64,000 nt of DNA. Origin: a virus. Taxonomy: Duplodnaviria; Heunggongvirae; Uroviricota; Caudoviricetes. Shown piece by piece: positions 1-64,000 of the stretch. The position numbers and the translations under genes were made by a program. Each line of letters opens with the position of its first letter. Positions within the stretch are counted from its first letter, which is position 1. The notes under the pieces are model-generated. The model was not told the origin of the DNA and made no database searches. It saw only the letters and a program-made list of their open reading frames with translations. Location: the IMG/VR virus record IMGVR_UViG_3300031993_006620; one strand, given 5' to 3'.

Positions 1-249
1 GAGCAAGATGGATTGTGGCACGTACGCCGTTACACGAGTGCGCAAGACTGGCGGGCACATATTACCCGTGAGGACAATGACCTCGGCGGCTACAAAACAA
101 GGAAACTGGCGAAGGAAGCTCGTGAAACGGCCCGTCTGGCACACATCAGTATGCCGGCAGGAGCCAAGTTCGGCGAACCCATGACATTCATGTCGATACT
201 GAACGACAACGTCGATTATGCGCAACTGAACCGGCCCAAATACATGTAG
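1..249 (+). CDS. hypothetical protein, 3' fragment (gene begins upstream of window)
   Basis: Reading frame open from nt 1 to TAG at 250-252; next gene follows 13 nt later with an AAGGAG RBS. Confidence 0.4.
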   Translation, partial: EQDGLWHVRRYTSAQDWRAHITREDNDLGGYKTRKLAKEARETARLAHISMPAGAKFGEPMTFMSILNDNVDYAQLNRPKYM

Positions 250-265
250 CAAAAGGAGAAGAACA

Positions 266-1357
266 ATGGACCGCGAAATTTTCAACGAACTGGCGGCAAA
301 CTACTTTGATTCACGTACACCGGAAGACCCAGCATACTGGGCGACCAACATTTTTGATATCCTTGACAAAGACTATCAACACCTGTTATCTAAACGCGGC
401 ATCGCGGAGACGAAACGTCTTGAAGCGATGGAGTGGCAGGATGTCGCCAGGGAGTATGTCCGCTGGTGGATCAAGGGGATGTCCATGCTACATGTCGTCG
501 ATACCTATTTCAATACAGGGAACGGGTCGCCGTATCAGTACGGATGGTTTCCGAGCGGGTTTAGCGATATTATCCTCAAGAAGATAATCGAGAAGTACAG
601 GGACCGAATCAAGAATGAAAATCCCAAGACGGACAGCTTGGACATCGGGCCCAATTTCATCCACATAGTACGCAAAATTGGCTATGGACATTCGATTTAT
701 CGCAGGATAGGATTCGACATTGAGTTCAACTTGTCCCGCGCCGGCGGAAAGATTCGCGTAGCATATAAACCTGAGGTTAGTTGCTCCGGGCAACCGGGGT
801 TCCACGACGATTTTGTGCAAATTGCCAAGGACATAAAAGCGGAATTTGACCAGTTGAAGAAGGACCCGCTTTTCAAGGTCGACCTGTCGGAATACAACAC
901 ATATCCCGACGTGTCGCAGTACAAGGACAAGCATGACCAACTCGGGATCATCAATGTGTATGCCAGATGGGATACGCTGGGGCCACGTGGTCGGGTCAAG
1001 TTTAACAAGAATTATATTGCCGCATACAAGGACGCCCGCGAATTTTGTCCCGGCATCCCACAGGTTGAATATAGTGACGACCTGTTAACTTGCGTGTATG
1101 AGGGCAAAACCTATACCGCGACCGACGCTGACGAGGACTGCGGCAGGAGATTGCCCGACTCGCTACGTTTTATCACGCAAGGCGTTAGAGAAGTTCTTAT
1201 TCACAAGTATGGGCTGCTCCCGACCGTCATCGAGAATACTTCCAACCCGCAAAGTCAAATAAGGTCGGACGTGCATTGGATTCACGGCAGATACAAGATG
1301 CCCATCGACGAGAACCTCCAAGCCTTGATCAAGAAGTACAACGTGGAACTTTATTGA
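266..1357 (+). CDS. hypothetical protein (363 aa)
   Basis: ATG preceded by AAAAGGAGAAGAACA; long uninterrupted ORF. The last 15 codons (ENLQALIKKYNVELY) lie inside the tandemly duplicated unit. Confidence 0.7.
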   Translation: MDREIFNELAANYFDSRTPEDPAYWATNIFDILDKDYQHLLSKRGIAETKRLEAMEWQDVAREYVRWWIKGMSMLHVVDTYFNTGNGSPYQYGWFPSGFSDIILKKIIEKYRDRIKNENPKTDSLDIGPNFIHIVRKIGYGHSIYRRIGFDIEFNLSRAGGKIRVAYKPEVSCSGQPGFHDDFVQIAKDIKAEFDQLKKDPLFKVDLSEYNTYPDVSQYKDKHDQLGIINVYARWDTLGPRGRVKFNKNYIAAYKDAREFCPGIPQVEYSDDLLTCVYEGKTYTATDADEDCGRRLPDSLRFITQGVREVLIHKYGLLPTVIENTSNPQSQIRSDVHWIHGRYKMPIDENLQALIKKYNVELY

Positions 1358-1363
1358 AACGGC

Positions 1364-1392
1364 TTGAAGTATGCTGGTTTATCGGTTATATG
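1364..1392 (+). promoter_or_regulatory. sigma70-like promoter TTGAAG-N17-TATATG upstream of gene 1412-2116 (copy 1)
   Basis: Hexamers with a 17-nt spacer; GGGGAG RBS and ATG lie 20 nt downstream. Confidence 0.35.
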
Positions 1393-1411
1393 ATATTCTG
1401 CGGGGAGTGTT

Positions 1412-2116
1412 ATGAATTTAGATGCAACTACAATTCAAGTGTTCTGGGACGCTTCGCTAATGGACTTAGAACAGCCCGACTGCGATGCAGTCTCATTGGA
1501 AGAACAGAAGAAGGTTCTTCCCGATTTATACAACGCGTTCAGCACGTCTTGGCAGTCGATGAACCGGCCGCATTCAGATTCGATGCCTAAAGGTGTCAAG
1601 CTCACTAACTGGTTCATCTCGTTCGACAATGAGTTAGGTATAACCGTCTGTACGGTGTACGAAATCAGCAATAGTTTGCTAAAGAATACCGACGGGCTGA
1701 AAAATATTATCAAGAAGCTTTCCGACGATATCGACGGCTGTTTCGACTCGTGGATGAATACCCATTTTGGCTTTACCGTTGATAAAACTCGATACTCGCT
1801 CTGGGCGCACGGATGGGCGAAAAAGATAGTTGCTCCGGTTGATGGCTGCAATAGCTTGATGGTCCGGTGGAATAACGTGGACGAAATCGAGCACGCCGAC
1901 TGGCTTATGTCCTACAGAAATGAAGCGTATCACATACTTTTCGACAAAAAGTATCACAAGGAAACCGAGAGTCGTGTCCGGCGTCGTATCGAGGTTTACA
2001 AAGTAGATGATAGCGAGTTGGCTAAGAAACTATTGAAAGATGATCTTGGACTCTTGGATATGTATGCGTTCGTAAAGAAGAACAAGGATCGGTTTTTCTT
2101 CGCAACATATTGCTAA
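1412..2116 (+). CDS. hypothetical protein (234 aa), duplicate copy 1
   Basis: ORF with GGGGAG RBS; identical copy at 2994-3698. Confidence 0.6.
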   Translation: MNLDATTIQVFWDASLMDLEQPDCDAVSLEEQKKVLPDLYNAFSTSWQSMNRPHSDSMPKGVKLTNWFISFDNELGITVCTVYEISNSLLKNTDGLKNIIKKLSDDIDGCFDSWMNTHFGFTVDKTRYSLWAHGWAKKIVAPVDGCNSLMVRWNNVDEIEHADWLMSYRNEAYHILFDKKYHKETESRVRRRIEVYKVDDSELAKKLLKDDLGLLDMYAFVKKNKDRFFFATYC

Positions 2117-2125
2117 GGAATGATT

Positions 2126-2509
2126 ATGGCCAGAATCGATCTTGAAGCGTTGGCCAAGGAATACGGCCTGCACGTAGAACGGGTCAACGTCGGGCGCCAT
2201 ACGCTATGGAAGGAAGCCGGCGTGTGCGTATTCATAGACCGCACACATACGGGCGGTTGCGCCATGCTCTGGGCGGTGTACCCGCCGGCCGGACACAAGC
2301 CGATGCGCGTCATCGACAGCTGTATAAGCATGTGGAGCGACCTGCGTTGCGAAAACGACCACAATTCCGGCATCCCAAAATGGCACAAGCACGAGGTGCT
2401 GGCCAACGACACGTTCAACGAGCCCGCGATCAGGAAAACCATCGAGAATACCATAGCCCAGTACAACGAATGGCGGAATGGTATAATTTTAGAGGAAACC
2501 CCGCGATAA
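2126..2509 (+). CDS. hypothetical protein (127 aa), duplicate copy 1
   Basis: ORF 2120-2509. The second ATG (2126) is preferred because it sits 6 nt from an AAGGA RBS; identical copy at 3708-4091. Confidence 0.55.
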   Translation: MARIDLEALAKEYGLHVERVNVGRHTLWKEAGVCVFIDRTHTGGCAMLWAVYPPAGHKPMRVIDSCISMWSDLRCENDHNSGIPKWHKHEVLANDTFNEPAIRKTIENTIAQYNEWRNGIILEETPR

Positions 2510-2525
2510 TTTTCTAAAATTTTGC

Positions 2526-2554
2526 TTGACAAAACGGGTACGCGTGACTATATT
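2526..2554 (+). promoter_or_regulatory. consensus sigma70-type promoter TTGACA-N17-TATATT (copy 1)
   Basis: Perfect -35 TTGACA at 2526-2531, 17-nt spacer, TATATT at 2549-2554, about 25 nt before the ATG at 2580. Confidence 0.55.
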
Positions 2555-2579
2555 TGTTCGTAATCAAGAGGATAAATAT

Positions 2580-2939
2580 ATGTACACTCGTTCAGAAAAC
2601 GGTGCCGTGATGCACGCTTCGAGCGGCCACACCCTGCTCGACCTTAACTTCAACGCGCTCGGTATGCGCAAGCTGTCGAGCGAGAAGATCGTAGACCTGT
2701 TCTCCAAGGCGTACGCCGAGGACAAGCAGCTCGCCGTCCGCTGGCTCTTCTACGCCGGCGACATCCGCGAGGGCATGGGCGAACGCCACCTGTTCCGCTC
2801 CGCCCTCCCCTTCGTCGCCAAGCGCCACCAGCATCTGCTCAAGTTCGTGGGCGAGTACAACCGTTTCGACTCGCTGCTCCCGATGCTCGACGAGAACCTC
2901 CAAGCCTTGATCAAGAAGTACAACGTGGAACTTTATTGA
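2580..2939 (+). pseudogene. truncated chimeric copy of the vWA gene: N-terminal 104 codons fused in frame to the 15-codon tail of gene 266-1357
   Basis: Protein is identical to 4162-5637 up to ...LLPMLD, then switches to ENLQALIKKYNVELY at the duplication junction (2887). Confidence 0.5.
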
Positions 2940-2945
2940 AACGGC

Positions 2946-2974
2946 TTGAAGTATGCTGGTTTATCGGTTATATG
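2946..2974 (+). promoter_or_regulatory. sigma70-like promoter TTGAAG-N17-TATATG (copy 2)
   Basis: Duplicate of 1364-1392 at offset 1582. Confidence 0.35.
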
Positions 2975-2993
2975 ATATTCTGCGGGGAGTGTT

Positions 2994-3698
2994 ATGAATT
3001 TAGATGCAACTACAATTCAAGTGTTCTGGGACGCTTCGCTAATGGACTTAGAACAGCCCGACTGCGATGCAGTCTCATTGGAAGAACAGAAGAAGGTTCT
3101 TCCCGATTTATACAACGCGTTCAGCACGTCTTGGCAGTCGATGAACCGGCCGCATTCAGATTCGATGCCTAAAGGTGTCAAGCTCACTAACTGGTTCATC
3201 TCGTTCGACAATGAGTTAGGTATAACCGTCTGTACGGTGTACGAAATCAGCAATAGTTTGCTAAAGAATACCGACGGGCTGAAAAATATTATCAAGAAGC
3301 TTTCCGACGATATCGACGGCTGTTTCGACTCGTGGATGAATACCCATTTTGGCTTTACCGTTGATAAAACTCGATACTCGCTCTGGGCGCACGGATGGGC
3401 GAAAAAGATAGTTGCTCCGGTTGATGGCTGCAATAGCTTGATGGTCCGGTGGAATAACGTGGACGAAATCGAGCACGCCGACTGGCTTATGTCCTACAGA
3501 AATGAAGCGTATCACATACTTTTCGACAAAAAGTATCACAAGGAAACCGAGAGTCGTGTCCGGCGTCGTATCGAGGTTTACAAAGTAGATGATAGCGAGT
3601 TGGCTAAGAAACTATTGAAAGATGATCTTGGACTCTTGGATATGTATGCGTTCGTAAAGAAGAACAAGGATCGGTTTTTCTTCGCAACATATTGCTAA
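2994..3698 (+). CDS. hypothetical protein (234 aa), duplicate copy 2
   Basis: Identical to 1412-2116. Confidence 0.6.
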   Translation: MNLDATTIQVFWDASLMDLEQPDCDAVSLEEQKKVLPDLYNAFSTSWQSMNRPHSDSMPKGVKLTNWFISFDNELGITVCTVYEISNSLLKNTDGLKNIIKKLSDDIDGCFDSWMNTHFGFTVDKTRYSLWAHGWAKKIVAPVDGCNSLMVRWNNVDEIEHADWLMSYRNEAYHILFDKKYHKETESRVRRRIEVYKVDDSELAKKLLKDDLGLLDMYAFVKKNKDRFFFATYC

Positions 3699-3707
3699 GG
3701 AATGATT

Positions 3708-4091
3708 ATGGCCAGAATCGATCTTGAAGCGTTGGCCAAGGAATACGGCCTGCACGTAGAACGGGTCAACGTCGGGCGCCATACGCTATGGAAGGAAGCC
3801 GGCGTGTGCGTATTCATAGACCGCACACATACGGGCGGTTGCGCCATGCTCTGGGCGGTGTACCCGCCGGCCGGACACAAGCCGATGCGCGTCATCGACA
3901 GCTGTATAAGCATGTGGAGCGACCTGCGTTGCGAAAACGACCACAATTCCGGCATCCCAAAATGGCACAAGCACGAGGTGCTGGCCAACGACACGTTCAA
4001 CGAGCCCGCGATCAGGAAAACCATCGAGAATACCATAGCCCAGTACAACGAATGGCGGAATGGTATAATTTTAGAGGAAACCCCGCGATAA
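3708..4091 (+). CDS. hypothetical protein (127 aa), duplicate copy 2
   Basis: Identical to 2126-2509. Confidence 0.55.
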   Translation: MARIDLEALAKEYGLHVERVNVGRHTLWKEAGVCVFIDRTHTGGCAMLWAVYPPAGHKPMRVIDSCISMWSDLRCENDHNSGIPKWHKHEVLANDTFNEPAIRKTIENTIAQYNEWRNGIILEETPR

Positions 4092-4107
4092 TTTTCTAAA
4101 ATTTTGC

Positions 4108-4136
4108 TTGACAAAACGGGTACGCGTGACTATATT
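4108..4136 (+). promoter_or_regulatory. consensus sigma70-type promoter TTGACA-N17-TATATT (copy 2)
   Basis: Duplicate of 2526-2554. The ORF track starts this ORF at the TTG of the -35 hexamer, which is an artefact. Confidence 0.55.
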
Positions 4137-4161
4137 TGTTCGTAATCAAGAGGATAAATAT

Positions 4162-5637
4162 ATGTACACTCGTTCAGAAAACGGTGCCGTGATGCACGCT
4201 TCGAGCGGCCACACCCTGCTCGACCTTAACTTCAACGCGCTCGGTATGCGCAAGCTGTCGAGCGAGAAGATCGTAGACCTGTTCTCCAAGGCGTACGCCG
4301 AGGACAAGCAGCTCGCCGTCCGCTGGCTCTTCTACGCCGGCGACATCCGCGAGGGCATGGGCGAACGCCACCTGTTCCGCTCCGCCCTCCCCTTCGTCGC
4401 CAAGCGCCACCAGCATCTGCTCAAGTTCGTGGGCGAGTACAACCGTTTCGACTCGCTGCTCCCGATGCTCGACGACGCCGAGCTTTCGGGCCCCGTGCTG
4501 AACCTCATCAAGGACCAGTTCAACGCCGACCTCGCCAACCTCAAGGACGGACGTTCCGTGTCCCTGCTCGGCAAGTGGCTCCCGTCCATCAACGCGTCTT
4601 CCAAGAAGACCCGCCATTACGCGAAGATCGTGTCCCGCGCACTCTTCGATTCTCACCGTACCTACCGCAACGCGTGCTCGATGCTCCGCGAGTACATCGA
4701 CGTCGTCGAGCGCAAGATGTGTTCGGGCCAGTGGGGACTCGTCGAATACTCCAAGGTGCCGGGCGTGGCCATCCACCGCTACCGCGAGGCCTTCTACAAG
4801 CACGACCTCGCCCGCTTCACCGAGTTCAACGCCAAGGTGCTGAAGGGAGAGGCGAAGAAGAACGCCGCCACGGTGTCCTCGGCAGAGCTCGTGCATAGTT
4901 ACCGCTATGGCTACGACAGCGTGAAGAAGGTCGACGTCGCGATCGAGGCGTCCTGGACCGCGTTGCCGGACCTCCTGGCAAATGACTACTCCATCATCCC
5001 GGTGTGCGACATCTCCGAATCCATGACCAACTGCACGATATCCGATGCGACTACCGCGCAGGTACTCGACGCTGCCGTGGGCCTGTCCCTCTACTGCGCC
5101 CGCTACAACAAGTGTCCGGCGTTCCGCGACAGGGTGATGACGTTCTCCTCGACCCCGAGGTTCGTGGACGTCGACGCGCCCACCCTGCGCGAGAACATCA
5201 AGCGCATCATGGCGTCGCCGAACAAGGGGTACAACACGAACATCACCCGCATGTTCGAGACGTACCTCAACGCCCTGATTGGATCCGGCGTCCCGGTCAA
5301 CGCGAAGCTGCCGACCCTCGTGATCTTCTCCGACATGGAGTTCGACCGCGAGGCCCCGCGCAACATGGGCTTTGATGACTCGCCCACGCTGTTCGACGCG
5401 ATCCGCAGGAAGTTCAAGCAGTACGGCTACGACCTCCCGCGCCTCGTGCTCTGGAACCTCAGCAGCCGTAGCGGCGGTGTCGCTGTCAGGACCAACCCGG
5501 CCGGTATCGTGATGCTGAGCGGCGTGTCCGCGATGACGATGGACATGATCTTCAGCAACAAGACCGACCCGTTCGACATCCTTTGCGACAAGCTGAACGG
5601 AAAGCGTTACCAGCAGATTACGCTGGAGGAAAAGTAA
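4162..5637 (+). CDS. vWA-domain protein (491 aa), possibly DUF2828-like
   Basis: ATG after an AAGAGGA RBS. MIDAS-like DxSxS motif (VCDISESMT) followed by a hydrophobic beta-strand pattern (LVIFSDMEFD). Confidence 0.65.
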   Translation: MYTRSENGAVMHASSGHTLLDLNFNALGMRKLSSEKIVDLFSKAYAEDKQLAVRWLFYAGDIREGMGERHLFRSALPFVAKRHQHLLKFVGEYNRFDSLLPMLDDAELSGPVLNLIKDQFNADLANLKDGRSVSLLGKWLPSINASSKKTRHYAKIVSRALFDSHRTYRNACSMLREYIDVVERKMCSGQWGLVEYSKVPGVAIHRYREAFYKHDLARFTEFNAKVLKGEAKKNAATVSSAELVHSYRYGYDSVKKVDVAIEASWTALPDLLANDYSIIPVCDISESMTNCTISDATTAQVLDAAVGLSLYCARYNKCPAFRDRVMTFSSTPRFVDVDAPTLRENIKRIMASPNKGYNTNITRMFETYLNALIGSGVPVNAKLPTLVIFSDMEFDREAPRNMGFDDSPTLFDAIRRKFKQYGYDLPRLVLWNLSSRSGGVAVRTNPAGIVMLSGVSAMTMDMIFSNKTDPFDILCDKLNGKRYQQITLEEK

Positions 5638-5999
5638 TGGCTAACTCCCTGAAAGATGCGAAAAGCATCTTCGATTCCAGCCCGGTCGATTTCATTGTCG
5701 AGTTAGACGAGGAAAAGTCCGAGCTGGTCGCGAAGCTGCCTATGGGTAACCTGGAGCCTGTATTCAAGGTGACGAAGAAAGCGGACGCTGACGAACTCGT
5801 CATCGTTCGCTGGCCGCTGTCCGTCAGCTTCGACACCTCGTCCGGCTTCAAGTGCAGCTACAGGCTCGGTGAAGAAACCCCCGTGGAGAACCTCACCGGT
5901 CTCGTCAACCGCACCGCCGAGGTGGCGCAACTCGTTTCCGCATACCAGGACTGCTACACGTTCTATGCCCGCGTAAAGCAGGTGAAGAATTATTCATGA
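5637..5999 (+). CDS. hypothetical protein (120 aa)
   Basis: ATG overlaps the upstream stop (TAATG) and follows a GGAGGAAAAG RBS. Confidence 0.55.
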   Translation: MANSLKDAKSIFDSSPVDFIVELDEEKSELVAKLPMGNLEPVFKVTKKADADELVIVRWPLSVSFDTSSGFKCSYRLGEETPVENLTGLVNRTAEVAQLVSAYQDCYTFYARVKQVKNYS

Positions 6000-6862
6000 A
6001 CTGGTTCCAGAGCAACGACATCACGCACTCGACCGAAAAAGAAATGGCGGCGATGTCGACCATCCTCAACTCTCCCCGTGGCGGCGCCATAGTCCACGGC
6101 CTGATCTTGAAGATGGTCGACGCCGACCCGATTCAGGCGGGCCCGTTCTTCATATCGATGATTACCCAGATTTCGTCGTTGCTGACGAAAAAGCAGAATG
6201 TCCGCTCGGACAACATGCGCTCGTTTGTGCGGACTCTCGGCCGTGCCATGACCTGTTGCAAGGTTCCTTCGGGCGAACGGCAGGGCGAGCCGGCATTCCT
6301 TACGAAAAAGTTTGCCGAAATGGTGGACATCAGCACCGGCGACGTCATCACGTTCGTCAGGGATTTCTGCAACTTCAAGGAATCCGACGAAAAGTTCAAG
6401 CTGGGACAGGTGACCGAACGCCTGACGGCGTCATCGGTATGCTCCGCCAACGCTCTCGCGAAGGTCTACCTTGACAGCTTCATCAAGATAATCGACGGCA
6501 TGAAGTCTAAGTCGATCGAGGAGCTGTTTCCGACTTGCTACGCTTTCGAGGACGGCGACAAGGAACTGCTCACGTGGTGCTTCGAAAACCGGAAACTCTG
6601 GGACGACGTTTCGCCTAAGCCCGCTAAGATGACGGCCGACGAGTTCAAGGCGCTCTGCAAGTCCTACTTCCCCGACTGCATTTTCAAGGAGGAAGGTACG
6701 TGCGGTCTCCTTTGCTACAACAAAGGCCTTAATCTTGAAAACATACTTGTCGGGTTCCTGCCAAGAGGCGACTTCGCGGTCTACGACAAGTGGCGCGACT
6801 GCACCATAACGGACGACCGCGAATACCTTGAAAATTTCTTGAAAACCAGATCCAGAAGGTAA
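5996..6862 (+). CDS. hypothetical protein (288 aa)
   Basis: ATGA start/stop overlap with the upstream gene; long ORF. Confidence 0.6.
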   Translation: MNWFQSNDITHSTEKEMAAMSTILNSPRGGAIVHGLILKMVDADPIQAGPFFISMITQISSLLTKKQNVRSDNMRSFVRTLGRAMTCCKVPSGERQGEPAFLTKKFAEMVDISTGDVITFVRDFCNFKESDEKFKLGQVTERLTASSVCSANALAKVYLDSFIKIIDGMKSKSIEELFPTCYAFEDGDKELLTWCFENRKLWDDVSPKPAKMTADEFKALCKSYFPDCIFKEEGTCGLLCYNKGLNLENILVGFLPRGDFAVYDKWRDCTITDDREYLENFLKTRSRR

Positions 6863-6866
6863 GCAT

Positions 6867-7067
6867 ATGTGGATGCTCGTTCTAGTATTCCTCACGATGG
6901 GCAACGGCACGCCCGCCCCAAGCGTCGTAGCGTTTCAAGTTGAATCCGAGAACACCTGTCGCGCCGTCGGCGAGAAGGTGGTTTCCGACGTCTCCAAGGA
7001 CGCCAACGACCATTTCGCGTTCAAGTCACCGATGAAGGTCGCCAAGTACCACTGCTACAAGCTCTAG
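6867..7067 (+). CDS. small hypothetical protein (66 aa) with hydrophobic N-terminus
   Basis: Short ORF immediately after the previous stop; the N-terminus MWMLVLVFLTMG looks signal-like. Confidence 0.35.
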   Translation: MWMLVLVFLTMGNGTPAPSVVAFQVESENTCRAVGEKVVSDVSKDANDHFAFKSPMKVAKYHCYKL

Positions 7068-7106
7068 CCCGCAATAAACTGCGGTTGGCCTTAACCAAGG
7101 AGTTAG

Positions 7107-8237
7107 ATGCCTAGCAAGTGGCTCAACTGCGCGATACCCGGTGTCGCGCTTACTACCTGTATCGGTTCGGTCTACTGCTGGTCGCAGTTTTCCCAGAACC
7201 TCATGGCCGTATTCGGTCTGTCCAAGATGATGACCGACGTCGGCTTTACCCTCATCATATTTTTCCTCGGCATGTTCGCCGCCCTGTTCGGGAGCACGAT
7301 CGAGAAGAACCCGCGCATAGGCGCGTGGCTCTCCACTGCCGTGTTCATCACCGGGTTTGCTATGCTCGGTATTTCGGTGGACGCCGTGTCGGTGCCCCTG
7401 TTCTACGTTTCGACCGCCCTGATAGGCGCCGGTACGGGAATAGGGTACGTGACGCCCGTGAAGACGCTCATGGCTTTCTTCTCCGACCACAAGGGTCTGG
7501 CGTCCGGACTGGCGATTACCGGCTTTGGTCTCGCGAAGTTCGTAGCAGCCCCGGTGATCGAGTTCCTTCTCGCCAACGTCAGCCTGTCCCATATGTTCTA
7601 CATAATGGGGGCGATATACGCAGCGGTGATGACGGGCTCGTCCCTGATGCTCAGGAAATACCCGAAGGCGGAAACCGAGTTCGGCAACAGGAGCTTCAGC
7701 TACAAGCTGATCCTGAAGAGCAAGGAATGGTGGTCGATATGGTTCATGTTCGCCGTGAACATCAGCTGCGGACTCTCCATCATCTCACAGGAGAAGTCGA
7801 TACTGAGCGCACTGGGCATAACCGCCATCGCGGCTATCCTGTCCGGAACGGCCCTGTCCAACTCGGGAGGCCGTCTTGGGTTCTCGACGCTATCGGACAA
7901 GATCGGGCGCAAGGCCGCCTACCATTTCGTCTGTTCGTTCGGCATCCTCGGTGCGCTGTTCTGTGTCACGGGCAGTCCCGTACTATCCGTGCTCGGCATC
8001 CTCCTGTGCGAGGCCGCCTACGGCGGAAATTTCAGCGTGTTGCCCAGCCTTCTCGCAAAGCGATTCGGTATGGCCAATGCCTCCAGGGTACATGCTATGA
8101 CGCTGACGGGATGGAGCGTCGGCGGTATCGTCGGCCCGCTCCTCGCGAACACGTTCACTGGGTCTACCCTGTACATCGTGCTCGCCACGCTCTACTTCAT
8201 CGCGTTCACGGTGATGGAGATGAACGTCCGGAAATAG
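7107..8237 (+). CDS. MFS transporter (376 aa, OFA-like)
   Basis: AAGGAG RBS. About 12 hydrophobic segments and an MFS loop motif GRLGFSTLSDKIGRK. Confidence 0.75.
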   Translation: MPSKWLNCAIPGVALTTCIGSVYCWSQFSQNLMAVFGLSKMMTDVGFTLIIFFLGMFAALFGSTIEKNPRIGAWLSTAVFITGFAMLGISVDAVSVPLFYVSTALIGAGTGIGYVTPVKTLMAFFSDHKGLASGLAITGFGLAKFVAAPVIEFLLANVSLSHMFYIMGAIYAAVMTGSSLMLRKYPKAETEFGNRSFSYKLILKSKEWWSIWFMFAVNISCGLSIISQEKSILSALGITAIAAILSGTALSNSGGRLGFSTLSDKIGRKAAYHFVCSFGILGALFCVTGSPVLSVLGILLCEAAYGGNFSVLPSLLAKRFGMANASRVHAMTLTGWSVGGIVGPLLANTFTGSTLYIVLATLYFIAFTVMEMNVRK

Positions 8238-8257
8238 ATCGGGTTACGAATAACGGA

Positions 8258-8290
8258 AAGGCCGTCCAGAAGGACGGCCTTATTTTATTT
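8258..8290 (+). terminator. rho-independent terminator (GGCCGTCC-AGAA-GGACGGCC followed by TTATTTTATTT)
   Basis: 8-bp GC stem plus T-tract directly after the MFS gene. It sits at the convergence point with the minus-strand block. Confidence 0.6.
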
Positions 8291-8302
8291 AACAGGAAGT
8301 CA

Positions 8303-8464
8303 CTATTTTTTGCGCCTCATGATGAATCGTGCGATCGCGAGCTTGGTGGACGTGTCTACGGCATCCGATCCCAGCTTGCGCTTGATGGTCACGTAGGCGA
8401 TGAACGAAGCCGCGATACTGAGCAAGATCATGACCACGGCTGCCTTGAATAGAAATAGAATCAT
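8303..8464 (-). CDS. small membrane protein (53 aa)
   Basis: ATGA overlap with the upstream gene (stop 8461). Hydrophobic sequence MILFLFKAAVVMILLSIAASFIAYV. Not in the ORF track because it is shorter than 60 aa. Confidence 0.3.
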   Translation of the reverse strand: MILFLFKAAVVMILLSIAASFIAYVTIKRKLGSDAVDTSTKLAIARFIMRRKK

Positions 8465-8802
8465 TGAACGCTCCTTTTGTTTCGGTTAATGTTCCTCGAA
8501 TAGATTACTACGTCCGACGTCGTGCCCTGGGTGCGACCGTGCTTCCGTTCGATCTCGTACAAGAACCTCAATGCGGCATCCTTGTCGGTGAACGAGTCGT
8601 CAAGGTCCTTGAACCCCTTGTTGAAGACGTACATCTGCACCACGAAGCGGTCGCCTCGATGCACGATACGGCAGACCCCGTCGTACTTGGCGTTGCGAAA
8701 ATGCCAGATGACCTTGCGCGTTGCGAGGATCGACAACACCAGGAATACCGCGCCCCCAGAGCAGGCAAATATTATTATGGTGAGCATCGTGTTCGTGTCC
8801 AT
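8461..8802 (-). CDS. hypothetical membrane-anchored protein (113 aa)
   Basis: N-terminal TM helix. Overlapping plus-strand ORFs look like artefacts. Confidence 0.5.
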   Translation of the reverse strand: MDTNTMLTIIIFACSGGAVFLVLSILATRKVIWHFRNAKYDGVCRIVHRGDRFVVQMYVFNKGFKDLDDSFTDKDAALRFLYEIERKHGRTQGTTSDVVIYSRNINRNKRSVQ

Positions 8803-8822
8803 TTGTAACGTCCTTTAACGCA

Positions 8823-9128
8823 TCATTTTACGGATAGCCGCTTGAATGCGTTCTGGAGGGTTATGTGCAGGCACCTGATGTTTTCAGGGTGCATCCTGTC
8901 GGCGACCTTCCGCCATTCGCGGATATTGGGCCACATGTAGTCCCTGACGAGCTTCCGGTGCTGCCGGTTGACGGGCAACTTCCAGACCATACGGAACAGC
9001 TTGTACTCGGCCTCGACGAGCACTTTCATGTCGCCAGTCTCCACGGCTGCGTCGACTGCCTTGACCTGTTCCGCAATCGCCTCGGGCGTAGCCAAGAGAT
9101 ATGACGGTCTCCTCGTAGTCGAAAGCAA
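8823..9128 (-). CDS. hypothetical protein (101 aa)
   Basis: ORF abuts the stop of the upstream gene. Confidence 0.5.
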   Translation of the reverse strand: MLSTTRRPSYLLATPEAIAEQVKAVDAAVETGDMKVLVEAEYKLFRMVWKLPVNRQHRKLVRDYMWPNIREWRKVADRMHPENIRCLHITLQNAFKRLSVK

Positions 9129-9401
9129 CTAGGCCTCCGGGTTGAACTCGCCCTGTACGCATTTCATCGCTATGACGACAAACGGGTCCTTTCTATCCAG
9201 CGGACTCATTGTCACCTTGTAGGCCTTCTTCGTTCCGATAAGAGCCTCGGCTATATTCACTACCCCGTAGGTCGTTGGACTGCTGCTCGCCCTGCCGCAT
9301 TCGGCGAACTTCACCTTGTACGTCTTGTCGTCGCTCTTCTTGACGAAAATGTCGGTTCCCTTCCACAGGCCCAGTAAATCATATTGACTAACGCTAGACA
9401 T
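9129..9401 (-). CDS. hypothetical protein (90 aa)
   Basis: Start MSSVSQ with an AAGGGG RBS; ORF-track start 9458 trimmed. Confidence 0.5.
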   Translation of the reverse strand: MSSVSQYDLLGLWKGTDIFVKKSDDKTYKVKFAECGRASSSPTTYGVVNIAEALIGTKKAYKVTMSPLDRKDPFVVIAMKCVQGEFNPEA

Positions 9402-9625
9402 AGTATGCCCCTTGCTAAAAAATCGGCGGAGCCCGGAGGCCCCACCGAAATATAGCAAATTTTATGGCTATCGGCATCAACCGGCTTTAGTTTCGTCCCG
9501 AATACCGGCAATGTAATTCCTGAAACTCTCTACCAGTTTCATGGGCATTTCCCTATTGGCGCGAATATGGTCGGTCCGCCGGTCTATGTCGTCGGCCAAA
9601 TGCGCCGGCATCGCGCCGGGGCGGG

Positions 9626-11149
9626 CTACCCGCCCACCTCGTTGCGACGCGGCGTCGTGTTCCATCCGAGGCTGAACTCCCCGAACCGGCCGAAGTCACG
9701 GATGTACCTGTCCACGGCCGTCTCGGGTATGCGCTCCCCGAAATGGGTGAGGATGATGCTCATCATGTCCCCGTAGCCTGCCACGGGGTACTTGGCGCGA
9801 TATTGCTCAAGTACAGTGAAGTCGTAGTCGCCTGCGGGGCGACCGCGACCGACCTCGTTGAAGAGATCCACGGGCCACTCGTTGCCCTCGGACTGGACGG
9901 TGCCGGTCTCGAAGTCAACTTCCCTCGAGAAGCCGACAAACGTGTTCCTGTCGACGTACTCGACGACGCGGTCGATGAACATGTCGCTGCAGTACACGCC
10001 GTGTACCCTGCGCTCGGCTTCGCCAGTGGCGATGATCATGTCGCCGTGCCCGAGAAGCCTTTCGGCGCCGCCGTGACCGAGGATGGTGGAGCTGTCCACC
10101 GCCGAGCTCACCTTGAAGGCGATTCGGTAGGGGAGGTTCGCCTTCAGGTCGCCCGTGATGACCTTCACGGACGGACGCTGGGTGGCGAGAACCAGGTGGA
10201 TGCCCACAGCACGGCTCTTCTGCGCGAGCCTCTGGACGAGGCGCGTGAGCTCGGCACCGCTGGACAGCATCAGGTCGGCGAACTCGTCAACCACGCACAC
10301 GATGTAGCGCATGCGGGCACCCGAAAGCCGGGAGATCGGCATGGTCGAGAGCCTCGCGTTGTACGCGCCGATGTTGCGGCAACCCTTTGCGGCGAGGAGG
10401 GCATAGCGGCGCTCCATCTCGTCGACGAGCCACCCGAGACCTCGCATGGACTCTTCGGGCGAGACGAGAACCCTGTTGTTCACGCAGTTGGGGAGCTTCG
10501 CGAACATCCCGAGCTCGACACCCTTGGGGTCGACAAGGAGGAGGTCGAAGTCTCGCAGGTCGACGTTCTTGATGAGGCTCGCCACGATAGCGCCGATGCA
10601 CACGGACTTGCCGGAGCCGGTCATCCCGGCTATCAGCAGGTGGGGCGCCTTGGCGAGGTCTATCGCGACGCCGTGGCCGTCCACGGAGACGCCGAGCTCG
10701 AGGGGGAGGGACATTCCGGAAACGTCGGCCACGACGGAGCCGGGCAGGACATACTTCCTCGTCTTCGCGGGGATGTCCACCGCGAGGACGCCTTCCTCGG
10801 GAATCTGGGTGCAGGAGACCTTGCTGACCCTGAGGCCCATCGCGATGTCGTCGCACAGCGACTCGACCTGCGAGACCTTCACCCCCTCGGGGAGAGCCAG
10901 CTTGATACGGACGAGCACGGGACCGCACTCGATCCCCCTGACGACCGCACCGCGAACGCCGAAGCTGCCGAGCACCTTCACGAGACGGTCGGATATTCCG
11001 TCGGGGACTTCGTTGCCGAGGTCGGCCGTTTCGGAATAGCACCGTTCCACGAAGTTGTCGCGACTGGTTATCCCGTAGCAGGATATGAGCGACTTCGTAG
11101 CGTTGTCGAGCTGGATGCCGAACATTGTCTCGATGTCTTTGCAGTACAT
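9626..11149 (-). CDS. FtsK/SpoIIIE-family DNA translocase ATPase (507 aa)
   Basis: Walker A GMTGSGKS, LLVDPKGVEL and FtsK-type motifs; AAGGAGG RBS before MYCKD. Confidence 0.8.
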   Translation of the reverse strand: MYCKDIETMFGIQLDNATKSLISCYGITSRDNFVERCYSETADLGNEVPDGISDRLVKVLGSFGVRGAVVRGIECGPVLVRIKLALPEGVKVSQVESLCDDIAMGLRVSKVSCTQIPEEGVLAVDIPAKTRKYVLPGSVVADVSGMSLPLELGVSVDGHGVAIDLAKAPHLLIAGMTGSGKSVCIGAIVASLIKNVDLRDFDLLLVDPKGVELGMFAKLPNCVNNRVLVSPEESMRGLGWLVDEMERRYALLAAKGCRNIGAYNARLSTMPISRLSGARMRYIVCVVDEFADLMLSSGAELTRLVQRLAQKSRAVGIHLVLATQRPSVKVITGDLKANLPYRIAFKVSSAVDSSTILGHGGAERLLGHGDMIIATGEAERRVHGVYCSDMFIDRVVEYVDRNTFVGFSREVDFETGTVQSEGNEWPVDLFNEVGRGRPAGDYDFTVLEQYRAKYPVAGYGDMMSIILTHFGERIPETAVDRYIRDFGRFGEFSLGWNTTPRRNEVGG

Positions 11150-11171
11150 TGTGCCTCCTTGCTGGTTCACG

Positions 11172-11204
11172 TAATAAAAAATGCCGGGGCGGAGGAGCCC
11201 CGGC
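11172..11204 (-). terminator. rho-independent terminator downstream of the tmRNA
   Basis: Minus-strand read GCCGGGGCTCCTCCGCCCCGGC followed by ATTTTTTTATT. The stem sequence resembles the reiterated hairpin motif. Confidence 0.6.
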
Positions 11205-11346
11205 GACATTGACGATGTGCTGGAACCGTTCCGGCGAGAAAAAAGAGGCCAGCCGCCTTAGCGCAAGTTCCCAAACAACGAAATGGGTAACTGCGCGTCT
11301 GCCGCGTGCTGAACGGTGGTGCTACCGGCGGCTGGCGTGAGTTTCG

Positions 11347-11701
11347 TGGAGGTGGCGGGAGTCGAACCCGCGTCCAAAAACACTTACCCGCTTGCTACTA
11401 CACGCGTTTCCTCTGGATTTGAAATTTCGCAGGATCATACGCCCTAGAGGCCGGCGCGTGAACCCGCAAGCACCGATGGATCTCGGGGACGGCCTCGGTA
11501 CCGGACTTGTCCCCTACCCCGCATTGCGGCCCGGAGTCACCCCCAGCGGAGAAGGGGGCGGTCCAGGGGTTGCCTTAAATTAGGCAGCCATTGCTACAGG
11601 TGCAGCATTTATTTTTTACAGACTTTTTAACGAGTGCCCACGTCTGTGACCTCGGCGTGCAACTTGCGTATCGGCGTCCCTGTCGAAACCAGGTCACCCC
11701 C
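11347..11701 (-). ncRNA. ssrA: tmRNA (SsrA), about 355 nt
   Basis: 5' end GGGGGTGACCTGGTTTCGACAGGG and 3' end GGACGCGGGTTCGACTCCCGCCACCTCCA match E. coli tmRNA closely. An internal tag ORF ends ...GCAATGGCTGCCTAA (candidate tag AAPVAMAA); CCA is not encoded. Confidence 0.85.
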
Positions 11702-11769
11702 AAGTTTTACGTTTAAAAATCTCGCCGGAATGTTAATCTGCGGGGACGCTCTGCGGCGGTCCCGGACGA

Positions 11770-11798
11770 AATATAAGTATTTCTGCAAATGTTGTCAA
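11770..11798 (-). promoter_or_regulatory. consensus sigma70-type promoter TTGACA-N17-TATATT driving ssrA
   Basis: Reverse complement gives TTGACA acatttgcagaaatact TATATT, about 70 nt upstream of the tmRNA 5' end. Confidence 0.55.
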
Positions 11799-11800
11799 GG

Positions 11801-12358
11801 CTACCACTCGATCGAATGGCGCTTGGCCTTCGCCGATGGAAAGTTGAGGCGCCGGTAGAGCACCTGGTCGCGGACCCTGTAGTCGTCCGACAGCGACCAG
11901 TCTATGCTCTGCCTCGGAATCTCCGTCCCGACATAGTAGAGCCGGTGGTCGTCGACGGCGTCGAAGTTGACCGCGTCGAAGAATCGGAACCCGCTGTAGC
12001 TCGCCAGGATGTCCGGACAGCCGTCGACCCTTGAAATGCTCAGCACGTAGCTGTAGTCCCGGTTGTAGTCGTAGTAGCAGCTCAGCTTCCCCCTGTTCCC
12101 GGAAATCCTCACGAGATGGTATATCGCCACCTGGGGACAGGTCAGGTCGGAGTCGGGCGGTGTCGCGATCGAGCCGAGGTAGGCGCAGGTCGGCCTGCCG
12201 TCCACGAGGACGGGAAGCGTCTCCATCACCGCCACGGTGCTGAGGCGCGTGTCCTGTATGTCGCCCTTGACCTTCTTCCCGTCGAAGGGGACGGGAACGT
12301 GCTCCGCGAAAGCGGACGCGGCGAGCGCCACCGCCATTGCTAGGATTGCCTTTATCAT
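11801..12358 (-). CDS. secreted hypothetical protein (185 aa)
   Basis: Start MIKAILAMAVALAASAFA is a signal peptide, with RBS GAGAGGAAACCA. Motif copy and terminator lie upstream. ORF-track start 12412 trimmed. Confidence 0.55.
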   Translation of the reverse strand: MIKAILAMAVALAASAFAEHVPVPFDGKKVKGDIQDTRLSTVAVMETLPVLVDGRPTCAYLGSIATPPDSDLTCPQVAIYHLVRISGNRGKLSCYYDYNRDYSYVLSISRVDGCPDILASYSGFRFFDAVNFDAVDDHRLYYVGTEIPRQSIDWSLSDDYRVRDQVLYRRLNFPSAKAKRHSIEW

Positions 12359-12410
12359 TGGTTTCCTCTCGGGTTGTGTCCTGTCGATATGCCCGCCGGG
12401 GAGCCCCGGC

Positions 12411-12448
12411 ACAAAAAGAAGCGCCGCCGAGGTTCGCTCGGCGACGCC
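12411..12448 (-). terminator. rho-independent terminator after gene 12469-13161
   Basis: Minus-strand read GGCGTCGCCGAG-CGAAC-CTCGGCGGCGC followed by TTCTTTTTGT. Confidence 0.5.
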
Positions 12449-12468
12449 GGTGTGTTATGCAGAATTTG

Positions 12469-13161
12469 CTAGTTGGCGCCGCGCACCCAGTCGATGTCCT
12501 TCGCCGTCATGAGCGTAGGGTCCTTGCAGCCCGTCATCCCCTGGGTCTTGAGGTTGCACTCGTCGGGGTCGTAGTCGACCTCGCCCGTGGCCGCCGTGCC
12601 AACGCCGACCTGCTGGCCGGGGTTCTCGCGGGTGGCGTCGTCGAACGTCTGCCCTTCGGGCATACGGAACACCTTGCCCGTGACCGTGGAATAGTAGGTG
12701 CGCCTGTCAGGAGATACGTACCATCCCACCTTGGCGGCGGGGGCCTTCGCGATGTCGGAGAGCGCCACGTGGTTGAGCGAGTCGCTGTAAAGTCCCGGAC
12801 GGGATTCCGCGTCGACGTATGTCCACCCCTTCGACGCGAGTTCGTCTCCGTAGAAGGCGTAGTTCTGCGCCTTGCGGGTTGTCAGGTCCTCGTTGAGGTC
12901 CTTCTGCGCGTCTGCCTTGACCTCGGCGGCGGTCTCCTTGGCGGAGTCGAGAGCCTTGTCGACCGGGTTGCCCGCGACGTGGTTCAGGCCGAGAGCGCCC
13001 ATTGCGCCGATGGCGCCGATGCCGAGCGCCCTGCCGATCTTGCCTTCGAGCGCGACCTTGCGCTCGCAGGCCTCGTAGAGCTTCCCGACGGATTCGGCTA
13101 TGCCCTTCATCTTCGGGTTCTCCTTGACCTTCTCGAGGTTGTCCAGAAATATTTGGTTCAT
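12469..13161 (-). CDS. hypothetical protein (230 aa)
   Basis: Long ORF; start MNQIFLD. Confidence 0.6.
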   Translation of the reverse strand: MNQIFLDNLEKVKENPKMKGIAESVGKLYEACERKVALEGKIGRALGIGAIGAMGALGLNHVAGNPVDKALDSAKETAAEVKADAQKDLNEDLTTRKAQNYAFYGDELASKGWTYVDAESRPGLYSDSLNHVALSDIAKAPAAKVGWYVSPDRRTYYSTVTGKVFRMPEGQTFDDATRENPGQQVGVGTAATGEVDYDPDECNLKTQGMTGCKDPTLMTAKDIDWVRGAN

Positions 13162-13191
13162 CGTGCAGCCTGTGTTACATCTGTCCGCAGT

Positions 13192-13353
13192 TTATACGGT
13201 GAGGTAGCGCAGTACGGCCGCGAAGATGATACCGAGGACAAGCGCGGGCACCCAGTCCCTCGACCTCTTCGGGGAATCCTGAAGAGGCGTCCGGGCGGTT
13301 TCCGTGGACGGGAGGATGCGCGGTCCGGACCAGATGTCGTCGGCGTTCCGCAT
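13192..13353 (-). CDS. small tail-anchored membrane protein (53 aa)
   Basis: ATG lies 3 nt after the upstream stop. C-terminal hydrophobic helix WVPALVLGIIFAAVL. Shorter than 60 aa, so not in the ORF track. Confidence 0.3.
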   Translation of the reverse strand: MRNADDIWSGPRILPSTETARTPLQDSPKRSRDWVPALVLGIIFAAVLRYLTV

Positions 13354-13356
13354 CGG

Positions 13357-13638
13357 CTACTTGGCCGTCCTGAAGGTGAGCCAGGAGTTCCAGCGCGGGA
13401 TGCGGGTGGACTTGCCGGTCACGTTGTCGGTACGGGTGTCGATCTGGAGGATGGCGGCATCCTTGCCGGTCTCGTCGACAATCGTGGCGGACTCGATGAG
13501 GCCGAACTTCTTCTCGCCGACACGCGCCTTCAGGGCGTCCTGCAGCTTCAGGCCTGCCTGGAACGGGGTGTTGGTTTCGGTCTCGCCGATGACGATTTCG
13601 GGGAGGCCTTCGAGCTTGAGCTTGCAAGTGTATTTCAT
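13357..13638 (-). CDS. hypothetical protein (93 aa)
   Basis: AAGGAAATCCACAA RBS; ATGA overlap with the upstream gene. Confidence 0.55.
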   Translation of the reverse strand: MKYTCKLKLEGLPEIVIGETETNTPFQAGLKLQDALKARVGEKKFGLIESATIVDETGKDAAILQIDTRTDNVTGKSTRIPRWNSWLTFRTAK

Positions 13639-13967
13639 TTGTGGATTTCCTTGAGTTTGTATGTTTTTGTACCGTCGTCGGTAACCTTCTCGACGATGGC
13701 GAACACCAGCGGACGGGGCCAGTAGTCCCCGAGCGTGTAACCGTCCTGCGTGATTAGCTCGGCGTGGACGGCCAGCTCGTGGAATTTCCCCGGAAGGGCG
13801 CGGACGATGGCCATGGCGTCCTCGATCAGGTCGGGTATCTCCTTCCTAGTCGAGGCAATCAGGACTCGTTCGCGCTCCGGCCAGTTGTTCAGGTGGCACA
13901 CGCCCCAACCGTCGCAGGCCGCGACGTAGCGTCTACTGTTGCTGAGTTCCACTCGTAACGATATCAT
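13635..13967 (-). CDS. hypothetical protein (110 aa)
   Basis: AAGGAGG RBS before MISLR. Confidence 0.55.
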   Translation of the reverse strand: MISLRVELSNSRRYVAACDGWGVCHLNNWPERERVLIASTRKEIPDLIEDAMAIVRALPGKFHELAVHAELITQDGYTLGDYWPRPLVFAIVEKVTDDGTKTYKLKEIHK

Positions 13968-14000
13968 GGTGGCCTCCTTGGTAAGGGCGTGGGTTGATGG

Positions 14001-14408
14001 TTAGTTTCCGTCGACGGCCTCGGCGATGTGCTCCTGCTGGTACTTCTCGAACGCGAAGGCGGCGAGGGGCAGGCCGTAGTCCTGCGAGACACGGGCCGAG
14101 ATGTCGGCCATCTGCGTGTCGGTGAGGGTGTGGTTGCCGTTCGCCTCGAAGCATCCACGCACCTGGCACACGATGCTGTTGACGATGTCGGCGCCGATAA
14201 TTTCGCCGATGATGACCGGACGGAAGTTTCCCTCCTCGGGATGCTCGTCGGCCACTCGGCTGAACTCTTCCATGAAGTCCCTGGCGCAGTCCTCGCACCT
14301 CGGGATGACCTTCACGAAGTCGTTGGCCACGTTGTTGCGGTCGACCTTGTGGACGGCGCTGGAATACACTTCCCAGTTTTCCTTGGTAGATGCGATAGTA
14401 ATGGACAT
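14001..14408 (-). CDS. hypothetical protein (135 aa)
   Basis: Motif copy plus AAGGAG RBS upstream. Confidence 0.6.
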   Translation of the reverse strand: MSITIASTKENWEVYSSAVHKVDRNNVANDFVKVIPRCEDCARDFMEEFSRVADEHPEEGNFRPVIIGEIIGADIVNSIVCQVRGCFEANGNHTLTDTQMADISARVSQDYGLPLAAFAFEKYQQEHIAEAVDGN

Positions 14409-14475
14409 TGTAAATCTCCTTGATTTGCGTTATTTTCGCCTAACTCCATGTATGGGGCGGGGGAGCCCCGGTCGG

Positions 14476-14967
14476 TCACTTGCGCTTCGGCTTCTTGGGG
14501 ATGAAGCGGGACAACAGCGCATCCACCTTCTTCGCGCACCTTTTGGCCAGCCTGCGAGCTTCCTTTTCGGAAATGATCTTGTACGAGGTCTCGTCGTCCG
14601 GGTCGACGGTGAGCGTGACGTCTTGGAAACGGATGTCTTCGGGGACGGGTGCCGCGAAGCCGTGAATCCTGAGCAGGGCGCCGTCGAGCTTCAGTTCGAC
14701 TCTGCCGGTGCCTGCGTCAATGGAGTTGACGTACTTGACCTTGGCGAGACGGAATCCGACGTGTTCATCGGTGTGATCGTATGCGGAACCGAGGAGAATG
14801 AACTTGCCCGAAAACTTCTTGTTGAGATCGGCCTTGCTTTCGGCCAGTTCCGCTGTACGGGCGTCTTCCAGCTCCTCGCGGAGCTTGGCGATTTCGGCCT
14901 TGATTTCAGTAGAGCTGCGACGCTTCTGCTGTGCTTCAGTTGCTCGTTTCGTGGGTCTCTTTGACAT
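14476..14967 (-). CDS. hypothetical protein (163 aa), lysine-rich C-terminus
   Basis: Start MSKRPTK with an AGAGGACACT RBS; ORF-track N-terminus trimmed. Confidence 0.55.
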   Translation of the reverse strand: MSKRPTKRATEAQQKRRSSTEIKAEIAKLREELEDARTAELAESKADLNKKFSGKFILLGSAYDHTDEHVGFRLAKVKYVNSIDAGTGRVELKLDGALLRIHGFAAPVPEDIRFQDVTLTVDPDDETSYKIISEKEARRLAKRCAKKVDALLSRFIPKKPKRK

Positions 14968-14975
14968 AGTGTCCT

Positions 14976-15203
14976 CTAGATTGATGTTGTTTCGTACTGG
15001 GCGAGCTTCTCCGCCCGTCGTACGTCGGCCCGGAAGTTGAGCAGTGCCCGCTTGGGGTCCGAACTCGAACCGGCCACGACCACTACCGCGTTGCTCTTCA
15101 GAAGACACATCTTGACGTGCTTGGAGCCTTCCTTGAGCGCCCATCGGCCGCTCGCCAGCATAGCCTTGACTATCGGGAGCATATTCTTGTCGATCTTCTT
15201 CAT
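14976..15203 (-). CDS. hypothetical protein (75 aa)
   Basis: Hairpin CCGGGGCTCCGTGGAGG lies directly before the ATG. Confidence 0.45.
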   Translation of the reverse strand: MKKIDKNMLPIVKAMLASGRWALKEGSKHVKMCLLKSNAVVVVAGSSSDPKRALLNFRADVRRAEKLAQYETTSI

Positions 15204-15224
15204 GTTACCTCCACGGAGCCCCGG

Positions 15225-15791
15225 CTATCCAGCCTTGGCGTCCTTCTTGACGTCGCTCCACTGGATGCGCCACGCCTTGTCTGGCTTGTCGTTATACGTG
15301 TAGGTGCTCAGGTCGACGGACATGGTGTACCCGCAACTCTCGAGAGCCTTGTAGATGTCTTCTTCGAGGTCCTTGAAAAAGAGTCCGAATTTCGTTGCGT
15401 GTTCACAATACCTCAGCACATAGTTAGTGTAGTAATGTCCGCTCGTCTTTGCCAGTTCGATCGCGTCGTTCCGTATATCACGGACGAACTCCATAACTGC
15501 GCGGTCGTGGTACTTCTCGATGTGCCGCCTGGTGGCTTCCTTGGTCTCTTTCGCGAGATTGGAGAAGTCGGATAGCGTTATGGAAGTGCGGTAGCAGTTG
15601 ACCGCGCTGGACACGTAGCCGATGACGAATCCGACGGCGAACAGGACGGGCGCGATGAAACGGGAAACGCCGTCCGTGTCGAGATAGAGAGCGACCATCG
15701 AGAACGGGCCGACAATCGACCATGCACTGCAGAAGGCGAACAGGATGTTGGCCGGACGGAGCAGGGCGGGTTTCAGCTTCTTACTTATCAT
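15225..15791 (-). CDS. membrane protein (188 aa)
   Basis: Two N-terminal TM helices. Confidence 0.55.
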   Translation of the reverse strand: MISKKLKPALLRPANILFAFCSAWSIVGPFSMVALYLDTDGVSRFIAPVLFAVGFVIGYVSSAVNCYRTSITLSDFSNLAKETKEATRRHIEKYHDRAVMEFVRDIRNDAIELAKTSGHYYTNYVLRYCEHATKFGLFFKDLEEDIYKALESCGYTMSVDLSTYTYNDKPDKAWRIQWSDVKKDAKAG

Positions 15792-16380
15792 AGGTATTCT
15801 CCTTTGCGGGCCAGCTCAACTGAAATTTTGTCAATTTGGCGAACACGGTGTCATATATTTCCTGGGTCAGGCCAGCTGCCCCGTACTGCTTCTCGACGAC
15901 GCTGTTCACCAGTGACCTTTCGGGCAGGTTCTCTTCGACGATGTATCCGTCCGATTGGAGCATCGCCTTGATTTCGGGGAGCAGGTCCTCGAGATGGAAC
16001 TGATCCATCGAGCAGGTTTCAATGATTTCGTACGGGGATACCAACGCAGTGAACTGATTCCTTTTCGAGTAGTTGGCGTCGATGTACCTGATGATTTGGT
16101 CGGCGCATGTCCTGGCGATGGGCGCCTTGGCTGACTGCGCCTCGGTCGCGAGCCGTCGAGACTTGTCCGCAGGGCTGAGTTTCAGATCGGTCTCGTCGTC
16201 TCGGCCGCTATCGTCCGCATCCTGCGGCACTGATCTGGTGCAGTGGAGCGACATGGCGCAGACGAGGAAGACCACCAGACTGACGACGCCGGGAGTGTAG
16301 GGGTGGTTATCGCCGAGACCGAGCAGGTACAGGACGATAAGGGTGAGCAGTGCGATGAAAAATGAAATTAGGTATTTCAT
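15781..16380 (-). CDS. membrane protein (199 aa)
   Basis: Start MKYLISFF via ATGA overlap with the upstream stop; TM helices present. Confidence 0.5.
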   Translation of the reverse strand: MKYLISFFIALLTLIVLYLLGLGDNHPYTPGVVSLVVFLVCAMSLHCTRSVPQDADDSGRDDETDLKLSPADKSRRLATEAQSAKAPIARTCADQIIRYIDANYSKRNQFTALVSPYEIIETCSMDQFHLEDLLPEIKAMLQSDGYIVEENLPERSLVNSVVEKQYGAAGLTQEIYDTVFAKLTKFQLSWPAKENTYDK

Positions 16381-17048
16381 GTGTTCGAGCTTCTCCTTTT
16401 TGCTTGATTCCATAATGCTTTTGTGATGTAAGTAACGTTGCCGTTAATTTCGACTGACACCGTATTATCGTCCGATACGACTATATTATCGGCGTTGGTT
16501 ATGTTGATGTATGTCAAATCGGTATTTACATTGCCGATTTTGACAAACACCGCGCTCCCGATGCAAATCACGTCGTCCGGATTGCCGGAGTCGACACGGA
16601 TGTAATCAGGCGCCGGTCCAGCGGCCTTTTCATTGGTGTTCTTGATGGGGGGCATCGATTCGACAATATCCTTGAGTTGCTCGTCGGTCATGCCAAGCCA
16701 GCTCTCCGGGATGTAGATGCGGGTCGGCTGCCCGTTCTCCGCATCGCGGCAGTTCGCGGGGGTGACGGGTGCGCCTTCCAGGTAACGGTTGGCCTTGACG
16801 GGGTTGAACGTCTCGACTTGTGCGATAAGCTGTCCCTGCTCGCCCTGCAGGATGCGAGTAATCTTGTGGGCTGCGTGTACCGGCACGCCGACAACTACTC
16901 CGCCAACGAGCTTGTTGAACTGGCGCCCGTGCTGTTTGAAAAAGTCGCTGATGTTCCAAATTCGGGAACACAGGAGGCTGTAGAACCTGAAATGGCCTTG
17001 CACTTGCTGGTGGCCGATCAAATCGGTCTTCTTGTTTTCTTGTGTCAT
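16377..17048 (-). CDS. hypothetical protein (223 aa)
   Basis: First gene downstream of the consensus promoter at 17065-17093. Confidence 0.6.
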   Translation of the reverse strand: MTQENKKTDLIGHQQVQGHFRFYSLLCSRIWNISDFFKQHGRQFNKLVGGVVVGVPVHAAHKITRILQGEQGQLIAQVETFNPVKANRYLEGAPVTPANCRDAENGQPTRIYIPESWLGMTDEQLKDIVESMPPIKNTNEKAAGPAPDYIRVDSGNPDDVICIGSAVFVKIGNVNTDLTYINITNADNIVVSDDNTVSVEINGNVTYITKALWNQAKRRSSNT

Positions 17049-17064
17049 GATAGTAGTCCTTTTT

Positions 17065-17093
17065 GGTTGGAATATAAATTATTTATCCTGAGT
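17065..17093 (-). promoter_or_regulatory. consensus sigma70-type promoter TTGACA-N17-TATATT
   Basis: Reverse complement gives TTGACA actcaggataaataatt TATATT. AT-rich intergenic region lacking the GC motif. Confidence 0.5.
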
Positions 17094-17135
17094 TGTCAAT
17101 ACCTTTTCGCAATCGGGAAATAATTTCTGGCGCAA

Positions 17136-17585
17136 CTAATTGTATTGTAGAATCTCAGCTGCCATCTGCGCGGCCTCGTTGGCTTTGCAACGCTTCCTGT
17201 CCTCGGCCTCCCACCGTTCGCGTTCGCGCCGTATTTCAGCTCTCAGGTCGGAGGCGACCTTGTCCAGCTGCTCGTCGGTCATCGAGAAGTATTCCAGATT
17301 GATATAGTAGGTGTAGCTCTCCCATCCGTCAGCGTGAACAACCAGGTAGTTCTGGCCGTCGGCTCCCTTCGCCACGTCGCCAATGTCGGTGACAACTTCG
17401 CACTCCACATCCGGCACTCCGACTATTTCGTGCTTATCCAGTCTCTCGCCTGACTCGGTGACGAAACGCGTCCCGTCGAAACAACCGCGCAACTTTTTCG
17501 AAAGCCTGCTGATCGCCTCGCGGATCCGCTTGCCGGTCACGATATAGTTGTCGATTACATTGGGCAATATGATGTTCTGTTCCAT
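17136..17585 (-). CDS. hypothetical protein (149 aa)
   Basis: Motif copy upstream. Confidence 0.6.
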   Translation of the reverse strand: MEQNIILPNVIDNYIVTGKRIREAISRLSKKLRGCFDGTRFVTESGERLDKHEIVGVPDVECEVVTDIGDVAKGADGQNYLVVHADGWESYTYYINLEYFSMTDEQLDKVASDLRAEIRRERERWEAEDRKRCKANEAAQMAAEILQYN

Positions 17586-17653
17586 GTTATCTCCTTCTTG
17601 CGTTTACCCCATAAAGTGGAAAGGGAGCCCCGGCAGGGACTCCCTCGGATGGA

Positions 17654-18487
17654 TTACTTTGCCTTCGGCTTGCGACCCCTCTTCCGTTCGGGCTTGGCGG
17701 GGTTCGCCTTGCTGGCCTTCCTCGCCTCCGCCTTTTCCCACTTGACAAGCAGGGCCTCCTTGTCCTCGAGGGACAGGGCTTCCCACTTGGCGTCGGCATC
17801 CGCCCTGCGGGAACGCTCGGCCTCGTACTTTGTAAAGGCGTCACGCTGGAACTGGACGAGCGAGTCGACCAAGGTGGACTTTGTCTCCAGGTTAGCCAGC
17901 CCGTCCCTTTCGTGACGAGCCGCGAGCTTCTTGAGCTCGTTGGCGCCCTCGGTCCATTCGTCGAACGCGTACTTGATTCCCTCGTACGGGTCCCAGAAGA
18001 TCTTCGCGTTGAAGATGACGGGGATGTTCGGGCTGATCGCCTCGGCGATGACGTCCTTGTCGTTGGGGAGAGGGACGTCCATAATCGTGCAAGTCGCGCC
18101 GTTCGACGTGCCGATGCGGTTCAGACTGGCATTGAGGCTCACCGTGCCGTCGTCATTGACGGGAATCCAATAGACGTACGGTGCGCTTAACGGGATAGGC
18201 TTCTTGTTGAGGGACGGGGACATCACGGCAAGGACGCACGCTCTCCCATCCGGCTTCCGTTCCATCACGTGACCCTGAACGCCGATGATACCGTCTCTGT
18301 ACAGGGCGTCGCCTGCGCGACATTCGACGATTTCCAGGTTGGACTCCACCAACTTGAAGCCGTTGCTATTGCCGAGAATCCCGTAGTTTAAGTCGACGCC
18401 GGTGTTTAAACGATTTCCGCCGGGGTTGACGTTTGTCAGGACGGGGAAAAGGTTCGTGGACGACTTGATTCTTTGGATATTGCTCAT
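17654..18487 (-). CDS. hypothetical protein (277 aa), Lys/Arg-rich C-terminal tail
   Basis: Motif copy upstream. Confidence 0.6.
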   Translation of the reverse strand: MSNIQRIKSSTNLFPVLTNVNPGGNRLNTGVDLNYGILGNSNGFKLVESNLEIVECRAGDALYRDGIIGVQGHVMERKPDGRACVLAVMSPSLNKKPIPLSAPYVYWIPVNDDGTVSLNASLNRIGTSNGATCTIMDVPLPNDKDVIAEAISPNIPVIFNAKIFWDPYEGIKYAFDEWTEGANELKKLAARHERDGLANLETKSTLVDSLVQFQRDAFTKYEAERSRRADADAKWEALSLEDKEALLVKWEKAEARKASKANPAKPERKRGRKPKAK

Positions 18488-18556
18488 TGTGTTCCTCTTG
18501 GTTGACTGTTGAACGCGGTCGTCCGGGCGATACGGGGCCGGGGGAGCCCCGGATGC

Positions 18557-19453
18557 CTAGATGAATACACGGACGATGTCCTTGAACCGGTCGGGGATTG
18601 CCTTGCGCACCGCCTTGACGATGTGTTCCCTGCTGTACTTCATGGAGAAGTGGTTCAGGACGATGCACTCGCACTTCACGTCGTCGCCGAGCTGGGTGAG
18701 CGCGTACTCGATGTCGGACAGGTGGGTGTGACCCTTCTTCAGGGCCATGTCCCTGTCCTCCCAGTCGACGAACGTGCATTCGGTGACGAGCACCCTGGAC
18801 TTGAACGCTTCGGGCCTCATCAGGAGCGTCGAGCCGATGCAGTCGCCCATGAACGTGATGAGCGGCGAACGCACCGTGTTGGTGATGTCGACATTCTGCC
18901 GCTTCAGCTCGACGATCTCCTGAGTGGACATTCCGACGAACTCGTCCTTGAGCTTCTTCTTCTCGAGGCTCACCGTGTAGCCGAACGCAGGCACGTAGTG
19001 CTTGACGGGGAACGCCTCGACCACGATGTCGTGCCTGTGCGGGAGCCGGAACGGTTCACCGCTCTTCACGGGGACGAAAACCGGGGGAACGTACTTGCTC
19101 GGGGACACGCCCTCGAACATAGCCTCGGCCTTGGCCATCGCCAGCGCGTTGCCGACAATATCCTCGGACATGTAGTAGGTCGCGTCCTTTCCCATACCCG
19201 TCATCTTCCTGAGGTTGTCGTGACGCATGAGGCAACGCGTATGGTCGCCGTGAGCGTGGGTCAGGAGGACGTGGTTGATGGGGAGGGATCCGATCGGGCA
19301 TTCGCCCATGTCGACCGCGATGTCGAGTTCGGGAACCCGCATGTGGGTAGCGAGACCGGATATAGAGATGCCGGTAAGCGTGCCGACGGGGATGGGCATT
19401 GAGACCGTCCGGATGTAGTCGGTAAGGGAAGCGTCCCTTTTCTTGTTTGCCAT
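18557..19453 (-). CDS. RNase Z / ElaC-like metallo-beta-lactamase-fold ribonuclease (298 aa)
   Basis: HxHxDH motif (LLTHAHGDH) plus C-terminal HFSxKY (VLNHFSMKYS), typical of tRNase Z. Confidence 0.7.
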   Translation of the reverse strand: MANKKRDASLTDYIRTVSMPIPVGTLTGISISGLATHMRVPELDIAVDMGECPIGSLPINHVLLTHAHGDHTRCLMRHDNLRKMTGMGKDATYYMSEDIVGNALAMAKAEAMFEGVSPSKYVPPVFVPVKSGEPFRLPHRHDIVVEAFPVKHYVPAFGYTVSLEKKKLKDEFVGMSTQEIVELKRQNVDITNTVRSPLITFMGDCIGSTLLMRPEAFKSRVLVTECTFVDWEDRDMALKKGHTHLSDIEYALTQLGDDVKCECIVLNHFSMKYSREHIVKAVRKAIPDRFKDIVRVFI

Positions 19454-19521
19454 TGTCTACCTCCTTGTTGGTCGACTTGTTGATTGTTACGGGGAGGAGC
19501 CCCGGTGTGTTTCATTCCATT

Positions 19522-19935
19522 TTAGTTGGTTTCGGCATATACTTCGTCAGGGTGCTTGCCGTATTTCAACTCCTGCTCGAACGAAATGTTCTCCTCATTG
19601 ATGGGCTTCGCCATTTCGGGCGGAATGTAGTCCACATTGAAGATGTAGACCTTTGTCTTGCATTCGTAGAGCTGGTCTGCGGTGTTGGGGAGCGAACTCC
19701 ACATGAACTGGGTCATTCCTTCGGCCTGGAATACGCATCCTGGATGGTATTTCTGGTCCGGATTCTTCACGTGGACATGCCAGTTCGGGAGAGCGGCGTC
19801 GTTGCACTCCACATTGGACTTGGCACACCGGATAAGGTAATTCAAATCCGGGTGGATCGACTGGTACAAGGTGACTTTGCCCTTACCGTTTTTGGTAAGA
19901 TTCTTTTCGTGACTGATTCGCCTGAACAGGTACAT
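19522..19935 (-). CDS. hypothetical protein (137 aa)
   Basis: Motif copy upstream of the start. Confidence 0.55.
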   Translation of the reverse strand: MYLFRRISHEKNLTKNGKGKVTLYQSIHPDLNYLIRCAKSNVECNDAALPNWHVHVKNPDQKYHPGCVFQAEGMTQFMWSSLPNTADQLYECKTKVYIFNVDYIPPEMAKPINEENISFEQELKYGKHPDEVYAETN

Positions 19936-19949
19936 AGTTGATGATCCTT

Positions 19950-21345
19950 AGTTGACGACAAAATTATAAAATTTTTTCGCGTCAACTACCCACGCCCTAA
20001 AGGGCGTGAGCTTGTACGGCTCCCGTTGTTACCGCAGGGAGGCTTATGTACGATTGGGCGGTTGACATACACCCTGCCTTCCAAGTTCTCAATGCACCAT
20101 CAAGGGGCGTCTTGAACGAGGAAGGATGTTTGCTCTTCCGAGCTATATTGATTGCGGCATTCCAGTCGGCATCCAGGACAGTACCGTTCTTGCAATAGAA
20201 TCTACGATTCTTGCGAGTACCTTCCTTCTTGCCGGTGGTGCAATCTGTTTGGCTTGTCATGAACGGAGAAACCGTTTCCACTGTCTTACCGTACAGCGGT
20301 GCCTTGTATGACAAGATTTGCTTGAACTTGTAGAATGGAATTTGGTACATCCTACGATTATGGGATTTCCGTTTGAATCCCTCTTTAGACTTTGAAGTCT
20401 TCTGCTTAATTCCGCTTAAATCTTCCATTACGATAATGGAAGCCGCTGTGCTTTGAATTACCGCATTGGCAATCTTTCTGCACATATCGGTAGACTGGTT
20501 ATGTTCCTTGATGGATAGCTTACGAAAATGCCTATGAGCTGACTTGGTTCCTTTCTTCTGCAAGCATCGTTTCAAGTAACGTAGTTTGCGTTTACGCTTG
20601 TTATATTCCTTGTCATGGAACATGATGCCATCGGAGGAAATTGCGAAACGGCGTTCGCCCATATCCAATCCGATGCAGTTGTCATCATATAGAGGTACAT
20701 CGGGAACATTGAATGTTATCGAAAGGAAGAAACGCCCATTTCGCATGAAAATCAACGGGTCGGCGGTGGTATATTGCACAAACAGCGACTCCAGCCTGTC
20801 ATAGCCGACAATATCCGCTACGGCTCTTTTGCAAGCCTTGCCGGAGCACAATGCAATGCTCTTGCGATTGAACTTGGAATACAGCCGCTTGTCCAGCCTC
20901 ATTGATAGACCATGCTTTTCTGGTATTTTGTGCTTCTTATGACCGTTGCTCTTGATGGAACGAAATGCCGATATACATTCCTTGTATATTTTGATTACGG
21001 CTTGGCTTGGAATTGTTGGATATTCTTCTCGGAGAATATCATACACGGCTTTATGGACTGAACGCAAGTCTATATGGACATTGTTGGAATCTAATATGTT
21101 AGCACACTTGTTATAGGCTTCCCTGGACAATGCAAGAAGACTAGACCAGTATTCGTGGTCTTCCTTGGTACGGAACCGTATCTCTGCATTGTAGGTCAGT
21201 TCTACCATATAACTTTCACCCGTGTTCACCTATAAGTTTAGATAATTTCGGTTTGCAAAGCAAGTATTTTAGGCACAATATTGGAATAAATTGTTCCCAA
21301 AGTGTTCTCGTGGGCATTCCTATGCCGCCCTAAAGGGACGGCATC
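19950..21345 (-). mobile_element. IS200/IS605-family (IS1341-like) element carrying only tnpB
   Basis: Lower GC than flanks. Subterminal hairpins CACGCCCTAAAGGGCGTG at 19991-20008 and GCCGCCCTAAAGGGACGGC at 21324-21343, plus palindrome AGTTGACG..CGTCAACT at 19950-19987. Inserted between two motif-bearing genes. Confidence 0.6.
19997..21229 (-). CDS. tnpB: TnpB (IS605 OrfB-family RuvC-like RNA-guided nuclease), 410 aa
   Basis: RuvC-I CIGLDMGE, RuvC-II IVMEDL, Zn-finger Cys pairs, and RuvC-III CKNGTVLDADWNAAINIARK. Confidence 0.8.
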   Translation of the reverse strand: MNTGESYMVELTYNAEIRFRTKEDHEYWSSLLALSREAYNKCANILDSNNVHIDLRSVHKAVYDILREEYPTIPSQAVIKIYKECISAFRSIKSNGHKKHKIPEKHGLSMRLDKRLYSKFNRKSIALCSGKACKRAVADIVGYDRLESLFVQYTTADPLIFMRNGRFFLSITFNVPDVPLYDDNCIGLDMGERRFAISSDGIMFHDKEYNKRKRKLRYLKRCLQKKGTKSAHRHFRKLSIKEHNQSTDMCRKIANAVIQSTAASIIVMEDLSGIKQKTSKSKEGFKRKSHNRRMYQIPFYKFKQILSYKAPLYGKTVETVSPFMTSQTDCTTGKKEGTRKNRRFYCKNGTVLDADWNAAINIARKSKHPSSFKTPLDGALRTWKAGCMSTAQSYISLPAVTTGAVQAHAL

Positions 21346-21388
21346 TTCCTACCCACTCTTTCCGTGAATGTGATGATCGCCGATGAAC

Positions 21389-21709
21389 TTACCGTACTTC
21401 ACGTCTCGCCTCCTTGGCAATCGCCTCATTGATTCGCTTCTCCATCGTGCCGAGTAGGTAGTCGGCCACCTTCCCGCATCGCAACGGCGTCATGACCTTA
21501 CGGACGAGGATGGTGTGGTATGCGATAGTGTAGACGCCTGCAATACACACCGCGCCAACGAACGCGCCTTCACTTACACGATTGAAGATGCAGACTGCAC
21601 CGGCGATTGCGAGCGGCAACACGTACAGGACTGCCCATATCACATAGTACAGCGAGATGAAGGCGAAGCACAGGATAATGTGCAGGATGAGTTTCGGTGT
21701 GTATTTCAT
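21389..21709 (-). CDS. small membrane protein (106 aa)
   Basis: Three hydrophobic helices; motif copy upstream. Confidence 0.55.
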   Translation of the reverse strand: MKYTPKLILHIILCFAFISLYYVIWAVLYVLPLAIAGAVCIFNRVSEGAFVGAVCIAGVYTIAYHTILVRKVMTPLRCGKVADYLLGTMEKRINEAIAKEARREVR

Positions 21710-21758
21710 ATGGCTCCTTTGTTATGCACGGAAGATGCTCCCCGAGGGGAGCCCCGGA

Positions 21759-22334
21759 CTATTCGTCGGCCTTGGCCAGTGTCTGGTGCTCGCCTGTGTT
21801 GTAGCTCAGGAAGACGTCGGACGGGATGTTGATGCTGCGGATCGGTGACTGGTCGACCTTCTGGTCGTAGACCACCTTCACCGGGCCGGACACGAATCCG
21901 AACGATTCGTATTCGCGATCGAATACGAGCGTGACGCCGATGCTTTTGAGCGTATTGAACAACGTGTCGGCGGCGGCCTTCGCCACTTCGAACTTGTCGT
22001 CGGCGAGCTTGTCGAGCGCATCGTTCTCGAACAGGTCTTCGGGGATGTTGTTTTGGCGCACCGCCTCGACGGTCTCGCCGTTGGCGTGCCGGACGACCCT
22101 GACGTACACTTCGTCACCGGTGGCGGGCAGCTTCGCGATGCTGGCGATCAGCTCGTTCGCCGCCTTGATCTGGTTCTTGTCGAGGTAGTCCTTCACCTTC
22201 TTCTTCGCCTCGAACAACTTTACGTATTCCTTGGCTCGTTCGATCCCGCCGTCTATGCCGTCCTTGATGAGAAGGTTGAATGCGGCGTCAAACCCGCGCT
22301 TGAAAATAGTTTCTAAGAACTGCTTCTTCTTCAT
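21759..22334 (-). CDS. hypothetical protein (191 aa)
   Basis: Start MKKKQFLE after a motif copy; ORF-track N-terminus trimmed. Confidence 0.55.
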   Translation of the reverse strand: MKKKQFLETIFKRGFDAAFNLLIKDGIDGGIERAKEYVKLFEAKKKVKDYLDKNQIKAANELIASIAKLPATGDEVYVRVVRHANGETVEAVRQNNIPEDLFENDALDKLADDKFEVAKAAADTLFNTLKSIGVTLVFDREYESFGFVSGPVKVVYDQKVDQSPIRSINIPSDVFLSYNTGEHQTLAKADE

Positions 22335-22458
22335 TTTATTCCCTCTTGCTGAATTGTTATACATCGGGATGCCGTCAAAGGGGAGCCCCGGAATGATAAA
22401 AATAAAAGGGGGACGGCCCACCCGACCGCCCCCAGTCCACCCAAGCGAGTATTCCTGA

Positions 22459-22875
22459 CTACCCCGCCACCCAGACGAGGTTGCCCTTTTCCTTGCCGAC
22501 GAGGTGCGGGCGGAACTTCTTGTACACGGCGGTCGTCTTGAAGGTTTCGCCCGTCTTGGACAGCTCGAACACCTTGTTGAACGGGATGCCCCACACGATG
22601 CGGTTGCCCTTCACCTTGGCCTTGGCCGGAATCTTCAGCTTCTTCAGCTTGTCCTGGATGCGCTTCACGGCGGCGATCAGGCCGTCGAGCGCCGGACGGG
22701 CGGTGAGCTTCGGGACGCGGTTCGCCTTGTCGCAGACGAGCTTGAGGTCGACCTTGCGGTCTTCGTACTTGGCGTTCTTCAGTTCGAAGTTGAGAGCCTT
22801 GACTTCGGCCGGGAACAGTCGCTTGATGACTGCCGGTTTGATGGTGAGGGTTTCCTTGATGTATGTCTTGGCCAT
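22459..22875 (-). CDS. hypothetical basic protein (138 aa)
   Basis: Motif copy upstream. Confidence 0.55.
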   Translation of the reverse strand: MAKTYIKETLTIKPAVIKRLFPAEVKALNFELKNAKYEDRKVDLKLVCDKANRVPKLTARPALDGLIAAVKRIQDKLKKLKIPAKAKVKGNRIVWGIPFNKVFELSKTGETFKTTAVYKKFRPHLVGKEKGNLVWVAG

Positions 22876-22950
22876 ATGGGCCTCCTTTTTGTTTGTTGGG
22901 TTGTTGGTTTGTTGCGCTTTCCGGATATCGGGCCGGGGGAGCCCCGGCGT

Positions 22951-23580
22951 CTATCCGTTGTGCTGGAAATCGATTATGCGTTCGAGAATCTTGGACTGGA
23001 AGGTGCTGGCGAACACGGGAATCTCGCCGCTGAACAGCACTCCCCAGTAATGAGACGTGCTCGAAAAGGCCGACAAGATTATCGAGCATCCGGCGTCGGT
23101 GGTCGATACCTTGACCTTTACGCGGATGCTGACCGACCCGTGTCCGGGCTGGGTATGGAAGTTGGTCGTGAACACGACGGTGCGGTCGCCGTCAACTTCG
23201 CAGGAGCCGTCGAGGAGTACGAGGTCGCAGTTAGTGTCCTCAAGAATGGCCTTCTTGACGCGCTCCGAGTATGCGGTGGCGGCAACAGCGCCAGCCTCGT
23301 TGATGACGCCGAGAATCTTGTCCACGACCCTCTGGATGCCGGAGGTGATGTTGCCGGAATCGAGCTCGTAGGAGATTTGACCAGCACGGGTAATGGTTCC
23401 CGCGTCGCGGATCCACAGGGGGGCGTCGGTCTTCTGCGAGATGTGGTGGCCGTCGAAGTAGAGGTCTCCGTCCTGTATGATGCAGGGCGTCCCGTCGATA
23501 ATGAGGAGCTGCCCACGGCGTGTTCCCCCGCCGTTTCCCACACCCTCGTAGTTGTTCACGTTGATGGCAGATTTTGACAT
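22951..23580 (-). CDS. hypothetical protein (209 aa)
   Basis: Start MSKSAINV after an AAGGAG RBS. Confidence 0.55.
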   Translation of the reverse strand: MSKSAINVNNYEGVGNGGGTRRGQLLIIDGTPCIIQDGDLYFDGHHISQKTDAPLWIRDAGTITRAGQISYELDSGNITSGIQRVVDKILGVINEAGAVAATAYSERVKKAILEDTNCDLVLLDGSCEVDGDRTVVFTTNFHTQPGHGSVSIRVKVKVSTTDAGCSIILSAFSSTSHYWGVLFSGEIPVFASTFQSKILERIIDFQHNG

Positions 23581-23603
23581 AAAATTCTCCTTAGTTAATG
23601 GTG

Positions 23604-23942
23604 CTACCTTATGTTGAGCGCCTTGCGGTTCGCTTTGGTGTCCACGAAGCGGACGCAATGGTATATTCCTTTCTTGGGCTGCTCCCTGTACGGGATCAGC
23701 TTCACGCCGTCCTTGGCCGCCTGCTTCGCGGCCTCCACGTCGCTCTTGTAGATACCGAGCTCGTCGAGCCTTTCGATGTGGACGGAATGCTCGGGGAAGA
23801 AACCCCCGGTGAACTTGCCGTACCCGCGCAGTCCCTGCTTGCCCCACTCGGCGATCACCGCTTCGCGGGCTTCCTTGTCGGTCTTTACGCCGTAGACGGC
23901 CTTGGCCGCCTCGATGACCTTCTGCTCGATCTTGTCCGCCAT
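23604..23942 (-). CDS. hypothetical protein (112 aa)
   Basis: GGAGGAGG RBS. Confidence 0.55.
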   Translation of the reverse strand: MADKIEQKVIEAAKAVYGVKTDKEAREAVIAEWGKQGLRGYGKFTGGFFPEHSVHIERLDELGIYKSDVEAAKQAAKDGVKLIPYREQPKKGIYHCVRFVDTKANRKALNIR

Positions 23943-23951
23943 GCCTCCTCC

Positions 23952-24296
23952 CTATGCGTTCTGTTTGATTGCCTCGTTGACGGACTTGCCGAGTTCGGCC
24001 CACCAGTCCGGGACGTCCTCGGTCCCACGGACTTCGACTTCGTCGGGATAGTAGTGGCTGATGGTAAGCAGGCTGGGGCAGTCCGAGATGAAGTCGTCGG
24101 AGTTCTGTCCTTCCGATCCGGCCTCGAAGGACACGCCTACCGGGATTACCTCAATGAACTCTTCGTTGGCGATCAGGTTGCATCCGGCCTTGGCGACGAG
24201 CTCATTTGCCTGCTCCATCAGCTTCTTCGCCTGCAGGATGAGCGCGAGTCGTTCCTCGTTCGTCTGAACAGTGGCGGTGGTATCTTCAGTTGCCAT
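23952..24296 (-). CDS. hypothetical acidic protein (114 aa)
   Basis: Start MATEDTT after a GGAGG RBS and a motif copy. The ORF-track N-terminal extension MSPGLP... is a translation of the hairpin. Confidence 0.5.
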   Translation of the reverse strand: MATEDTTATVQTNEERLALILQAKKLMEQANELVAKAGCNLIANEEFIEVIPVGVSFEAGSEGQNSDDFISDCPSLLTISHYYPDEVEVRGTEDVPDWWAELGKSVNEAIKQNA

Positions 24297-24405
24297 TGTG
24301 AACCTCCTGAGATGGCTTGTTTGCACAGGTAGAATGGGTGGCCGGGGGAGCCCCGGACTCATTCGTTGGTGCTGGTGGCGTCTATAATCCGCGCCGTGGA
24401 AGTGA

Positions 24406-25412
24406 TTTCGAACCCCATGCGTATGGGGAGTATAATTATCGGCCAGTATTCGATGATCCGCTTTGTTTCAAACCCCATGCGTATGGGGAGTATTCGTCTT
24501 GTTGTGATTGAAGATGAACTGGACTATTTTCGATCCCCACACGTATGGGGAGTATATCAGCCTCACCACGAACCAACTGTACATGCGTATTTCGATCCCC
24601 ACACGTATGGGGAGTATATAAGCAATGACTGCCGGATGCCCTTATACAATTTCGATCCCCACACGTATGGGGAGTATCGACTTCTTAGACACGTCAGCAA
24701 GCTTCTTGGTTTCGATCCCCACACGTATGGGGAGTATCGTACCATTCTTCTTGACTAGGAACTCGTTCATGTTTCGATCCCCACACGTATGGGGAGTATA
24801 GCACAGGACTCGTGTCGCCTGCGGTGTAGTAGTTTCGATCCCCACACGTATGGGGAGTATAAATTAGCGGTGGGCAGCGAGCAGGCGTGCCGTTTCGATC
24901 CCCACACGTATGGGGAGTATATAAAGGTGCTTGCAGCAATAACATTAGCAGTTTTTCGATCCCCACACGTATGGGGAGTATCACCATTGTTTAGTTTTAC
25001 CTCTGCTCATAAAGTTTCGATCCCCACACGTATGGGGAGTATTCTTGCAACTTGCTCTCTATGGCGTGATCACTATTTCGATCCCCACACGTATGGGGAG
25101 TATCGCGAGGTCGCTGATTGCATCCTGCTTGGCGTTTTTCGATCCCCACACGTATGGGGAGTATAAGGGATGGGCCGGATGCCTTTTAGGGTGGCGTTTT
25201 CGATCCCCACACGTATGGGGAGTATCATCCAGAACAAGCCGACGGAGAAGCCGATTGTATTTCGATCCCCACACGTATGGGGAGTATTTACAATGTCGAC
25301 CAACGTCCCGACCTCAGTGCAGTTTCGATCCCCACACGTATGGGGAGTATTCCGAGCTGAAGGCTGTACGTCTTGCGCACGATATTTCGATCCCCACACG
25401 TATGGGGAGTAT
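24406..25412 (-). CRISPR. CRISPR array, 17 repeats of 28 nt with 16 spacers of 32-35 nt
   Basis: Plus-strand repeat TTTCGATCCCCACACGTATGGGGAGTAT; minus-strand read ATACTCCCCATACGTGTGGGGATCGAAA, containing a 5-bp stem. The two leader-distal repeats (24406, 24466) are degenerate. Confidence 0.95.
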
Positions 25413-25633
25413 CGAGGTTTTTTGCTAAAAAACGGCAATTTCGGGGATAATTCCGTGTTTAGAATCTTTTACAATTGAAAAAGTTACTTTATTTTTCAGC
25501 AAAAGTTCTTGCAAATATGAAACAATAGAGCTGTTGGCCATTGTTGCATAAACTCCGTTTGAAATTTTTGCTGTATAGTGCTGTAAAGCCCCAGACAGTT
25601 TTGGTGGTATCGAATGTTGAATTACAAAAATTG
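25413..25633 (-). promoter_or_regulatory. AT-rich CRISPR leader between cas1 and the first repeat
   Basis: About 220 bp and strongly AT-rich against a 60% GC background. Adjacent to the conserved (youngest) end of the array. Confidence 0.5.
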
Positions 25634-26464
25634 TCATAACCGTTTTTGAAATAGTTCAGTCAACAAATTGGTAAAGTTAGCGGTTACGTTAACATCACTA
25701 AGCCGCCTGGACAAGTCTGCCAGCAATTCACTTAGGTCGACTTCGTTATGCGTAGATACATAATTCATCGCTACTGGAATCGAAGTAGAAGTCTTTATTG
25801 TATCGGCAATATCATATGATAATGGGGTTGCTCCCGACCCGTGGATGATACCAAACTGCGGTAGATACCCCATTCCAGAGATACACGCGGTTGCGATTCC
25901 ATATAAAGCCATGTTGCATATGGTAATCGCGAAATTCATTTTATCGTCTGGGTCCATCTTTGAAGTCTGCGGGACACGACCATTCCATTTCAGTCCATAT
26001 TGCTTAGCGATCGCCTCGTATTGACGTTTCATGAAATTGGCTTCGAGCAAAAGCAACTCTTTTACATTGTCCGTGTCTTTGTAAGAAATCGACCGAACAA
26101 ATAAAAGTTTTTTCCATAGCGATATCCGATGATTCATAGTTCGATCAATTTGGGTTTTTGCATTTGCCATACTGCTGTTTGCGTTCAACCCAACCGTGTA
26201 CATACTCATACCACGCTTGCCGCACCATAATACCGTTGTGCCACAGTCTGACAGCATCTTAATTGCGTCTCGACTAATGCTTGTTCCAGCACCCAACAAT
26301 AGACAGGTATATGCAGATGGGCATAAACTGTTTCGGCTCGGCGTTGGTTTAGTGGTTGACACAATCAAATTGTTGTCTTTAACGTATAAAGCCGATTTTT
26401 CAATATACTGAAATCCTAGTCTGGATTCCATCCGCACAAGCGGAATGTTGTCTACATTTAGCAT
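25634..26464 (-). CDS. cas1: Cas1 integrase (276 aa), type I-E/I-F-like
   Basis: Strong similarity to E. coli Cas1 in the blocks YEAIAKQYGLKWNGR and LYGIATACISGMGYLPQFGIIHGSGATPLSYDIADTIK, including the catalytic E/H/D positions. Confidence 0.85.
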   Translation of the reverse strand: MLNVDNIPLVRMESRLGFQYIEKSALYVKDNNLIVSTTKPTPSRNSLCPSAYTCLLLGAGTSISRDAIKMLSDCGTTVLWCGKRGMSMYTVGLNANSSMANAKTQIDRTMNHRISLWKKLLFVRSISYKDTDNVKELLLLEANFMKRQYEAIAKQYGLKWNGRVPQTSKMDPDDKMNFAITICNMALYGIATACISGMGYLPQFGIIHGSGATPLSYDIADTIKTSTSIPVAMNYVSTHNEVDLSELLADLSRRLSDVNVTANFTNLLTELFQKRL

Positions 26465-27000
26465 TTAGGCAACAGTCTCACCATACCAAGGCCAAGGTAT
26501 TTCATACGACCGACTCGGCTCAGCAAGAGGCGTTCCAGATTGGCGGTATCGGTGACTTTCCATTCTCCAACCACTTCGCAGATGGGGAAGCTCTTGATTC
26601 CGTGGACATCGTCAACGCCCTGGCCTCGATAAGAACAGCGAGGCGTATCAACCGGTGCTAAGCCAAATTCGCCAAACCGTCTGGTAACGTAAGCGACCAT
26701 AGCTGCATCGTCGACACGTTGGTTTGCCAAAACCGGAAGCATCGTCCCGTTCTTGCGCTTAACAGCCGCGATGCGCACGGCGAGTCGTACCGTAGTCAAC
26801 CCTTCCAAATCAAGTTCGCAAGTAGCGACCCCGGCCATCTTGGGCTTGGTATTGGACTGGATGATAATGCTGTCGCCTTGAATAAGGAACGGCGGACATG
26901 GCTTGCTTTCATCAGCGTCGTGCATAACCTTGTGGACGATCTGATGTGCTTGGTTTAGTGAGTCAATGGCCACATTGTCAAGAATGGTTTTGTAAATCAT
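26458..27000 (-). CDS. cas6: Cas6e/Cas6f-like crRNA endoribonuclease (180 aa)
   Basis: Size, position next to cas1, and a C-terminal glycine-rich loop GRMKYLGLGMVRLLP like Cas6e ...MGCGLLSLAPL. Start MIYKT after a motif variant (GGGAAACCCGG). Confidence 0.55.
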   Translation of the reverse strand: MIYKTILDNVAIDSLNQAHQIVHKVMHDADESKPCPPFLIQGDSIIIQSNTKPKMAGVATCELDLEGLTTVRLAVRIAAVKRKNGTMLPVLANQRVDDAAMVAYVTRRFGEFGLAPVDTPRCSYRGQGVDDVHGIKSFPICEVVGEWKVTDTANLERLLLSRVGRMKYLGLGMVRLLPKC

Positions 27001-27074
27001 ATTAACCTCGCTGTGCGCTGTATGGATGATTGGATAAGGGAAACCCGGCCGACATTGTGTCAGTCGGGATTCTG

Positions 27075-28061
27075 TTATTCGAACGGTACAGGAAGCGTCT
27101 CGTTGTGTTCGTCCCAGTTGCAGACCGTCTCGCGCCAATTCGCAAAGTCGGTCTTACCGTCTTTATCAGCCGGATAGAGAGAACCACCATCAAGAAGGGT
27201 CGCCATTTCCGGTCCGGCGAGAAGCATTTCTGCTTCCTCGGCGGTAACTTGAAGGAAAATCATACCGCTTGCAATCCAAGTGCGTTCCGGGGTTCCGTGT
27301 ACGGAAACCGGAGCACCCCAGCTTTTCAGTTCGGCATATCTGCCCCACGTTTCGCCACGGAAGATGGATCCGCTGACCACACCTCGAACCACCGGGTCGA
27401 CCAAGTCGCGTTCGGTCACGGTTACATTCGGTATATCGGCAAAGAAGTCAAGCACGTCTTTGTTTCCGTTCTTATACTGTTCGCGGAGTTCGGTCAGGGT
27501 TTCGAGTACATTCAATCGGTACTTGTAGTTGCTGCCGATGACTTTGGCGCACATCTGGTCGAACATATTGTATGTTTCGTAACCCCAGACTGTCGGAAGC
27601 GTATCGTGGCTCGGACAAGCTCGGATCAGCTCGTGGGCAACTCCGTCGATGACTAGCTTGGCAGATGTCTTCTGTTGCTTTACAGAAAGATCTGTGCTGT
27701 TCATACTATACATCGACAGTTTTGCCGTCTGCATAATGCTTTGGTTATCGGGAACCGTGTCAATACGGACGCGAGCGCGTTTGGCGATATCGACATATTT
27801 CGCGAAACCATCGTAATCGGCGAGCGGGGAATGCTTGCGCTTGGTGGGAATCGGACGGTCGCCGCAGAGTACCGCGATTGCGTTAGCTACGCAGTGCAGC
27901 GGCAACGTGTCATCCGGACATACGGTGCGGTCGTTTTCGGAAGCCGCACGGAAGCCACCAAATTCAAACATTGTGTGTTCGCCTTGCAAAAGATTTCCCT
28001 TTGCCGTAGTGTGGATGAAACGCTTGGTACTGTCAAATTTCAACGCAATCTGGTACATCAT
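27075..28061 (-). CDS. candidate Cascade subunit (328 aa), Cas5-like by synteny only
   Basis: Located between cas7-like and cas6. Size matches Cas5f/Cas5fv; no sequence motif recognised. Confidence 0.35.
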   Translation of the reverse strand: MMYQIALKFDSTKRFIHTTAKGNLLQGEHTMFEFGGFRAASENDRTVCPDDTLPLHCVANAIAVLCGDRPIPTKRKHSPLADYDGFAKYVDIAKRARVRIDTVPDNQSIMQTAKLSMYSMNSTDLSVKQQKTSAKLVIDGVAHELIRACPSHDTLPTVWGYETYNMFDQMCAKVIGSNYKYRLNVLETLTELREQYKNGNKDVLDFFADIPNVTVTERDLVDPVVRGVVSGSIFRGETWGRYAELKSWGAPVSVHGTPERTWIASGMIFLQVTAEEAEMLLAGPEMATLLDGGSLYPADKDGKTDFANWRETVCNWDEHNETLPVPFE

Positions 28062-28072
28062 TGGTCAACTCC

Positions 28073-29086
28073 TTACTTGGTTTCTTCGGTGTCGCTGGAC
28101 TTCTTTCCCTTCTTTCCCTTCTTGGGTTCCTTGGGATGCAAGAGGTCGCGGACTTTCTGTTCGGCTTCGAGAGCAGCTTCCATACTGGTTTCGTCATACT
28201 GAAGCGCAACAGAAATTTTTTCGGCAAGCTGACCATTGACGATGTCAACGTCCTTACGCGTACCATCGTCCAAGGTAACGGTTGCCTTCATCGTTTCAAA
28301 TTCGACGTATTCGGTCGCGTTGTGAATGTCGATTTTTTGGATCTGACCTATCAAGTAGTTGACAAACTTGTTCACTGTGTCGTCGTCAAACTGATAGCAG
28401 ATTTCCGGCTGAACGCTGTTCTTCTTGCAGAGTGCAACTTTCTTGAACACGAACCCGTTTTCGGAAAGTTTCTGTTCGAATAGCGGTTGAAGGTCGGGAC
28501 GAACGCAGGGACGATCCAGCGTGTCGCTGCAAGCGAGAACGGAAAGTTCGGAGAGGTCAAGGCGTGCGGTAAAGGTGAAGTGAGACTTTCCGAGCGATTC
28601 CTTAACGAAGAACGATGTGTCGGACCTGGGGCCAGAGCTGCTGTGGGTTTCGAGCTGGGAAACCGCATCGTTGTCGAGTTCAGCGTCGGAGACGGTCAGC
28701 GGACTCTTTCGTTTCGTGGTGATGTCGGCCTTGGACGGATTCAAGTATCCGCGAATCAATCCAACATAGCTCGCGTTTTCGGCAATGAGAGAAGTAATGT
28801 CTTCCTTGGTCGCCGGGTTGTTTACTATGTCGAAAATGGCGTGGCGAATGCAGTCGCCGCTCGTCTTGATGACACGACCGCGGCCATCTTTGTAGCCGTT
28901 GGCCTTCATAAACGTGATGTTGTCGTTGAGAGCCATCGGCAAGAAAGCTCCGCCTTCGTTCTTGGCAAGTTCGTTTTTAGCCTTGACGTGCTGGTTATAG
29001 AGGTACTTGCCGTCCTTGCCTTCCTTGTTCGGACTGCCGAATCCGGCAAGGGTGACGATGAATTCGATTTTCTTCGCTTTCTGCAT
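28073..29086 (-). CDS. candidate Cascade backbone subunit (337 aa), Cas7-like by synteny only
   Basis: Immediately downstream of cas3. N-terminal G-rich segment (TLAGFGSPNKEGKDGK). Motif variant GGGGGAACCCCGG lies upstream. Confidence 0.35.
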   Translation of the reverse strand: MQKAKKIEFIVTLAGFGSPNKEGKDGKYLYNQHVKAKNELAKNEGGAFLPMALNDNITFMKANGYKDGRGRVIKTSGDCIRHAIFDIVNNPATKEDITSLIAENASYVGLIRGYLNPSKADITTKRKSPLTVSDAELDNDAVSQLETHSSSGPRSDTSFFVKESLGKSHFTFTARLDLSELSVLACSDTLDRPCVRPDLQPLFEQKLSENGFVFKKVALCKKNSVQPEICYQFDDDTVNKFVNYLIGQIQKIDIHNATEYVEFETMKATVTLDDGTRKDVDIVNGQLAEKISVALQYDETSMEAALEAEQKVRDLLHPKEPKKGKKGKKSSDTEETK

Positions 29087-29155
29087 AATGGATTCCTTTG
29101 GTTAAATTGTTGTGTTGTTGCACCTTATCGATGCCAAGGTTGGGGGAACCCCGGT

Positions 29156-31495
29156 CTATTTCTGGTCGGTCGGTTCAATCTCGTACCATCCATATTCATG
29201 GTCGTAGGCCATATCGGAAGGTCTAACCACGAACGGATAGTCTGGGTTGCGCCACATCGCTGGGTGTGTCCCGTAGAACTGACATTTGCGTTCTTGGGCC
29301 TTGCCGCCTTTCCCTTCCAAATACTTGTGAAGAACTGGAAAGTGTTCAGCAAAAGTTGAGTCGCTACGAACATACCTAAGCAGTTCGTTTCCCGACTTGA
29401 TATACGGTCTGAACGATGGTTTCGCCTTGAATGTCGTAAAGTCGGTATAGGATTCGCCAATCTGGAACGGACCGCAGTACACGCCGTCAGTGTCCTTTAC
29501 GACGAAGCTAATCGACGGGTCGATATTGCGGAGCGAACCGATATTTCCCTTGTTTTTGATGGACTTGCGCATAAAGGCTGGACGGTGCGGATAGCACTGC
29601 TTGACAAGCTCTTCCAAACCCTTCTTGTACAAGGTTTCTTGATACTTATTAAGCAAGTCGATATGTTCGGCGTTGAACGAGTCGAGCATCGCGTAAATGT
29701 CGCTCAAGGTCATCTTTTCCTTGACGTGAGACTTGATATAGTTCGTCCACGCCTTGTAGATGTCGTGAGTGACCTCGAAATCGTTGTGGTCGAGATAGAC
29801 TCGGTTTGCCTGTGACAAGTTAGATGGAATGACGAACACGATGGTCGCGTCTTGCACCTCACCCCAACGGTCACACCGACCGATGATCTGGATGTCGCCG
29901 TTAGGGGTACTTACCATAAATTCGATTTGGCGGAACGAAATGTCAAGGCTCGCTTTCATAATCGGTCCGGACGCAACACCTACCTTGTCGGCGGTCGCAC
30001 CCTTTCCGTACATCGAGTAAATCTTGTCCATTTTCGCCTTCTTGTCCTCGTCGGTGAACTTGCTGTGGAAGCAGATTGCGCCTTCGACGGACTTCGCTGC
30101 TTCCTGAGCGTCTGCAACTACGTTGAACACCTGAGCAGAGCCGTTCTCCAGCTTACCGAAATCTTCCTTTACCATAACATTGTACGGAACATTGTGCTGC
30201 GGCTGATAATGGGCGTTTCTTTTCGGAAGGTAGTTGACCCTCTCGTTGTCGCGGAAGAATTTCTCGTTATAGATGGTAATTGGAGTGGCAGAGACGAGCA
30301 GAGACTTCGCCTTGGTGAAGTTGTTGCGGAGCTGCAAGAGAATACAATAGGCCGCGTACATCGGGCAATTATCCATTGAGAACTCGTGGAACTCGTCGAA
30401 CACCATCGGAGCGGACATCATAACGTACTGCATATTGGCTTGTCTGTTGCTCGCGTACGGCTTTGTGATTGCGTCCAAATTCGTGACGATAATGTGCGGA
30501 CACGTCCCATCGTCCTCACGGTTGCTTCCCTTGATTTCGCCCGTATACATCTTTTCGATGCACACATCAAGGCCAAGCACTTCGTTGAGCTGAACGAGTC
30601 CGATGTACACGGATTCAATGACGGGGTTTCTTGGGCATACCCAATAAACCGTCTTGCGACACTTCAATGCCCAAGCCATACCGACGAGCGTCTTGCCGAA
30701 CCCAGCCGGGGCGGCGACCACATTGGTCGGTTTGTCGGCCAGGTTGACAATATCCATCTGTTGCGCGAAGCGTTCGGCATTGAAATTGTCCGGCTTGCGG
30801 ATTGTTTCGATGTTAAAACGGTCTTCGTTAAAGGAGTCGGCGTAACCGCTCACTTCTCGGTCGGCTCGGATAACCACTGCGCGAACGAACATCGTGAGAA
30901 CATTGTCGTCATACTTGGTCGGTTCGATTGCGAATAAGTTAGGCGCGACGAAGCTCTGCACGTCCCTTTCAGGAAATTCCATTCCGACAAGGTCGGAAAC
31001 GAAATCCGCGATGGCCTTAATGTCGAACTGGTCGCCGTAGAATATCTTCTGGCTGTAGTTCAGTTCGCCGTAGTCAGGCGCAGCGGCGTGATGCCAAAAC
31101 ACAGCCGACTTTACCGATTCATAGCACTTTCGGTCGGTTATGCCGAACTTTTCGCAAAGTTCAGGGCCATATACACAAAGGAAAGCCCAACTGAACTCGT
31201 TGTGGTATCGAGTAGCGTCGTCGGTGACTGCGTCCACCAATTCATCCGGTTCGGCGGACGCATCTTCGTTTTTCTTGATGTAGTCTTGAAAATACGGGAC
31301 TGACTTACCGATATCGTGAAGCAAACCGGCGACAAAGCAAGCCGTAATTACGGATTCCGTAGAATATTGCGGTCCGAACTGCTTCTTGAGTTCTGCACCC
31401 GAAAGAAGACTGGTCGCGATTTCCTTGGCTCGTAATGCGACCGTATTGCTGTGGTCTTTAAGGGTTACGCCGTTGTGCTTTGCGAGAATGGTCAT
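29156..31495 (-). CDS. cas3: Cas3 HD-nuclease/SF2-helicase (779 aa), not fused to Cas2
   Basis: N-terminal HD motifs (LLHDIGK, FWHHAAAPD). Walker A AAPAGFGKT and DExH-like DEFHEF. Confidence 0.85.
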   Translation of the reverse strand: MTILAKHNGVTLKDHSNTVALRAKEIATSLLSGAELKKQFGPQYSTESVITACFVAGLLHDIGKSVPYFQDYIKKNEDASAEPDELVDAVTDDATRYHNEFSWAFLCVYGPELCEKFGITDRKCYESVKSAVFWHHAAAPDYGELNYSQKIFYGDQFDIKAIADFVSDLVGMEFPERDVQSFVAPNLFAIEPTKYDDNVLTMFVRAVVIRADREVSGYADSFNEDRFNIETIRKPDNFNAERFAQQMDIVNLADKPTNVVAAPAGFGKTLVGMAWALKCRKTVYWVCPRNPVIESVYIGLVQLNEVLGLDVCIEKMYTGEIKGSNREDDGTCPHIIVTNLDAITKPYASNRQANMQYVMMSAPMVFDEFHEFSMDNCPMYAAYCILLQLRNNFTKAKSLLVSATPITIYNEKFFRDNERVNYLPKRNAHYQPQHNVPYNVMVKEDFGKLENGSAQVFNVVADAQEAAKSVEGAICFHSKFTDEDKKAKMDKIYSMYGKGATADKVGVASGPIMKASLDISFRQIEFMVSTPNGDIQIIGRCDRWGEVQDATIVFVIPSNLSQANRVYLDHNDFEVTHDIYKAWTNYIKSHVKEKMTLSDIYAMLDSFNAEHIDLLNKYQETLYKKGLEELVKQCYPHRPAFMRKSIKNKGNIGSLRNIDPSISFVVKDTDGVYCGPFQIGESYTDFTTFKAKPSFRPYIKSGNELLRYVRSDSTFAEHFPVLHKYLEGKGGKAQERKCQFYGTHPAMWRNPDYPFVVRPSDMAYDHEYGWYEIEPTDQK

Positions 31496-31515
31496 TGTGC
31501 TGATTCCTTAGCTGA

Positions 31516-31541
31516 TTGTTATATGGCTAATATAGCAACAA
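31516..31541 (-). promoter_or_regulatory. imperfect palindrome TTGTTATATGGCTAATATAGCAACAA upstream of cas3 (candidate operator)
   Basis: Dyad TTGTT..ATAT / ATAT..AACAA between the motif copy at 31544 and the cas3 RBS. Confidence 0.3.
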
Positions 31542-31582
31542 AAGGGAGCCCCGGACTCAAAGCTGGTCAAGGTGGGGCGTTT

Positions 31583-32389
31583 TTAGTTCAGGTTGAAGAA
31601 GGGTGTAATGTGCTCTCCCGGCACGACTTGCGGGAGGGTGCCGTTCCAGCGGTCGAGCATCTGCAGCTTGACGTAGTTGCCCACGGCGGGAGATTGCAGT
31701 GCGCGGAGCTTCGTGACGATGGCGATCGAGTCGGCCTTCGCCTTGATGATGGTGGCGATGGAATCCTTCTGCGCGGCGATGACTTTCTGTTCGCCTATCG
31801 CAGTTATCTTTTCCTTGACTTTCTTTTCCTTTTCGGCCTCCTGCTGGGCTACCTGCTTGTCTTCGACCGCAAGTCGGAACTTCTCCTTGAAATTGAACTT
31901 GTATATGCTGAACCCGTCGATGATGATATGGCTGTCGGCAGAATCCAGCTTGGCGCTCAGCACGATCTCCATCCTGTGCCTGATCTCTTCTCGCTTCTGC
32001 AGAAGGTCTTCCGCCTTGTATTGCGGGGTTAGCCCGGTGATGGTCTCTCGGATTTTCGGCCTGATTCCCGAGCTGATGGCGTCCATCCCGTACTTGTTGT
32101 AGAGCGCGTCGGCCTTTGACGGGTCGAAATGGAAGTTCACGTCGACACCGACGTCGACCGTCTGCAGGTCCTGCGTACCGGCTTCCATTTCAAGCGTCTC
32201 GAGCTGCGTCTTGATCGGGACCTTTTCGATGGTGCGGAACCACGGGAAAATGAAAGCGGCACCCGGTTCGACGATACCGGTCACTTTACCGCAGAGCTTG
32301 ACCACGCCTCGTTCGGTGGAGTCTACTTTGGTGCAACCCGTGAGAGCGAGGAGCGCGAAAATCGCGATAATGAGAATGGTCTTCTTCAT
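31583..32389 (-). CDS. SPFH/band-7 domain lipoprotein (268 aa)
   Basis: Lipobox LLALTGC. SPFH-like core and C-terminal QMLDRWNGTLPQVVPG. Confidence 0.7.
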   Translation of the reverse strand: MKKTILIIAIFALLALTGCTKVDSTERGVVKLCGKVTGIVEPGAAFIFPWFRTIEKVPIKTQLETLEMEAGTQDLQTVDVGVDVNFHFDPSKADALYNKYGMDAISSGIRPKIRETITGLTPQYKAEDLLQKREEIRHRMEIVLSAKLDSADSHIIIDGFSIYKFNFKEKFRLAVEDKQVAQQEAEKEKKVKEKITAIGEQKVIAAQKDSIATIIKAKADSIAIVTKLRALQSPAVGNYVKLQMLDRWNGTLPQVVPGEHITPFFNLN

Positions 32390-32416
32390 TTGTTTGTTTC
32401 CTTTGTTTGTTGTGGG

Positions 32417-32719
32417 TTAAACTGAGAACTTGTGGATGGTCCAGGTGTAGATCGCGCCTTCGCCGTCCGTATAGCAGGCGCCGTGCCCCCTGACGATTTG
32501 GTCAATGGTCGGCCCCCCGTCCAGCGCCGGGTCGTAGCCGAGCTTCTTCATCCTGTTGATGATTCGCTTGGCCGCCAGTTGCTCGTTGCCGCAGGACAAC
32601 TTGCGGAACGCTGTCGGCCTGCCCTTGAGCAGCTCGCCCGACGAACACGGCACGACCTTGGTCTCGACGACGCCGAACATGTTGAGCAACAGGTGCTTGA
32701 TTGGTCTTCCTCGTTTCAT
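32417..32719 (-). CDS. hypothetical protein (100 aa)
   Basis: Start MKRGRPIK after a motif copy. Confidence 0.5.
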   Translation of the reverse strand: MKRGRPIKHLLLNMFGVVETKVVPCSSGELLKGRPTAFRKLSCGNEQLAAKRIINRMKKLGYDPALDGGPTIDQIVRGHGACYTDGEGAIYTWTIHKFSV

Positions 32720-32753
32720 TGCTTCTCCTTCTTGGTTTGTGTCGGTGATATGC

Positions 32754-33530
32754 CTACCCGAGGGAGCCCCGGCAGGCAGGCGCGACGGGCTCCAGCATCC
32801 CGACAAGTCTGGAAACGTCCGGCTTGGCGAGCAGGCTCTTGACCGTGCAGGCCTTGCCGACCAAGCGCACCTTGTACGTGAGCTTGGTATAGATTGCGCG
32901 TACGAAGTCGGTCGGGTCGCACGACTTCCGGAAGATCCTGTTCAGCCCGTTCACGACCTTCTTGCACAGGGACGGCCCGTATGTGTAGCCTATGAGCAGG
33001 TTGACCTCTCGCTCGTTCTCCGTCTTGCGCTTGAAGATGCGGTTCCCGAGGTCGAGAACCTTGGCGCACCACGCAGCCTGCGGGTCGTTCCCGTCGGCGG
33101 CGAGTGGATCGTTCAAGAGACAGGTGCGGACCTTGTTGTAGTCGGCGTGCCCGTACACGGGGCTCGTGAAGTACAGGTGGGTGTGCCCGAAACTCGGGAC
33201 CTTCGTGTAGCCGGACAGCGGTTCGGTGGCGAGTAGGCGGAGCATCTTCAGGGCGACTTGCCTGTAATGGGCCGTCCCGTACTGGGCGTACCCTCCCCTC
33301 CTCACGAAGGCGTCGTTATCGGCCTGCGCACGCTTGGCCTCGTCGGTGTTCAGGTACGTGAGCCAGTTGGCGAGACGCCTCTGTTTCCTCACGGTGCAAC
33401 AGCAGTGGATCAGGTCGTACACTTCATCTTTGGTCGGTGTATGTCCGAGCCTGATCGCGGCGAGGTGCCAGACGAGCGTGCGGTCGGAACGGCGTACCGC
33501 GTCGCGGAACGCCTTCTTGGTGAATTTCAT
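32754..33530 (-). CDS. hypothetical protein (258 aa)
   Basis: Motif copy upstream. The C-terminus is encoded across the next hairpin. Confidence 0.55.
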   Translation of the reverse strand: MKFTKKAFRDAVRRSDRTLVWHLAAIRLGHTPTKDEVYDLIHCCCTVRKQRRLANWLTYLNTDEAKRAQADNDAFVRRGGYAQYGTAHYRQVALKMLRLLATEPLSGYTKVPSFGHTHLYFTSPVYGHADYNKVRTCLLNDPLAADGNDPQAAWCAKVLDLGNRIFKRKTENEREVNLLIGYTYGPSLCKKVVNGLNRIFRKSCDPTDFVRAIYTKLTYKVRLVGKACTVKSLLAKPDVSRLVGMLEPVAPACRGSLG

Positions 33531-33618
33531 AGGTCCTCCGTTTTAGTTGGGGATATGGGCTCGGGGGAGCCCCGGCCTGATCAGGCGGGCTGGCCGCTCT
33601 TCACTTCGCGGGCGCTCC

Positions 33619-34617
33619 CTAAAGAATTTTTTCTTCCACTTCGAACGAGCCCGTCCTGAGACGTTCGACGAACACCACGTACCCGCGTCCGGACATATGG
33701 TCGAGGGCGTGCTCGGACTCCTTGCGCAGCTTCGTGATTTTCCTGTGGCGGATAATCTCGGAAACCACGATGTCCATCAGCCCGTAGTAGCACTCGCTCT
33801 TCGACGCTCCCTTGGCGGGACGGACGTACCGCACGTCATCGTCGTGGAAAAGGATCTGGATCGATTCCTTCCCGTCGCGGACGTGCTTGCTGAACCGCAC
33901 CGTCTCCTCGCGGTACTTGATGATGAGGTCGGTGTCTTTCACGTAGAACGTGCTGTTCTCCATCATCGTGGCGTGCTTGTAGCCGGTGCGGTCCACGAAC
34001 GAGGCCATCTGGCACGGGTTGAAGATACGCTCCAGCTCGTTACGGAACCCGGTGCTGCCGAGGACGGCCTTGTTCTCGGCCAGGAATACGTCCCTGAACG
34101 CCTTGCCCTTGTACACTACGGGCCCGGCGGCGTCCTCGGTCGGGTTGTCGAGCGTGTTGTAGAGCATGTCGCAGAGCTTGATGAGCAGGGCGTCCTCGCT
34201 AAGCGAGAGCAGCTTCTCCGTCATATAGGCCTCCTTCCCGACCTCCGCGATGTCGAACCGGTTGTTGGTCAGCTCGTTGCAGAGCCTCGCGACGTTGGGA
34301 CCGAAGATAGCCATGAGCTCGGGGAACGAGGTCTTGGTGTCCTCCATCAGGTCGTGGCCCAGCGCCGCGTTGATGAGGGTCACGGAACGGTTGCACTCCA
34401 GCGTCCCGCAGTGCTCGGAGACGAGCCACGCCACGCCCCTGCAGTGCAGGAAGTACGGCACGCCCGTGGCCTTGCGCTTCTGGTGCGCGTGGCGACCCTT
34501 GGCGAAGTAGTACATCGCCCTGCACCTGACCGGGAAGTCGGTGGACTGCATCTTCATGAAAGGGGAGTCGTAGTCGAAATCGTCCTTTTCGTCGCAATCG
34601 TAATCGTAATTGGCCAT
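33619..34617 (-). CDS. HD-domain phosphohydrolase-like protein (332 aa)
   Basis: Start MANYDYD after a motif copy; H...HD pattern (ALGHDLMED). Confidence 0.5.
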   Translation of the reverse strand: MANYDYDCDEKDDFDYDSPFMKMQSTDFPVRCRAMYYFAKGRHAHQKRKATGVPYFLHCRGVAWLVSEHCGTLECNRSVTLINAALGHDLMEDTKTSFPELMAIFGPNVARLCNELTNNRFDIAEVGKEAYMTEKLLSLSEDALLIKLCDMLYNTLDNPTEDAAGPVVYKGKAFRDVFLAENKAVLGSTGFRNELERIFNPCQMASFVDRTGYKHATMMENSTFYVKDTDLIIKYREETVRFSKHVRDGKESIQILFHDDDVRYVRPAKGASKSECYYGLMDIVVSEIIRHRKITKLRKESEHALDHMSGRGYVVFVERLRTGSFEVEEKIL

Positions 34618-34670
34618 AATGCCCTCCTGTTTGGTTACACTTGCCGTATGCACCCTCGGGGGAGCCCCGG

Positions 34671-34922
34671 CTAGTCCTTCGGGATGAAGCGGTTCTTCCC
34701 GCCGCCCAGCTTCTCGTAGACGAGGGAACGTGCGAACTTGCTGAGGCCGAAGTCCTTCGCGTCCAGCAGGGACAGCAGCTCCTTGCGCCGTGCCCTTATG
34801 ACGGACTTGCCTATCTCCTCCTCCAGGATCTCCTTCACGTCGCTCCCGTCCGTGTTGAGCCAATGCACCTCGGCCTCGCACTGGCCGATGGCGTTGGAAA
34901 GTTTTTCTTCAAGGTTCTGCAT
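34671..34922 (-). CDS. hypothetical protein (83 aa)
   Basis: Start MQNLEEK after a GAAGGAGG RBS. Confidence 0.45.
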   Translation of the reverse strand: MQNLEEKLSNAIGQCEAEVHWLNTDGSDVKEILEEEIGKSVIRARRKELLSLLDAKDFGLSKFARSLVYEKLGGGKNRFIPKD

Positions 34923-34950
34923 GGTAGGGCCTCCTTCGTGATTATTCCCC

Positions 34951-35424
34951 TTAATTTTCGCTGTTTTCGTCTTTCTTGCCGGTCTGTTCCCACTCGATGT
35001 CCTCGCAGGGGCCAAAGTCGGCATCGGCCATGAACTGTTCGGCATACTCGAGCGCCTCGTCTTTGTTTCTTGCCCGGACCTTGACGCGGCAAACTGCGGT
35101 AAGTTTGAAGTCGATCTGAAAATCCCGTCGTTCGGCATCTTCCTTGATGGCCTGCTCGATTGTTTCCGGGGAAAGGTCGTGAACGCCATCCATCTCGGCA
35201 CATTCGCGAAGAATATAGTCCTTATCGCTTGCGTCAGTGATGTCCTCCACTTCGATGTTGTACTTGTCTCGGCAAATGTCGGATTCGTCCTTGATGATGC
35301 CGGCCGTTACGGATGCCCTGAGGAGAATATTTTCTTCAAGCTCCCTGTCCGAACGTACGGCAAAGTTGTGCAGGGTATAGCATGCGCCGTCGTCGGAAAT
35401 TGAGATGTGGTAAGTTTTTTCCAT
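34951..35424 (-). CDS. hypothetical acidic protein (157 aa)
   Basis: ORF only. Confidence 0.5.
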   Translation of the reverse strand: MEKTYHISISDDGACYTLHNFAVRSDRELEENILLRASVTAGIIKDESDICRDKYNIEVEDITDASDKDYILRECAEMDGVHDLSPETIEQAIKEDAERRDFQIDFKLTAVCRVKVRARNKDEALEYAEQFMADADFGPCEDIEWEQTGKKDENSEN

Positions 35425-35442
35425 TGTGACCTCTTTTATGTT

Positions 35443-35751
35443 TTATTCCGTTGTTAGTAAGCCCCGTTGAACCTTGTCTTTCAGTTGAGCAATCTCTGCG
35501 TCCTTCTCTGCAATCAGCTCTTCTTTTCGTGCCAACTCAATATTGTGCGCGTGAGCCAAGTCTGCCAATCTTTTGATTTGCCCGCCAGTCTTGGATAGCT
35601 CATCAGTCAGCTTACCAATCTTGGCATCCTTCTTGGCTACGACGGTATCCACTTCGTTCGCATAGTACACTATGGGGTAGCCGATGCCGCCTTTAAGTTT
35701 AATCATGCCAATCAGTTCATTGATGTGGTGGCGTTTCAGTTCTTGTGCCAT
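35443..35751 (-). CDS. hypothetical coiled-coil protein (102 aa)
   Basis: ORF only. Confidence 0.5.
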   Translation of the reverse strand: MAQELKRHHINELIGMIKLKGGIGYPIVYYANEVDTVVAKKDAKIGKLTDELSKTGGQIKRLADLAHAHNIELARKEELIAEKDAEIAQLKDKVQRGLLTTE

Positions 35752-35771
35752 ATCATACCTTCTTCTTTTGC

Positions 35772-36020
35772 TTACTCATTATTGGTCAAGTTATTAACCT
35801 GACTCCAATAGACAATCGGGCAAAAAGGCATACCCCACCACTTACGCTTCAAGTCGATCTCTTTCTTGAGCCATTCAATCTTGTCGTGCGTCGGTGCCTT
35901 GACATCGAGGTATCTGCCGTTCTTGCGGTTACGCCGAGCAATAAGGCGCTCGCCCCTATCGGTAAGGACAAGGACTTCGGTCTTGGGCGGGATTTCGTTT
36001 ACATTGCGGTTCCACTTCAT
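35772..36020 (-). CDS. hypothetical protein (82 aa)
   Basis: Motif copy upstream. Confidence 0.5.
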   Translation of the reverse strand: MKWNRNVNEIPPKTEVLVLTDRGERLIARRNRKNGRYLDVKAPTHDKIEWLKKEIDLKRKWWGMPFCPIVYWSQVNNLTNNE

Positions 36021-36073
36021 ACCATACCTCCTAGTGGGACGGGGGAGCCCCGGCCCGGCTGTCCGGAAACGCG

Positions 36074-36111
36074 AAAAGGGGGAAGCCCGGTCGGCCGAGC
36101 TTCCCCCTTTC
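36074..36111 (-). promoter_or_regulatory. perfect 12-bp inverted repeat (AAAGGGGGAAGC / GCTTCCCCCTTT) with a 12-nt loop
   Basis: Located between the stop of gene 36151-36612 and motif copy 36041. No U-tract follows on the minus strand. Confidence 0.3.
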
Positions 36112-36150
36112 GGGCAACGATTTTTTGTGACGGACTACACCAGCGCCGAC

Positions 36151-36612
36151 CTACCCGAGCTTCCTCTTCAGGTCGGCGACCCTCGCGTAGAACCCGGCGG
36201 TGCGGGCGCTCCTCGCGAGGCCGAGGACCTCCCTGTCGTAGTAGTGCATGAACATCTGCAGCAGGGTGTCCACGAACTGGTCGGCGGGGACGGGGATGCC
36301 GCGCTCCATCGCCCCCCTGCGGGAATGGTTGTACACCGTCAGGCGTGGTACACCGCCCTTCGGGTGGACGAACTCCCCGTAAACCACCACGCGCCCCGGC
36401 TTCGGACGGTAGCGTCCCGACACCACGACCTCCGCCCGAGCGATCCCGAACTCGTCGCAGAGGTGGCCGACGAGCTCGGCCGACAGGGCGCCCCGGTCGG
36501 CCCCCTCCTCCATAAGCGCACCGAGCGCGCCCGTGGAGAACGGGCCGTGCGCCACCTCCCACACGGAGTTGGAACGCCTGTAGCTTTCCTCGTCCTTGTC
36601 CCAGTACTGCAC
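36151..36612 (-). CDS. hypothetical protein (153 aa)
   Basis: Motif copy upstream. Confidence 0.5.
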   Translation of the reverse strand: MQYWDKDEESYRRSNSVWEVAHGPFSTGALGALMEEGADRGALSAELVGHLCDEFGIARAEVVVSGRYRPKPGRVVVYGEFVHPKGGVPRLTVYNHSRRGAMERGIPVPADQFVDTLLQMFMHYYDREVLGLARSARTAGFYARVADLKRKLG

Positions 36613-36668
36613 GTGTCACCTCCTTTTTTGGTTGCCCTCAACCGATGCCCCCCGAGGGGAGCCCCGGC

Positions 36669-36884
36669 CTACAGGGAGTAGTCGACCGCCTCCCGTCTCG
36701 TCATGAAGTGGTGGATGCCGGACGCGCATTCGTCCAGAAGGCTCTCGCTGAACCTGTGCGTGGGGCGCACCACCTTGCCCACCCTGTACACGAACAAGGT
36801 GTCGCACATAGAAAAGGCCTCCTTGAACGCGACCGTCCTGTGCGTCTTCGCGGAACGCGCCACGCTCCTGATGCTCACCACCAC
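36669..36884 (-). CDS. hypothetical protein (71 aa)
   Basis: Motif copy upstream. Confidence 0.45.
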   Translation of the reverse strand: MVVSIRSVARSAKTHRTVAFKEAFSMCDTLFVYRVGKVVRPTHRFSESLLDECASGIHHFMTRREAVDYSL

Positions 36885-36890
36885 CTGCGC

Positions 36891-37331
36891 TTAGCCATCC
36901 TTTACCTCCTTGTCAGGTTGCCCGTTGCCGATCTCCCCCGAGGGGAGCCCCGGCGACAGGGAATCGAGGTCCCCCGACGATATCCGCTCGAGGTCGGCCC
37001 CGACCCGCGAAGCCCACGCGGCGAGCTGCCCGATACGGACATCCACCGTGTCCGCGTCCCGGACGGACGGGTCGGCCGTAAGGAGGATCGTACGGTGGAC
37101 CCTTATCTCGTTGCTCCCCGACTCGGCCACGTAGCGAAGCGATACGTTGACGCTGTCGAACAGGTTCCCCTTGTCGGCACGCCACACCTCCGCGACCGCC
37201 TGCACCCCGGACACCTCCTTCGCGTACTGGTAGTACGCCCCGCGCTCCTTCCCCGTGAACCCGTGGGATTCCAGCCTCTTGCAGAACTCCCTTATAAGGG
37301 CGTCCCGCTCCCTCTTAGCCTTGGTCGCCAT
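36891..37331 (-). CDS. hypothetical protein (146 aa)
   Basis: Start MATKAKR after an AAGGAGG RBS; the C-terminus reads through a motif copy. Confidence 0.5.
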   Translation of the reverse strand: MATKAKRERDALIREFCKRLESHGFTGKERGAYYQYAKEVSGVQAVAEVWRADKGNLFDSVNVSLRYVAESGSNEIRVHRTILLTADPSVRDADTVDVRIGQLAAWASRVGADLERISSGDLDSLSPGLPSGEIGNGQPDKEVKDG

Positions 37332-37354
37332 GGCGAACCTCCTTGAAAAAATTT

Positions 37355-37621
37355 TTAAGGTATCGTAACCACCGCAAACTTGATGTGCGCTTCCCCCGGA
37401 GGGGGGACGATTATGGTCCCCTTGCCCCCGACGAACCACGCACGGTCGAAGTCGCCGTTCTCCTTTACGCGGCGGCCTCGGTCCAGGCACTCTTTCCTCC
37501 ACAGCTCCCTGCATCGGGCCGACGCCTCGTCGGGGTCGTTGATGATGCCGGTAACGATCTTGGGAGTGCTGCCGTCGGTCTCGTAGCGTATGACTACGTC
37601 CTGCACTGGCTTGCCCGTCAC
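37355..37621 (-). CDS. hypothetical protein (88 aa), GTG start
   Basis: GTG overlaps the upstream TGA (GTGA) and follows a GGGAGGAG RBS. Confidence 0.4.
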   Translation of the reverse strand: MTGKPVQDVVIRYETDGSTPKIVTGIINDPDEASARCRELWRKECLDRGRRVKENGDFDRAWFVGGKGTIIVPPPGEAHIKFAVVTIP

Positions 37622-38196
37622 GACTCCTCCCAGTTCTGCCCCGACCACCCGTCGTGGCAGAAGCCGTACTCCGAGCTCAGCCAGTCCGATACGTCGTCCC
37701 CGTCCATCCCCCACGGGACGGCAACGGAACGCTTCAGCCCGCAGGAGGACAGGCTCGCCCCGTCCGTGTCCCACTTCACCCCCGTCACCCTGTGGACTTT
37801 CGCCTTCAGGAGTCCCCCGTGCCCGGCGAGGAACGGGCCCACCTCGCCCCCGTCTCCGAGCTCCGACCACGGCTCGATCCTCGTCCGCAGGTAGGAGTCG
37901 AGACAGTCCCCGACCTCGTCCCTGCGGAACCTGCTCTCGCGTACGTCGGCAAGGCCCGAACGGGCCACCGACCTCACGATGTCCCGGAGTACCGCGTCCT
38001 CCTCGGGGATGTCCCTGTAGCCGACGGGCACTACCTTCGCGGTCCCGCCGCCGACAGCCACCCGCCCCGCCACTATTCGGAACGTGTCGGGACTCCCCGC
38101 GAGGGGGTCCCCCAACGCGGCGAAGCACAGGACGGACTTCCCCACGCGGATAAGGTAGCAGAAATCTCCCGCCGACCTCTCTATAGTAACCTTCAT
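37618..38196 (-). CDS. hypothetical protein (192 aa)
   Basis: Start MKVTIER after an AAAGGAG RBS. Confidence 0.5.
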   Translation of the reverse strand: MKVTIERSAGDFCYLIRVGKSVLCFAALGDPLAGSPDTFRIVAGRVAVGGGTAKVVPVGYRDIPEEDAVLRDIVRSVARSGLADVRESRFRRDEVGDCLDSYLRTRIEPWSELGDGGEVGPFLAGHGGLLKAKVHRVTGVKWDTDGASLSSCGLKRSVAVPWGMDGDDVSDWLSSEYGFCHDGWSGQNWEES

Positions 38197-38795
38197 CTTT
38201 ACGGCTCCTTTGATAAGTGTTTGAACCTTGATTCCCCGGCCGTGGCAACCCGCCCGGCTCGTCGCAACGGATCCCCCGCAGGGGGAACCCCGGCGGGACG
38301 GTGGCAACCCCGCCCCACAAACGGGGGGTAAGCGGACCCGCCCTCTGCCCCGACACCCCGAGGCGGAGAACGCGGGTCCACTTCCCGCATGTTGATGGAT
38401 CGTTGATATCTCGGGAAGCCGATGTGGATTCCCGTCCCGCCTGTCCCAAGCCTCGCGGATTCGCGAAACCCCGGGGACGGGGGGGCTAAGCCCGTGCAGA
38501 ACTGCGTGACGGGGGACACGTGCGCGGGGCGTTTCCGGGGGTTGGCCGGAACCGTTCGCGACCGGTGTCGGCCGTTACGGGAGGTAAGAACGGGAAGGTT
38601 GAGGGTGGAAAGGAAAAAATTCTCGGTAAAGGGTCGCCCCGGTACGGAAGGCTGCACCACCTTGCACTTTTCCGAACGGGTCGCCTCACGGAGAGGGAGG
38701 GAACCTATTCGGGAAGATACGAAAGGAGGGAAGGTGTTGGTGGGAGCCTGCCGAACGGGGGCGGCCCTGCTACATTCGAGAGAAGAATATAGGAT

Positions 38796-39389
38796 TTACA
38801 AAGAATTTTCTGTGGCGTCCTTGACAAAGAACTTGTCAAAGAAGTGGCACTTGAAGACTTGTATGAGCCTGTGCGCGTTCTGCTTGGTCATGCCGTGGCG
38901 TTTGGCGACAACTTCCAGGGAATCCGCTCCACTGATGAACTCCAGATAGAGCGCCTGACCTTTCCGAGCGGCAGCTAGGGATTTTTCCGTTACCTTGGAC
39001 TTGAAAGCGGGTGTGGCGAGTTCGACTGCCGCGAACCTGATCACATCAGCTTTCCGTCTGTGGGGCGGGATTTTACCTTTCTTGACGAGTTTGAGTTCGT
39101 CCTCGGAGAGGGGTGAGTTTCTGAAGAGATCGATGAATGGGATTCCGTGGAGGTTTGCGACCTTGACGGCCTCGTTCCAGAATTTGCCCTTTGGCAACTT
39201 ACCGGCACGTAGGGAATCAATTTGGGACTGGGTCCAGTTTTCGTCGACGATTTTGGCCTTGTGGAAGTGGAACCCTAGTCGTTTGGCCTTGGTGTGGCAA
39301 GCGGCGTGGTGTGGGTGGGATTTCGGGATCTTTCCTTTCTGGATGTCCTTGATATCATCCTCGGACCAGTGATTGTATACTCTGCTCAT
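38796..39389 (-). CDS. HTH DNA-binding protein with three N-terminal W..D..I.KGKIP repeats (197 aa)
   Basis: C-terminal helix-turn-helix LEVVAKRHGMTKQNAHRLIQ. Lower-GC module with its own consensus promoter. Confidence 0.55.
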   Translation of the reverse strand: MSRVYNHWSEDDIKDIQKGKIPKSHPHHAACHTKAKRLGFHFHKAKIVDENWTQSQIDSLRAGKLPKGKFWNEAVKVANLHGIPFIDLFRNSPLSEDELKLVKKGKIPPHRRKADVIRFAAVELATPAFKSKVTEKSLAAARKGQALYLEFISGADSLEVVAKRHGMTKQNAHRLIQVFKCHFFDKFFVKDATENSL

Positions 39390-39427
39390 ATCCTTCCTCC
39401 GGGTTGGGAGAATGGTTCTTGAGACAG

Positions 39428-39456
39428 AATATAGGAAATCCTGTCGGGGTTGTCAA
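39428..39456 (-). promoter_or_regulatory. consensus sigma70-type promoter TTGACA-N17-TATATT
   Basis: Reverse complement gives TTGACA accccgacaggatttcc TATATT, upstream of the HTH gene. CACGTG-type palindromes at 39483-39535 lie further upstream. Confidence 0.5.
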
Positions 39457-39517
39457 GAGTTGCCTAGATGGCACACGTGAACACGTGAGCAGTACGGGTG
39501 GGTTAGTCCGTAGGGTT

Positions 39518-39844
39518 TCACATGAAACGTGTGCGGATGTCGGCGGGTGTCGCGGGGAAGGCGACTAGCTGCCAGGCGGTCGACAGGGTTCGATTGAGGA
39601 GGCTCGTGTCGTGCTTGAGGCGGTTGGGGTCATATGGTGTCCTCAGGAAGAGTTCGGGGTGGTGGTTGAAGTGTTTGATGGCCCCGTCGGGATCGGAGAC
39701 GGTGACTACGGTGCCGTTGATGGAGATGTAACCTTTACGCTTGGCAGCGGAGAAGACCTGTCGAGCGAGGAAACGTCTGTTGTTTTCCTTGTCGAGTTCC
39801 CTTTTCTGGAGGTACTGAGCGGCAAGGAAGAAATCGGCATTCAT
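39518..39844 (-). CDS. hypothetical protein (108 aa)
   Basis: Start MNADFF with an AAAGGAAACC RBS; ORF-track N-terminus trimmed. Confidence 0.4.
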   Translation of the reverse strand: MNADFFLAAQYLQKRELDKENNRRFLARQVFSAAKRKGYISINGTVVTVSDPDGAIKHFNHHPELFLRTPYDPNRLKHDTSLLNRTLSTAWQLVAFPATPADIRTRFM

Positions 39845-39997
39845 AGGCGGTGGTTTCCTTTCGGAGTTGAGGTGGATGCCGTCCGGCGGCACCGATGAGA
39901 TATGCTGGAGGGGGAGGCCCGGTGGGATGTAGGGAGTGTGGGGAGGGGAAGGGGCAAAAGAAAGGCGGGACTTCGATCCCGCGAGTTGTGAACTACT

Positions 39998-40015
39998 CAC
40001 AGCCTAAAGGGTGTG
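39998..40015 (-). repeat. orphan IS200/IS605-type end hairpin CACAGCCTAAAGGGTGTG
   Basis: Near-identical to the TnpB-element end hairpin at 19991-20008. Followed by two TTGTCAAAAAGTCG..AAATTTGAC inverted-repeat units at 40031-40100. Confidence 0.35.
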
Positions 40016-40243
40016 AGCTTGCGACCGCCTATTTGTCAAAAAGTCGAAAAATTTGACAAGGTATATATGTTTGTCAAAAAGTCGGGAAATTTGACCCGTT
40101 GTGTAGAAATGGGAAAAGCCGGGGCTCCCGAAGGAGTCCCGGCCGGCCAGTCGCTGTCAAAACATCCCGGCGACGGAGAGGTAGTCGATGAACCGTCGCC
40201 GGGTCCGGAAGGGAACGGCTGGCCCTAGCCCCGTCCGGAGGAG

Positions 40244-41020
40244 TTACTTGCAGATGATGATGTTTTCCGAGATATGCTGGAAGCGTTTGACATCGTTCGT
40301 GTCGCCCCGGTTGGCGGCGACCTTGATGACTGTCTTGATGGCCTTTTCGCGCTGTTTGGGCGTGAAATAAAATTTTCTGGCGTACTTGTCGAGGGAGTTG
40401 ATATCGACATAGGCGATGAAGAAGCCAGTACCGCCGTGGTTGTTACCGAGCCCGAAGGTGTTATAGTTGTAGACGGGGGGATCGGTTTCGATCCACCAGA
40501 TGTTGTCGAAGAAGACGAACTGGTCTACGACTTTCTGGGCAGCTTCACGGGCCTTGAGCATCGTGTCGGTGACGGCGACGGAGCCGAGGGTTTCGATATC
40601 TGCTACGGACGTGAAGAGTCTCTGGGTTTCGGCGTTGACCTCGGCGACCTTTAATCGGATGCGCCAATTGATTTCGGTTGTGACGACATCTTTGGTGTCC
40701 ATAAAGAGGGTCGAGACGGCGGAACCGTGGGAATACATTACTGGGCGGTAAAGTTTTCCCTTGTATTTCCGGATAGGTGTATCGACGAGGCGGTATTTGC
40801 CTTTGGATGAGTCGAGGAAGTCGTCGGGCTTCTTGGCGTCTTTGTAGACGGAAGCGTAGTCACGGACGACGTAGACCTTCTTGAACTCCTTTTCATCGAG
40901 CTGTCGGCAGTCAAATTCGAAGGAGCGGGTAAATATCTGGTGGAGGTTACGGCGGTGACGGTTGGAACGGCGGAAGATGCCGATGTAAGAGTAGTTGGCT
41001 TCGAGCTTGAAAAGTTTCAT
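40244..41020 (-). CDS. hypothetical protein (258 aa)
   Basis: Start MKLFKLEANY after a motif copy. Confidence 0.55.
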   Translation of the reverse strand: MKLFKLEANYSYIGIFRRSNRHRRNLHQIFTRSFEFDCRQLDEKEFKKVYVVRDYASVYKDAKKPDDFLDSSKGKYRLVDTPIRKYKGKLYRPVMYSHGSAVSTLFMDTKDVVTTEINWRIRLKVAEVNAETQRLFTSVADIETLGSVAVTDTMLKAREAAQKVVDQFVFFDNIWWIETDPPVYNYNTFGLGNNHGGTGFFIAYVDINSLDKYARKFYFTPKQREKAIKTVIKVAANRGDTNDVKRFQHISENIIICK

Positions 41021-41079
41021 GGCGACTCCTTTGGTGGTACAGGATGGATATCCGGTCGGGGGAAGCCCGGCCCGGAAGA

Positions 41080-41382
41080 TCAGATGTGCATGTAGACGGC
41101 TTCGTAGGCGGCGTGGAAAGCGCTGGCGATGGAGCAGGCGGCGATATTCACGACGATGAAGTCGTCTTGCGTCCACTGGTCGGGCTTGTTCCTGTTGTAC
41201 GTGTTGGAGATGTGGATCGTGCCGGCTGCGTAGTCGACCTTCTGTAGGTGGAACTGTGCGCAGGTGAGGTTTATGGCCTTGTCGAGGGTCTCGAGCTGGT
41301 CCTCGGTGAAACGGCTGGCGGTGGCGCCGGAAGATTCGTCGTTGGGTTCGACGATGATAAATTTGCTGTTATTTTGATCCAT
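41080..41382 (-). CDS. hypothetical protein (100 aa)
   Basis: Motif copy upstream. Confidence 0.5.
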   Translation of the reverse strand: MDQNNSKFIIVEPNDESSGATASRFTEDQLETLDKAINLTCAQFHLQKVDYAAGTIHISNTYNRNKPDQWTQDDFIVVNIAACSIASAFHAAYEAVYMHI

Positions 41383-41439
41383 AGTGATACCTCTTTTTGT
41401 TGTATGGAGGGGATTGGGGCTCGGGGGAGCCCCGGACCC

Positions 41440-41775
41440 CTACTTAACCTCGAGCTGCTTGATGGCAGCTTCGGCGTTGTCGAATGCCTTCCCGAGTTCG
41501 TGGAGATCTTCGAGCATTCCGACGATGCCGTTCTTGTAGTGTTTCGGCGTCTTGGAACGGAACTGGGAGCGGATTACCTGTTCGTTGTTGGTGACCTGGA
41601 TGATGGTCCATTTGCGGTGGGGCTCGAGCGGGTCGCGACTGAACACGTATACCTTGCAGTTCTTGTAGAAGATGTCGATTCCGCCGAGGTGACGTTCGAC
41701 CTTGACAATCTGCTTGCGCTTGAATTTTTCCGCCGTGGCGATGTCGGCGGTGGTGAATACGGATTCATTGGGCAT
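41440..41775 (-). CDS. hypothetical protein (111 aa)
   Basis: GGAGGACACT RBS. Confidence 0.5.
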   Translation of the reverse strand: MPNESVFTTADIATAEKFKRKQIVKVERHLGGIDIFYKNCKVYVFSRDPLEPHRKWTIIQVTNNEQVIRSQFRSKTPKHYKNGIVGMLEDLHELGKAFDNAEAAIKQLEVK

Positions 41776-41784
41776 AGTGTCCTC

Positions 41785-42291
41785 CTAGTCGAAAAGTTTT
41801 TTGATCCTGTCTGAGCATCTTTTGATCTGGGACCGGTTGATGTCGATGACGTCGAGGTAGTTCATTATGGACCGGGCGGAAACGGCGATATGCTGCATCG
41901 TGCCGAGATGCCAGTTCTTGTAGTGCCTCAGGTAGAGGCACTTGTAGCGGTCGAACGACACGTTGTTCAGGTTCTCGACTTCGGCGAGGTCTCGTCCGGT
42001 GATGGTAATGACGGCCCTGTCGAGGTCGGTCAGCACCGTCAGACGGATGGATCCTTTCAGGGTTTTGAAGGCGTCGTCCTGGTAGTAGAGGATGGAGATC
42101 TTCGTCTTGTCCTGGAACGTGGACAGGGTAGCCTTGCACTGGCTGCACTGGCAGTCCATGAGCAGTTCGACGGCGGCCGTGAGGTTCTTGGACCCGCCGA
42201 TGGTCGGCAGGTGTTGGCCGGTGGCCGTGGTTGCGTCAGGCCCGTAGAAGATCACCACCGAATCGGGCTTGATATCCTGTTTCTTGTTCAT
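41785..42291 (-). CDS. hypothetical protein (168 aa)
   Basis: Start MNKKQDIK after a motif copy. Confidence 0.5.
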   Translation of the reverse strand: MNKKQDIKPDSVVIFYGPDATTATGQHLPTIGGSKNLTAAVELLMDCQCSQCKATLSTFQDKTKISILYYQDDAFKTLKGSIRLTVLTDLDRAVITITGRDLAEVENLNNVSFDRYKCLYLRHYKNWHLGTMQHIAVSARSIMNYLDVIDINRSQIKRCSDRIKKLFD

Positions 42292-42366
42292 TGGGAAGTC
42301 TCCTTTTTGTTTTGACACCCGATCGATCGGGGCTCTGGGGAGCCCCGGCCGGTGCAGGTCAGTGCG

Positions 42367-42756
42367 TTACGGTCGTCCGATGCTCTCCACGAGCTGCTTT
42401 GCCTTGTCGGCGATGTTGTCGAACACGGCGTGGACGGACGAGGACGCCAGGGAGAGGCTTGCCAGGTATTCCCGACCCTTGCGGACGCCCATGGACAGGC
42501 TCCACGGCTGGTTGATCGTCGGCCTGTCGTCACGGCGGAGGTGGACGGACAGCTCGTAACCATCGGGAAGGTGCTTGAACTCGTTGAACGTGGCGACGAC
42601 GAGGTTACCGTCTGATCCGGTTTTACGGTCGTACCAGAAGTCGCTCATGTTCTCACCGATGGCGGCGAATTCCAAGGACAGAGCGCTCTTGATCGCGTCG
42701 GCGTGGTCGAACGCTTCTCGACAGCGCAACATTGCTATAGAGGTGTAATTCTTCAT
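42367..42756 (-). CDS. hypothetical protein (129 aa)
   Basis: Motif copy upstream. Confidence 0.5.
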   Translation of the reverse strand: MKNYTSIAMLRCREAFDHADAIKSALSLEFAAIGENMSDFWYDRKTGSDGNLVVATFNEFKHLPDGYELSVHLRRDDRPTINQPWSLSMGVRKGREYLASLSLASSSVHAVFDNIADKAKQLVESIGRP

Positions 42757-42825
42757 TGTTCGGTTCCTTGCGGGTTGGTATAGGGGAGATGTCCGGGGCG
42801 GGGAGCCCCGGCTATCCGAAGCCAG

Positions 42826-43464
42826 TTAGTCATCGCCGTAGCGTTCCCAAGTAAATTTGGCGTACTTCTCGGCCTCCTCGGTACCGAACGGGGAACCGTC
42901 GAGCGGGTAGCCGCTGAACGAAGTATTTACTTCCGTCCAGAACTCCTCGAACGTCGTCGCCGTGGACTGGCGATGGATTTCGATGATTTTGTACCTGCCG
43001 ATGAACTCGGCGAGCTGTTCATCCTGAATCTTGTCGCCGTCGGGCTTCCAGAGCTGTTCGATGACAGCCTCGCCCATTTCCCCAAGGTAGTGCTTGAGAA
43101 CGGCGTCGTGGCAATCCTTTTGAGCCTGGTCGAGCCACTGTTCGACCGGAATGCCCATAGTTTCATATTCGCCGTCGATCCAGGCGGAAGCGATGTCGTC
43201 ACAGATATCGGCACGAAGCGCCATCAGGCTGCTATGCTTGTCGCCGTCTTCCGTTTCCTCGTAGGTTTCGGACAGCGGGCCATAGTCGAGGTGTTCTGAC
43301 AGCATGCGTGTCATCGTGTCGAACTCGATATCATATTCATCGATGTTTTCGTTGTAGTTGTGTTCCTCGATTACTTCGCGGCGGGTTTCCTCGTAGTCGC
43401 CGTTGCAAAAATACAGGCCGTTTACCGTGCACGAATGGGCGATAAGTTTCTCTTGATCTGTCAT
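42826..43464 (-). CDS. hypothetical acidic protein (212 aa)
   Basis: Start MTDQEKL after a motif copy. Confidence 0.5.
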   Translation of the reverse strand: MTDQEKLIAHSCTVNGLYFCNGDYEETRREVIEEHNYNENIDEYDIEFDTMTRMLSEHLDYGPLSETYEETEDGDKHSSLMALRADICDDIASAWIDGEYETMGIPVEQWLDQAQKDCHDAVLKHYLGEMGEAVIEQLWKPDGDKIQDEQLAEFIGRYKIIEIHRQSTATTFEEFWTEVNTSFSGYPLDGSPFGTEEAEKYAKFTWERYGDD

Positions 43465-43519
43465 AAGAACTCCTTTGGTTGTATAGGGGAGATGGCCGGG
43501 GCGGGGAGCCCCGGACCGG

Positions 43520-44296
43520 TCACGGGGATTCCTCGAGTTCCTTGTTCCACTTCTCGACGTTCTTGTTACCCGTTTCGACGACGGCGGCCAGGTAGTCGCG
43601 GAGGTTGTACAGGGGATCGAACGTGCTCGGCTCCACGTCACCATCGTTGACGAAGATACGCTCGTCGTAGTTCCTGATGTACTGGGTGCTGACCCCCCAC
43701 GTCTTTTTCTCGTCGTAGTCGGGGTTCGGCGAGAAGGACAGGGTGAGCTGGATGTCGAAGTCCAGACGCTGGCCGTAGATCCCCTTGACGACGAAGACGA
43801 AATCCAGGAAGTCGTCCTTTTGTCCGTCCATGAGCCACGAGGCGACGATGCTCGGCCCGTGGCCGAAATCTTCGAGCAGGGCGTTCGTCAGCGTCTCCCT
43901 GAGCTCGTCGGCAGCCTTGCTGTTCCTTGTCTTGGCGAGTTTCCTGAAGTCGCCGAACTGGTTGTCGACGATCTGTCTGGTCTTGGACGAGCCGACGCGG
44001 CCTCCGACGAGGGAATGGAGCGTATCGGCGAACGTCTTGGCCTCCAGTTCCTTCTCGACGGTGCCTGCGTCGTTCCCGTTATGGTCGCGCCCTATGAGGC
44101 TGAACATGAAGCTGTCGTTTCTGGGATAGATCAGTACCTCGACGACGACGTCGTTGCACATGGCGGGGAAAAACCAGGCGGTCTCTGACCCGACCTTCTT
44201 TGTGACCGCTTTGTCTGCCATCACCTTGAGCTCGTGGGCCGAGAAGGATTCGAGCTGGGTGGCGACGGCGTTAAAAATTGTGTTCTTGATGGACAT
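43520..44296 (-). CDS. hypothetical protein (258 aa)
   Basis: Motif copy upstream. Confidence 0.55.
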   Translation of the reverse strand: MSIKNTIFNAVATQLESFSAHELKVMADKAVTKKVGSETAWFFPAMCNDVVVEVLIYPRNDSFMFSLIGRDHNGNDAGTVEKELEAKTFADTLHSLVGGRVGSSKTRQIVDNQFGDFRKLAKTRNSKAADELRETLTNALLEDFGHGPSIVASWLMDGQKDDFLDFVFVVKGIYGQRLDFDIQLTLSFSPNPDYDEKKTWGVSTQYIRNYDERIFVNDGDVEPSTFDPLYNLRDYLAAVVETGNKNVEKWNKELEESP

Positions 44297-44354
44297 GTGC
44301 AGGCTCCTTGAGGTTGATGCAGGTGAGATGGGCTCCCGGAGGAGCCCCGGACGG

Positions 44355-44690
44355 TTATTCCGCCTTCTCGATGACCCACGTGGCCTTGACCGGCCAGCCG
44401 TCGGGCGTCGTCGCGCCTTTCTTCTGCATCACCTCTTTCATGGATATCAGATCGGCGTTGCCCGCCTGCTTGGCGTAGGCGTTGTATTCGCTGGTCACGA
44501 CCTTGCAGGCGGAATAGTACGAGCGGCGGGCGGTCCCGAAGGGGACGACGTTGCCGTTCTGTTCGACCCGTGCGCCGTGGACGAGCCACAGCTGCGACGG
44601 GCGTTCCTTGCGCTGTTCTGTCTTATTCGCGCCGAAACCCGAGTCGAAAGCATTGACCGTAGCGGCGATAGTGTTGAGTTTCTTGGGCAT
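44355..44690 (-). CDS. hypothetical protein (111 aa)
   Basis: GGAGTAACAC RBS. Confidence 0.5.
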   Translation of the reverse strand: MPKKLNTIAATVNAFDSGFGANKTEQRKERPSQLWLVHGARVEQNGNVVPFGTARRSYYSACKVVTSEYNAYAKQAGNADLISMKEVMQKKGATTPDGWPVKATWVIEKAE

Positions 44691-44699
44691 GTGTTACTC

Positions 44700-44867
44700 C
44701 TAGATATTCCGGATGAAGTCGTCGACCGTCGTGCCAGCCTTGAACGCTTTGTCGATTTCGTCGCTGTGGACGGCGATAAACCACGTTATCTCGTCCGAAT
44801 CGTATCCGGCCTTCCATAGCCACCGGTCGATTTGCTGTAAGAAGTCGTTGATGTCTTTTGTTGCCAT
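44700..44867 (-). CDS. small hypothetical protein (55 aa)
   Basis: ATG directly after a motif copy, sequence MATKDINDFLQQIDRWLWKAGYD... Shorter than 60 aa, so absent from the ORF track. Confidence 0.35.
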   Translation of the reverse strand: MATKDINDFLQQIDRWLWKAGYDSDEITWFIAVHSDEIDKAFKAGTTVDDFIRNI

Positions 44868-44939
44868 GCTGGTCTCCTGGTGCAGGATCGATCGGTGCTC
44901 AGGGGAGCCCCGGCCGGATATGGGGCAGGCGTCTGGCTC

Positions 44940-45527
44940 CTAGAAGAGGTAAAAGTCAATTTTTCGGAGCATGCCCTTATTCTCGTGGAGGTGCTTGAGG
45001 TTCTCATCCGTCAAGGCCTTGTTCTTCAGCCACCGTTCGCCCCTGCGGGTCAGCATCGAAACTTTGTATGAGCTGGACCCGTCGTGGTGGGTGTGGGTGG
45101 TGTGAAGGCCGTCCTCGTCGATGTAGATGTCGATACGGTCGGGGTCGCTGCCTGCGAAGGCGCGGATGAAGCCGTCGAGGTTCTCGATCACCTTGCTCAC
45201 CCCAACGCTGCCGTGGGACGGGCGGAAGTCGGGGTAGAACGAGCGGTAGCCGCCTTCGAAGAGAAGGACGCGGCCGACAAGCGGTCCGTGCTGGAAATTG
45301 TCCTTGAGGTCTTCCCAGTTTTGCCGATCGTCGTCGTTCACTCGGTCCCGGTATTCCTTGGTCCCCTCCTCGGGACAAGGATCGTCCGCGTCGTGGCATT
45401 CTTCCCAGTTCTGCTTGAACTGTTCGTAGTTCACGGGGTCGGACGATGCGTAGACCACCTTCTTGTCGCCCTTGAACGTGTCGAAGTGTATCTTTTCGAA
45501 GTGGGGTCGTTTCGTTGTGGTTGCCAT
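44940..45527 (-). CDS. hypothetical protein (195 aa)
   Basis: Motif copy upstream. Confidence 0.55.
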   Translation of the reverse strand: MATTTKRPHFEKIHFDTFKGDKKVVYASSDPVNYEQFKQNWEECHDADDPCPEEGTKEYRDRVNDDDRQNWEDLKDNFQHGPLVGRVLLFEGGYRSFYPDFRPSHGSVGVSKVIENLDGFIRAFAGSDPDRIDIYIDEDGLHTTHTHHDGSSSYKVSMLTRRGERWLKNKALTDENLKHLHENKGMLRKIDFYLF

Positions 45528-45598
45528 AAGCGGGTCTCCTTTCGTTTACGTACAGCTAATACCCGGGCCGGGGAGCCCCGGTCTCGTTCCGTTAAGGA

Positions 45599-45684
45599 GA
45601 ACCGGGGACACGCGCCTGCATTGTCGGATGTTGAGGTAAAATGTGTGGCGCTGGGCGGGAGGGAAACCCGCCTGTCCCCGGTTC
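45599..45684 (-). ncRNA. candidate structured RNA element (about 86 nt)
   Basis: Perfect 12-bp long-range inverted repeat GAACCGGGGACA/TGTCCCCGGTTC enclosing two internal hairpins (CGCGCC..GGCGC and GCGGG-AGGGAAA-CCCGC). Intergenic, between gene 45693 and motif copy 45563. Confidence 0.3.
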
Positions 45685-45692
45685 AGGGAATG

Positions 45693-46217
45693 TTATTCCG
45701 GCATACGGTAGTTGTTCTCGTCGAGGTAGCTGCGCTCCGGTGCGCAGTAGCTGTCGAAAATTTCTCTGGCTCGGCGTTCCGCCTCGGCGTTGTTGTTGTT
45801 GTTGTTGTTGTAGAGATCAGTTTTCAGGCGGGCGAGTGCCTCGACGTACTTCATGATCTTGTCGAAATCCGTGTTCGCCGAATACCAGGTTGGCCGGTCG
45901 TTGATTTCATAGGGATATAGCGACATGTACGAACGTTTTTTGTATCCGTACACGCCGAGGGCGGCCTCCTTTTCGACGAGATCCACTTCCAGTATTGTCC
46001 CGATGCAATGCTTTTTGTCCGAACTGTACAGGACGAAGTAAATTTCCTGTCGAAAGTCGTCGATTTCTTTGTTTTGGTGGCGTTCAAGCTTGATACGGTA
46101 GCGGATGTCCTTGGGCAGAGCTGCAAGCGCTCGCTCTGCGGTGATCTGCCGCATGTGCTCGAGGTTCGCCTCTCGTACCAGATGGGGATCCACCTCGATA
46201 GGCTTGATTAGGGGCAT
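45693..46217 (-). CDS. hypothetical protein (174 aa) containing an N6 tract
   Basis: GGAGGACAGGC RBS; the (GTT)6 microsatellite at about 45788-45806 encodes NNNNNN. Confidence 0.55.
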   Translation of the reverse strand: MPLIKPIEVDPHLVREANLEHMRQITAERALAALPKDIRYRIKLERHQNKEIDDFRQEIYFVLYSSDKKHCIGTILEVDLVEKEAALGVYGYKKRSYMSLYPYEINDRPTWYSANTDFDKIMKYVEALARLKTDLYNNNNNNNAEAERRAREIFDSYCAPERSYLDENNYRMPE

Positions 46218-46233
46218 GCCTGTCCTCCTGTGG

Positions 46234-46491
46234 CTATTCCGCGCTCACGGCGCAGCTGTCGAGGGGGATGTAGATCGAGTCCACCTCGTGCAAGGCGACC
46301 GTGATGGGGGCGATCTCGTAGCCGCTGGGCTTCTTGCCTGCGTCCTTTTCGACGCGGAACTCCACGCCGTGTTCGTGCGGGACGAACTTGACGACGTCGT
46401 CGGCAGTCCTGACTTTGACGCGGCCTCGGGGTTCGATATAGAAGCAGAGCTCCTTCTTTTCCTTAACGGCGGTTTCGATGAAACTGAGCAT
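46234..46491 (-). CDS. hypothetical protein (85 aa)
   Basis: Motif copy upstream. Confidence 0.5.
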   Translation of the reverse strand: MLSFIETAVKEKKELCFYIEPRGRVKVRTADDVVKFVPHEHGVEFRVEKDAGKKPSGYEIAPITVALHEVDSIYIPLDSCAVSAE

Positions 46492-46528
46492 GTTTGACTC
46501 CTTTGGTTGACGCAGGCCCGATCTAGGC

Positions 46529-46957
46529 TCAGGGGAGCCCCGGACCGGATATGGCAGTGACCGACGTGCCGAGACGGCGCCTCGCGTCGGCGTTCACCTG
46601 CTCGGCGACGCTGAACGCGGTGGCGACCTCGTTGACGTAGGCGACGGCTGCCCGGATTTCCGTCGGCGATGCCACGGGCAGCTTGAACGTGACCTCCTTG
46701 CCGTTGTCCCCCTTCATGGGGCAGGGCTGCAGGGCGGTCTGGTCGATCGACCAGCGCTTGCACGTGGCCACCGGCGCCCCGCCATTTCCGGAGACGGTGA
46801 GTACGGCGACCTTGCGGGACACGCCGTCGGGCGTCCGGTACACGACGTAGAGCGTAGACTCCCCGCGTTCGACCCTGGGCCTGGTGCGGGCGTTGAGCTT
46901 GAAGTAGATACGCTGGGCGGCTTCCTGCCGCGACATGGACTGGCTGTCTTGTTTCAT
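46529..46957 (-). CDS. hypothetical protein (142 aa)
   Basis: Start MKQDSQS; the C-terminus reads through a motif copy. Confidence 0.5.
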   Translation of the reverse strand: MKQDSQSMSRQEAAQRIYFKLNARTRPRVERGESTLYVVYRTPDGVSRKVAVLTVSGNGGAPVATCKRWSIDQTALQPCPMKGDNGKEVTFKLPVASPTEIRAAVAYVNEVATAFSVAEQVNADARRRLGTSVTAISGPGLP

Positions 46958-46968
46958 GGTGCCCCCGT

Positions 46969-47148
46969 TCACCAGGAGAACGTGGCCCCGTCGAACGAGA
47001 ACGTGCCGTCGGAGTTGTCGGCGACGAGCCGTGCTGCGTCCGCGTGGGATTCCGGCACGGCGAAGGATGACCCCTCGTCCCTGCGGACGGTCAGGGCCAC
47101 CTTCGTCAGGATGTCCACCCGCCTGGTGTCGATGTTGGATTCTTTCAT
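46969..47148 (-). CDS. small hypothetical protein (59 aa)
   Basis: Start MKESNID lies downstream of an AT-rich extended -10-like TGcTTATATT; possibly leaderless. This is the C-terminal part of the ORF-track entry 46969-47508. Confidence 0.3.
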   Translation of the reverse strand: MKESNIDTRRVDILTKVALTVRRDEGSSFAVPESHADAARLVADNSDGTFSFDGATFSW

Positions 47149-47207
47149 TTCCCGTATAATATAAGCAAAAAATATGTTTTCGGCTCGTAAATAATTGTTA
47201 ACCGGGC

Positions 47208-47432
47208 CTACGACGTCCAGGTAGGTCGTCGAGGGAAGCTCTCCAGCGGCTCCGCCGACCGGTCCCATTCGCCGGTGAGCACTTGGCACATGGTCTTGGT
47301 CTCGAGCACGCACTTGGTCACCTCCTTGCTGTCGACGGGACGACCTTCCGCGTACTTGTCCGCGAGCTCGCGGAGCTTGTCGCTTATTTCGTAGAGTTTT
47401 TTCTTGATTTCGAACTTTGTGTAGTTTGCCAT
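47208..47432 (-). CDS. hypothetical protein (74 aa)
   Basis: AAAGGAG RBS. Confidence 0.5.
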   Translation of the reverse strand: MANYTKFEIKKKLYEISDKLRELADKYAEGRPVDSKEVTKCVLETKTMCQVLTGEWDRSAEPLESFPRRPTWTS

Positions 47433-47441
47433 TTGGCTCCT

Positions 47442-48041
47442 TTAGGCGATGAATTCCTTTTCGCTGAGGAAGACGACCGACGGGATGATCTGGTACGTAT
47501 CGACGCAACCGGCATTGACGATCCGGACACGTTCTTTGATCTCCGACGGGTTCACTTTCTTGTTCGCGAGGCCGGTCAGGCCGAGCTTGTTCACGAAGTC
47601 GGCGATCGCCTTGGCCGCTTTCTTGCGCGTCGGTGCGCCGAGTACGATCGGCACGGCGTAGGTCGGCGTGAGGCGGAATGCATTGTAGGAGATCGCGGCG
47701 TCGCCGGTGAACAGGCTATCCAGCTTCTTGTAATACTTCTCGACGAGGTCGTAGGCCTTCTTGTAACCCTCCTTCTCGACGTTTTCGCGGAGATGGCCGA
47801 GCGCCTTGTAGGCGCAAATCTGCGCCGTCGCGCCGAACTGGATCCTGAAGGCCGTCTTCACGACCTTGTGGTTGATCGCCACGTATGCCTTGGCCACATA
47901 CTTGCCCTTGGCCTTGATGTCTGCGCCGCTGACCTCGTGGGCTTTGCTGCGATGCCTGACGACAATGCCGACCTTTCCCTTGAACTCGTCGTTCACCTTG
48001 ATGATAGCCATCATGATCTTGTCGAATGTTCTTGAATCCAT
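47442..48041 (-). CDS. hypothetical basic protein (199 aa)
   Basis: Motif copy upstream. Confidence 0.55.
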   Translation of the reverse strand: MDSRTFDKIMMAIIKVNDEFKGKVGIVVRHRSKAHEVSGADIKAKGKYVAKAYVAINHKVVKTAFRIQFGATAQICAYKALGHLRENVEKEGYKKAYDLVEKYYKKLDSLFTGDAAISYNAFRLTPTYAVPIVLGAPTRKKAAKAIADFVNKLGLTGLANKKVNPSEIKERVRIVNAGCVDTYQIIPSVVFLSEKEFIA

Positions 48042-48093
48042 GTTTGACTCCTTTGCTTTGTACAGGCCGGATGGGCTCCCGGAGGAGCCCCGG

Positions 48094-48441
48094 TCAGGCT
48101 TCCGTGAACTTGCTCCTGTCCACCGTGTACACGGGGTAGGTGCAGAAGCCGGACTTGACGGACCGGCCCGGTACCGGCGCGATCAGGCCTTCGGCGACCA
48201 TCTTCTCCACGAGGGGTTTCTGCATGTTGTTCTCGTCGAGGAGGAACTCGGTGTCCTTCTTGTCCTCGTCGATCGATCCCTGAATATTCACGGCGACGCT
48301 GCAGAAGGGTTCGCCGGACGGGGTGACCCCTTCGATGGCGACGCCGCCGCCTTGTACGTACTTTGTAAGAAGGAAGAAGACGGTCTCCCTCTCGCCCCAT
48401 GTGGCGTCGAATGTGATGCGCTTGCTTTGCGGACAGTTCAT
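48094..48441 (-). CDS. hypothetical protein (115 aa)
   Basis: Start MNCPQSK after a GGAGATAACT RBS. Confidence 0.5.
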   Translation of the reverse strand: MNCPQSKRITFDATWGERETVFFLLTKYVQGGGVAIEGVTPSGEPFCSVAVNIQGSIDEDKKDTEFLLDENNMQKPLVEKMVAEGLIAPVPGRSVKSGFCTYPVYTVDRSKFTEA

Positions 48442-48443
48442 AG

Positions 48444-48782
48444 TTATCTCCATGTGTGTATGGTGTACGTGTTACCGTTGATGAAGCTTACGAAAGGTTC
48501 CCCCGAGTCGGACTTTTCGTCGGACAGCTCGCCGGCCGCCCAGCGGCTCACCAGCTCCCGTGCGGACTTGGCCGCCTCGTAGGGGGTGTCGCAGGAAACG
48601 TCGACGACAACGACCCGATTCGCCTGCGTTTCGACGATCAGTGGCAAATCGTACCGCTTCCCGTCGGTTTCGACACATGCGAAGTCCTGGGTGCCTTCAC
48701 CGGAGGTGAGCAGTTCGTCGAGCTCGCAGGGGTCGTCGATCTCGGACGCCAGTATTACGGTCTGGTTGTTGGGCGTTATCAT
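48444..48782 (-). CDS. hypothetical acidic protein (112 aa)
   Basis: Motif copy upstream. Confidence 0.5.
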   Translation of the reverse strand: MITPNNQTVILASEIDDPCELDELLTSGEGTQDFACVETDGKRYDLPLIVETQANRVVVVDVSCDTPYEAAKSARELVSRWAAGELSDEKSDSGEPFVSFINGNTYTIHTWR

Positions 48783-48863
48783 GTAGTCTCCTTGTTCGAT
48801 GCAGGGCAGATGGGGCCCCGGAGGAGCCCCGGACAGGTTCAGATGCCTGCCTAGCCCATTCTG

Positions 48864-49493
48864 CTAGTTTCCGTACTTTTCCCTCAGGACCTCGTTCAGG
48901 ATATCTTTCGAGATACGTTTGAAGAACTGGATGAGATTGCCGCGGGCCGGACTATCTTTTTCGATGACCTGGTCATAGAGGTCGACCAGGTCGTCCGCTA
49001 TTTTCGTCACGTTGGTTTCGAGCGACTCGCTATTCGCAATTGTTTCCTCTTTTTCCGCGACCGCGAGCTTCTTTTCCAGCATTGGCTTCATGCAGGCGAT
49101 GAACTGCTTGAACATGTCCTCGCCGTCCTTCGGCTGATATCCTTCGGGGAACCGCACGTCGTAGGCTAAGCCGCAGTAGGGGAAGAAGGCGTTGTCACTG
49201 AAGCCCAGCTTCTTGAGTAATTCGGCCCCGAGACAGGGAATCTTCAGGGTGAACTGGTTGTACGTGGTGCTTGTCTGTACTACCACGCCAGACTTGCCCG
49301 TGAGCTCGGGGAACCCCTTGACTGCCAGCCCGGACATGATGGTGGGCGTCTTCTTGCCCGGCGCGGGCTCCCAGGCGAGGATGCCGAGGATAGCGAGCGC
49401 GAGTTTCAGCTGCTTGACGGCGTAGCCGGTGGTAGAGCGGATGTCGTCGAGCAAAGACTTCTTGGCGTTTGCCTTAATGGTTGCTTTATCCAT
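48864..49493 (-). CDS. hypothetical protein (209 aa)
   Basis: Motif copy upstream. Confidence 0.55.
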   Translation of the reverse strand: MDKATIKANAKKSLLDDIRSTTGYAVKQLKLALAILGILAWEPAPGKKTPTIMSGLAVKGFPELTGKSGVVVQTSTTYNQFTLKIPCLGAELLKKLGFSDNAFFPYCGLAYDVRFPEGYQPKDGEDMFKQFIACMKPMLEKKLAVAEKEETIANSESLETNVTKIADDLVDLYDQVIEKDSPARGNLIQFFKRISKDILNEVLREKYGN

Positions 49494-49527
49494 TTTCGAT
49501 CTCCTTTGTTAGTTGGTACAGGAATGA

Positions 49528-50571
49528 TTACTGGTCAGAGGAGCCCCGGTTCGGTACCAGAACCTGCGTCCAGCAGTAGTCGCCGTCCTTACTCGTGAAA
49601 TCCTTACACTCCTTGAACAGCCTGTTGGCCCTGATGTCGGTGAGCAGGTCGGAAAATAATCCACCGAGAATGTTCTTCAGCGGGCCCGTCACGGCCATCT
49701 CGGCGTAAATCTTGCGCTCGCCGGACACATAGTATTCGGCCACCATCCCGTCGCGGGCGGGGTTGAGCGTAATCTCAATCCTTGCGTTGTGGTGGATATT
49801 CGCCAAGGATACGTGGAGAGGCCTCGCTTTCCCTTCGTAAAGGTCGACGTAATGCTTCACGGCCTTGCTGGTGAGCACCCTGATGGGCTTCAGGTTCTCG
49901 ACGAGAATCCAGTCGCCACCCTGATGGGCGCCCCTGTGGTAGGTCGTCATCATGCCGGACGCCTCGCACTCTATCCACACGCGCTCCTCGCCGGTCTTGA
50001 GCTTTTCCGACAGGTGGGGGGCGACGGGCCAGAAGCAGCAATGCCACCCGCCGATGTTGCCTTCCCCGACGGAGCGGGGGGCGAACCCTTTCGTAGGCTT
50101 GTACTCGCACGGCATCACCTTCCCGAACTCGAACGGCTTTTTTGCGTCGATGAACAGGGGGAAGCACTGGTTCCCCTTCACGCGCACGAGCTTGAATACC
50201 CTTGCCGTGACGGGGTGCTCCGTGTCGAAGTGGCGCATGAAGCCTTCGGTGGAAATCATCCACCCGCCGACCGTGAGCTCTCCGGCGACGTCGCGGCAGG
50301 GGTTCTCGAGCCTGTACACCTTCCCCTTGGTGAACATGGTGCCCAGGTTGGGGTGGGACAGGCCCTTGGTGCAGCGGTAGGTGCCCAGCGGGAAGAACGT
50401 CGCCGGTTCGGCGAGCTCTTCGGACTGGATGCTCTTGAGCGTGTCGCCGTTCTCGGCGACGAGCCGTTCGGCCTTGTACTTGGCCTCGGCCTCGTTGGTC
50501 GCCTCGACGACGACGGAAAACACCTTGGTCTGGGTCACGTCCATTCGGAACGGGTAAGATTTCTTCGTCAT
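49528..50571 (-). CDS. hypothetical protein (347 aa)
   Basis: Start MTKKSYPF after a motif copy. The ORF-track N-terminal 119 aa is a translation of the motif and the upstream gene's tail. Confidence 0.55.
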   Translation of the reverse strand: MTKKSYPFRMDVTQTKVFSVVVEATNEAEAKYKAERLVAENGDTLKSIQSEELAEPATFFPLGTYRCTKGLSHPNLGTMFTKGKVYRLENPCRDVAGELTVGGWMISTEGFMRHFDTEHPVTARVFKLVRVKGNQCFPLFIDAKKPFEFGKVMPCEYKPTKGFAPRSVGEGNIGGWHCCFWPVAPHLSEKLKTGEERVWIECEASGMMTTYHRGAHQGGDWILVENLKPIRVLTSKAVKHYVDLYEGKARPLHVSLANIHHNARIEITLNPARDGMVAEYYVSGERKIYAEMAVTGPLKNILGGLFSDLLTDIRANRLFKECKDFTSKDGDYCWTQVLVPNRGSSDQ

Positions 50572-50990
50572 GTTGTCTCCTTGGTTGGTACAGGGGTGAT
50601 CCCGGTGCTGGGGAGCCCCGGCTGGGAGTCGGGAGTCTTGTCGTCGAACAGGGTCCAGGTCACGGTCATCATGAAGCAGAACTCCAGCTTGCCCTCCGGG
50701 TTGCGACGGTGGCCCAGCGGGAACCGCTTGAACTTGTTGGCCTCGGCCGTATCGAGCACGGCCATGGCTGCCATGGCCGCCTTGGCGAACGACGGTTCGG
50801 CGTCGTCCGGGATCTGCCCGCCGTTCACCGCCTCGCACACGCGGGTTGCGACCTCGTCGCTCATGTCGTCGGTGTCCGCCAGGTCGAAGATCGCCCCCAG
50901 CAGCTTCGGGTCGTCGCCCCAGCGCCATCCGGCGATAAGAGGCATAACTTCGACGACAGGGACGGGGTCGGTCTTGGAAAAGGTTTTCAT
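50568..50990 (-). CDS. hypothetical protein (140 aa)
   Basis: The C-terminal 25 aa are encoded across the motif (..PGLPSTGITPVPTKETT); ATGA coupling to the next gene. Confidence 0.5.
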   Translation of the reverse strand: MKTFSKTDPVPVVEVMPLIAGWRWGDDPKLLGAIFDLADTDDMSDEVATRVCEAVNGGQIPDDAEPSFAKAAMAAMAVLDTAEANKFKRFPLGHRRNPEGKLEFCFMMTVTWTLFDDKTPDSQPGLPSTGITPVPTKETT

Positions 50991-51040
50991 GCGGTCTCCT
51001 TGTTGGTACAGGGATTATTACCGGTCGGGGGAGACCCGGC

Positions 51041-51100
51041 CGTTCAAAAAATCTTACGGGCGTTCAAAAAATCTTACAGACGTTCAAAAAATCAAAAAAA
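51041..51100 (-). repeat. three tandem 20-bp direct repeats CGTTCAAAAAATCTTACRGR
   Basis: Positions 51041-51060, 51061-51080 and 51081-51100 (the last is partial), between a terminator and motif copy 51021. Spacing is about two helical turns. Confidence 0.5.
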
Positions 51101-51154
51101 TGTGCGGCCCGCCCGGAGAGTCGATGGCTACTTCGACATTTAGGCAGGCCGCAC
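51087..51154 (-). terminator. rho-independent terminator ending the upstream operon
   Basis: Minus-strand read GTGCGGCC...GGCCGCAC stem with an inner TCGA hairpin, followed by ATTTTTTTGATTTTTTG. Confidence 0.5.
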
Positions 51155-51247
51155 GGAGAGCAAAACTTTTCCCGACCGCGCCTAGGAATTATCGCCGGAC
51201 GGCCGACGCGGCCGGAAAAATGTACCAACCGCCGTCCGGGAAATTTT

Positions 51248-52069
51248 TTAGTGGTCGTGGCAGGCGATGACCTTGACCTTCCCCGTGATGCAGAGGCGGC
51301 AGGTTTCGCATGTGAAGTCGTGGTTCAGGACCGCTCGGGTCTTCCCTGCGGGGATCTTGTACGCGGGGCAGTAGTACTTGGTCTTCAGGATGAAATCTTT
51401 CCCGTCGTCGTAGACGAACGCCTTGACGTTGGGCAGGTGCTTGACCTTCTCGTATTCCTTGACGCCCACTTCGTGCCACACCGAGTAGTTGACCGTAAAG
51501 TTTTCCGGGACGAGGCCGCCGAGCAAAAACTTTTCAGCGATCGAGAACATCTTCGTGTAGATGTAGAACTTCACGTCGGGGAACGCCTTCGCGAGCCTGC
51601 ACCACATGGCCATCTGTTCATCGTCCTCGAGCTCGCCAGACTGGTTGAGGCGAACTATTTCGGGCTTGTATTGGGCGAGTTCGGCGGCCAGGTCGTTCTC
51701 GACCTTGTCGATCTCGTTGCGCATGCCCCACGTGTTCACCGCCTGGGCGAAGATGACGTTGGGATAGCGGTAGCTCGACCTGACGTAGCAGCTGGTCGCG
51801 CAGGCTGCGCAGTTCTTGCACGTGCCCACGATGTTCTTCAGGACGCCGCGCATGCCCTTGTAGGTGTAGTCGGCCATGAGCGTGCTGAACGAGAAGATGC
51901 GACCGCCGAGCTTCGTGTTCCCCTTCTTGTTGAAGTGGTACGTGTGGGGCTTCTTGGGGTCGAAGCGGAACCGGTCGATGCCGCCGGTCGGGAAGACGAG
52001 CTTCTTGGCGTCGTCGAACAGCTTACGGCAGGTGTTCAGCGCCTTGGTGATGGTTTTCTTGAGTTTCAT
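51248..52069 (-). CDS. hypothetical Cys-rich protein (273 aa)
   Basis: Motif copy upstream; cysteine clusters CKNCAACATSC and CETCRLC. Confidence 0.55.
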   Translation of the reverse strand: MKLKKTITKALNTCRKLFDDAKKLVFPTGGIDRFRFDPKKPHTYHFNKKGNTKLGGRIFSFSTLMADYTYKGMRGVLKNIVGTCKNCAACATSCYVRSSYRYPNVIFAQAVNTWGMRNEIDKVENDLAAELAQYKPEIVRLNQSGELEDDEQMAMWCRLAKAFPDVKFYIYTKMFSIAEKFLLGGLVPENFTVNYSVWHEVGVKEYEKVKHLPNVKAFVYDDGKDFILKTKYYCPAYKIPAGKTRAVLNHDFTCETCRLCITGKVKVIACHDH

Positions 52070-52217
52070 TCTTGACTCCTTGTTGGTTGGTGCAGTTTCG
52101 ATTGGTGCCCGTGGGAGCCCCGGCTGTCGGCTGGCAGTGGCCGGACCGGACCGGCCGGAAAAGCGGGCGGCTCGGGGGAAGGATCCCGCCGGCCGCCCTT
52201 AGCTACCAACCACGGAG

Positions 52218-53120
52218 CTATAAGTCCTTGAGCCCGCCCATGAGCTCGGCGATGACGTCGACCGTCCAGCCGTTGCCTATCGCACCGATTCTCGCGCCCC
52301 TGCCGAGCCCCGCCTTGCCCGTGTACCCGTCGGGGAGGGTCTGGAGGCGCTCGCACTCCGTCACCGAGAGGAGCCTCGGGACGCACTTGATGCCGTCCAA
52401 GTCGCTCGGGACGAACCTGCGCCCCTGCTTCTTGACCTCGTCCCATCGGGCCTTCAGCTCGGACGGGTCGCTGTCGAACACGACCTGCCCGATGGAGCGC
52501 CCGAAGTAACGGCGGCACATCGAGGCGGGGACGAGCGAGCTCGCGAGGTAGCGGCGGGTGATGCAGACGGATTTCGGCCGGTCGGCCACGCCCGTCTCCA
52601 GTATGCTCTGCAGGGAGATGCCCCTGTCCTCGGGCGCCTTGGCGCCGGGGATGTTCGTCCAGTAGAGGCGCCTGCGGGACTGGGCCGACACGAGCGAGGA
52701 ATTAATTTCCAGCGGCTCGACGCCGAAAGCCTCGGTGATGGCGGCACGCACGTCCTTGTGCATCGACGCGTTGTTCTCGTACAGGAAGTAGGGGACGCCC
52801 GACTCCTTCCAAGCCCTGACGTACTGGCTGAAGAGTTCCCAGCCGACGCCGGAGTTCGTGGTCTCGCGGCCGTGGCCCGCTCGGGCTATGGTCCAGTAGG
52901 TGCAGGGGCTCCCGCCGATGAGGAGGTCGAACCCCTTGTACTGGGTGAAGTCCGCCTTGAACACGTCGCCGTTCTCCTCGATGTCGGGGTAGTTCGACTG
53001 CGCGATCTTGATGGCTCCCCTGTCGATCTCGTACGCGACGTACTTGTCGACCTTGATGCCTGCCCTGTCGAGCGCGACGCGCCCGCAGGAAATCCCGTCG
53101 AATAGGGACAAAACCTTCAT
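52218..53120 (-). CDS. C5-cytosine DNA methyltransferase (300 aa)
   Basis: Motif I LSLFDGISCG, PC motif GGSPCTYWT, ENN, and C-terminal GNGWTVDVI. Confidence 0.8.
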   Translation of the reverse strand: MKVLSLFDGISCGRVALDRAGIKVDKYVAYEIDRGAIKIAQSNYPDIEENGDVFKADFTQYKGFDLLIGGSPCTYWTIARAGHGRETTNSGVGWELFSQYVRAWKESGVPYFLYENNASMHKDVRAAITEAFGVEPLEINSSLVSAQSRRRLYWTNIPGAKAPEDRGISLQSILETGVADRPKSVCITRRYLASSLVPASMCRRYFGRSIGQVVFDSDPSELKARWDEVKKQGRRFVPSDLDGIKCVPRLLSVTECERLQTLPDGYTGKAGLGRGARIGAIGNGWTVDVIAELMGGLKDL

Positions 53121-53212
53121 ATTTTAACTCCGTTGTGGTTGGCTGATGGGAAATTAGCTCTTTTCGTACAGGGATGATGGGGCCCCGGAGGAGCCCCGGT
53201 CCGGTTCAGACA

Positions 53213-53581
53213 TTACTGCTTGGTGGGAATCGTGATGAAGGTGCAGAACGGCTTCCGAATGACACCCACGCCGCTCACCACATTTTCCGTGAAGGTCTCG
53301 TGGATTTCACCCATAACTTGGTCACCGTCCATATAGCGAGCGACGAGCTTGAAACGCACACCATCGATGAAAAAATCCACTTCGGCCGGCTTCTTCAGAA
53401 CTTCCTTCAGAGGGGTTCCGACCTTGTAGTCGTCCAGTTCGAGGTCGATGGTGGTCGGGAATTCGCGACCCTTGGGGGTAATCTGAACGGCGAGGTTTTC
53501 GGAGCCGTCCATACCGCCTTCGACACGGCGGACAGCACAAGAGCCTCGAATGATTGCGTCGGTGAGTTTGTTGGTCTTCAT
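53213..53581 (-). CDS. hypothetical protein (122 aa)
   Basis: ATG MKTNKL after AAAGGAG; the ORF-track GTG start was trimmed. Confidence 0.5.
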   Translation of the reverse strand: MKTNKLTDAIIRGSCAVRRVEGGMDGSENLAVQITPKGREFPTTIDLELDDYKVGTPLKEVLKKPAEVDFFIDGVRFKLVARYMDGDQVMGEIHETFTENVVSGVGVIRKPFCTFITIPTKQ

Positions 53582-53593
53582 TTCCACACTCCT

Positions 53594-53914
53594 TTAGTCC
53601 ACGAGGAACCATTTGACCGAGGTGTTGCTTTCGGAGATGTTCAGTACGGCGACGGGTTCCGTGGCGCTGGTGTTGTTCAGAGGGTCAACACGAAGCATGT
53701 TTTCTTCATCGACTTCGTCTTCGCCGTCGATACTGTACTCCTTGCCGTCGGCGACGGGCGGAATGGTGATTTCGTGCTTATCGAGCTGGGCCTGAACCAT
53801 TTCGGTAAGGGTGGCAGACGCGCTGTCGATATTGTCAACGTCCTTTGCCTGAACATTGTAGTCGACATAGCCGTTGCAGCATTCGTCAACTGTCTTGATT
53901 TCTACGATTTTCAT
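53594..53914 (-). CDS. hypothetical acidic protein (106 aa)
   Basis: Start MKIVEIK after a motif copy. Confidence 0.5.
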   Translation of the reverse strand: MKIVEIKTVDECCNGYVDYNVQAKDVDNIDSASATLTEMVQAQLDKHEITIPPVADGKEYSIDGEDEVDEENMLRVDPLNNTSATEPVAVLNISESNTSVKWFLVD

Positions 53915-53994
53915 TTCTTGACTCCTTTTGGTTGGTTGTTGGTTGGTATAGCGATGATATCCGGGCCGTGGAGACCCGGTATCGTTGGACCAGT

Positions 53995-54465
53995 CTACTT
54001 GAGGGAGAGTAGCTTGGGATCCACGGAGAGGCACGCCTTGTGGTCGCCGTCGATATAGTCGATAGTCACCAAGACCTTCGAGCGAACCGTTTTCTGGTCA
54101 GCCTCGACGACCCCCTGCGAATCTACACGGCAGTTGTAGTCTTCAGTGGAAATGTAACCGCTGACCCATACTTCATCGCCTTTCTTGAAAAGGTTCTTTT
54201 TCGGCTTGTCCTTGCCGGCCGGGGGCAAGTTGACCGCGTGTACCGTGAAGTGGTGGTACAGTCCAGCCACCTCGACGTGGACTTTACCATCGTCTTTGTT
54301 GTGGGTTATCTCGGAAGCGCCCGGCATGTCGGCGCGGTACTTGAGCGCAAGGCTCATCGCTTTACCGAACGCCTTGTCGTACTCTTCAATCGACTGCTTG
54401 TGCACGGTGACTTCAGTCGCTTCGCGGTCGTCGTTCTCGACGATGACCCAAACTTGTTTCTGCAT
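53995..54465 (-). CDS. hypothetical protein (156 aa)
   Basis: Motif copy upstream. Confidence 0.5.
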   Translation of the reverse strand: MQKQVWVIVENDDREATEVTVHKQSIEEYDKAFGKAMSLALKYRADMPGASEITHNKDDGKVHVEVAGLYHHFTVHAVNLPPAGKDKPKKNLFKKGDEVWVSGYISTEDYNCRVDSQGVVEADQKTVRSKVLVTIDYIDGDHKACLSVDPKLLSLK

Positions 54466-54539
54466 ATCCGCTCCTTGATGTTGGTTGGTATAGAGATGAT
54501 ATCCGGGCCAGGGAGGCCCGGTCCGGTCCAGACAGCGGC

Positions 54540-54782
54540 CTAGTATTCGCCGTCTTGGTAGCCGTCGCTGTAGTGGATGACCAGCTGGGCGTCGTCTTTG
54601 GGAAGGTCGGTGCGTTGCTCGCGGCTGGCACGTGCGTCGTCGTTACCCTTTTCCCACCACTTGTTGTTGAAACCTTCGTTGTATTCGTTCTGAGCGCTTT
54701 CGTCAGGGAAACCTTCGGTCTTGCGGGGTGTTTCCTTTTCGGCGTCCTTTGCGCCGAGCTCGTTCCAATTGGTCGTAGCCAT
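54540..54782 (-). CDS. hypothetical acidic protein (80 aa)
   Basis: Motif copy upstream. Confidence 0.5.
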   Translation of the reverse strand: MATTNWNELGAKDAEKETPRKTEGFPDESAQNEYNEGFNNKWWEKGNDDARASREQRTDLPKDDAQLVIHYSDGYQDGEY

Positions 54783-54837
54783 TTTCGTATCTCCTTTTGG
54801 TTGGTATAGTGGTTATAGGCATCCGGGGGAAGCCCGG

Positions 54838-55539
54838 CTACTGCTGGACAGTAGCTTCGGGTTTCTTGGCGGGGTTGAGCCGTTCTCCGCGCTTGATGAG
54901 AGTTTCCAAGCTGCTCTTAGCGTCCTGGATGGCTCGCCAATTTTCATCGATCTCACGAAGGAAATCGTAGTCATCGGGACACTTGGCCTTTTTTCAATTC
55001 GTGAGAAGGTGCTTGGCCATATCGGTAAAGGATTTTGCGGCCAAGATAACTTCGTCCTTGCGCTTCTTGAAATCGTCCTTGCGCTTGGCCTTGTCCGCCT
55101 TGATCCAGTCGGCTACCTTCTTATAGAAGCCGAGGAATCGGTCATAGATCTCGTCAATCTGCTTGGGGGTCATAGTGTCGAACCACGTCTTATCGACACC
55201 GCGTGTGGTAAAGAGAGCGCGTGTGGGAGAATAGGTTTCGGGGCAGCCATTCTTGAGCGGTCCGTCAGTCCATATCATCTTGGCATCCCATTCGCAGTCG
55301 AAGAAGATGTATGAGCTTGTTTCGAGGTACGGACGGCCTTGATCGTGTACAGTGTCGCCTTGACGGATGTCGGACAAGTGGTGGAACTTCTTGTCATAGG
55401 GGTTATAGATTGACAAGCTCAACATATACGGCCAGTCGTGCGGGTCGGTGATCTTGAACTTCTTGGGGTGCTTGGCGATGTACTTGCTAAGCGGCATTTC
55501 CAAGATCTGTTCGTGGGTAATTTTAAGTTCGTCGGCCAT
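54838..55539 (-). CDS. hypothetical protein interrupted by an in-frame TGA (181 aa + TGA + 51 aa)
   Basis: Start MADELKIT after a motif copy. In-frame TGA at 54994-54996 is followed in the same frame by KKAKCPDDYDFLREIDENWRAIQD... down to a TAG at 54838. The TGA is embedded in AAT TGA AAA AAG. Confidence 0.45.
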
Positions 55540-55605
55540 ATTTAACTCCTTGTGGTTGGTACAGGGAGAATGGGGCTCCGGAGGAGCCCCGGACACCCAG
55601 AGACA

Positions 55606-56169
55606 TTACTTCGCCTTGATGATCTTCAGGAAAAGTTTTTCGACCCCTCCGTGCGGCGACAATTCGTAGCCGTCCTTACAATCTTCGGCAGTCACCTTTT
55701 CGTGGCTCGAATTGCTTTCCGTGATCGTTTCGTTCACGATATCGCGGACGGTCTTGGCAGCGTCGTCGAGACTGTCGAAGATAGTCGGCACCTGGATTAC
55801 CTCGTCGCCGTCTTCGAAGTGGTGGCAGCCGCTGATGAAGAACTGGCCTTCGGGTTCGTCGACGACATCGCCGCCCACAATTGCAGCCAGTTCATCGGCC
55901 GCGTCACGGTTCGGCAAGTGGATCTTGAGGTAGTTCTCCTCGTAGTAGTCGTCCATAGAGTTGTCGTTCACCCGGATCTTGAACACCGGGTCGTCCTTAC
56001 CCTTGTCCATATCGTAGGCGGAATCGTCGTCCGGTTCGGAGTCGTCGGGGTAGATACCGTGGAGGAACTTCTCGGCGGCCTCGGAATCAGAGAGGCGGCA
56101 ACCGCATTCAGAGAGGAAGCTATCGACTTCGGTACTGTCATATTCGTGGATGTGGGAATTAACGCTCAT
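55606..56169 (-). CDS. hypothetical acidic protein (187 aa)
   Basis: Motif copy upstream. Confidence 0.55.
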   Translation of the reverse strand: MSVNSHIHEYDSTEVDSFLSECGCRLSDSEAAEKFLHGIYPDDSEPDDDSAYDMDKGKDDPVFKIRVNDNSMDDYYEENYLKIHLPNRDAADELAAIVGGDVVDEPEGQFFISGCHHFEDGDEVIQVPTIFDSLDDAAKTVRDIVNETITESNSSHEKVTAEDCKDGYELSPHGGVEKLFLKIIKAK

Positions 56170-56243
56170 TTTTGAACTCCTTGTGGTTGGTATAGAGAAA
56201 ATAACCGGGCCGGGGAGACCCGGCCGGTTCGAAACCAGTATGG

Positions 56244-56654
56244 CTACCGTGCCGTGAACTCGTTCTGTGGTGTATTTTCAGACATAAGCTGGAACTCCAC
56301 AATGTAACGGTATTGCGGCTTTTTGACCACTGGGTCGTAAACTGGTACGAACGATGCACTGACCTTCATCCAGAACTTGCCTTGTCTGAACAGTCCACCG
56401 TTACAGGCGGCTTGGATACAGTCGAAGTCACGCTTGGCCGTTGCTTTCAGTCTGGCCCGGCGTGTTCCGGCGTATGCGAACGCTGACGGCTTCATGTCGA
56501 AGTGGAAGCATCCCAGTGACATCCCGTCGGCGAGACCGTCGAGTAAAGGCTTGGTAACCCATTTCTGAAGCAGCTGAGTGACGTCAGGATGCGTGGTGAC
56601 CACGTTGAGTACCTTCTGGGTAGCTCGGGAAATGCATGATGGTGTGTGCGCCAT
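56244..56654 (-). CDS. hypothetical protein (136 aa)
   Basis: Start MAHTPSC after a motif copy. Confidence 0.5.
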   Translation of the reverse strand: MAHTPSCISRATQKVLNVVTTHPDVTQLLQKWVTKPLLDGLADGMSLGCFHFDMKPSAFAYAGTRRARLKATAKRDFDCIQAACNGGLFRQGKFWMKVSASFVPVYDPVVKKPQYRYIVEFQLMSENTPQNEFTAR

Positions 56655-56704
56655 TGTTAACTCCTTGTTGGTATAGTGGTTATGGCAAACCAAGGGAAAC
56701 CCGG

Positions 56705-57124
56705 CTACTTCGAGCCAGTTTTCCCACGGTACGCTCCGTACAGAGCGGTTTCGGACAGACTGTAGCTGTCGTGGCCGGTACGAGGCGGATAGTAGTCAAG
56801 ACAGACTTCGGTGCCGCGCTGGCGAACCGTCCACCACTCCTTGCACTTCGCGCACTGGCAACTGGCCTCTATATAGGGGTCTTGGGGGAGTGCCTTGCCG
56901 CGCTCCCAATTGGTGGACATCACGGACATAGACACTTCGTTGGGGTCGGCCTTGCCTCCACAGTACGGACAAGTGTCGCCGTCCTGGATCGCCTTCAGAG
57001 CGATCGTGACGAGGTGGACCGGCTTGCCGAGATAGAAGCCGTCCTTGGCCACTGCCCAGCAGTTCTTATAGAAGCGGGGTATCGTCTTTCCAAACTGTTT
57101 GTTGATTTCCTTTGACCACAGCAT
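56705..57124 (-). CDS. hypothetical Zn-ribbon-like protein (139 aa)
   Basis: Motifs CPYC...CQCAKC; motif copy upstream. Confidence 0.5.
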   Translation of the reverse strand: MLWSKEINKQFGKTIPRFYKNCWAVAKDGFYLGKPVHLVTIALKAIQDGDTCPYCGGKADPNEVSMSVMSTNWERGKALPQDPYIEASCQCAKCKEWWTVRQRGTEVCLDYYPPRTGHDSYSLSETALYGAYRGKTGSK

Positions 57125-57188
57125 TCTTTAGTCTCCTTTGCGGTTGGTATAGTGGTTATAGGCATCCGGGGGAGCCCCGGTACCGTTG

Positions 57189-57461
57189 CTACAGGGTTTC
57201 GAGAAATTCGTCGAGGTACTCGGCGTAACCCTTTTTACCGGGCACCACGGCCTGTTCGGGCAACGTGCGGCACCCGCAGAAGTAGAAAGTGCGCCTGCCG
57301 AGCTTGTATTTGCGGGCCACGACCATCTGGTCCTTTTCGGGGGTGCGTTCCTCGGCGACGAACACCAGCTTCTTGTCGTGGGTACTGTTGTACTGGTCGA
57401 CCTGCTTGGTGATGCGGGCGACCCTTTTGTCAATTTCCTTATCTGACATTTTGTTTGCCAT
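57189..57461 (-). CDS. hypothetical protein (90 aa)
   Basis: Start MANKMSDK after AAGGAG and a motif copy. Confidence 0.5.
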   Translation of the reverse strand: MANKMSDKEIDKRVARITKQVDQYNSTHDKKLVFVAEERTPEKDQMVVARKYKLGRRTFYFCGCRTLPEQAVVPGKKGYAEYLDEFLETL

Positions 57462-57516
57462 GTCTGATCTCCTTGATTGGTACAGGATGGATGGGGCGCC
57501 GGAGGAGCCCCGGTCA

Positions 57517-57927
57517 TCATCGGCCAGTCGGCCTTCGCGGTTCGAGAGCTTCACGGCCAGCTCGGTTGAAGTCCAAGCAGATACTAGACACCATGTACAG
57601 CGGGGTCCTAGTAATCCTTCCGTCCGGCTCGCGCTCCGGTGGAAGGAGCTCACGGGTCGTGCTTATGTTGATATCGACGGCGTGCTTCCATCCAGAACCG
57701 TCGTTCACGACAACGACGCTCTGAAACGGGAACATGGGCGATCCGTTTATCTTGTACCCATAGCTCGGCATGAAGTGGGCCGGATAGGCGACCACTTCAC
57801 ACTTGGACTGGCGGTTGTACCACGCCGTACACACCTCCTGGATTCTCTTGTCCATTTCTTCGCCGGTCAGCTTTAAGGGATTCTTCGCGTCGGTGGCAAT
57901 AAGTTTTGCCTTCAATTCGTCTTTCAT
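57517..57927 (-). CDS. hypothetical protein (136 aa)
   Basis: Start MKDELKAK after a motif copy. Confidence 0.5.
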   Translation of the reverse strand: MKDELKAKLIATDAKNPLKLTGEEMDKRIQEVCTAWYNRQSKCEVVAYPAHFMPSYGYKINGSPMFPFQSVVVVNDGSGWKHAVDINISTTRELLPPEREPDGRITRTPLYMVSSICLDFNRAGREALEPRRPTGR

Positions 57928-57988
57928 GTTCGAACTCCTTTGGATGGTACAGAAGGAATGGGGCCCCAGAGGAGCCCCGGTCATCGGA

Positions 57989-58477
57989 CTAGACGTGATC
58001 CGCGTGGATAACTTTGAAACCGCGCCGGAGCATGTCGAGGATCGTATTGTAGCGGGCGCATTCGGAGCTTTGGGGGTCGCATCCGTGGACGGCTTCCGTG
58101 TAGAACTTGATGGCCGCCTCCGCGTTGTCGTAGTACTTCCCAAATCCACGGGTGATCACGGTGACCCGGTCCTTCTTCTTGGGCTTGCCGGTCGCCCCCG
58201 TCTTCACGAGCACGTACCCTGCGGGCAGCTTGACCTCGCGGACCTTGAAGCGGTGCGCCTGTCCGAGGATGGAGCAGCTCACTCTCCGGTCGTCACGGTC
58301 GACCTTGATATCGAACTTGCATCGGCTCGACCGCCCGTACTCCTGGGCTGCTACGTTGGCGCTGGCCAGCGCGAGCTGCTCGGTCGTGCAAGCCGTCCCG
58401 GCGATATCCGGGCTTTCGCTCAGGTCAGCCCCGTCGTCCCATTCGACGACGACGAAAAGTTTTTCAGATTTTGCCAT
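57989..58477 (-). CDS. hypothetical protein (162 aa)
   Basis: Motif copy upstream. Confidence 0.55.
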   Translation of the reverse strand: MAKSEKLFVVVEWDDGADLSESPDIAGTACTTEQLALASANVAAQEYGRSSRCKFDIKVDRDDRRVSCSILGQAHRFKVREVKLPAGYVLVKTGATGKPKKKDRVTVITRGFGKYYDNAEAAIKFYTEAVHGCDPQSSECARYNTILDMLRRGFKVIHADHV

Positions 58478-58534
58478 GTGTTCTCCTTTGGTTGGTACAG
58501 AAAAAATGGGGGTTCCGAGGAGCCCCGGCCTGTA

Positions 58535-58960
58535 CTAGAACGTGGTCTCGGACACTACCGCCCGTTTCTTCATGCCTGCGTACTGGATGGTCAGGTTGTC
58601 GCGCACCTTCTCGGACATGGTGACGACGCCCGGATGCTCGGGGTCCTGCACGAGGTACACCTTCAGGTCGACGTTCTGCGTGTCAAGAGCCGTCCTGTAC
58701 TCGCCCCTGCTCGTCTTCAGGTAGAAGTCGGTGTGGTTGGCGTGGCGGATGGCCTTGCGCACGGCGGCCTCGTACGTGTCCTTGTCGTTGTACGGGGTCC
58801 CGTCGATGGACGCCTCGACGAACTTCTCCAGCGTCGCGTCCCCCTCTCCGAGGTGACCGCTGGCCAGAACCGCGCACGCGTTGCGGGCGTCGCGCCCCTT
58901 GGTGCGGACTACGCACTCGAGCTTCCCGTTCTTGTTTCCGATTGCCGTGTAGAATTTCAT
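58535..58960 (-). CDS. hypothetical protein (141 aa)
   Basis: Motif copy upstream. Confidence 0.55.
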   Translation of the reverse strand: MKFYTAIGNKNGKLECVVRTKGRDARNACAVLASGHLGEGDATLEKFVEASIDGTPYNDKDTYEAAVRKAIRHANHTDFYLKTSRGEYRTALDTQNVDLKVYLVQDPEHPGVVTMSEKVRDNLTIQYAGMKKRAVVSETTF

Positions 58961-59023
58961 TCCGTATCTCCTTTGGTTGGTATAGAAGAAATGGGCTCCC
59001 GGAGGAGCCCCGGCGCGTCGCGG

Positions 59024-59785
59024 CTATTTCTTCTTCGCCTTATGGATCGATACCACGTGCTCAAGGAGCTCAATGGCCGTCTTCTGGCCCAGCTGGAAAA
59101 ACCTGTGCTCTTCGAAGCCTATGGTGAACCGGATGGCGTCGCGGTTCCTGCGGCAGAGGCTGAGCAACGCCTTTGCCCTCTCCAGCGTCATGCCGTAGGA
59201 CATCGGCATATAGGATGCGCCTGCCTGCACCGCGTCGCGTCGTATGCTGGAAACAAATTTTGTATCCGCGTCCACGAAGTCGGTCAGCTTGGCCAGCGTG
59301 GAACGGGTTATGCCGGTCTTGTTCACGAAGACGACGGACCTGGCCTGCCCGTGTACAAAATCTTGCTCGTACTTGGTAAGACGGGGGAAATCGTAGTACA
59401 GGGTGTTCTCGTAGCGCAGCCACACGAACTGCCCTTCGTTGAGCGGCTTGATCTTCTTGTTAGGCGTCTTCTGTTTCAGCCGCTCAGTCGAGACCTCTAT
59501 GTTACTGTCGAGGCTCTTGACGGGGTTGATACACTCCTTGACTTCGTCCTCGGGGACAATGAACACCGCCTTGACGAAACCCTCCTCGCCGTCGTGGTCG
59601 CCGCGGTCATTGACGACCATATCGAACAGGACGGATTGGCCGTTGTACTTGTGGCGGAGATTGTTCTGGATCTCGTGGATTCGGTCGTATATCCGGTTGG
59701 ACAGATGTTCAAACCAGTCCGAGTAGTAGCCATTGAGGGTGAATCGCCTGTACGTGATCTCGACCATCTGAATAAGTCGTTTCAT
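59024..59785 (-). CDS. hypothetical protein (253 aa)
   Basis: Motif copy upstream. Confidence 0.55.
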   Translation of the reverse strand: MKRLIQMVEITYRRFTLNGYYSDWFEHLSNRIYDRIHEIQNNLRHKYNGQSVLFDMVVNDRGDHDGEEGFVKAVFIVPEDEVKECINPVKSLDSNIEVSTERLKQKTPNKKIKPLNEGQFVWLRYENTLYYDFPRLTKYEQDFVHGQARSVVFVNKTGITRSTLAKLTDFVDADTKFVSSIRRDAVQAGASYMPMSYGMTLERAKALLSLCRRNRDAIRFTIGFEEHRFFQLGQKTAIELLEHVVSIHKAKKK

Positions 59786-59837
59786 TTTAGCCTCCGTTGG
59801 TTGGTACAGGAAAAATGGGCTCCCGGAGGAGCCCCGG

Positions 59838-60134
59838 TCAGAACTGGAACTTCTTGGGCTTGCGCCTGCGGTTTCCGATCTCTGCGACGAAAATTGTCCG
59901 GCCGGCCAGTTTCCTCGGCAGTCGCTCGTTCATATCCTCGTAGAACTGAGAATCGCTGCGCCCGAAGATGCTGGCGACTTGGAACGCCCCGCTCCCGTAG
60001 TCCACGACGTAGGAGCAGTCCTCGGGCCGGTTCGATCGATCGCGCTCGGCGCAGAAGAAGCTGGCGATTGCCGACACGGCGGCGTGTCGCGCCGAGGATA
60101 GTGTGGTGGTACTGCCCTTGAAGTAGTCTTTCAT
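59838..60134 (-). CDS. hypothetical protein (98 aa)
   Basis: Start MKDYFKG after an AAAGGTGG RBS. Confidence 0.5.
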   Translation of the reverse strand: MKDYFKGSTTTLSSARHAAVSAIASFFCAERDRSNRPEDCSYVVDYGSGAFQVASIFGRSDSQFYEDMNERLPRKLAGRTIFVAEIGNRRRKPKKFQF

Positions 60135-60379
60135 TTCGACACCACCTTTCCCGCCTCGCTGAGGGTCTTTCCGCCGGCCGCACGGGCCTCGTCGGTCTTC
60201 GCCACGAGCTTGCGGGCGCTCGCCTCGGCGTACTCCACCACAGCGTCGACGGCCATAGTGGCCACGTCGGACGCCATGGACTTTCCCGCGTCCTTCACCG
60301 TCTTCTGTGTGCTCGGCGTGGACAGGAAAAACAGGATAGCGAAGATGACCACGATCACCGCGCATAAGAATCTGAACAT
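60131..60379 (-). CDS. small membrane protein (82 aa)
   Basis: N-terminal TM helix; motif copy upstream; ATGA coupling. Confidence 0.5.
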   Translation of the reverse strand: MFRFLCAVIVVIFAILFFLSTPSTQKTVKDAGKSMASDVATMAVDAVVEYAEASARKLVAKTDEARAAGGKTLSEAGKVVSK

Positions 60380-60642
60380 TTTGTGCCTCCTTGGTTGGTA
60401 CAGGACGGATGGGACTCCGGAGGAGCCCCGGCCGGCTTACGGGATCCGCCTGCTTTCAGGCGGTCGAAAATGGCTTTCCTCTCGGCGAGCACCTGGGCCT
60501 CGGTCTTCTCCGAGGGTACTATCTCGTACTCGTTGTTGAGCAGCTCGTAGTTGCACTCGGCGGCCTCCTCGAAAGAGAGGAAATCGGCCATCCCGAACAG
60601 GTCCGTGTAGGTCTTCTCGCCCTTCTTCAGAACGTACGGCAT
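60355..60642 (-). CDS. hypothetical protein (95 aa)
   Basis: Start MPYVLKK. The C-terminal about 30 aa read through the motif, so the tail is uncertain. Confidence 0.4.
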   Translation of the reverse strand: MPYVLKKGEKTYTDLFGMADFLSFEEAAECNYELLNNEYEIVPSEKTEAQVLAERKAIFDRLKAGGSRKPAGAPPESHPSCTNQGGTKCSDSYAR

Positions 60643-60662
60643 GTTGAACCCCTGTTGATAAA

Positions 60663-60713
60663 TTGTAAATAAAAAGTTTACAAAATATGGGCAGTCCGTT
60701 GACGTCCTGCCCA
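60663..60713 (-). promoter_or_regulatory. transcription-unit boundary: terminator-like hairpin (TGGGCAG..CTGCCCA plus T-run) followed by AT-rich palindrome TTGTAAA-N7-TTTACAA
   Basis: One of the few AT-rich intergenic regions lacking the GC motif. A sigma70-like TTGTAA-N17-TATCAA is possible. Confidence 0.3.
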
Positions 60714-60735
60714 CATCCTGTGGAAACGCTGTCGA

Positions 60736-61152
60736 CTAGTTGCGGCGGGCCATCACGTCGAACAGGGACTTGACGGACTCCTCGAGCCGGTCGTAGCTGC
60801 ACCAGTTGTTGCTACCGCCCCTGCAGTCGTTCACGTCGTCGGCCGTGCGGTACAGCACGCGACCGTACCAGTCGTTCCAGCGCACGTCGTCGATCCTCGC
60901 GTAGATGAAGCGGCCGTCCTTCTTGAACATGCAGCTGAACTCGAAGGTGTTGTTGCTGAAGCTGGCGAGCTTCGCGCCGATGTTCTTGGCGAGTTTCCTC
61001 ATCTCCCGTCTGGCGATGGGGATGAAGTAACCCTTGGCGAACCGCTGGTAGCCCACCTCCCCCTGGAACTTCTCGGGGACGTAGTTGTTCTCGAAGTCGT
61101 AGTTCCTGAAAGCGGCTACGCTCTTCTCCTTGGGGATTTCGCAGGTCTTCAT
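60736..61152 (-). CDS. hypothetical protein (138 aa)
   Basis: Start MKTCEIPK after a motif copy. Confidence 0.55.
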   Translation of the reverse strand: MKTCEIPKEKSVAAFRNYDFENNYVPEKFQGEVGYQRFAKGYFIPIARREMRKLAKNIGAKLASFSNNTFEFSCMFKKDGRFIYARIDDVRWNDWYGRVLYRTADDVNDCRGGSNNWCSYDRLEESVKSLFDVMARRN

Positions 61153-61216
61153 GTTGCCTCCTTGGTTGGTACAGGGAGTATGGGACCCCGGAGGAACCCC
61201 GGAGCCCAGGCGGGAT

Positions 61217-61819
61217 CTACGGGGCCGAGGTGATGATCGTCTGGTCCGGCACGCCGGTCTTGTCGTGTTGCCTGTCGATGAGAAGCTCAATCCCGTCCAG
61301 GTTCAGCTTCTCCTTGCGGCAGCTGTTGACGAAGTCGTCGACGGAGCCGCCCTTTCTGAGCACCCAGTTTTCCTTCTTTTTCTTGAAGTCCGCCTCGATA
61401 TTGTCGATTTCGGCCTTGCGCCCCGCGTCGAGCTTGTCGTACTCGTCGGCACGGCGTTTCGCCATCTTCTCGGCCTCGGCCTGCACCTCGGCATACTCGG
61501 CGGAGCGCAGCCCGTAGTTCGACAGGGTGTCCCGCAGGCGGTCGTGGAAGACCATGTCCTCGGCGTTCAGCTTGCGGTCCAGCTCGGCTCTCTTCTCCGC
61601 CCAGCGGCGCTCTGCCTCGGCGATGGCCTCCTTTTCCATCTTCTTGACCTCGTCATACTTCTTGCGGAACACCGCGCAGCCGACGTGGCTTTCGAGGAAC
61701 TTGACGAGCGTGTATTTGATGGCGTCCCACGCCTGGTGGGCGAAGGCATACGCCTCGGCACGGAGGACGGCGTCTGCCCAGTCGGTCGGGTAGGTCTGGC
61801 GGATTATTAATTGGAACAT
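61217..61819 (-). CDS. hypothetical charged/coiled-coil protein (200 aa)
   Basis: Motif copy upstream. Confidence 0.55.
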   Translation of the reverse strand: MFQLIIRQTYPTDWADAVLRAEAYAFAHQAWDAIKYTLVKFLESHVGCAVFRKKYDEVKKMEKEAIAEAERRWAEKRAELDRKLNAEDMVFHDRLRDTLSNYGLRSAEYAEVQAEAEKMAKRRADEYDKLDAGRKAEIDNIEADFKKKKENWVLRKGGSVDDFVNSCRKEKLNLDGIELLIDRQHDKTGVPDQTIITSAP

Positions 61820-61877
61820 TTTTTAACTCCTTGTGGTTGGTACAGGGAGGATGGGCCCCTCGAGGAGGCCCGGACGA

Positions 61878-62210
61878 TTACTGGGCGTAGGCGACGGCGA
61901 ACTGCTTGCCGATCTTGGCGATGTCGCCGACCTTGCACCAGATGTCCGCGTGGCCGTCCGTGGGAAGGAGCTGCACGGAGCCGGTGCGCACCCTTTTCGT
62001 GCGGTTGCCGACCATGTCGACCCAGTTGACGGTGTAGGCGATGTTTTGCCCCGCCACGCGGAGCCTGACCCTGACCTTCTCGACCTTCAGGCCCGCCTTC
62101 TTTTTCTGCACGTCGAACGTGCGCTCGTAAGTGTTCTTCTTTCCGGCGACAGCGGCGAAGTTTTCGATCTTCAGCACCGAGTCGAGCGTTTCCTTGAAAG
62201 ATTGGCCCAT
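61878..62210 (-). CDS. hypothetical protein (110 aa)
   Basis: GGGAGGTAGCCC RBS. A degenerate motif (TTGGTTGGTTTCAGGATGCGGG with no GC hairpin) lies upstream. Confidence 0.55.
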   Translation of the reverse strand: MGQSFKETLDSVLKIENFAAVAGKKNTYERTFDVQKKKAGLKVEKVRVRLRVAGQNIAYTVNWVDMVGNRTKRVRTGSVQLLPTDGHADIWCKVGDIAKIGKQFAVAYAQ

Positions 62211-62282
62211 GGGCTACCTCCCTGATATGCGTTTCTTGGTTGGTTTCAGGATGCGGGTGGAATTCTTGGACAAGCTGGCCTC

Positions 62283-62564
62283 CTAGGCGAACGTGGCTGT
62301 GGCGACCTCGGCCGCCGTGAGGGTGAACATGGTGTCGTCGTCCCCGCTGCTGTTGCGGAAGGTGACGGAGCCGTCTTCGTTCACGGACTCGACGAAGCAC
62401 GTCTCGCCGTCCATGCAGGCCACTCCGAGCTTGCTGTGGAGGTCGAAGTAGTTCCCCTTGTGGGTAATCTCGTGACCCAGTGCCGTCTTCGCGGGCCTGT
62501 CGCTGATGCTGTTGTACAAAGCTTGTACGCTGATGGTTGCCGGGTCGCCTGTCTTTAGGGGCAT
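62283..62564 (-). CDS. hypothetical protein (93 aa)
   Basis: Start MPLKTGD after an AAAGGA RBS; expanded motif copy upstream. Confidence 0.5.
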   Translation of the reverse strand: MPLKTGDPATISVQALYNSISDRPAKTALGHEITHKGNYFDLHSKLGVACMDGETCFVESVNEDGSVTFRNSSGDDDTMFTLTAAEVATATFA

Positions 62565-62664
62565 TTTAAATCCTTTGTCGTGGTTGGTTATACTGTTAAA
62601 TGTAAGTTTTTTAGGTCGCCCTGTCAAGGGCACCCGATTGATCCCGAGCCGGGGGAGCCCCGGC

Positions 62665-63234
62665 TCATTCGTTGGAGTTGCAGGCGTCGAGCCCGTGGTT
62701 CTTGAAGAATTCCTTCCAGTTTTCCTCGGAAGCGCCGGTTTCGGGGACCTGCTTGAGATATTCGACCATGAGCTCCTTTATCTCGTCGACGGATAGAAGT
62801 TTCTTCGTGCTCGCGGTCCAGAAAAAGTCGTCGACGGAGTCCATGTGGAAGAACGTGCCGGCGTACCTGGGTTCGGTCCAGACCTTTCCGAAGAAACGCC
62901 CGACGGGTCTGTCGTAGAAGTCAATCCTAGCGTCCTCGCACAGGGGGACGTCCACCGACGACATCATTGTGACGCTTTCATTCGATTCCTTCACGTAGAC
63001 GTCGGCGTGGACATATTCGACCTGGAGGTGATCGATCAGGTCGATAGCGGTGTCGTATTCGTCCTTCAATCGACATTGTACCATCCTGAACTTTCCGCAC
63101 TCGATGGCGTTGACGCCGCCGCGAATCTCCGTGGACATCTTGGTCATGATTTCGTTGTCCTGCTGCTTCGTGAAGTTGGCAACTTCGATGAGGAATGTCC
63201 CCTCGCCGCTGTCGCCGGTAATTAGCTTAATCAT
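62665..63234 (-). CDS. hypothetical protein (189 aa)
   Basis: Motif copy upstream. Confidence 0.55.
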   Translation of the reverse strand: MIKLITGDSGEGTFLIEVANFTKQQDNEIMTKMSTEIRGGVNAIECGKFRMVQCRLKDEYDTAIDLIDHLQVEYVHADVYVKESNESVTMMSSVDVPLCEDARIDFYDRPVGRFFGKVWTEPRYAGTFFHMDSVDDFFWTASTKKLLSVDEIKELMVEYLKQVPETGASEENWKEFFKNHGLDACNSNE

Positions 63235-63295
63235 TGGAAATTCTCCTGTTGTGGTTGGCTTCGTCTACCCGGATGCATGGTCGAGGGAGCCCCGG

Positions 63296-63685
63296 TTACA
63301 GGCAGGACTCGAGGATGAGCGACTTGCAGTGGTAATCCTTGTCGGCGAAATATCCGGCGTTGTAGGATAGGTTGCGGTTGGTGTAGTATATGAGCAGGCA
63401 CACGTGGTTCTTGTTGTCGGTGCCGTACAGCGGTTTCAGCTTCTCGAGGAACTGGTCGACGTCCTCCGGCTTCGTGACCTCGGCGTTCGCCATTCCTTCG
63501 TAGCCGTTGACGACGCTGATGGCGACCGGTTCGTCCTTCTCCTTGCACTCTCTGAATACCTTCTTCATGCGGGCACCCAGGTCGTCGAACGCCTCGTCGA
63601 ACGTAGATGAACGGTTGGTGAGACGTTCCCAGCGCTTCCCGTCGATAAATTCAGACAGAGTTACCAGTGATGTCCTGAATGCCAT
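63296..63685 (-). CDS. hypothetical protein (129 aa)
   Basis: Motif copy upstream. Confidence 0.55.
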   Translation of the reverse strand: MAFRTSLVTLSEFIDGKRWERLTNRSSTFDEAFDDLGARMKKVFRECKEKDEPVAISVVNGYEGMANAEVTKPEDVDQFLEKLKPLYGTDNKNHVCLLIYYTNRNLSYNAGYFADKDYHCKSLILESCL

Positions 63686-63748
63686 ATTGCCTCCTTTGTT
63701 GATATAGAAAAAATAGGGCTCCGGAGGAGCCCCGGCCGGCCAGCAGGC

Positions 63749-63973
63749 CTACTTGACTTCGTTGAACTTGTCGAGGACTGCCTTTTCGATTACCGCCCTG
63801 AGCTCGGACGTGGTGGGGACGCACACGTAGCGGTTTTCTTCGCCCTTGAAGAACGGGTCGCACGGATAGCCTACGAAAAGGCCGTTGATGCCGTCATAAA
63901 CACGCAGGCCGCGGATTTGCAGCTGGTCGTTGAGCACGACGCTGGCCATCGCCTTGATTTTGCCGAGGGACAT
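63749..63973 (-). CDS. SpoVG-like protein (74 aa)
   Basis: ATG after an AAGGGGGG RBS. Sequence IKAMASVVLNDQLQIRGLRVYDGINGLFVGYP parallels the SpoVG core (MRAIASITLD..IRVIDGNNGLFVAMP). The upstream region continues beyond the window. Confidence 0.5.
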   Translation of the reverse strand: MSLGKIKAMASVVLNDQLQIRGLRVYDGINGLFVGYPCDPFFKGEENRYVCVPTTSELRAVIEKAVLDKFNEVK

Positions 63974-64000
63974 TCCCCCCTTGAACGGGAACACTTCCAC

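Follow-up and report, generated by a model that had tools for sequence, protein, structure and literature searches.

The gene at positions 54838..55539 of the window (the whole stretch of DNA analysed, 64 kb) very probably carries a recent nonsense mutation, in which the TGG codon of Trp-182 was changed to TGA in one shallow strain lineage. With respect to its kind, this is a known event, namely an ordinary premature opal codon. A recent nonsense mutation had been one of several options put forward in a sequence-only reading of the window, and it is the one favoured by the TGG codon in all relatives, the shallow distribution of the TGA allele and the undecayed state of the frame behind it. The layout of the gene given in that reading (ATG at 55539, 181 codons, TGA at 54994-54996, 51 further in-frame codons and a TAG before a hairpin) was reproduced in all coordinates. 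The ATG (55539-55537, minus strand) is preceded by AAGGAG, the TGA at 54996-54994 is situated in the context ACG AAT TGA AAA AAG GCC, and the 51-codon in-frame tail, KKAKCPDDYDFLREIDENWRAIQDAKSSLETLIKRGERLNPAKKPEATVQQ, is closed by the TAG at 54840-54838, which abuts the GC hairpin CCGGGCTTCCCCCGG (54837-54823). The features of the gene, of its surroundings and of the remaining window are listed in Table 1.

Table 1. Features of the interrupted gene, of the adjacent cassettes and of the wider window.
Feature	Position	Strand	Remarks
Ancestral full-length ORF	54838..55539	-	233 codon positions (181 sense, TGA, 51 sense), then TAG
In-frame TGA, codon 182	54994..54996	-	TGG (Trp) in every homologue
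51-codon tail, intact, 3' of the premature stop	54841..54993	-	Conserved in homologues; dN/dS as in the head
A AAA AAG heptamer	54988..54994	-	TGG>TGA beside a synonymous AAA Lys codon; interpreted as coincidental
Moderate RNA hairpin inside the coding sequence	54936..54987	-	Immediately 3' of the heptamer; begins 7 nt past the TGA
Downstream intergenic cassette	54783..54837	-	Hairpin CCGGGCTTCCCCCGG, TATACCAACC, AAGGAG, start codon (ATG) of the following gene at 54782
Equivalent upstream cassette	55540..55605	-	Hairpin CCGGGGCTCCTCCGGAGCCCC, TGTACCAACC, AAGGAG, then ATG at 55539
Tandem gene-pair copies (two)	1412-2509 and 2994-4091	+	Identical ORF lengths (234 aa and 127 aa)
FtsK/SpoIIIE-like gene	9626-11209	-	Best GTDB match Fibrobacter sp. 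UBA1765 MAG, 52% identity only
Full-length tmRNA	11344-11701	-	Rfam RF00023, 164 bits; adjoins the FtsK/SpoIIIE-like gene
TnpB / IS605 OrfB-like gene	19997-21229	-	Cas12f1-like TNB domain, phrog_506 transposase
CRISPR array	24393-25412		Repeat GTTTCGATCCCCACACGTATGGGGAGTAT on the + strand; 17 repeats of ~29 nt, spacers of ~32 nt
Cas3 gene (HD and helicase domains)	29156-31495	-	Near the CRISPR array

For the homologue search, the fused product with an X at the position of the stop was used as query. Ten protein clusters were matched (227-246 aa, 49-88% identity, 94-100% query coverage), all of which are colinear across the stop and continue past position 182 with the conserved tail. In the alignment, Trp occurs at position 182 in 10/10 clusters as part of a nearly invariant W-K-K-A-K-C motif. 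Due to the residue-for-residue alignment of the tail with the C-termini of all homologues, the open frame beyond the TGA is not a product of chance. On the DNA level, 11 homologous loci were fetched from ENA, Logan and JGI metagenomes. Codon 182 is TGG in 11/11 of these loci, and all of them end at a TAG that is followed by the same hairpin cassette. With regard to the orthologue comparison proposed in the sequence-only reading, none of the relatives ends at the TGA; the same tail continues in all of them, with Trp at the site. TGG AAG AAG is found in 10 of the 11 loci, and L009 reads TGG AAA AAG. Since this haplotype exists, the TGA AAA AAG of the window is only one G>A transition away from a known sequence. 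Between the tails of the window and of L009, 3 sites differ (dS 0.07), while dS in the head amounts to 0.55; as far as can be judged from the sequences, such a mosaic gene (54841-55539, compared to L009) suggests recombination among variants of the gene family.

No match was obtained in a nucleotide search of the phage collection, in a tblastn search of phage and plasmid records with the closest full-length homologue (P0001), or in IMG/VR viral contigs with a degenerate DNA pattern covering both alleles. Likewise, a profile scan of the GTDB representative genomes gave no relative of the gene family.

The original end of the gene can be deduced from the gene architecture alone. The neighbouring genes are all located on the minus strand, and their spacers consist of a stereotyped cassette of 50-80 nt with the order stop codon, GC-rich hairpin (of the CCGGGGCTCC-TCC-GGAGCCCC type), (C/T)TGTACCAACC or TATACCAACC, AAGGAG and ATG. 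This gene-separating cassette, in short GC hairpin, TACCAACC and AAGGAG, begins directly after the TAG, not after the TGA, and thus marks the true ancestral end of ORF 54838..55539. The TGA is followed by 211 nt without a cassette. Judged from the cassette genes and the gene calls for the near-identical contig L006, it is the only gap of this kind between cassette genes in which no other gene is located.

In total, the cassette precedes approximately 25 genes on the minus strand between 11150 and 63750 (e.g., at 55540-55605, 54783-54837 and 57462-57516), and it is also conserved in the related metagenomic loci L001 and L002. Its hairpin is of the GGGGCTCC-N-GGAGCCCC type, with no T-run behind it. 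The cassette may serve as a promoter, as a terminator lacking a U-tract or as an element for RNA processing or stability. Since the hairpin cassette recurs between ~11 kb and 64 kb, the entire stretch is assigned to one genome or element.

Two public contigs encode the exact 181-aa product. L007 (Logan SRR9008933, 1.9 kb) is 100% identical to the window, and L006 (ENA ERZ27257203, 98 kb, MEGAHIT) is 99.975% identical over 12 kb and ends inside the window. The sole difference between L006 and the window over these 12 kb is an (AAC)9 in L006 in place of an (AAC)8 at ~45770-45795, inside a coding region. The TGA allele was found only in sequences with at least 99.97% identity to the window and in none of the diverged sequences; the nearest relatives (88% protein identity) carry TGG. 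Comparing the window with its relatives, dN/dS is 0.13-0.36 in the tail and 0.18-0.32 in the head, and pairs of intact homologues gave 0.25-0.31; the tail values reflect the history before the mutation, and 51 codons provide little power to tell a recent neutral event from selected readthrough. All invariant tail residues are kept in the window, and neither a frameshift, a second stop nor an excess of amino-acid changes was observed there. Taken together, the undecayed tail and the shallow occurrence of the TGA in the sequences compared indicate an event that is probably recent. The undecayed tail fits recency and also continued selection on a read-through product. Among the window-specific substitutions, 3/8 are G>A, too few sites to be interpreted as an excess.

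Several other explanations of the TGA have to be considered. For a sequencing or assembly error with G as the true base (TGG), a single base separates both states, and the three near-identical assemblies sharing the A (window, L006 and L007, at least two assemblers) possibly go back to the same sample or reads. However, the window, the MEGAHIT contig from ENA and the Logan contig from a different assembler agree in the A, and the window and L006 are separate assemblies according to their different contig ends and the (AAC)8/(AAC)9 difference. From these sequences, an assembly error as source of the TGA appears unlikely, and a wrong base of whatever origin is given a probability of about one in twenty. 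The homopolymer error considered in the sequence-only reading does not agree with a G>A substitution that leaves the length unchanged and recurs in all three assemblies. Less probable still is a reassignment of UGA to Trp in the genome or mobile element (code 4 or a recoded element). In its favour, code 4 would yield precisely the Trp of the alignment, and some phage lineages are known to have reassigned stop codons (PMC11210395). In the window, however, SD-anchored gene calls (used in place of a mechanical scan for TGA-joined frames, which was too noisy at the G+C of the window) end with TAG in 37, TAA in 33 and TGA in 25 cases; at least 2 of the 25 TGA calls are artefacts inside the CRISPR array, and about 20 further genes are closed by a TGA at normal spacing. 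Six TGA-terminated genes are located directly before a cassette (stops 57517, 43520, 48094, 41080, 14476 and 62665) and four further ones occur in ATGA stop/start overlaps, so TGA is a working terminator in the same gene array. Furthermore, no other gene leaves an unexplained gap like the one of 211 nt (L006 gene calls), TGG occupies the site in all relatives, and the G+C of the window (48-66%) is unlike that of known code-4 lineages. With ARAGORN, no tRNA gene was detected in the 64-kb window, only the tmRNA, and hence neither a suppressor tRNA nor a tRNA-Sec is present there. Another kind of UGA reader on record is a tRNA-Trp whose anticodon stem has 4 bp (PMC13092985). The earlier judgement that a genome-wide reassignment is unlikely is thus confirmed by the about 20 other genes ending at TGA. 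Stop-recoded phages and code-4 bacteria resemble the present case in having UGA at a position of Trp in relatives; here, in contrast, only one such UGA is seen, TGA serves as a true terminator all along the array, the window lacks a suppressor tRNA and its G+C is moderate to high.

Recoding at an unchanged UGA is the other group of explanations. The sequence-only reading had placed the stop inside a heptamer identical to the dnaX frameshift site. A AAA AAG is indeed present at 54994-54988, but only the last A of the TGA lies within it. A programmed -1 frameshift of the dnaX type at this heptamer, or a +1 shift bypassing the stop, would be in line with the identity of the heptamer, the hairpin directly after it and a +1 frame that is open for 61 codons. 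Since the in-frame AAA AAG codons of the heptamer are situated 3' of the TGA, however, a ribosome meets them only after reading through. In addition, the -1 frame runs from the heptamer through KKGQVSR into a stop after 7 codons, and the +1 frame is not the one conserved in the homologues, which are colinear in frame 0; it is the frame-0 tail that is kept and not a +1 product. Related loci have G AAG AAG in 10/11 cases, and with 4 occurrences versus 8.9 expected, the window shows no enrichment of the heptamer. The E. coli dnaX site shares the identical heptamer with a 3' hairpin, but there the heptamer is not situated downstream of a stop as it is here; moreover, the -1 frame of the present gene yields no conserved product, and its heptamer is not conserved and arises from two third-position G>A differences. 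Frameshifting is accordingly given next to no probability, the suggested link to dnaX is not supported, and, judged from the homologous loci, the heptamer appears to be an accidental by-product of a G>A next to an AAA Lys codon. Just as improbable is the insertion of selenocysteine at the UGA, another option of the earlier reading, for which the in-frame UGA followed by a hairpin can be cited. In the homologues, the site is invariably occupied by Trp and in no case by Cys or Sec, no match to SECIS or any other Rfam family was obtained even at E<=10, and no tRNA-Sec is located within the window. A hairpin downstream of the stop, as it had been sought, does exist at 54936-54987 (window: -16.2 kcal/mol, z -1.8), but it corresponds to no SECIS family in Rfam, and it is shared with the TGG-bearing homologues, being stronger in L009 and L001 (-20.7 and -21.5 kcal/mol, z -2.3 and -2.1, respectively). 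Due to its presence and greater strength in TGG homologues it does not represent a stop-specific recoding signal. The structure consists of GGCCAA...UUGGC with an inner UCCCG/CGGGA stem (window 54936-54987 on the minus strand, L009 2050-2101, L001 6553-6604), and a GGG>GAA change (Gly>Glu) in the window lineage weakens it; the structure may be functional or may simply follow from conservation of the coding sequence. Most of the weight remaining among the rivals, somewhat more than for the base error, falls to a programmed, i.e., selected, UGA readthrough, although it is itself unlikely; a leaky UGA-A would be kept, and a major 181-aa and a minor full-length Trp isoform would be produced in the manner of Q-beta. 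The tail is intact with a dN/dS like that of the rest of the gene, UGAA is a relatively weak RF2-binding signal (PMC5373646), Trp-tRNA is a natural misreader of UGA (PMC10570021) that would restore the ancestral residue, and the hairpin begins 7 nt past the stop. Against this, the stop is missing in all other homologues (n=21 sequences) and occurs only in near-identical sequences, and the hairpin, which TGG homologues also possess, predates the stop and is less stable in the TGA lineage. Apart from the generally leaky UGA-A context, nothing points to the programmed readthrough that the sequence-only reading had offered. A newly arisen, selectively maintained leaky stop, in which UGA-A, hairpin and Trp-tRNA would give a tuned mixture of the 181-aa and 233-aa products, is assigned no more probability than the base error.

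If, as we consider most probable, a recent nonsense mutation is present, a G>A transition would have turned the conserved Trp-182 codon TGG into TGA in one shallow lineage. RF2 would then end most ribosomes at the UGA, resulting in a 181-aa product without the loop and the third long helix of the predicted protein. If the situation in E. coli can be transferred, a few percent of the ribosomes at most would insert Trp by means of the near-cognate Trp-tRNA(CCA); in competition with RF2, Trp-tRNA decodes UGA in wild-type E. coli at rates of about 2% (37 C) and 4% (25 C) (PMC10570021). Because Trp is the ancestral residue, ribosomes reading through would produce the exact wild-type 233-aa protein. 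This leak would be part of the unprogrammed background; no dedicated device for recoding would be involved.

Programmed UGA readthrough by Trp-tRNA is exemplified by the coat/A1 proteins of Q-beta, where the stop is fixed and conserved and the extension is an added domain. The present gene is similar in having a UGA followed by an open, protein-like extension, and in both cases Trp would be inserted; here, however, the stop splits what was ancestrally one ORF and is missing in all relatives. An ordinary opal nonsense mutation at a Trp codon is matched by the one-step TGG>TGA change, the shallow lineage and the intact downstream frame. Even with suppression by Trp-tRNA(CCA) taken into account, no difference in kind is seen, the misreading of UGA at the percent level being that of E. 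coli (PMC10570021).

Neither Pfam nor PHROGs contains a family for the encoded protein, the homologue clusters are without a Pfam domain, and no structural neighbour with E<=0.001 was detected when the AlphaFold model was compared with PDB and BFVD by Foldseek. The model, which was built from an 11-sequence alignment and is of moderate confidence (pLDDT 66), comprises a small N-terminal alpha/beta part, a poorly modelled region (67-116) and long helices at 125-155, 157-180 and 190-221. W182 is placed in the turn between the helices 157-180 and 190-221, and the tail comprises a loop (residues ~181-189) together with the last of the three long helices (190-221). Given this position of W182, termination at the UGA would lead to the loss of the conserved W-KKAKC loop and of the entire third helix. 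Based on the model, the 181-aa product is probably a null or hypomorph. Loss of the gene, one of many small accessory ORFs in a long array, is probably tolerated.

Apart from this array, genes for an MFS transporter, an FtsK/SpoIIIE-like protein, a tmRNA, TnpB and Cas3 were found in the window, as well as for HD-domain proteins, a C5 DNA methyltransferase and a GP88-domain protein. Judged from the best match of the FtsK-like protein, a weak pointer at 52% identity, the genome or element may be associated with the Fibrobacterota. A chromosome, a large plasmid and a large phage or mobile element with its own tmRNA are candidates for the replicon, and the choice among them has no effect on the verdict. 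The tandem gene pairs are situated in a part of the window with lower G+C (49-51%), and no Pfam match was obtained for their 234-aa proteins.

For annotation, the gene should be treated as a single 233-codon ORF with a premature opal codon, i.e., as a pseudogene or a leaky allele, and not as a candidate selenoprotein, frameshift or recoding gene; beyond annotation the finding is of little significance. It illustrates that a familiar recoding motif can be imitated by chance when TGG changes to TGA beside an AAA AAG pair. In case readthrough should be real after all, the gene would provide a minor case from nature in which leakage of UGA to Trp restores the wild-type protein. If the stop were moreover maintained by selection, this accessory gene, from an uncultured genome or element, would display a Q-beta-like readthrough switch of de novo origin at the moment of its emergence.
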